From positions 1 to 18,288 of the forward strand of contig JBNJGH010000051.1 of NCBI GenBank assembly GCA_051747585.1: a DNA stretch of 18,288 bases, read 5' to 3'. Each line of letters starts with the position of its first letter. Position 1 is the stretch's first letter. The stretch comes from Candidatus Rifleibacteriota bacterium. GTDB lineage: Bacteria; Muiribacteriota; Ozemobacteria; Ozemobacterales; Ozemobacteraceae. Under the pieces are notes generated by a model. That model saw only the letters and a program-made list of their open reading frames with translations. It did not search any database and was not told where the DNA came from. Below, piece after piece: positions 1 through 18,288 of this stretch. Made by a program: the position numbers and the translations under genes.

Positions 1-14
1 GCTGACGAAGGGAA

Positions 15-64
15 AGCCAGGCGGTGAAACCGCCGGCGGATTGTCCAAAGGACAATCCCTGGCT
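15..64. repeat. GC-rich branched palindrome (REP-like or end of a structured RNA, truncated by the window edge)
   Basis: AGCCAG (15-20) pairs with CTGGCT (59-64). It encloses hairpins GGCGGT-GAA-ACCGCC (20-34) and GGATTGTCC-AAA-GGACAATCC (38-58). Confidence 0.55.
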
Positions 65-96
65 GAAAAAGATTGAAAAAACAACTCCGTGCCCTC

Positions 97-141
97 GGAG
101 TCCTGCGTAGCTTTATGCGAAGCAGAACGACGAAGCAACCT
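97..141 (+). repeat. REP-like arm fragment, dispersed repeat
   Basis: GGAGTCCTGCGTAGCTTTATGCGAAGCAGAACGACGAAGCAACCT matches 18159-18203 at 43 of 45 positions. Confidence 0.9.
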
Positions 142-192
142 CTAGTTCGACAAGCGAAACCCGATATCGATAGCGACCCCGAAAAACGGCCC

Positions 193-340
193 GTCATTCC
201 TGACCGGTTTTAACCGGATCAGGAATCCAGAATAATTGTCGTTTATGTTATTAGCAAATATAAACTGGGTGCTTAAAAAAGGTATTTAATCAATCTGTAT
301 TTCTGCTCTAACCCTGGATGCCTGCCTGCGCAGGCATGAC
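193..340. repeat. Paired REP-like element of the GTCATTCC...GGAATCCAG / CTGGAT...GGCATGAC type
   Basis: Left arm GTCATTCCTGACCGGTTTTAACCGGATCAGGAATCCAG (193-230) and right arm CTGGATGCCTGCCTGCGCAGGCATGAC (314-340). The arms are inverted relative to each other, each is self-palindromic, and an 83-nt AT-rich spacer separates them. Confidence 0.8.
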
Positions 341-448
341 GCGTTTTATATTGCTTTCGCCATCAATTAAACAACAAGTTTTCAGGTGGCGGAAACAAGG
401 CAGACTATACCGAAAAACGGATTTCGAAAAAATTGCAGTTTTTTGGGA

Positions 449-2218
449 TCAGGAGATTCTTATAGCATTACTCAATAAGCTTGACCGGAAAATAACTTCT
501 CTAACTTCTTTTTTAAATGAATTATGACGCTTAAACATTTCAGAATAATACTTCCTGATAATTGTATTCGCTTGTTCCTTGTTTCCCTGGCTTAGAAATG
601 ACTCCGCCATGGCACCCAGGGTTAAAGCGGCTCTGCCATAGGCTTTTCTATGTTGGTTGGAAACAATTTGCTCAACTCGTTTTTTTCCCAGAGCAACAGC
701 CCATTTAAAATATTTTTTAGCGCTGGACTCAGTATTTTTTGAGCTTTTAAGACCTTTAAGTATCTCATTATAGAAAGTTGTTTCTCCAACTTCCTGATCT
801 TCTGAAAGCAAAAATGAATAAACCGAGGATCTGGCGGCATAATTTTCTATTAATTTTTCTAAAATACTGGCGTTATCAGGACAGTCAGCTGCTATATAAA
901 GTGCTGCGCCAAACATTAAACCCGCATTAAAACCGTATGACCAGCCAACAAAGCTTTGATCTTTTGCAAGTAAAAAGGCTTCTTCAACTTTCCCGGCCAT
1001 CAGCAAAACTTTTAAATGCAGAGATTTCAAATTTCCATCTCTTTTTCGTAGACGCTTAAAATAAAATAAAAGAGTTTCTAATTCTTTATCCCTTACTTTT
1101 TGAACAACAGCCTCGTTTTGAATTTCAAGCAAATTTTTATCGCATGGGTATGAAAAAAATTTCTCTCTTTTCCCTTCTAAAGTTATTTTCTTTTTATTCA
1201 AAAGTAACCCGGCATCGATCAGCAAATCGCATGCCTTTTCTCGAACCTCTCCCGGCTCAAGGACATTGAGCGCTTCCTTGCTGATTTTAACAACCTCATC
1301 ATACCTTTCAAGCCCATTTAAACGTTCCAGCCAATACAAGTAACCATCAGGTTGCATGTTTTTCCAGTCTCTTGCAATTCTGGCGATGCCATTCAACCCC
1401 TCAAGTTTATCTACAACTTCAACTAATAATCTTGCCGGTCTGCCCTGGCATCCCTTTTTCTCAAGAAAACTCTTCCAGGCTTCACAAAAAGAATCCAGAT
1501 CGGGCATTTGGGCAACCTTAGTGTTTATAACATCACCCAATAACGGAAAATTCGGATTATCAAACTGTCTTTCATTATAGTCGCTTGTCTCATGTAACAT
1601 AAGCGATGCAATTTTTTTCAATCTGGTCTTTGGCTTTGAGGCTTCATAGACGGCACGCACATACCTGGCCCTTTCCTCGCAAATATTAAGCCCAAATCGA
1701 GAAAAATCAATCCAATGATCATAATTGTATTCATTCAATATTTTGAATACTCCAGAATAAATCTGCTCTGCCTCTTCACTTTGGTTGTTAAAAAAGTATC
1801 GTTGAGCAATTTTTAAAAAAGAAACAAGCTCTGATATTTGTCGTTCACTTAAGTAGTCTGGCGCTTGATCATCATAATAGTCATATTCTTGCCAGTCCCA
1901 GTCTTCAAGCTCGTCATATTCTCCATTTTCAATCAATCCAACCCTATCTTGAATTTCTTCAAAAAGAATCTTAATTGCCTTAAGTATTTTTTCGGTTGAA
2001 CTGGCTTGTGCAGCTATTTTTTCTGGTTTACTCAAAGATTTGGCTGCAATAGCCGACCGGAATTCTTCGAGGAAAAATTCACGCGCAACCGTAGGTTTAT
2101 TTTTTGCCAGTTCAATCAGAATCTCTACCAACTCATTTTTGCTAAAATTTTCACATGCATTTTTTATTGTTTGCAAATAAGGTTTTAGTCCAATATCTCT
2201 AACTTTCATACAAAACAT
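449..2218 (-). CDS. Hypothetical alpha-helical protein (589 aa). The C-terminus resembles the helical tail of SWIM-finger-associated proteins, but no SWIM motif is visible.
   Basis: Long ORF with upstream AGGAAG and an alternative ATG at 2209. Acidic patch YDELEDWDWQEYDYYDD. C-terminal HRKAYGRAA...RHNSFKKEV. Confidence 0.85.
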   Translation of the reverse strand: MFCMKVRDIGLKPYLQTIKNACENFSKNELVEILIELAKNKPTVAREFFLEEFRSAIAAKSLSKPEKIAAQASSTEKILKAIKILFEEIQDRVGLIENGEYDELEDWDWQEYDYYDDQAPDYLSERQISELVSFLKIAQRYFFNNQSEEAEQIYSGVFKILNEYNYDHWIDFSRFGLNICEERARYVRAVYEASKPKTRLKKIASLMLHETSDYNERQFDNPNFPLLGDVINTKVAQMPDLDSFCEAWKSFLEKKGCQGRPARLLVEVVDKLEGLNGIARIARDWKNMQPDGYLYWLERLNGLERYDEVVKISKEALNVLEPGEVREKACDLLIDAGLLLNKKKITLEGKREKFFSYPCDKNLLEIQNEAVVQKVRDKELETLLFYFKRLRKRDGNLKSLHLKVLLMAGKVEEAFLLAKDQSFVGWSYGFNAGLMFGAALYIAADCPDNASILEKLIENYAARSSVYSFLLSEDQEVGETTFYNEILKGLKSSKNTESSAKKYFKWAVALGKKRVEQIVSNQHRKAYGRAALTLGAMAESFLSQGNKEQANTIIRKYYSEMFKRHNSFKKEVREVIFRSSLLSNAIRIS

Positions 2219-2264
2219 CGACTTCCTATTGAATTTATTCTAACTTAACACTGCATCCAAAACT

Positions 2265-2273
2265 ACTATACCA
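2265..2273 (-). promoter_or_regulatory. Putative extended -10 promoter for 449..2218
   Basis: Minus strand reads TGGTATAGT (TGn-TATAGT) about 47 nt upstream of the start codon. Confidence 0.4.
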
Positions 2274-2290
2274 CACTACAAGAGGCAGCT

Positions 2291-2334
2291 TAACCCACGT
2301 TCCCAAAAATAGCGTTGCTATTTTTGGGGGGTTA
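2291..2334. repeat. Inverted repeat / hairpin
   Basis: CCCAAAAATAGC-GTT-GCTATTTTTGGG (2302-2328, 12-bp perfect stem), with outer TAACCC / GGGTTA. Confidence 0.75.
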
Positions 2335-2376
2335 CAGAAAGCTTGAAAAGAAGAAACGGAGATGATATATTTTTCA

Positions 2377-2450
2377 TGGAAAACCTTTCTTAGTGTGTTT
2401 AGTAGGCCCTTATTAACACTTACTAAAACATATTCAGAGAGGTTTTTCCA
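2377..2450 (-). promoter_or_regulatory. Long hairpin sequestering an RBS and start codon (like an IS left end)
   Basis: TGGAAAACCTTTCT (2377-2390) pairs with AGAGAGGTTTTTCCA (2436-2450), and TGTGTTTAGTAGG pairs with CTTACTAAAACATA. The minus strand reads AAGAAAGGTTTTCC-ATG. Confidence 0.55.
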
Positions 2451-2583
2451 GTTTTAAATAAAATTTTTTGGCAAAATCTCCAGTCATACAATTGCTACGC
2501 TAACGCGACTTAGGCAGCGAACACTTTGCAGCTAACTGTTCTCCTATTTTGAAGCAGCTTTGGTAACCGTATAAGTGGAGAAG

Positions 2584-2782
2584 AGGCTTTTCATAAGCGC
2601 AGGTGTCGGAGCCTTCCGATTTTCTCTGAAAGCGAGACCCTGAATTTCGAGTCGGTAAACAGGAGGTTTGCCGACCTTCAAGATCGCCATGGAAGGCGAT
2701 TCTTGAAGGTTTCTCGAATATCAGGAGTTGAGCTTGAAGCAAGAAAATCGAGAAGGCGTAGATGCGTAGCGTTGAAATGCCT
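2584..2782. repeat. About 200-nt branched imperfect palindrome (MITE/REP-like, or ncRNA)
   Basis: Arm 2584-2651 is imperfectly complementary to arm 2713-2782. Two internal hairpins lie at 2651-2675 and 2674-2710. Confidence 0.7.
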
Positions 2783-2881
2783 ATTCGCAACGACCCGTTA
2801 GAAAATAAATTTTTCAAATCACCCAAAAGGTGTTGAAAACAAGCTTCCAATAGTTCACTGAGAATTTCTGATTTTCGTATA

Positions 2882-2912
2882 AAAAAGCCCCGATTAAAAA
2901 CCGGGGCTTTTT
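2882..2912 (-). terminator. Rho-independent terminator (probably bidirectional)
   Basis: AAAAAGCCCCG-N9-CGGGGCTTTTT, 30 nt downstream of the stop of 2943..4283. Confidence 0.85.
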
Positions 2913-2942
2913 ATTTTAATAATCGTTATTTAAGCAGATTTA

Positions 2943-4283
2943 TCAGTAGCCGTTAATTTTTTCTCTGGCTTTGTAAGCTGCCGATGTGTTTGGGTATTCA
3001 TCGATTGTTTTGCGGTAATAAAAGCGGGCATTGCTGTAATCACCCATTAGTTCATGGCACTCACCGGCTCGCACCAGTGCCTGAGCAGCATTCGAGTCTG
3101 ATGGATAATTCTGCTGGTACCAGGTGAAATGATTGGCTGCTTTTCTTAGATAATTGCGGTTAGAAGCGTTTTTTCTTCCATATTCGAATTCGGTTTCAGC
3201 AAGGAGGTAAGCTGCCTGGCGATATAATCTGCTGTTGTTATTAGTTTGCAACATTTTTTCCAGCAGTCTAATTGCACGCAGATCTTTGTTCTGCTGTAGC
3301 AATGCTTTTGCTTTCCAAAATTGGGCATCATCGGCATATTCCGAATTAGGATATTTTTTTAACAGTTCATCGAAATATGTTAGAGCATTATTGCTGTTGC
3401 CGCTTACAAGCTCTGAGTGTCCGCGATTATAGAGCTCATAGTCGGAAAGAGAATAATTGTTGTTGTTACCCGGATAAGTTGGAGGTATCGGCGTAGTTGG
3501 CGGATAAGAAGGCGGAACAGGGTAATTATCGTCGTTGTTATTGTTCTGCAGATAGTTCAGGCGTTCTCGCGCTTCGCTGTAATAATTTGAATAAGGGTAA
3601 TTGTAAACAACTTTTTCGTAAGCTCTGATTGCATTATAGGTATCGTTAAGCTTTTCATAGGTGCGTCCGCTAACATACCAGGCATCATCGACCAGATCGT
3701 TAGATGGGTATCTTGTGATAAATCTCTGAAATTCATTTACTGCATTGTAGTAGTCGTTTACTTTTACCAGGCAGTACCCAACGTAATAAGCGGCTTTGTA
3801 GGCATTTGTATAAGTTGAGTATTGTTGGTCGACTTTTCTCAAGAAGGTCAAAGCGTTGTGGTAATCTTTGAGGCGAAGGTAAGCATCACCGGTAAGATAG
3901 CAAGATTCGCCGGCACGGTTGTCGTATGGATAACGATCAAGAAGTTTTCTTAAATACTGGACTGCATCGTAGTAATTACCACGCTGATAAGCCTGTTTGC
4001 CGTTCTGGTAAAGGTAGTCGGCACTTTGGTAATAGTCGTTATCTGGATACTCTGGGTTGCCTGGATTGTCAGGGTTTCCGGGCCATGATGGGGGCGTGGG
4101 CTGGCTGGGAGGAGTAGGTGGTGTTGGGGGAGTCGGCTGAGTTGGTGGTTGTCCGGGCCATGAATCAACTCTTTGATGATTGAAAATATGGTCGGCAACA
4201 ACATTGCCTGAACTCATGGCTTTTAATGAGCCTGTGGTTAAACCTAGAATTAAAATTAAAAATAAAACATTATAACGTCGCAT
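2943..4283 (-). CDS. Secreted TPR protein, BamD/CpoB(YbgF)-like repeats with Pro-rich linkers
   Basis: Signal peptide and AAGGAG RBS. Repeated TPR motifs such as AVNEFQRFITRYPSNDLVDDAWY and YFDELLKKYPNSEYADDAQFW. Two Pro/Asn-rich linkers. Confidence 0.9.
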   Translation of the reverse strand: MRRYNVLFLILILGLTTGSLKAMSSGNVVADHIFNHQRVDSWPGQPPTQPTPPTPPTPPSQPTPPSWPGNPDNPGNPEYPDNDYYQSADYLYQNGKQAYQRGNYYDAVQYLRKLLDRYPYDNRAGESCYLTGDAYLRLKDYHNALTFLRKVDQQYSTYTNAYKAAYYVGYCLVKVNDYYNAVNEFQRFITRYPSNDLVDDAWYVSGRTYEKLNDTYNAIRAYEKVVYNYPYSNYYSEARERLNYLQNNNNDDNYPVPPSYPPTTPIPPTYPGNNNNYSLSDYELYNRGHSELVSGNSNNALTYFDELLKKYPNSEYADDAQFWKAKALLQQNKDLRAIRLLEKMLQTNNNSRLYRQAAYLLAETEFEYGRKNASNRNYLRKAANHFTWYQQNYPSDSNAAQALVRAGECHELMGDYSNARFYYRKTIDEYPNTSAAYKAREKINGY

Positions 4284-4296
4284 AAGCTACTCCTTC

Positions 4297-5019
4297 TTAA
4301 ATCCCTGGATCATAAGGATTTGTATCGGAATCTCCCGGGTTTACCGGATATGAGCCATCAGATGAAAGATTAGACGGAAATTGAATTTCGATTGGAATAT
4401 GAATGTTGTAATTATCGTTGAGTGTATAGTCGTATCCTTCAAGGGTTACCCAGTATCTTACACCCTGGTGGCCGTTAAGAGCCCATTGTCTATAAGTATC
4501 CCAGGGGATGAACATGCCGTCAAAAGTATAAGGTTTTTCTTCAAACTCTTTGCCTATCATCACGGTGGTGCTGATTGTTCGCCGTTCATGCCCCTTTAAT
4601 CTGTTAGGATCAGATGTGGAGTCGTCAATGATTGCGTCTCTGATATTACCTGTCATTGCAGCGGGAACATCAAACATCCAGCCACGTATCAGTGCAGGAC
4701 TACCATTGTAGTAATTACTGGTTTTGCCGCTGTTTGAATAATCGGCAAAGGTTCGATAAGTGTACATTTTGGAAAAATTTATTTCATCGCCTCTGGTTTC
4801 ATAAACAGTTACCGAAGCATTATAAGATTGCCCGGCCTGCGAAACATAGGCTGCATTGGTTGTAAACTCGGTATGAACCGCAGGTTGGTTGTCAGGGGGC
4901 AGGGTGCCACCACCGCCGCCACCGCCTGAAGGGCAGCCGGTTAACAGTATTGCTACTGCGAAAATTGAAATCAACCCGGTTAATAGTCGACCCAATCTTT
5001 TAAACTTGTTTATTCTCAT
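4297..5019 (-). CDS. Hypothetical lipoprotein
   Basis: Start moved to ATG 5019 (MRINKF), which has AGGAG upstream. Lipobox LLTG-C followed by a poly-Gly linker. A 13-nt gap to the next gene suggests an operon. Confidence 0.85.
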   Translation of the reverse strand: MRINKFKRLGRLLTGLISIFAVAILLTGCPSGGGGGGGTLPPDNQPAVHTEFTTNAAYVSQAGQSYNASVTVYETRGDEINFSKMYTYRTFADYSNSGKTSNYYNGSPALIRGWMFDVPAAMTGNIRDAIIDDSTSDPNRLKGHERRTISTTVMIGKEFEEKPYTFDGMFIPWDTYRQWALNGHQGVRYWVTLEGYDYTLNDNYNIHIPIEIQFPSNLSSDGSYPVNPGDSDTNPYDPGI

Positions 5020-5200
5020 AGGGTAATTTCTCCTGCTAAATTCTCGGTAGAAATTAGAAAGCAAAAATCGTTCCAAATCTTAACTGGCCTTTTTAAGCTG
5101 ATTTAGGAAAAAATAAAAAAAAAAAGATGAAAAATCAGCAAAACCTGCCGAAAAAGTACCAGAGATTGAAAAAATTCAAAATTTAAAACAGGCAGAAAGT

Positions 5201-6028
5201 ATGAAAAAAATTCTGATACCAGTATTTATGGGGATACTTTGTTCCCCGGTATCTGCAACAAATCTCAAAGAGATGGTTAAGGACATGGGGTATACTGAAC
5301 CGGCCTTGTTTGAGCAGATTCCTGAACAAAAAAAGTTTGTAGCCGAAACTCCTTTTGAAAGAAAGCATCATTTACAAAATATAACAGAGAAAAAACAAGA
5401 ACTTGAACTTAACCCTGATGACTTTCTTGAACCAAGAGTGTTTACCAAATCGGAACCTGGTAAAATGATTCCTTTTTTGCTTAAATTGCACAAAAAGAAT
5501 CCTGTTTCACCCAAAATTACAAGAAAGCTTGCTGCAACCTGTTTAAAATGCGGCCAGACTCGCGAGGCTCTTTACTGGTATACTCAAACCTATCAGCGCG
5601 ATCGTTCGGATCACGAGGCCTTGTGGAATATGGCGGCTCTTTCGTATCAACTCAAAGAAGAAGAAAAAACAGCCAGATTTCTAAAAGAATACGCTCAGAT
5701 GGATCCTCATAGTTCCTGGGGGCGTCTGGCGAGAAATTTTCTTAAAGGCAGGTTCGGCGGCGAAACCATGAACGAGGAATTTGATGATCAATTTTCCCGC
5801 TATGGTGACGCTGGCAAAAGTACTGATGATAAAAAAGGTTCTAGAGTCAAAACTTCAGATAAAAGTGATAAAGAAGGAATTCTGGTTATCGAAGGTAAAA
5901 GAACCAGCTTGAGCGAGTTTTATCATGATTATCAGGAGCCTGAAGTATCTGAAGCAGTAACACTCAAAGACACTTTGAAAGGGAAGTCAGAAAAAAAATC
6001 TTTAAATGAGGCGAAGTTAAAAAAATAA
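5201..6028 (+). CDS. Secreted TPR-containing protein
   Basis: Signal peptide MKKILIPVFMGILCSPVSA. TPR-like segment LAATCLKCGQTREALYWYTQTYQRDRSDHEALWNMA. Charged C-terminal tail. Confidence 0.85.
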   Translation: MKKILIPVFMGILCSPVSATNLKEMVKDMGYTEPALFEQIPEQKKFVAETPFERKHHLQNITEKKQELELNPDDFLEPRVFTKSEPGKMIPFLLKLHKKNPVSPKITRKLAATCLKCGQTREALYWYTQTYQRDRSDHEALWNMAALSYQLKEEEKTARFLKEYAQMDPHSSWGRLARNFLKGRFGGETMNEEFDDQFSRYGDAGKSTDDKKGSRVKTSDKSDKEGILVIEGKRTSLSEFYHDYQEPEVSEAVTLKDTLKGKSEKKSLNEAKLKK

Positions 6029-6060
6029 AGTGAACGCAGAGCCTCTCTAAAGGAAAAAGC

Positions 6061-6095
6061 CAAACCGTTTCAACTTTTTAAGTTGAAACGGTTTG
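6061..6095. terminator. Perfect 16-bp inverted repeat between convergent genes, likely bidirectional terminator
   Basis: CAAACCGTTTCAACTT-TTT-AAGTTGAAACGGTTTG, 5 nt past the stop of 6101..6658. Confidence 0.75.
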
Positions 6096-6100
6096 TTGTT

Positions 6101-6658
6101 TTAGTAAAGATACAAAAGACCGCAACCAAGCTCTGGCTTTTGCCCTAAGGGTTTTAAGGTTAAAGCTTCGAGCTGATCTGGTGATTGGATTGCTAAAGTC
6201 CCTGAGAGAGTTATGGTTTGCTGCGAATAATTTTTATCATTTTCAATGTAGTAAATACAGTTGTCAGGGCCATGTTTAACTTCTCGTATCTCGGCGGCGT
6301 CTTTCAGCTGTTTCGCAAACCATGAGCAAACAGAATCGAAATTTTTGACCGGGTCGAAGTTTTTGTTTCTATTCGGGACCAGAAATATCGAAAACCTTTT
6401 GCTCTCGCCTGGAGACAATTCGCTTTTGTCTTTTTTGCCGCTTTCAAACAACTGAAATTCTTTATTTACATGCATTTTGGGCGCTGTTTTTGAATAAACC
6501 AGAACTGGCACTACGACACCGATTTTGTACCACTCGAGACGATATAGATAGTCTTTGCCGGCTTGTGTCTCTTCCGGAAAATATCCGGAAATAGCACGGT
6601 TTATATCTGGTGGATTGTATATCTTTTGTCTGTTTAACAGGAATTTACTTACATACAT
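6101..6658 (-). CDS. cas6e: Orphan Cas6e/Cse3/CasE-like RAMP protein, probably nuclease-inactive
   Basis: Collinear similarity to E. coli CasE as I recall it: MYVSK/MYLSK, YFPEETQAGKDYLYRLE/LFPNRPDAARDFLFHVE, VLVYS..P/VLLQS..P, WFAKQLKDAAEI/WLQRKLGNAARV, QTITLSGTLAIQSP/QTVCFEGVLTINDA, LGQKPELGCGLLYL/IGPAKSMGCGLLSL. Confidence 0.8.
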   Translation of the reverse strand: MYVSKFLLNRQKIYNPPDINRAISGYFPEETQAGKDYLYRLEWYKIGVVVPVLVYSKTAPKMHVNKEFQLFESGKKDKSELSPGESKRFSIFLVPNRNKNFDPVKNFDSVCSWFAKQLKDAAEIREVKHGPDNCIYYIENDKNYSQQTITLSGTLAIQSPDQLEALTLKPLGQKPELGCGLLYLY

Positions 6659-6684
6659 ATTTGTTATTAATCTTTGTTTATTAA

Positions 6685-7773
6685 TTAGATAATCGACGCA
6701 TCGGTTTCTCGTTCAACCTGAGTCTGAGAATCAAAATCCATTTTACCTTTGTCTTTGTCAGATTTTTTAGCCATTTTATTTTTAATAAATATGAAAGCCA
6801 TTACAGCTACAGGTAGTATATAGAACCACAGGAAAAAAGACCCGGTGTCGGTTATTCCGGCGGGTGTTGATTCCGGGGCCCAGCGTAAGCGATCAATATT
6901 GAAAAGTATACAGATAATCGAGGTCCAGACGAAAAAGAAATTTGGAATAGCGTCTGAAGCACTCATAAGGCCAAGACCGTCGGTTCTATCTTTGGTAAAG
7001 GGGTAAAAAAGATTGTTACCCATAAAGCCAAGCGAGTCTTCGATAATGTGAACCATAGAACCAAACAATATAATTAACGGGTATAAAAGCCAACGCGGCA
7101 AAGTATACATCTCGGGGTTCGGCCCTTCAGCTACGGTAAAGAAGGTAATAAGACCGACGATAAAAGAAATAAGAAGCCCTAGAGTAAAGCTGTGTGACCA
7201 GGTTCGGTGCCAGGGTAGAAAAACAATTTCAATTTTACCGTTATCTCTTTTTACAAACTCAAAGCAAGGTCCGGACATAATGGATATCGATGATTTTTTG
7301 TCGAATTTCTGAAAAAATTCACAATCGACTTTTACCCGTGCTTTTGCTTTTTCGGGATCCTTTAATTCAGTTCCGATAAACGGGGTTTGCCCGGTATCAA
7401 CCAGTGGGCCAATTTCGACCACAACTTCGCTGGTAGAAGAATCAAACCAGAGATCGTAGCTGCGCCATAAATTTGAGCCAAGCTGCATAGTATGAAGCTG
7501 AACCGTACCACGCCCTTCTTTGTTGGCTTTTTCAACTGCTTTGGCAACCGTGTTGGCAATCACCCGCGCATCGAGATTGTCTGGATCGGGATGCACTTCA
7601 AAGTCTGATTTATGAAAATAGCGGGCGAATTTAAAATCTAAAGTATCGGGAAGAATTCCAAAAATTCCTCCGAGACATAGAATGAATGATTGCTCTTGAG
7701 AGGCCATGTGAACGGCCTGCGGAAAGAAACTGGCAACTGCAATGCCACTTATAAAATGTGTAAAACCTTTCAT
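6685..7773 (-). CDS. Membrane-bound metal-dependent hydrolase (YdjM/DUF457-like) with a large soluble insertion
   Basis: Family motifs MKGFTH, GILPDTLD, HRTWSHS and HIIED..G...FYPF. Several transmembrane segments. Confidence 0.85.
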   Translation of the reverse strand: MKGFTHFISGIAVASFFPQAVHMASQEQSFILCLGGIFGILPDTLDFKFARYFHKSDFEVHPDPDNLDARVIANTVAKAVEKANKEGRGTVQLHTMQLGSNLWRSYDLWFDSSTSEVVVEIGPLVDTGQTPFIGTELKDPEKAKARVKVDCEFFQKFDKKSSISIMSGPCFEFVKRDNGKIEIVFLPWHRTWSHSFTLGLLISFIVGLITFFTVAEGPNPEMYTLPRWLLYPLIILFGSMVHIIEDSLGFMGNNLFYPFTKDRTDGLGLMSASDAIPNFFFVWTSIICILFNIDRLRWAPESTPAGITDTGSFFLWFYILPVAVMAFIFIKNKMAKKSDKDKGKMDFDSQTQVERETDASII

Positions 7774-7774
7774 A

Positions 7775-9121
7775 TTATATTAACCCCAGAAATCTTAAAA
7801 CTTCGTTACCGTAACCGGCCATGTTTAAACAGATAGGCATTAACAAAACGCCCATTAAATTCATTCTTCTTGCCTGAAATAGAACAGGTAAAAGGCCGAT
7901 TCCGGTTGCTACCGCCATTATTGCCATACCACCAAGACCGGTAAAGCTGTAGATAGCCGGCACGATTAATAGCAGCGCTATAACTGAAACCCAGTGATAA
8001 TCTATTTTTTCGACAAGTCTCATGCACCATCTGGTAAATGGTAGAAGAAGCAGAAACGAAAGACCGGCTGCAAAAAGCATTATGGTAACAAAAAGAAAAT
8101 ATTCTTTTAAAGTCAGAACCGAAACAACCGGTGTTACAATCCAGGCCAGACCACCTCTGGTTAAGCTGAGTCCTGGAACAAAGAAAAACAGAAAGGAGCC
8201 AACATAGTAAACTGTTTTACAGGTTCCATAAGACATAACAAACAGACGACTGTCTCGCTGGGCTGTGGCATGTCCGGCCATCAGTCCACCAACACCGGCG
8301 GTTACAATGGGAACAAAAGCAGCGACGAAACCGCCGAGAAAACCACCCAGTGTGCCTCTTGTAAATAATGCCCAGTCAAGTTCTATTGATTCGGCAACAT
8401 GCTGAGGAGGAACTTTGCCTATGTTAATCAGATTGGTAATCAACCAGGGTATTGCAAATAAACCGACAAAAACCGGGGTGATGCTTTGAAAGGCAAAGTC
8501 TAAGGGTACCATTGTTCTTGTTAAAACAATAAACCCGAGAATTCCGGATAAAACAAAGGTAATAATACCGACTGACAGGAATTTCCAGCCTTCAAAAAAG
8601 TTTGTCCAGCAGCTTTTTGATTGACTTACTCCTTTGGGCCATTCAGACAATATCATGTAAGAAATTACTGCCCCTAGAATCCAGAAGATGTGGGGGCTGG
8701 TAATTGTTTTTAAAGCGGGCATAATGTGAATAAAAGCTGGAGCAAGAACTGCAAGAAGGATCAAGCCACCGATTGAACCAACTCCGGTTAAAATTACTGA
8801 TTCGTAGCCTCGTCCTTTAGCAACCCAGGCTGCGCTTGGAAGTACATAGTAAGATATGCTTTCGTCACCGGGACCAAAATAAGTGGCCGGAACAGTGTTC
8901 AAAATTGAATAACCAACAACCATGCCGATACAAACAGCAATTAACTGCATTGGGTCCATGCTGTCCTGAAATTTTAAAACGAACATAAGAAAAATACCGA
9001 CAACGTTGTAGATATGCAAAGCTGGTAAAAAGGAAATTAACATCGAAAAGAGAACACCAAGAGAGCTGAAATAAAAAAGATCCAGATACTGAGGATTAAG
9101 AATAGTTTCCAGTATTGTCAT
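7775..9121 (-). CDS. TctA/DUF112-family permease, archaeal-like subtype
   Basis: Highly hydrophobic 448-aa protein with motifs FLPALHIYN, NTVPATYFGPGDE, VLP......GRGYE and PVFVGLFAIP. Confidence 0.85.
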   Translation of the reverse strand: MTILETILNPQYLDLFYFSSLGVLFSMLISFLPALHIYNVVGIFLMFVLKFQDSMDPMQLIAVCIGMVVGYSILNTVPATYFGPGDESISYYVLPSAAWVAKGRGYESVILTGVGSIGGLILLAVLAPAFIHIMPALKTITSPHIFWILGAVISYMILSEWPKGVSQSKSCWTNFFEGWKFLSVGIITFVLSGILGFIVLTRTMVPLDFAFQSITPVFVGLFAIPWLITNLINIGKVPPQHVAESIELDWALFTRGTLGGFLGGFVAAFVPIVTAGVGGLMAGHATAQRDSRLFVMSYGTCKTVYYVGSFLFFFVPGLSLTRGGLAWIVTPVVSVLTLKEYFLFVTIMLFAAGLSFLLLLPFTRWCMRLVEKIDYHWVSVIALLLIVPAIYSFTGLGGMAIMAVATGIGLLPVLFQARRMNLMGVLLMPICLNMAGYGNEVLRFLGLI

Positions 9122-10164
9122 GAATCATCTCCTGAAATTTCGCTCTCCTGAGCTGATTCAGAGGCGGTATTTACAGTTGATGCTTTATTCGTGGTGCTTT
9201 CTTTAATTGTCGAGCTAACTTTTTCTGTTGCAGAGCTAACCTTTTCGGTTGTGGTTGCATTTTCAGAATTGCCTGTTTTTGACTCTGAGTAATCCTGGGT
9301 ATCATTATTTTCAATTTCGACTCTGGAAATAACTTCAACCGCTTTTTTGCGCAGAACTTTTATCTCAAGGTCATCTTTAAAAGTTTCCACTTTGCCGACT
9401 ACGCTTATGAGATCGCCGGGATTTAATTCGAAGTTCCAGTCCAGATATTTTTTGTCTATCCAAACAGGCAGGCCGAATTTTTTGCCGTTATCAAGATTTA
9501 TTATCATGCCGGAATCAAAACTTTTAGTGCTTAATACGCTACCGGTAGTTTTTACAAAAGTGTTAAGATGTTTGTGTGCCAGCTTTTCGGGCGCAACACT
9601 TTTTATAACATCCGGTTCTTCATTTACTCTTTTTATGTAATGAAGATGCTCATGTGCGTTTATCAATAAGCTGGGTTCGTCTTTGCTGAAGCGAACCTGA
9701 CCTTCTACCGAAACTATGTCGCCTTTAACGGGAACCAGATTACTTTCCTCTATAGCCTCAGCGACCTTGGAATAAGCAGACACTCTTATGGTTTTTTCTT
9801 CGTCTCCCTCGTCGCCCTGAGAGATTATAAAATAAAGAGAACCCCATTTTTTATGGATGCCAAAGCTTTTATCTACTCTACCCTGAACTCTAACATGGGC
9901 AAAATTGCTTAAAGGGCCAAGATCACCTATTTTTACCAGTGGCGTCTGTACACTTTTTGCGTAAAAAAGCAGCAATATAAGACCAACGGTTGAGGTCAAA
10001 ATAGCAATGACTTTAAAAGCTCTAACTGAAAGGCGTTTTCCTACCAGTGCCTGACAGTATGGACAGCGCGTATAAACCCCGGTAAAGCGTCCGCAGCTGG
10101 GACAATGGGTTTCTTTGTGATAACGTTCATCCTGTTTTGTTTGTGTCTCTTTTTCCTTTTCCAT
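9118..10164 (-). CDS. Membrane-anchored protein: N-terminal Zn ribbon, one TM helix, two OB-fold-like domains, Ser/Thr-rich tail
   Basis: CPSCG...CPYC and TM VIAILTSTVGLILLLFYA. OB-fold signatures VRVQGRV...KGDIVSVEGQV and VKTTGSV...PGDLISVVGKVETFKDDLEI. Overlaps the permease gene by 4 bp (ATGA). CGAGGAAG RBS. Confidence 0.85.
   Translation of the reverse strand: MEKEKETQTKQDERYHKETHCPSCGRFTGVYTRCPYCQALVGKRLSVRAFKVIAILTSTVGLILLLFYAKSVQTPLVKIGDLGPLSNFAHVRVQGRVDKSFGIHKKWGSLYFIISQGDEGDEEKTIRVSAYSKVAEAIEESNLVPVKGDIVSVEGQVRFSKDEPSLLINAHEHLHYIKRVNEEPDVIKSVAPEKLAHKHLNTFVKTTGSVLSTKSFDSGMIINLDNGKKFGLPVWIDKKYLDWNFELNPGDLISVVGKVETFKDDLEIKVLRKKAVEVISRVEIENNDTQDYSESKTGNSENATTTEKVSSATEKVSSTIKESTTNKASTVNTASESAQESEISGDDS
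9212..9253 (-). repeat. Imperfect 21-bp tandem duplication in coding sequence (TEKVSS repeat)
   Basis: GAGCTAACTTTTTCTGTTGCA followed by GAGCTAACCTTTTCGGTTGTG. Confidence 0.7.
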
Positions 10165-10179
10165 ACTTCCTCGTTTAAT

Positions 10180-12084
10180 TTAGAATGCTGTTTTTAAAAC
10201 CTTTTCAAGGTGTCTTACAACTTTTTGGGGGTAGTGGGGCGGTATAATCTGTGGAAAAGCAATTACCACAGCTGTTGCCCCGGTATGTGAAATTTCGTAA
10301 TCGCTGCCCGCCATAACCTTAAGTTTAACCGGGTGTTCAGAATTTTTAAGACTGAATGCAAGACTGTCTGCAATAAACTTTCCTTTGCCGCCGCGATGAT
10401 AATGTCTTGCATTGATTGTGCCGCAATTTTCTCTTTTAAAAGATAAAATCAGATCAAAATCATCTGCAAGATTTGCTTCGAGAACCGCTTGATATTCGGG
10501 ATGTCTCATAGTTTCAGGCATTGAAAGTCTGGCGACTTTTGCTCCTGCTTCAGTCAGAGCAGACTCAAACTCTTTTAGTAGATTTCCAAAACTTCGTGGA
10601 GCCAGAATGCCGATTTTTTTTCCTAACAATCTCTGTGAAACCGGCGTTAACCTGATATTTTTGAAGCTTACCGGCTCACCTTTTGTTTTTATCCAGCTGG
10701 TGGTTTTCTTGTATCCGGCAGGAGGAATAATTTTCAGGTGTAGATTTTCATAAACCATTGGATATTCAAGATAAAAATAACCTCCAACTGCTGTTTTTAT
10801 CTTTTTAAGGCCATAATCAAGTTCAACGCCTTTCAGCCCTTTGCCTGAGCGATCTGTGACTTTTCCAATAACAAATCGATTCACAGGTTCTTTAACTTTG
10901 ATCCATTTATTTTCGATTATTTGACTGTCGTGAACCAGTCTGATCTCCAGAGAACCTCTTTCTTTTCCGGTTAAATCAAGCAAGGCCAGCGATTGACCAT
11001 CTTCATTTGTATTCAGAATTGTTTCGCCTTGATCACCATAGCAAACGGCGATAGATGTCGATCTGGTATTTAAGCTACCTTCGCTGTCATGCAAATCGAT
11101 CTGAACCGGAAACTTGCCTTTGAAACCTTCAGGAATAAATGGAGCGACAGGCTTGATAGCACCGCCGGCCAGGGGTAATTCTATCTTTATTGGCAGGTTG
11201 ATTTTGGGGGAAACCGTGCCGTCATTAGCCTGAAAGGTTAGTTTTAAATTATAGGTTCCACTTTGAAGTGATTCGGTGTTGTAAAGGCGATAAGTGTTAC
11301 TGACCGTGGGTAGCAGGTCGAAGCCAAAGCTGGTGTTTGAATTTGCCATTCTGGCTTTTAATTTTGCAATCGGTTTGTTTGCGGTAAAAATAAAGTTAAA
11401 AAAGGGCGTATTAATTTCTACGGGCTGGTCTGCAACCAGAAATTTTATTTTTAAAGGGCCTTTGGAAAAGGTTTTGCGAATAGCTCTTCTCAATGCTTCT
11501 GCCTGATTGGTGAGCTCTTTTCCTGTTTTCAGTCCTTTTTCAATTTCCGGAATAGAAATGTAACTTCCTTCAGTCAATATGGCCGGAGCTTCGTTATTTC
11601 TCAATACAAAGAATCCACCCGGAACAATAATGGAGTTCTGGCCAAAGCCATGACTTTTTAGTTTATCAAACATATCCGTGCCCGCTGTTTTGCTAAGGCC
11701 GGAATCAAGGGCATTGTAGTAAATTTCGCTACGGTTTTTTTTGCGTGGCGTAATAGAGGCGTTATGATGAATAGAAACAAAAAGGTCTGGCTTTAGTTGT
11801 CGGGCTTTTTGTACCCTCTGACTGAGAGAAAGATATTTATCCGTATCTCTGGTCATAAATACTTCCGCTCCATCTGCCTGCAGAAGCATTTTTAAATAAC
11901 GGGCTACCCTTAAATTCGTTTCCGATTCTTTTAAGCCCGTAGGGCCTACTGCACCAGGATCTGCTCCACCATGTCCGGGGTCGAGTAAAATTCTAACTCC
12001 TTTTAATGGATTAAGGACAAGAGCAGAAGCACTGGCAGAGACCAGCAAAAAAATAAACAAAAATACGAATTTGTTTCTCTTCAT
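10180..12084 (-). CDS. Secreted N-acetylmuramoyl-L-alanine amidase (Amidase_3) with beta-rich middle domains and a degenerate second amidase-like domain
   Basis: Signal peptide. Catalytic motifs ILLDPGHGGADPGA, KESETNL, MTRDTD, FVSIHHNA and VLRNNEAPAILTE. Confidence 0.93.
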   Translation of the reverse strand: MKRNKFVFLFIFLLVSASASALVLNPLKGVRILLDPGHGGADPGAVGPTGLKESETNLRVARYLKMLLQADGAEVFMTRDTDKYLSLSQRVQKARQLKPDLFVSIHHNASITPRKKNRSEIYYNALDSGLSKTAGTDMFDKLKSHGFGQNSIIVPGGFFVLRNNEAPAILTEGSYISIPEIEKGLKTGKELTNQAEALRRAIRKTFSKGPLKIKFLVADQPVEINTPFFNFIFTANKPIAKLKARMANSNTSFGFDLLPTVSNTYRLYNTESLQSGTYNLKLTFQANDGTVSPKINLPIKIELPLAGGAIKPVAPFIPEGFKGKFPVQIDLHDSEGSLNTRSTSIAVCYGDQGETILNTNEDGQSLALLDLTGKERGSLEIRLVHDSQIIENKWIKVKEPVNRFVIGKVTDRSGKGLKGVELDYGLKKIKTAVGGYFYLEYPMVYENLHLKIIPPAGYKKTTSWIKTKGEPVSFKNIRLTPVSQRLLGKKIGILAPRSFGNLLKEFESALTEAGAKVARLSMPETMRHPEYQAVLEANLADDFDLILSFKRENCGTINARHYHRGGKGKFIADSLAFSLKNSEHPVKLKVMAGSDYEISHTGATAVVIAFPQIIPPHYPQKVVRHLEKVLKTAF

Positions 12085-12090
12085 GCTGTC

Positions 12091-12118
12091 ATATTATCAC
12101 ATGATCTGGGATGGTCAA
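12091..12118 (-). promoter_or_regulatory. Putative sigma70 promoter, possibly leaderless start of the amidase operon
   Basis: Minus strand TTGACC-N16-TAATAT-N6-ATG, with an overlapping TGTGATAAT. No Shine-Dalgarno visible. Confidence 0.5.
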
Positions 12119-12125
12119 GCAATTA

Positions 12126-12150
12126 GAAAAGAATTGAGCTAATATTTCCA
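12126..12150 (+). repeat. 25-bp direct repeat, copy 1
   Basis: GAAAAGAATTGAGCTAATATTTCCA is identical to 12331-12355. Confidence 0.95.
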
Positions 12151-12330
12151 TTTGTTTGTAAAAAACTGTTTCAAGACATTTAGATTGCTTCGCTTTGCTC
12201 GCAATGACAGCCCCACATTGTCATTGCGAGGAGCATAGCGACGAAGCAATCTTTAATCATCTAAGATTTATTAATCATAAAAAAATAAAATGTCATGAAA
12301 CGCGCTAATAATATTAAATGGAGAACGACT
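12146..12330 (-). mobile_element. Non-autonomous MITE/REP-like element, copy A
   Basis: Subterminal IR GTTTCAAGACATTT (12168-12181) / AAATGTCATGAAAC (12288-12301). Inner arms AGATTGCTTCG...CTCGCAATGAC and GTCATTGCGAG...CGAAGCAATCT. End-to-end similar to the reverse complement of 17938-18245. Confidence 0.8.
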
Positions 12331-12355
12331 GAAAAGAATTGAGCTAATATTTCCA
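12331..12355 (+). repeat. 25-bp direct repeat, copy 2 (overlaps the stop codon of the J-domain gene)
   Basis: Identical to 12126-12150. It contains the reverse complement of TGG AAA TAT TAG (W-K-Y-stop). Confidence 0.95.
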
Positions 12356-13255
12356 GTTCATTTTTTCGGCAAGTTCTTTAAAAGCCTCTTCCTGCTCTGG
12401 CTTTAAGTCTTTTGGAATAATCACTTCAAGTTTAACCAGTAAGTCTCCACCAAGTCCCTGACCACGCATTCGCAAGACATGACCGCTTTGGCTGCCTGAA
12501 GGAACGGTGAGTATAAAATCTTCACCGCGGGGGCTTTTCAGCTTGATTTTGCTTCCCAGGACTGCCTGGGCCAGATTAATGCTGATAGTGGTTTCAATAT
12601 TTTTTCCTTTTATTTTAAAAGGATGCTCGTCTTCAATATTTATTTTAAGGCTGAAATCGCCCTGATAGGTTTTTACTTTAAGTACTTTATGGTTGGGCGT
12701 TTCCGGGGGGATGGTTACGTTCTGGGTGCCGCCCGGTAGTCCGGTAACCGATATCTTGCCACCTTTTATTGCGGTAGAGAGTGGTATTTTAAGAGTGGCG
12801 TCGGCTTGTTGTCCACCGCCACGCTGAGCCCTGCCTCCGCCAAAAAGGTTTTCAAAATTGCCAAAGGGCGAGCCGGAGGTTCTGGTTGTTCGGCTTGTTC
12901 TGCCACCGGAACTGAAGCCGCCAAAACTTCTCAGTATCTCTTCAAACATATCGGCACCGCCGGCTGAACCGGAACCCGAAGATGAATAAAAAAAGTCTCC
13001 GAAGGGCCCTTCTTTGGAAAAGCCTTCAAAATTGTATGAACCACGGCCTGTTCGTGCGCCATCATATTTTTTACGCTCTTTATCGCGACTCAATACCTCG
13101 TAAGCTTCTGATATTTCTTTGAATTTTTCTTCTGCTTTTTTGTTTCCTTTATTGATGTCGGGATGATACTTTTTAGCCAGCTTTTTAAAGGCTTTTTTTA
13201 TATCTTCTTTGCTGGCACCCTCGGAAACACCAAGTATTTTATAGTAGTCTTTCAT
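12344..13255 (-). CDS. cbpA: DnaJ class B / CbpA-like co-chaperone
   Basis: J domain KDYYKILGV...KKYHPD...[12 protein letters not shown], a G/F-rich region, no CxxCxGxG zinc finger, and a DnaJ C-terminal domain ([13 protein letters not shown]). Confidence 0.9.
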
Positions 13256-13263
13256 AATGAAAT

Positions 13264-13272
13264 ATTATAGCA
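13264..13272 (-). promoter_or_regulatory. Extended -10 promoter, probable leaderless transcript of the J-domain gene
   Basis: Minus strand TGCTATAAT, then 8 nt (ATTTCATT), then ATG. No Shine-Dalgarno. Confidence 0.6.
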
Positions 13273-13325
13273 CATAACCGGAAAATTTTGGACTGTCAAA
13301 TTTTTCCAGGAAATTGACAAAAATT

Positions 13326-13341
13326 CGGCAAAATTTTGCCG
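13326..13341. promoter_or_regulatory. Perfect 16-bp palindrome in a divergent promoter region, candidate operator
   Basis: CGGCAAAATTTTGCCG. Confidence 0.45.
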
Positions 13342-13436
13342 GCTTTAACTCTTAATTTGCTTTATTAACAGCTTTTCAGAATGGCAAAGTTATTGCATGA
13401 TTATTCTGTAATGCCAGAAAATAGGAGAATTATAGT

Positions 13437-15275
13437 ATGTATACGGTAAAAAGATTTTTAACACTGTTTATTCTGGGGATGGCAATTATAGCTGCACCAG
13501 GTATGACAGCACAGCAGCAGGCTTGGTATGATGCCACTCATATTTTTGAAGAAGATGTTGATAAGCTTGTTAAAAACGTAAAACTTGAAACTAAAGTAGA
13601 AAGAGCAAAAAGAGTAAAAGCTCCATTACCGGAAAAAAGAAATTATAAAGTCGGAGACGTAGAAACTTTCTGGACTAAAAATATTGTCGAAAATAAATTT
13701 GAACAGACTAAAGCCGAACTTAAAGCTATTGGCAAACACTGCTACATTTTTGTAGAACAGGGAAAAAGTCTTTCGGATGAAGTGTTTGAAAATGTTCGCA
13801 AACAGTTTGATGAGGTAATTTATCCTACTAACACCTCAACCTTTGGGTTTGAATGGAAACCAGGCATTGATGGTGACGAAAGAATTACTCTGTTAATGTT
13901 TGATATTAAAGATGGCTTTGACGGCACAGGTGGGTTTGTCGGTGGTTATTTCTTCGCCGGTGATCAGTTCTTGAATTCACAGATTCCACCTAGTTACAAT
14001 ATAAAATCTAACGAACGCGAAATGTTCTATCTCGATATTAACCCTTCAGACCCAACCAAAGATCATTACATGTCTATAGTAGCGCATGAATTTCAGCACA
14101 TGATTCATTTTGCCCACGATTCAAAAGAAACTACCTGGGTTAACGAAGCCTGTTCTCAGATTGCCCCTTACCTTTGCGGTTTCGGGCATGCAAATCAAAT
14201 TGTTTCATATATGAAAACACCTGATAACAGTTTGACTGCATGGGCAGAGGACCAAATGGTAGCTAATTACGGTCAGGTATATCTTTGGAACTACTACATC
14301 TACAACCGTTTTCTCGCTAACGATAACAGTCGCAAGGATTTCTTCAAAAAGCTGGTTGACTCTAAACAAAAGGGTATTAACGGTTATGTAGAGGCTTTTA
14401 AAGCCCTGGATGTAACTTTTGACGAAATGTTCGAAAGATTTGCAGTTACTAATTTTATTAACAATCCTGAGCTTGGTAAGAAAAATGAGTATGGTTATGA
14501 CAAAAGTCTCGGTCGCTTGAAACTGCCGGTAAGTGAAACAGTTAAAGCTATCCCTGCTGAGATTGAAGGCGAAGTATTGTTCTGGAGTGCTGATGCAATC
14601 AAAGTTGATCTTGCCAATGCCAAATCTAAAGTTGATATAAGCTTTTCGGCTCCAATGCACAGTCTTGATGCAAGTCATTTTAATACATTTTCTGTAGCTG
14701 TAATAGAGAAAAATTCCAGAGATAAAGTAACTCCTAAAATCACATACATTGATGTTAAACAAAATGCATCTGAAAAAATTCAAGCTGGAAAAGTGACAAT
14801 TGTTCCTACCAAGGAATATGACACTGCTATGATTGTTGTTATTGGAACTGCTCCTGAAGAAGCTGATGAAAATATCTACAAAAAAGCAAAAGCAGTAGGC
14901 TACAGCGTCTCAGTCAAGGATGCCGGTCAGACTGTAAGCAGGATGGTCGCAAGTGCAGATGCAAATGAGATGGTAAAAGATTACGCACGTTTTGCAGTCA
15001 GCGATAGCGAATCGAATGAATCAGCCATGATGATTCGTTTTAACAACCTTGAAACCATTAGTTTTGAGCTTTCCAGAAAAGTGAAAAACGATCTCGACGC
15101 AGGTAATCTTGAAAGTCTCGATACAATTATTGACCAGGCTTCAACTGGAAAAATTGAACTGGAAAGCATCAGACCCCTTATAAATAAAGTTCTTGGTGTT
15201 GCTGAATTTAAAGCTAATCAGGAAAGTGATAATTTCGAACTTGAACAAAGAATTAAAACTCTGAAGAGCTTCTAG
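13437..15275 (+). CDS. Secreted zinc metallopeptidase (gluzincin, M30/hyicolysin-like)
   Basis: Signal peptide and AGGAG RBS. AHEFQHMIH followed by WVNEACS. Upstream PGIDGDERI, GGYF and SNEREMFYL motifs. Confidence 0.88.
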   Translation: MYTVKRFLTLFILGMAIIAAPGMTAQQQAWYDATHIFEEDVDKLVKNVKLETKVERAKRVKAPLPEKRNYKVGDVETFWTKNIVENKFEQTKAELKAIGKHCYIFVEQGKSLSDEVFENVRKQFDEVIYPTNTSTFGFEWKPGIDGDERITLLMFDIKDGFDGTGGFVGGYFFAGDQFLNSQIPPSYNIKSNEREMFYLDINPSDPTKDHYMSIVAHEFQHMIHFAHDSKETTWVNEACSQIAPYLCGFGHANQIVSYMKTPDNSLTAWAEDQMVANYGQVYLWNYYIYNRFLANDNSRKDFFKKLVDSKQKGINGYVEAFKALDVTFDEMFERFAVTNFINNPELGKKNEYGYDKSLGRLKLPVSETVKAIPAEIEGEVLFWSADAIKVDLANAKSKVDISFSAPMHSLDASHFNTFSVAVIEKNSRDKVTPKITYIDVKQNASEKIQAGKVTIVPTKEYDTAMIVVIGTAPEEADENIYKKAKAVGYSVSVKDAGQTVSRMVASADANEMVKDYARFAVSDSESNESAMMIRFNNLETISFELSRKVKNDLDAGNLESLDTIIDQASTGKIELESIRPLINKVLGVAEFKANQESDNFELEQRIKTLKSF

Positions 15276-15294
15276 ACAAAATCCGATATCTGGC

Positions 15295-15325
15295 AGACCG
15301 GGCATTTTTGCCCGGTCTTTTTTTT
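15295..15325 (+). terminator. Rho-independent terminator
   Basis: AGACCGGGCA-TTTT-TGCCCGGTCT followed by a T tract, 19 nt after the stop. Confidence 0.92.
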
Positions 15326-15497
15326 CGCCTCTAAATGTCAGCAACTCTCATTCAGTCATTAATGCCCGGAACTACTATGCAAGTTCAGCTTAATTTGTGT
15401 GTGAATAAAAAATATTATAGTTTAGATGGTGTAAAATAATATTAAACGGAAAATTATTAGAAGAAGAAACTTTCTGTTATTGGTGAAAGGAAAGCAG

Positions 15498-16916
15498 ATG
15501 GATAAAAAAGCTGATATAGGTTTTATTGGTCTAGGTGTAATGGGGCAGAACCTTATTTTAAATACTGAAAGAAACGGATATAAAGTTGCCTGTTATAATC
15601 GCACCACTTCAAAGATGGATGCCTTTATTGAAGGTGAGGCCAGAGGAAAGAACATAGTTGGCTGCAAAACACTTGAGGAACTTGTTGGCTGTTTAAGTAA
15701 GCCAGGAAAGATTATGATGATGATTCCTGCGGGTAAGGCGGTTGAACAAACCATAAAACTGCTTAAACCTTTGCTCGATGAAGGGGATATTCTGATTGAC
15801 GGCGGAAACAGCTATTTTCTCGATACACAGAGGCGATGTCTTGACTGCAAAAAGAGCAATATTTTATATGCCGGCGTAGGAATATCCGGTGGCGAAGAGG
15901 GGGCTCTCAATGGACCGGCTATAATGCCCGGCGGGAACCCGGATGCATGGCCAGAGATTAAGAAGATTTTTCAAGATATTGCTGCACACCTCGAAGATGG
16001 TACTCCATGTTGCCAGTGGATGGGCCTTGATGGTGCCGGTCATTTTGTAAAAATGGTTCACAATGGAATTGAATATGGCGATATGCAGCTGATCTGCGAA
16101 GCGTATCATCTTATGAGCGACAGTCTCAAACTAACAAGAGAAGAAATTGCCGAAATATTTGCCAGGTGGAACAAGGGAATTTTGAGCTCTTACCTTATTG
16201 AAATTACCGCAGAAATTCTTAAAAAAATCGACAGTGAAAGCAAAAAACCAGTTGTAGATATAATACTGGATACTGCAGGGCAGAAGGGCACCGGGAGCTG
16301 GACCGCCAAGATTGCCCTCGACATGGGAATAGCAGTGCCTCAGATTGCAGAGTCTGTTTATGCGCGTAGTATGTCTGTCATAAAAGAAGAACGAGTCGAG
16401 GCTGCCAAAATTTTACCGCGCCCGGTCATTTCTGCTGAAATCGACAAGAAAAATTTTATAAATAAGCTGGAAAAAGCTGTTTATGCTGCAAAAATTAGTT
16501 CGTATGCTCAGGGGTTTCACCTGCTGAGAAAAGCTTCTAATGCTTATGGCTGGAAGCTCAACTATGCAAATATTGCTCAAGTCTGGCAGGGCGGTTGTAT
16601 TATAAGAGCCGATTTCCTTGCTGATATAAAAGCTGCCTTTGAGCATAATTCCGAATTGAAGAATCTTTTACTTGCCTCGGAATTTGCTGAAGCTTTGAGT
16701 GCTCAATCACAAAAGGCCTGGAGAGACGTGCTTAAAATTGCCATAGATACAGGTGTTCCTGTTCCATCAATGAGTTCAGCACTAAATTATTTTGACAGCT
16801 ATAGAACAGCCCGGTTGCCGGCTAATTTGCTTCAGGCCCAGCGAGACTTTTTTGGAGCTCATACCTATGAAAGGGTTGATAAACCACGGGGAGATTTTTT
16901 TCATACCGAATGGTAG
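15498..16916 (+). CDS. gndA: 6-phosphogluconate dehydrogenase, NADP-dependent, decarboxylating
   Basis: GFIGLGVMGQNL, YNRT, IDGGNS, SGGEEGA, GHFVKMVHNGIEYGDMQ, QKGTG and LLQAQRDFFGAHTY. ATG 15498 follows AAAGGA. Confidence 0.98.
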   Translation: MDKKADIGFIGLGVMGQNLILNTERNGYKVACYNRTTSKMDAFIEGEARGKNIVGCKTLEELVGCLSKPGKIMMMIPAGKAVEQTIKLLKPLLDEGDILIDGGNSYFLDTQRRCLDCKKSNILYAGVGISGGEEGALNGPAIMPGGNPDAWPEIKKIFQDIAAHLEDGTPCCQWMGLDGAGHFVKMVHNGIEYGDMQLICEAYHLMSDSLKLTREEIAEIFARWNKGILSSYLIEITAEILKKIDSESKKPVVDIILDTAGQKGTGSWTAKIALDMGIAVPQIAESVYARSMSVIKEERVEAAKILPRPVISAEIDKKNFINKLEKAVYAAKISSYAQGFHLLRKASNAYGWKLNYANIAQVWQGGCIIRADFLADIKAAFEHNSELKNLLLASEFAEALSAQSQKAWRDVLKIAIDTGVPVPSMSSALNYFDSYRTARLPANLLQAQRDFFGAHTYERVDKPRGDFFHTEW

Positions 16917-16951
16917 AATGAAATTAAGCAAAATATTCAGGAGACGTTAAT

Positions 16952-17323
16952 ATGAAGAAATCAGGTAAATTCTTAATTTTAGTTGTTGCGGTCGGAGCTA
17001 TTTTATCCACTGGTTGCGGTGGCGGCTCTGCAGAAAAGGGCGAAACTGAATCAGCAGATTTAAAAGTTGATAGCAAAAATGTTCAGGCCGGAGACGTAGA
17101 TATCAAAACATCAGAAGGCAAGGCAAATGTAAAAATGCCTGGTCTAGAAGTAAACTCAGACGCGGATGGGGCAGCAAAAGTTAATATGCCTGGTTTAAAA
17201 GTCGATTCAGATAAAAATGGAAATGCCAAAATCAACATTGGTGGCTTGAATATAGATGTCAGCAGTGACGGAGAGGATTCAAAAGTAGAAATGAATGGCA
17301 GCGAAATTGATTCGGGTGAATAA
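16952..17323 (+). CDS. Small hypothetical lipoprotein with internal beta-strand repeats
   Basis: AGGAG RBS and lipobox LSTG-C. Repeats VKMPGLEVNSDADGAAK / VNMPGLKVDSDKNGNAK / INIGGLNIDVSSDG. Confidence 0.85.
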   Translation: MKKSGKFLILVVAVGAILSTGCGGGSAEKGETESADLKVDSKNVQAGDVDIKTSEGKANVKMPGLEVNSDADGAAKVNMPGLKVDSDKNGNAKINIGGLNIDVSSDGEDSKVEMNGSEIDSGE

Positions 17324-17329
17324 AATCGG

Positions 17330-17839
17330 TTAATTATCTCCTGTTTTACGGGGCAGAGTTAGCAGCATTCTCGATAAACCGGCCCCAAGAACGTTAATAA
17401 CCACACTTATACTCCAGACTTTGGTTAAAGCCGGAGGGAGGTAGCCGAATAGATCTGCGCCTACCATTAATGCTACAAGGGTAAAAGAAAGCATAACATC
17501 CAGAGAGGTGCCAAACTCCTTCCATGCCTCATAATGACTGGAATTTTTGAAAACCTTTGCCAATATAATTGTCAGGCTGCAGACTTCGGTAAAATAGCGA
17601 CGAAAAATAAAAAGAAAAATAAAGTTGATTAGATTGATCAATGCATCAACGAATCCCAGGACAAAAAGAATGTAGCCAATAAAATTATGCAGGGGCAGTG
17701 ATGGCATATTTAAACAAACTACTCCGAGGAGAAATTTAAAAATTACAAATGGGAATCCTATAGTCAGAATTGATATCTGATCGAGAAGTATGCTTTTTTT
17801 TTTCTCTGGTTTGTGGCTTTCAATTTCTGTGTCTGACAT
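17330..17839 (-). CDS. Hypothetical integral membrane protein
   Basis: 169-aa ORF with four or five hydrophobic segments, convergent with 16952..17323. Confidence 0.8.
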   Translation of the reverse strand: MSDTEIESHKPEKKKSILLDQISILTIGFPFVIFKFLLGVVCLNMPSLPLHNFIGYILFVLGFVDALINLINFIFLFIFRRYFTEVCSLTIILAKVFKNSSHYEAWKEFGTSLDVMLSFTLVALMVGADLFGYLPPALTKVWSISVVINVLGAGLSRMLLTLPRKTGDN

Positions 17840-17937
17840 ATTGTTTTTGCTTTCATCTTGTACCGTTCAAAAATTATTACCTGCAGGGTGATTATGCACC
17901 AATTAAAAGCTAAACTCAAGCCCTGATAAAAAAGGCT

Positions 17938-18245
17938 AGTTGTTATCCACTTAGTAATATTAGTAGGTTTCAAGACATTTTTGTTTTTTTTAAATATTAA
18001 AATTTAGAATATTAAAGATTGCTTCTTCGCGATGCTCCTCGCAATGACAATTTGGGACTGTCATTATATATTGGTCATTGAGCGTAGTCGAAATGACCAA
18101 TGGATGGTTACAGGGTCCCTTCGACTACGCTCAGGGACCGCTTAGGGGGTCATTGCGAGGAGTTCTGCGTAGCTTTATGCGAAGCAGAACGACGAAGCAA
18201 TCTAAATGTCTTGAAACGGTTATTACAAACAAATGGAGAATTACT
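17938..18245 (+). mobile_element. Non-autonomous MITE/REP-like element, copy B, with nested insertions
   Basis: Imperfect terminal IR AGTTGTTATCCACTT / AAATGGAGAATTACT. Perfect 14-bp subterminal IR GTTTCAAGACATTT (17967-17980) / AAATGTCTTGAAAC (18204-18217). Same inner arms as copy A. Confidence 0.8.
18066..18148. repeat. Nested REP-like pair of the TGAGCGTAGTCGAA / TTCGACTACGCTCA type
   Basis: Hairpins at 18070-18101 and 18114-18139 have mutually complementary 14-nt cores. The segment is flanked by GTCATT at 18060-18065 and 18149-18154 and is absent from copy A. Confidence 0.8.
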
Positions 18246-18288
18246 GCAAAAAAGACAGACTATGTTTTGCTTTGAAAAATTTGCGGTT

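Follow-up and report, generated by a model that had tools for sequence, protein, structure and literature searches.

Five co-oriented genes lie together in the window, which is the whole 18,288-nucleotide stretch of DNA that was analyzed here, and only three of them, in the order OB, TctA-like, and YdjM-like, recur outside the window's own family (Riflebacteria, Ozemobacteraceae-like). This trio may encode a three-gene inner-membrane module, likely a single complex, that captures nucleic acid (or another polyanion) outside and passes it inward, a reading that we prefer and hold tentatively. The amidase and Cas6e-like genes to either side of the trio are lineage-specific neighbors and lie outside the module.

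All five open reading frames are on the minus strand, with gaps of 15, -4, 1, and 26 nt in the ORF listing; the OB and TctA genes overlap by 4 nt, and the TctA and YdjM genes stand 1 nt apart. This arrangement had been described in an earlier, sequence-only reading of the locus, and the five domain calls made in that reading are likewise borne out, each scoring above the curated Pfam cut-off. The features, in window coordinates, are as follows.

10180..12084, minus strand: amidase gene, 634 aa; secreted N-acetylmuramoyl-L-alanine amidase, a family-specific neighbor.
9118..10164, minus strand: OB gene (core gene 1), 348 aa; Zn-ribbon, single TM helix, two OB folds, and a Ser-Thr-Glu-rich tail.
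7775..9121, minus strand: TctA-like gene (core gene 2), 448 aa; stand-alone polytopic membrane protein, PF01970 (formerly DUF112).
6685..7773, minus strand: YdjM-like gene (core gene 3), 362 aa; predicted YdjM/DUF457-type membrane metal hydrolase with an inserted soluble domain of ~140 aa.
6101..6658, minus strand: Cas6e-like gene, 185 aa; solo RAMP protein without the catalytic His, a patchy neighbor.
6061..6095, hairpin: 16-bp stem and 3-nt loop, then a T-run; intrinsic-terminator-like and common to convergent genes.
12118-12091, minus strand: promoter-like motif TTGACC-16-TAATAT, matching 9/12 consensus positions.

The hairpin that had been noted at the tail of the set is the top-ranked terminator-like site of the window and lies between convergent genes. 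The hairpins 3' of Cas6e-like genes vary in sequence between relatives and are therefore taken to be ordinary terminators; a conserved RNA site behind these genes was rejected on this ground, and no Rfam family was matched within the window. The promoter-like motif at the head of the set also exists, but such sites are no more frequent than chance (15 seen against 16.1 +/- 4.2 expected from shuffled sequence). Because of this frequency, and because its -10 hexamer ends just 6 nt upstream of the ATG, the motif is weak evidence for an operon head. Pieces of the OB, YdjM, and Cas6e-like genes are found with 0-1 mismatches in contigs of two metatranscriptome runs, in which DNA carry-over is possible; among these contigs, which give partial coverage and were compared alongside two DNA runs, none spans a gene junction.

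The conservation of the trio was followed through 80 loci, which were gathered with the TctA alignment in a genome scan that retained bacterial loci only. Neighbors were counted with the window's proteins as tblastn queries. Among loci with room for it, the OB gene lies upstream of the TctA gene in 23/23 of the family's loci and in 31/43 of the others, and was not found there by these queries in the remaining 12/43. Downstream of the TctA gene, the YdjM gene is present in 27/27 family loci and 21/42 others, and the same search did not find it directly downstream in 21/42 non-family loci. Riflebacteria families f1 and f3-f8 show the order OB-TctA-YdjM, as do loci that bear the titles Muiribacteria, Verrucomicrobia/Lentisphaerae, Brocadiia, Spirochaetes, and, in part, Anaerolineae. 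No other neighbor recurs across phyla; MltG/YceG, FtsH, and glycosyltransferases are among those encountered in other phyla. The expectation that gene order would extend beyond a single genome thus holds for the core, which is kept across phyla. The proposal that the five genes form one conserved system stands only for these three, since the amidase and Cas6e-like genes are linked to them in the window's family alone.

The three core genes also share one common pattern of presence and absence across 87 genomes of the phylum. TctA is present in 65, YdjM in 67, and OB in 64; TctA and YdjM occur together in 63 genomes, TctA without YdjM in 2, YdjM without TctA in 4, and neither in 18. Each of the three is found in 41/44 high-quality genomes. 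Family f2 has neither TctA (0/10) nor YdjM (0/10), its one OB hit (1/10) being a weak generic match, and the trio is absent from all genomes of family f10 except G073. In this genome OB and TctA are joined in frame within a single ORF of 857 aa, the one such fusion seen. TctA and YdjM are 64-87% identical between relatives, against 37-69% for neighboring genes.

The very high conservation and the near-universality are no less compatible with a housekeeping role than with import. The trio might, for instance, export or process a lipid-linked or polymeric component of the envelope, and the adjacency of the amidase gene in the Ozemobacteraceae would then be meaningful. The presence of each gene in nearly all high-quality genomes, the strong purifying selection, and the MltG/YceG, FtsH, and glycosyltransferase neighbors in other phyla are all in keeping with such a role. 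The amidase itself matches Amidase_3 (PF01520; 134.7 bits, cut-off 27; profile positions 1-173 of 174) at residues 32-203, after a hydrophobic stretch that resembles a signal peptide (residues 6-24) and ahead of a ~400-aa C-terminal extension. In 19/19 family loci its gene stands upstream of OB; in G020 (L064), it is instead found downstream of YdjM. However, it is unlinked in loci elsewhere (0/31). Within the family the whole neighborhood is syntenic, including genes for DnaJ, a 612-aa protein, and TPR proteins, and adjacency at the level of the family therefore carries little weight. The claim that the amidase is part of the system is not supported. Since, in addition, the envelope-related neighbors do not recur, the ten genomes of f2 lack the trio altogether, and the OB folds are of the nucleic acid kind, we consider an envelope role unlikely.

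The OB protein is recognized by the tRNA_anti-codon OB-fold family of Pfam (PF01336; 30.5 bits, cut-off 27). The cysteines C21, C24, C34, and C37 are invariant in two alignments, of 50 and 31 homologues. Hydropathy gives one TM segment, at 49-67, preceded by 10 K+R residues, and the OB part is predicted to face outside the cytoplasm. The best solved relatives of the OB profile are RPA32 (2.3e-6), then STN1, YhaM, and PolC, all of which are DNA- or RNA-binding OB folds. The number of OB copies ranges from one to many across homologues. Some relatives match DUF4131, the OB domain of ComEC, weakly (~26 bits against a cut-off of 31.6), and DUF4131 is assigned to many of them in precomputed family lists. 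No archaeal name appears among the best 120 of 381 OB profile matches, where the names present are Chloroflexi/Anaerolineae, nor was any archaeal member of the family found in two cluster look-ups, which returned fragments, bacterial names, and one record from a tick genome.

The TctA-like protein matches PF01970 over almost the whole profile (113.5 bits, cut-off 28.9; profile positions 4-422 of 423), is 69-84% identical within the family, and is encoded by a single-copy gene, no second TctA match being present in the genome. It is a strongly divergent member of the TctA family. No plasmid-borne TctA was matched at E 1e-10 when the protein was searched against plasmids with tblastn, and a search for longer fused forms found none, which is weak evidence. 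Its nearest Atlas clusters, at 0.96-0.97, are archaeal-rich (Methanobacteriota and Thermoplasmatota) and serve as a lead only. Neither the model, searched against the PDB with Foldseek (nothing at E <= 0.001), nor the profile matches a solved structure. The sole structural neighbor of the model that stands out is an OPT-family protein, barley YS1, at Z 11.9 and rmsd 6.3 with 299 aligned, the runner-up reaching Z 6.7; YS1 is a secondary transporter and not a channel. TctA-family proteins of known function transport small carboxylates, and this known cargo, like the nature of the YS1 neighbor, counts against an import of nucleic acid.

These same observations suit an atypical solute importer, in which the TctA-like protein would carry a small anion, the tethered OB array would replace TctB/TctC as receptor or scaffold, and the YdjM-like protein would modify the cargo or regulate the carrier. 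The full-length Pfam match and the secondary transporter as best structural neighbor both favor it, as does a near-universal, strongly conserved, single-copy gene of the kind expected for a core nutrient route. Stand-alone archaeal TctA (arCOG04469) has, moreover, been guessed to be a carboxylate transporter (Makarova et al. 2015, PMC5898192). In resembling TctABC of Salmonella and Corynebacterium, the locus shares with it a large subunit belonging to Pfam TctA; the partners, however, are an OB protein and a hydrolase in place of TctB and TctC. A citrate transporter served by tctB/tctC from elsewhere had been named in the sequence-only reading as an outcome that would count against it, and TctC (PF03401) gave no match in the 93.6%-complete genome, in which control searches were positive. 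The lack of a TctC hit, the failure to match classical plasmid-borne TctA at 1e-10, OB folds of a nucleic-acid-binding kind and variable number that would be unusual in a small-solute receptor, and the transformation phenotype of the archaeal OB/TctA-like pair (PMC10133366) together make a solute importer somewhat doubtful. Were the trio a solute carrier after all, the finding would be an ordinary one.

The YdjM-like protein matches PF04307 (YdjM, 55.3 bits against a cut-off of 29), and its residues H6, D43, D46, H189, H194, H242, and D246 are invariant among 35 sequences drawn from several phyla. Its likeness to E. coli YdjM and PF04307 (DUF457) lies in the Pfam match and in this conserved His/Asp set; in contrast to them, it contains a soluble insert of ~140 aa and is paired with a TctA-like gene, and no solved structure is alike. 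The model (pLDDT 86.4, pTM 0.80) found nothing in the PDB with Foldseek at E <= 0.001 and helix-level matches only in the wide structure search (VIA, Z <= 6.8), and the profile had no match in the PDB. The predicted position of the metal site is on the cytoplasmic face. In E. coli, ydjM is LexA-regulated.

A complex of the TctA-like and YdjM-like proteins was predicted with a score of 0.81, against 0.00 for the best of 3 controls, a mark that is attained by 116/157 solved complexes and by 2/215 mismatched pairs. At least 77% of contacts agree between runs, with a partner pLDDT of 75 or more. In the modeled interface, the invariant YdjM residues K2, G3, T44, F47, and G168 contact invariant TctA motifs at 160-163 and 284-286. 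Both proteins are without solved relatives by sequence, and the score therefore does not derive from a known structure. The model supports the view that the two proteins bind each other.

What lends the trio a possible function is an adjacent pair of genes in Methanococcus maripaludis, in which MMJJ_13020 encodes an OB-fold protein with one TM helix and MMJJ_13030 a protein that is TctA-like and has 11 TM (Fonseca et al. 2023, PMC10133366). According to that paper, each gene is essential for natural transformation, as is the TctA-like homologue in Methanoculleus thermophilus, and the pair is proposed by its authors as a DNA transporter (PMC10133366). The archaeal phenotype could be indirect. 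The likeness between the two systems is one of architecture: a gene for a single-TM OB protein precedes one for a stand-alone TctA-like protein, and neither has TctB/TctC partners, as judged in the window's genome from a search for TctC, which was not found. The archaeal pair is described there as two genes, with no YdjM-type hydrolase mentioned, whereas the window's module belongs to bacteria, includes a conserved third partner, and is found alongside ComEC. To our knowledge, the OB protein and the TctA-like protein are the sole genetic candidates for the archaeal DNA transporter. Since that pair is essential for transformation, a nucleic acid reading of the bacterial core is reasonable.

Under our preferred reading, DNA or RNA would be bound by OB folds on the periplasmic side, the TctA-like protein would act as the conduit, and the metal site of the YdjM-like protein, at the cytoplasmic face and beside the invariant TctA motifs, would cut or trim the incoming material. 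The trio would then correspond, in bacteria, to the archaeal OB/TctA-like pair on which natural transformation depends. The uptake route drawn up earlier thus gains a published precedent as far as nucleic acid is concerned; membrane hydrolysis as an outer step is not the likeliest order, because the metal site is predicted on the inner side. The statement that no bacterial system with such a set is known agrees with our finding no publication on the OB-TctA-YdjM trio, although the archaeal precedent (PMC10133366) had not been noticed in that reading; a link between TctA-like proteins and transformation was found only in the Fonseca paper and its preprint.

The trio may also be functionally analogous to ComEC, with which it shares the logic of its parts, in that an OB fold turned outward is combined with a polytopic conduit and with a metal hydrolase. 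This is analogy and not membership: the trio comprises three proteins rather than one, its genes lack PF03772 and the metallo-beta-lactamase domain, and no Pfam match to the Competence domain (PF03772) was found in any of the five proteins. It had been asked whether carriers lack comEC, and they do not. In the window's genome, ComEC is encoded on contigs C183 and C208, and it also occurs in 50/50 genomes of the family, so the trio is no substitute for it. DprA is present in the window's genome as well, and with both in place the classical DNA-uptake route has no gap to fill, which counts against the reading that we prefer.

A bolder version, which we regard as quite improbable, is that many uncultured bacterial phyla possess a second, ComEC-independent nucleic acid importer of common ancestry with the archaeal transporter. 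Here the periplasmic OB array would reel in DNA or RNA, the TctA-like protein would conduct it, the docked YdjM would cut or degrade a strand at the inner face, and in the Ozemobacteraceae a nuclease-dead Cas6e would have been recruited beside it as receiver of the incoming nucleic acid. If the trio is the counterpart of the archaeal pair, it supplies a far larger number of sequences, along with a third partner that is conserved, the hydrolase, for working out the mechanism; it also suggests a bacterial uptake or scavenging route beside ComEC, and a function for the large stand-alone branch of TctA and for DUF457.

The Cas6e-like protein matches CRISPR_assoc PF08798 (37.7 bits against a cut-off of 25) and falls under the NCBI cut-off for Cas6e (TIGR01907, 29.1 against 45.2). 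Its family profile matches E. coli CasE over the full length (9.7e-14), and this homology to type I-E Cas6e/CasE (E. coli 4qyz_K, T. thermophilus 1wj9) extends to the C-terminal G-rich loop, retained as ELGCGLL. In contrast to those enzymes, the window protein has Asn20 at the position of CasE His20, which we take to be the catalytic residue, and the earlier description of the protein as inactive-looking is apt. Across 35 family members this column holds H, N, S, Q, F, Y, K, or R. Neither Cas1 nor Cas7e was found in the genome, a 330-contig MAG, and a script found no CRISPR array among its contigs, just five short tandem repeats; arrays could be unassembled.

The sequence-only reading had made all five genes one nucleic acid uptake system, in which the amidase opens the wall, the OB protein captures, TctA forms a channel, hydrolysis takes place at the membrane, and the Cas6e-like protein binds in the cytoplasm. 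Tight spacing on one strand with a single terminator agrees with this, as do the amidase gene adjacent in 19/19 family loci, the Cas6e-like gene directly adjacent in 10/25, and the metatranscriptome pieces of OB, YdjM, and Cas6e-like genes, subject to the same possible DNA carry-over. However, the Cas6e-like gene occurs in 14/25 family loci and 0/32 elsewhere, the amidase likewise being unlinked outside the family, and it is present in 11/41 relatives and was not found in 30/41. An opposite-strand gene separates it from the trio in four relatives of the same genus (G001, G002, G003, and G005) and in G014, and in G023 it sits in an unrelated context. With the DnaJ, 612-aa, and TPR flanks equally syntenic, family adjacency weighs little, and a five-gene system appears very improbable; the Cas6e-like gene is better left out of it. 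The Cas6e-like relatives found (n=50) are, where named, all Riflebacteria, and this solo family is a small, separate curiosity in which a CRISPR nuclease fold has been kept without CRISPR.

The window lies in a metagenome-assembled genome (MAG) of 4.1 Mb (330 contigs, 93.6% complete) and carries five co-oriented genes which, from the amidase to the Cas6e-like gene, are separated by intergenic gaps of 15, -4, 1 and 26 nt. The names borne by its nearest protein and locus relatives put it in Candidatus Riflebacteria, within an Ozemobacteraceae-like family. This arrangement, described earlier from the sequence alone, is borne out by the ORF listing, as are all five domain calls by Pfam scores above the curated cut-offs.

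Features of the five-gene locus
12118-12091, promoter-like motif TTGACC-16-TAATAT; motif present
10180-12084, minus strand, amidase gene; ORF listing, Pfam Amidase_3 above curated cut-off
9118-10164, minus strand, OB-fold gene; ORF listing, Pfam tRNA_anti-codon above curated cut-off
7775-9121, minus strand, TctA-like gene; ORF listing, Pfam TctA above curated cut-off
6685-7773, minus strand, YdjM-like gene; ORF listing, Pfam YdjM above curated cut-off
6101-6658, minus strand, Cas6e-like gene; ORF listing, Pfam CRISPR_assoc (Cas6e family) above curated cut-off
6061-6095, 16-bp hairpin; top-ranking terminator-like site

The signals said to flank the set fared differently: the hairpin holds up as a terminator-like site, whereas promoter-like motifs of this kind are just as common in shuffled sequence (15 observed, 16.1 expected). 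Contigs from two metatranscriptome runs match parts of the Cas6e-like (6223-6465), YdjM-like (7302-7508) and OB-fold (9163-9390) genes with 0-1 mismatches, although carry-over of DNA is possible, and no matching contig from these runs bridges a gene junction of the set.

Between the DnaJ and amidase genes (12131-12370) is found a MITE/REP-like inverted-repeat element of about 110 nt, with a 25-nt direct duplication on either side (12126-12150 and 12331-12355). Blastn with the element gives about 170 matches spread over 85 contigs of this genome, with copies at positions 18011-18065 and 18193-18237 of the window among them, and its 35-nt core (12218-12252) reaches a depth of hundreds to thousands, against about 5 in the flanks, in each of the four runs, metagenomic and metatranscriptomic. 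As the DnaJ-to-amidase spacing in relatives is only about 55-260 nt, DnaJ and the amidase may formerly have shared one transcript, which the element then divided. Further along, a 612-aa protein (13437-15275, plus strand) weakly matches the MXAN_6640-type HExxH metalloproteases (NCBIfam, 39.1 bits against a cut-off of 140); by synteny its gene lies upstream of DnaJ in the window's Ozemobacteraceae-like family, and it is tandemly duplicated in several relatives.

The sequence-only reading took all five genes to be one nucleic-acid uptake system, and as a unit only part of the set stands. Outside the window's family, whether within the phylum or beyond it, the order OB-fold, TctA-like, YdjM-like is the sole part that recurs. 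Partners were counted by tblastn with the window's proteins on 80 loci, all MAG-derived and fetched by TctA alignment, comprising 32 family loci (TctA at least 65% identical) and 48 others. At family loci with room, the OB gene lies upstream in 23 of 23, the YdjM-like gene downstream in 27 of 27, and the amidase upstream, adjoining the OB gene, in 19 of 19; the Cas6e-like gene is present in 14 of 25, ten of them directly adjacent. Such adjacency tells little within the family, because the entire region is syntenic there, running from the 612-aa protein through DnaJ, amidase, OB, TctA, YdjM and, in some cases, the Cas6e-like gene to an opposite-strand TPR protein. At the other loci, whose titles include Muiribacteria, Verrucomicrobia, Lentisphaerae, Brocadiia, Spirochaetes and Anaerolineae/Thermoflexia, tblastn found the OB gene in 31/43 and the YdjM-like gene in 21/42, figures that, with a single query set, undercount divergent copies of both, but the amidase in 0/31 and the Cas6e-like gene in 0/32. 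A Pfam scan of 75 neighboring ORFs from nine of these non-family loci revealed no additional recurrent partner except a GNAT gene, which precedes OB in two Anaerolineae loci.

The amidase is a secreted member of Amidase_3 that carries a long extension at its C-terminus, and it may well be co-transcribed with the trio in the window. It is, however, tied to these genes by family synteny alone, and so drops out as a component of the system; in one relative (G020, locus L064) it is found downstream of YdjM instead.

We likewise read the Cas6e-like gene as a neighbor of the trio and not a component. Besides going undetected at the 32 non-family loci scored for it, it was found in just 11 of 41 relatives. 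Four species of the window's genus, and genome G014, have an opposite-strand gene between it and YdjM, and in genome G023 it sits amid unrelated genes. The protein is homologous to E. coli CasE over its full length (profile E 9.7e-14), keeps the G-rich loop and scores under the NCBI Cas6e cut-off. Its description as an inactive-looking Cas6e agrees with the alignment, in which His20 of CasE corresponds to Asn20, in a column that is variable in the family. Searches of the window's genome brought up neither Cas1 nor Cas7e nor a CRISPR array, and among the 50 relatives of the protein that were found, every one that bears a name bears a Riflebacteria name. It is probably an exapted, nuclease-dead RNA-binding protein. 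The solo family, made up of the window's protein and P0001-P0050, shows strongly conserved motifs peculiar to it, with LNRQ close to the N-terminus alongside YRLEWY, GPNN and ELGCGLL, and is a candidate family of exapted RAMP proteins in its own right. The intervening opposite-strand gene encodes a protein of 220-270 aa with no Pfam family (locus L012, 3372-4025, plus strand; locus L013, 10045-10857, minus strand; equivalents in genomes G001, G002 and G005); no counterpart of it turned up in the genome of the window.

Of 87 genomes surveyed in the phylum, 65 were found to carry TctA, 67 matched the YdjM-like profile and 64 matched the OB profile, and each gene is present in 41 of 44 high-quality genomes. 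Families f1 and f3-f8 have all three; the genes are absent from the ten genomes of family f2, save one weak generic OB match, and from all f10 genomes but G073. TctA and YdjM occur together in 63 genomes, TctA only in 2, YdjM only in 4 and neither in 18, with five of the six discordant genomes being only 66-89% complete. Since related genomes are not independent, the pattern represents two or three joint losses and provides no statistic.

The three genes abut or overlap in the window's ORF listing. In a single case, G073, one in-frame ORF of 857 aa carries both an OB-like N-terminal half (tblastn 6e-10; OB profile 3e-20) and a TctA domain (Pfam, residues 423-831). Tandem OB gene pairs are found in several families, and OB copy number is highly variable within the family. 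Pairwise complex modeling, which had been put forward for these proteins, supports binding of the TctA-like to the YdjM-like protein, with a score of 0.81 against 0.00 for the best of 3 controls. Among solved complexes 116 of 157 attain this mark, as do 2 of 215 mismatched pairs, counts that hold only roughly because our own alignments were fed to the prediction. Contacts agree between the runs at 77% or more, and the partner pLDDT does not fall below 75. As a profile search of the PDB gave no solved relative for either protein, the score is no recall of a known complex. The predicted interface pairs TctA 135-182 and 281-289 with YdjM 2-55, 166-168 and 273-308, setting the invariant YdjM residues K2, G3, T44, F47 and G168 against TctA motifs, likewise invariant, near E160-K163 and H284-T286.

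In the YdjM-like model (pLDDT 86.4), helices span 2-26, 31-53, 196-213, 227-248, 275-296 and 310-341, and the C-terminal tail is basic. Under the positive-inside rule, the cytoplasmic face would hold both the inserted domain (56-186) and the full set of seven invariant His/Asp residues. The OB protein comprises a four-Cys ribbon, 10 Lys and Arg residues, a single TM segment (49-67) and a Ser/Thr/Glu-rich tail. As these basic residues precede the TM segment, the ribbon would be cytoplasmic and the OB folds outside, in a predicted ectodomain of about residues 70-290.

The top solved relatives of the OB profile, archaeal RPA32 (2.3e-6) followed by STN1, RPA, YhaM and PolC, are without exception OB folds that bind DNA or RNA. 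Two adjacent genes of M. maripaludis, MMJJ_13020 (OB-fold, one TM helix) and MMJJ_13030 (TctA-like, 11 TM), are each described as essential for natural transformation, which in-frame deletions abolish and complementation restores, and the pair has been proposed as the archaeal DNA transporter (Fonseca et al. 2023, PMC10133366). A TctA-like homologue in Methanoculleus thermophilus is reported there as likewise essential. What the trio is seen to share with this pair is its architecture. The Atlas clusters nearest to the TctA-like protein are rich in Methanobacteriota and Thermoplasmatota, which serves as a lead only. We tentatively prefer the view that the trio is a device for nucleic-acid capture and import, with a logic that would resemble ComEC.

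Several observations weaken this view. Carriers do not lack comEC, a point that the sequence-only reading had put up for checking: the window's genome has ComEC, as do 50/50 family genomes and 194 of all 201 genomes searched, and DprA and eight secretins are encoded in the window's genome as well. The sole stand-out structural neighbor of the TctA model is, moreover, a secondary transporter, barley YS1 (Yellow Stripe 1), a member of the OPT family (7wsr_A; Z 11.9 at rmsd 6.3 with 299 aligned, the next neighbor having Z 6.7; Foldseek probability 0.80), and the folds of TctA and OPT may be distantly linked. The trio could instead be an atypical solute importer, and stand-alone archaeal TctA was guessed to be a carboxylate carrier (Makarova et al. 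2015, PMC5898192). The window's protein stands well apart from classical TctA, its genome yielded no TctC, and no plasmid TctA matched it at 1e-10; we consider this alternative doubtful. Finally, TctA and YdjM are 64-87% identical where neighboring genes are 37-69%, a conservation that also counts against nucleic-acid import; that the trio has a housekeeping function in the envelope seems to us improbable.

The Competence domain of ComEC gives three matches at two places in the window's genome (G000, contigs C183 and C208), one of them in a 979-aa open frame that matches in two parts. Four genomes of the same family (G007, contig C103, locus L059; G020, contig C20, locus L064; G008; G042) carry a divergent trio, with TctA 38-39% identical as against 70-84%. 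It occupies the same site, between DnaJ and the TPR gene, and looks like an in-place replacement by a distant homologue.

Follow-up and report, generated by a model that had tools for sequence, protein, structure and literature searches.

The locus and its neighbours

The stretch of DNA analysed here (the window, 18,288 nt of a Candidatus Rifleibacteriota genome) carries, on its minus strand, three tightly packed genes which in the direction of transcription encode a membrane-anchored OB-fold protein (348 aa, 9118–10164), a TctA-like permease of the DUF112 type (448 aa, 7775–9121) and a predicted membrane metal-dependent hydrolase of the YdjM family (362 aa, 6685–7773). The first two genes overlap through an ATGA at 9118–9121, exactly as a preliminary description of this DNA had it, and the hydrolase gene starts 1 nt past the permease stop, so the earlier picture of the OB–permease pair as the full unit was incomplete. 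Taken alone, the overlap is unremarkable, because spacing varies among relatives; it is the conserved adjacency of the genes that exceeds chance.

An orphan Cas6e-like gene (6101–6658, minus strand; PF08798, E 3.4e-9) is probably the final gene of the transcript. It lies outside the conserved core, being found in 18 of 52 genomes of the phylum, all within the host family. Beyond it, between convergent genes, is a 16-bp hairpin (6061–6095) that is terminator-like on both strands. On the other side, a co-oriented Amidase_3 gene (10180–12084, minus strand; PF01520) precedes the OB gene by 15 nt. An amidase occupies this position in all seven of one set of regions (L034–L040) and in 0/13 more distant ones (L041–L053); this is synteny at the family level only, and the amidase was rejected as a part of the system. 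A promoter-like site at 12118–12091 was also discarded as evidence, the scan giving 14 sites against 12.6 expected. One RNA run contributed two short contigs only (243 and 156 nt).

Features of the three proteins

The OB protein matches PF01336 (E 3.5e-7) over two stretches, placing its OB folds at about 9637–9906 and 9340–9597. They are preceded by an N-terminal zinc ribbon (CxxC-x9-CxxC, about 10054–10104) and by the only hydrophobic segment of the protein (residues 45–72), which accommodates a single transmembrane helix (about 9958–10011), and the C-terminal part is an acidic, low-complexity tail. The ribbon cysteines (C21, C24, C34 and C37) and R44 are invariant in 24/24 aligned relatives. 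Because the charges around the helix are biased (four K/R and no D/E before it, two K/R and one D/E after it), the sequence suggests that the zinc ribbon is on the cytoplasmic side (‘inside’) and that the OB folds face the periplasm. Relatives have longer OB arrays, with up to six folds in one case, and hhalign shows the protein to be homologous (96.6%, E 7e-10) to the short OB protein, of one fold, that accompanies archaeal-type permeases. Among the 22 PDB sequences reached by the OB profile at E up to 1, most were nucleic-acid-binding OB folds, including RPA2 (E 0.023), YhaM (0.03) and Stn1 (0.034); each of these matches is weak, and RPA, YhaM and Stn1 folds span E 0.02–0.9. The same profile missed the RefSeq-annotated OB protein of a cyanobacterial plasmid. 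OB folds can also bind sugars and proteins, and both folds here are non-basic (K+R 15 vs D+E 15 and 13).

The permease matches Pfam TctA (PF01970, E 1.2e-32), gives a predicted model of high quality (pLDDT 94), and is the only TctA-family protein encoded in the whole host genome. The motifs picked out in the preliminary description (PALHIYN, PATYFGPGDE and VLP...GRGYE) are present in its translation, as are P-x-x-H and R-x-G motifs, and it falls in the DUF112-type branch. It is not, however, of the short archaeal form suggested there, belonging instead to a subfamily of about 440 aa (median 441 aa, n=81), distinct in length both from a class of about 400 aa (median 406, n=33) and from canonical TctA (median 506, n=12). 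That it differs from canonical TctA is clear at the sequence level: its best BLAST match to 12 canonical proteins had E 6e-4, compared with 1e-43 to 1e-31 for 12 archaeal proteins of the ~400-aa type, and two residues common to both OB-linked permease subfamilies, H36 and R322, are absent from canonical TctA, which has G and small residues there. The reported absence of tctB and tctC from the window extends to the host genome (93.55% complete), in which neither had any match; the controls for these searches matched in 3/14 and 4/14 cases.

Structural comparison of the permease model gave YS1 as best neighbour (Z 12.0, rmsd 13.1, 272 aligned residues), a score under the level at which the tool advises caution for helical proteins; in the comparison with elevator carriers of the ion-transporter type (the INDY, TRAP, ArsB and AbgT fold), INDY (Z 6.7) and ArsB, TRAP and YdaH proteins (Z 4.7–5.8), with rmsd 4.3–8.7, were all below that level too. 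These best neighbours are carriers of small solutes. Profiles of the permease and of the hydrolase each found no PDB sequence, even with E values of up to 1 allowed, and for neither model did Foldseek return a match with an E value of 0.001 or less.

The hydrolase was recognized by PF04307 (YdjM, E 7.4e-15), is membrane-embedded by hydropathy, and has M1, H6, D43, H189, H194, H242 and D246 invariant in 24/24 relatives. It contains an inserted beta domain of about 130 aa (model pLDDT 83). When the whole-protein model was used in a wide structural search, the best match had Z 6.7, and neither phospholipase C nor P1 nuclease was among the 50 matches listed.

For the OB protein and permease, the predicted complex scored 0.58 compared with 0.00 for the best control, with runs agreeing in at least 87% of contacts and partner pLDDT of at least 71. 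The mark used for such predictions is reached by 116 of 157 solved pairs and by two of 215 mismatched pairs, and 18 of those solved pairs and both mismatches lie at or below 0.60; the predicted complex thus lends weak support to the pairing.

Conservation within the phylum and beyond

The nearest named homologues are labelled Candidatus Riflebacteria. Across the host phylum, the permease is present in 66/87 genomes and this hydrolase type in 67/87 (each in 41/44 of those of high quality). By our own tally from the two tables, 64 of the 87 have both, 18 have neither and five have one alone. Of the 64 genomes with both, 57 have the two genes side by side, all seven exceptions belonging to a single family (f11). 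Two full permeases occur in just two genomes (G004 and G005), both of which also have two hydrolases. In 26 of 29 loci (L005–L033), the gene immediately 5' of the permease gene is the OB gene, the three misses ending less than 250 nt upstream, and the same holds for 20/20 wider regions (L034–L053). Because the module has been retained across the phylum in this way, its recent acquisition is argued against.

The same gene order, OB before permease, is found in Riflebacteria, Anaerolineae, one spirochaete and archaeal-type loci. Scanning species genomes gave 364 confirmed relatives; the best 80 of these, ranked against an Anaerolineae query, were by their labels 78 Chloroflexota, one Spirochaetes and one unclassified. 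Among these 80, an OB gene was present in 57 of the 67 loci with enough upstream DNA (directly adjacent in 44), and a hydrolase gene lay near the permease in 15/65 (adjacent in five), while searches of whole genomes from this set found the hydrolase in 4/5. In seven Chloroflexota loci, a large gene lies 3' of the hydrolase gene, encoding a lamin-tail and PLD-domain protein in 3/3 that were scanned. For the archaeal-type permease of about 400 aa, we considered the best 80 of 580 metagenome loci, which came without taxonomy. Here, OB neighbours proved common, as the preliminary description had it, at 45 of the 62 loci with upstream DNA, mostly of a short TM–OB form; a hydrolase was found at 1/80, and was degenerate.

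One genome has an in-frame fusion of zinc ribbon, TM helix, three OB folds and permease, on a single contig without Ns. An apparent permease–hydrolase fusion (L083) was an artefact of a run of Ns, and P0296 and P0299, which appeared to be frameshifted joins, were left out. Only two matches were found in 72,556 plasmid records (both cyanobacterial and of the ~400-aa type, one of them behind an annotated OB gene), and the 57 pattern matches in viral contigs included no relative; there is therefore no sign of a mobile module.

Trees were built with FastTree (126 rows) and IQ-TREE (55, 49 and 25 rows, the last restricted to named rows and leaving out P0106), the 12 rows of canonical TctA being defined by a high PF01970 score and a length of about 500 aa, not by TctB/C neighbours. 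As the preliminary description had expected, the permease is set apart from canonical TctA, by a long branch (SH-aLRT 100). The remaining permeases split (100/100) into the ~400-aa class, whose named members are archaeal apart from cyanobacterial plasmid copies, and the ~440-aa class, which includes the window's permease, proteins of Chloroflexota, Spirochaetes and Methanomethylicaceae, one with an Altiarchaeales label, and BAD86236.1 of Thermococcus kodakarensis (34% identity to the window's permease over 435 aa, E 2e-86). The notion of a mainly bacterial ~440-aa clade was dropped when further rows turned out to be from Thermococcus and Methanomethylicaceae. The permease may have been acquired from archaea, as had been thought possible, or have passed the other way: among the 25 named rows, the 15 bacterial ones came together in none (0%) of 200 bootstrap trees, but the AU test did not exclude that they are monophyletic (p-AU 0.2).

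Competence and nucleotide synthesis in the host

The host genome (4.14 Mb) encodes two ComEC proteins, of 725 and 977 aa; the ComEC competence domain (PF03772) is matched on contigs C183 and C208 and by none of the genes of the window. By our own reading of the ORFs, each ComEC gene adjoins a helix-hairpin-helix ComEA-like gene, and one is within a cluster of ComEA, ComEC and metallo-beta-lactamase-like genes. DprA and eight PilT-family matches over the cut-off are also present. ComEC occurs in 84/87 genomes of the phylum and in 44/44 high-quality relatives, and one family (f10) has ComEC in 9/10 genomes and the module in 0/10. With ComEC so widely present, even where the module is lacking, the module is no substitute for it, and the earlier idea that it provides the host with a ComEC-independent route for DNA is weakened accordingly.

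None of purF, purM, pyrB and pyrF was found over the cut-off in the host genome at its 93.55% completeness, although purD has been kept, and by this gene content the host appears incapable of synthesizing nucleotides itself. Across the phylum, auxotrophy is not a clean predictor of the module, and was given up as such: all six genomes (of 62) with purM over the cut-off carry the module, and family f10, which lacks the module, has no purM over the cut-off either (0/7).

What might the module do?

We think there is about an even chance that the three proteins make up an inner-membrane module in which OB folds hold fragments of nucleic acid, the carrier imports them and the hydrolase degrades them for salvage. 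For topology, docking, nucleic-acid ligand, phosphodiesterase activity, inward-facing hydrolase site and nutritional purpose alike, we infer the following arrangement. The outward OB folds would capture fragments of nucleic acid on the outer side of the inner membrane, the OB protein docking on the carrier where TctB/TctC would otherwise sit; the TctA-like carrier would then move the fragments inward, where the YdjM-type enzyme, as a phosphodiesterase with its active site facing the cytoplasm, may hydrolyse them, the products feeding a host apparently without nucleotide synthesis of its own. This route would run parallel to ComEC and not replace it. We prefer scavenging because purF, purM, pyrB and pyrF are apparently missing from the host, and it is favoured by the co-inheritance of permease and hydrolase, the OB linkage, the fusion, the OB-fold matches, the genetics of a related archaeal pair, the PLD-domain proteins encoded 3' of some hydrolase genes, the H36 and R322 shared by both OB-linked permease subfamilies and, weakly, the predicted OB–permease complex. 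Set against it are the imperfect link with auxotrophy, the non-basic OB folds, the reading of YdjM as a phospholipase (PMC8557891), and the rarity of the hydrolase near the permease in Chloroflexota-dominated (15/65) and archaeal-type (1/80) loci; moreover, DNA for use as food could already be coming in through ComEC, and the Methanococcus protein that has been tested is probably of the other subfamily.

A wider generalization, on which we are more doubtful, is that OB protein and TctA-like carrier (with or without the YdjM hydrolase) represent a second nucleic-acid importer, unrelated to ComEC and spread across archaea and several bacterial phyla, in which a secondary-carrier fold would move DNA or RNA strands, and which would be both the missing transformation channel of archaea and a means of feeding nucleotide-auxotrophic anaerobic bacteria. 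To our knowledge, naturally competent archaea offer just one genetic candidate for their DNA channel, an OB plus TctA-like pair.

It seems rather unlikely that the module is a second transformation channel, one that threads long ssDNA through to the cytoplasm to be recombined and in which OB protein, carrier and hydrolase take the roles of the OB, channel and nuclease parts of ComEC. The Methanococcus maripaludis result named in the preliminary description is real: in the part of the 2023 paper available, transformation cannot do without either MMJJ_13020 (OB, one TM) or MMJJ_13030 (TctA-like, 11 TM), nor, in Methanoculleus thermophilus, without the permease homologue SAMN04488571_104187 (PMC10133366). 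This, with the presence of the window's permease subfamily in naturally competent T. kodakarensis, of PilT and DprA in the host, and of tandem arrays of up to six OB folds that would suit a long polymer, speaks for such a channel. The host's two ComEC genes and the 44/44 relatives with ComEC speak against it, as do the small-solute carriers that are the permease model's best structural neighbours (under the tool's caution level); and the published archaeal role may be indirect, a DNA transporter being in the accessible text the authors' hypothesis only (PMC10133366).

An indirect archaeal effect, through assembly of pili or the cell surface, is what one would expect if the module served to maintain the envelope, a reading that we also regard as rather unlikely. 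The ligand of the OB folds would then be a glycan or the head group of a lipid, which the carrier would import or flip, and the hydrolase would resemble phospholipase C, in keeping with its membrane-embedded character and with the proposal that YdjM is a phospholipase (PMC8557891). The retention of a single copy in 41/44 high-quality genomes is near-universal and housekeeping-like, in the host family an amidase gene immediately precedes the OB gene, and the same 2023 screen, as far as its text is available, also yielded pilus and surface-anchoring genes (PMC10133366). Against this, the amidase is adjacent in none of the 13 more distant regions, the module occurs in both bacteria and archaea, whose lipids and walls differ, and the OB matches, weak as they are, are to nucleic-acid binders. 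Finally, that the permease is an ordinary TctA-family carrier of carboxylates or small anions, working without a binding protein and beside unrelated neighbours, is suggested by its Pfam score over the cut-off and by dicarboxylate and TRAP carriers among its structural neighbours, but is very improbable in view of the long branch from canonical TctA, the different hairpin residues, and OB and hydrolase partners conserved across phyla.

Comparison with known systems

The literature searched, in which most subscription papers were beyond reach, contained no paper on the trio or its bacterial copies. TctABC shares with the window a permease of PF01970, and differs in having TctB and TctC (unmatched in this host), in the length of the permease (about 506 aa, against 448), in its separate clade and in lacking H36 and R322. 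YdjM and phospholipase C/P1 nuclease-like hydrolases share the PF04307 match over the cut-off and the conserved His/Asp set; the window's enzyme differs from them in its inserted beta domain of about 130 aa and its fixed linkage to a permease. ComEC combines an OB domain, a competence channel and a nuclease of the metallo-beta-lactamase fold, and analogous parts (a putatively outward OB fold, a membrane transporter and a metal hydrolase) can be recognized in the trio, spread over three genes, with permease and hydrolase showing no Pfam homology to the ComEC families.

In architecture, the module resembles the M. maripaludis and M. thermophilus system and may work like it: in the available text on the latter, as here, a membrane-anchored OB gene is directly 5' of a TctA-like gene, without TctB/TctC, and in M. 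maripaludis the stop codon of the first gene adjoins the start codon of the second (primer DF1-226, PMC10133366). The window differs in its bacterial, ComEC-bearing host, in the N-terminal zinc ribbon of its OB protein and in its third gene, the word ‘hydrolase’ occurring nowhere in the accessible part of that paper (PMC10133366). MMJJ_13030 also appears in an expression table in what was available of PMC11097638. Assuming 500-bp arms, primer DF1-227 puts an S-G-x-L-G motif near residues 157–161 of MMJJ_13030, nearer to the median position in the ~400-aa class (164, n=28) than to that in the ~440-aa class (185, n=53), so MMJJ_13030 is probably of the ~400-aa class and the window's permease its sister-subfamily relative, a placement made by primer positions only. 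A pattern derived from the M. maripaludis primers had no match in metagenome contigs. BAD86236.1 of T. kodakarensis (DUF112 family) is in the same ~440-aa subfamily as the window's permease (100/100); no functional study of it was found in the literature under a locus tag inferred from the accession. T. kodakarensis is genetically tractable, and the idea can therefore be tested now. The locus is an enlarged version of the archaeal pair with an enzymatic third partner, and its inheritance is stable in bacteria equipped with ComEC as well; this stable inheritance beside ComEC, with the apparent lack of nucleotide synthesis, points to nucleic acid as food, besides its being genetic material.

A Cas6e-like gene behind the hydrolase, and other host genes

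An orphan Cas6e-like gene is present in single copy on the reverse strand (6101-6658 of the window). It occurs, always singly, in 18 of 52 genomes of the phylum, exclusively in the host family, and its usual place there is, in most cases, immediately behind the hydrolase gene. A search of the host genome gave no match to type I-E Cas7, and a simple scan for CRISPR arrays gave none that was convincing (just two hits of three copies each). The Cas6e-like protein is possibly a domesticated RNA-binding protein.

Upstream, between dnaJ and the amidase gene, lies an element of c. 177 nt (12126-12358), which has a 28-nt direct repeat (96%) on both flanks. It is represented by 160 BLAST pieces across the genome, several of them full-length at c. 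84%, and by a further copy near 17938-18065 of the window; this pattern suggests a mobile element that is small, non-coding and dispersed. Among the other genes of the window, one on the forward strand (13437-15275) encodes a 612-aa HExxH metalloprotease-like protein, which matched NF045524 below the cut-off and retains its synteny in several relatives; for the 589-aa ORF on the reverse strand (449-2218), a family search gave nothing over the cut-off.

Elsewhere in the host genome there are two comEC loci (L056, 107-4618, and L055, 1683-4297). The C-terminal region of the copy on contig C183 (725 aa) is unusual, with no nuclease domain recognizable by eye. Although purD (C15, 28070-29308) scored over the cut-off, purF and purM were not found in this genome.

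Variants of the module in other organisms

At L054 (1238-3976, G066 contig C65), and on this one contig only, an OB gene and the permease gene are fused in frame into an open frame of 913 aa (zinc ribbon, transmembrane segment, three OB folds and permease). Another OB gene stands in front of this fusion, and the hydrolase gene comes after it. In seven Chloroflexota loci a large gene lies directly 3' of the hydrolase gene, with lamin-tail and PLD domains in all three scanned; the products of such lamin-tail, PLD and DUF11 genes (L061, 8405-11782; L076, 5688-9530; L125, 9518-13267) are candidate secreted nucleases or lipases. At L218 (1725-3850; archaeal label), the gene for permease P0270, of intermediate length, has behind it a hydrolase-like gene in which the inserted beta domain is present and the ligand residues are altered, and a Thermoflexus genome has the insert-bearing hydrolase twice in tandem (L145 and L146, G090 contig C175) without linkage to the permease.

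Permeases of the c. 400-aa class are also found on cyanobacterial plasmids (L141, 4195-6386; L147, 4500-5915), and in the tree they nest among archaeal sequences; in the Cylindrospermopsis plasmid, the OB gene is followed by the permease gene and then by a gene with a nuclease-related domain.
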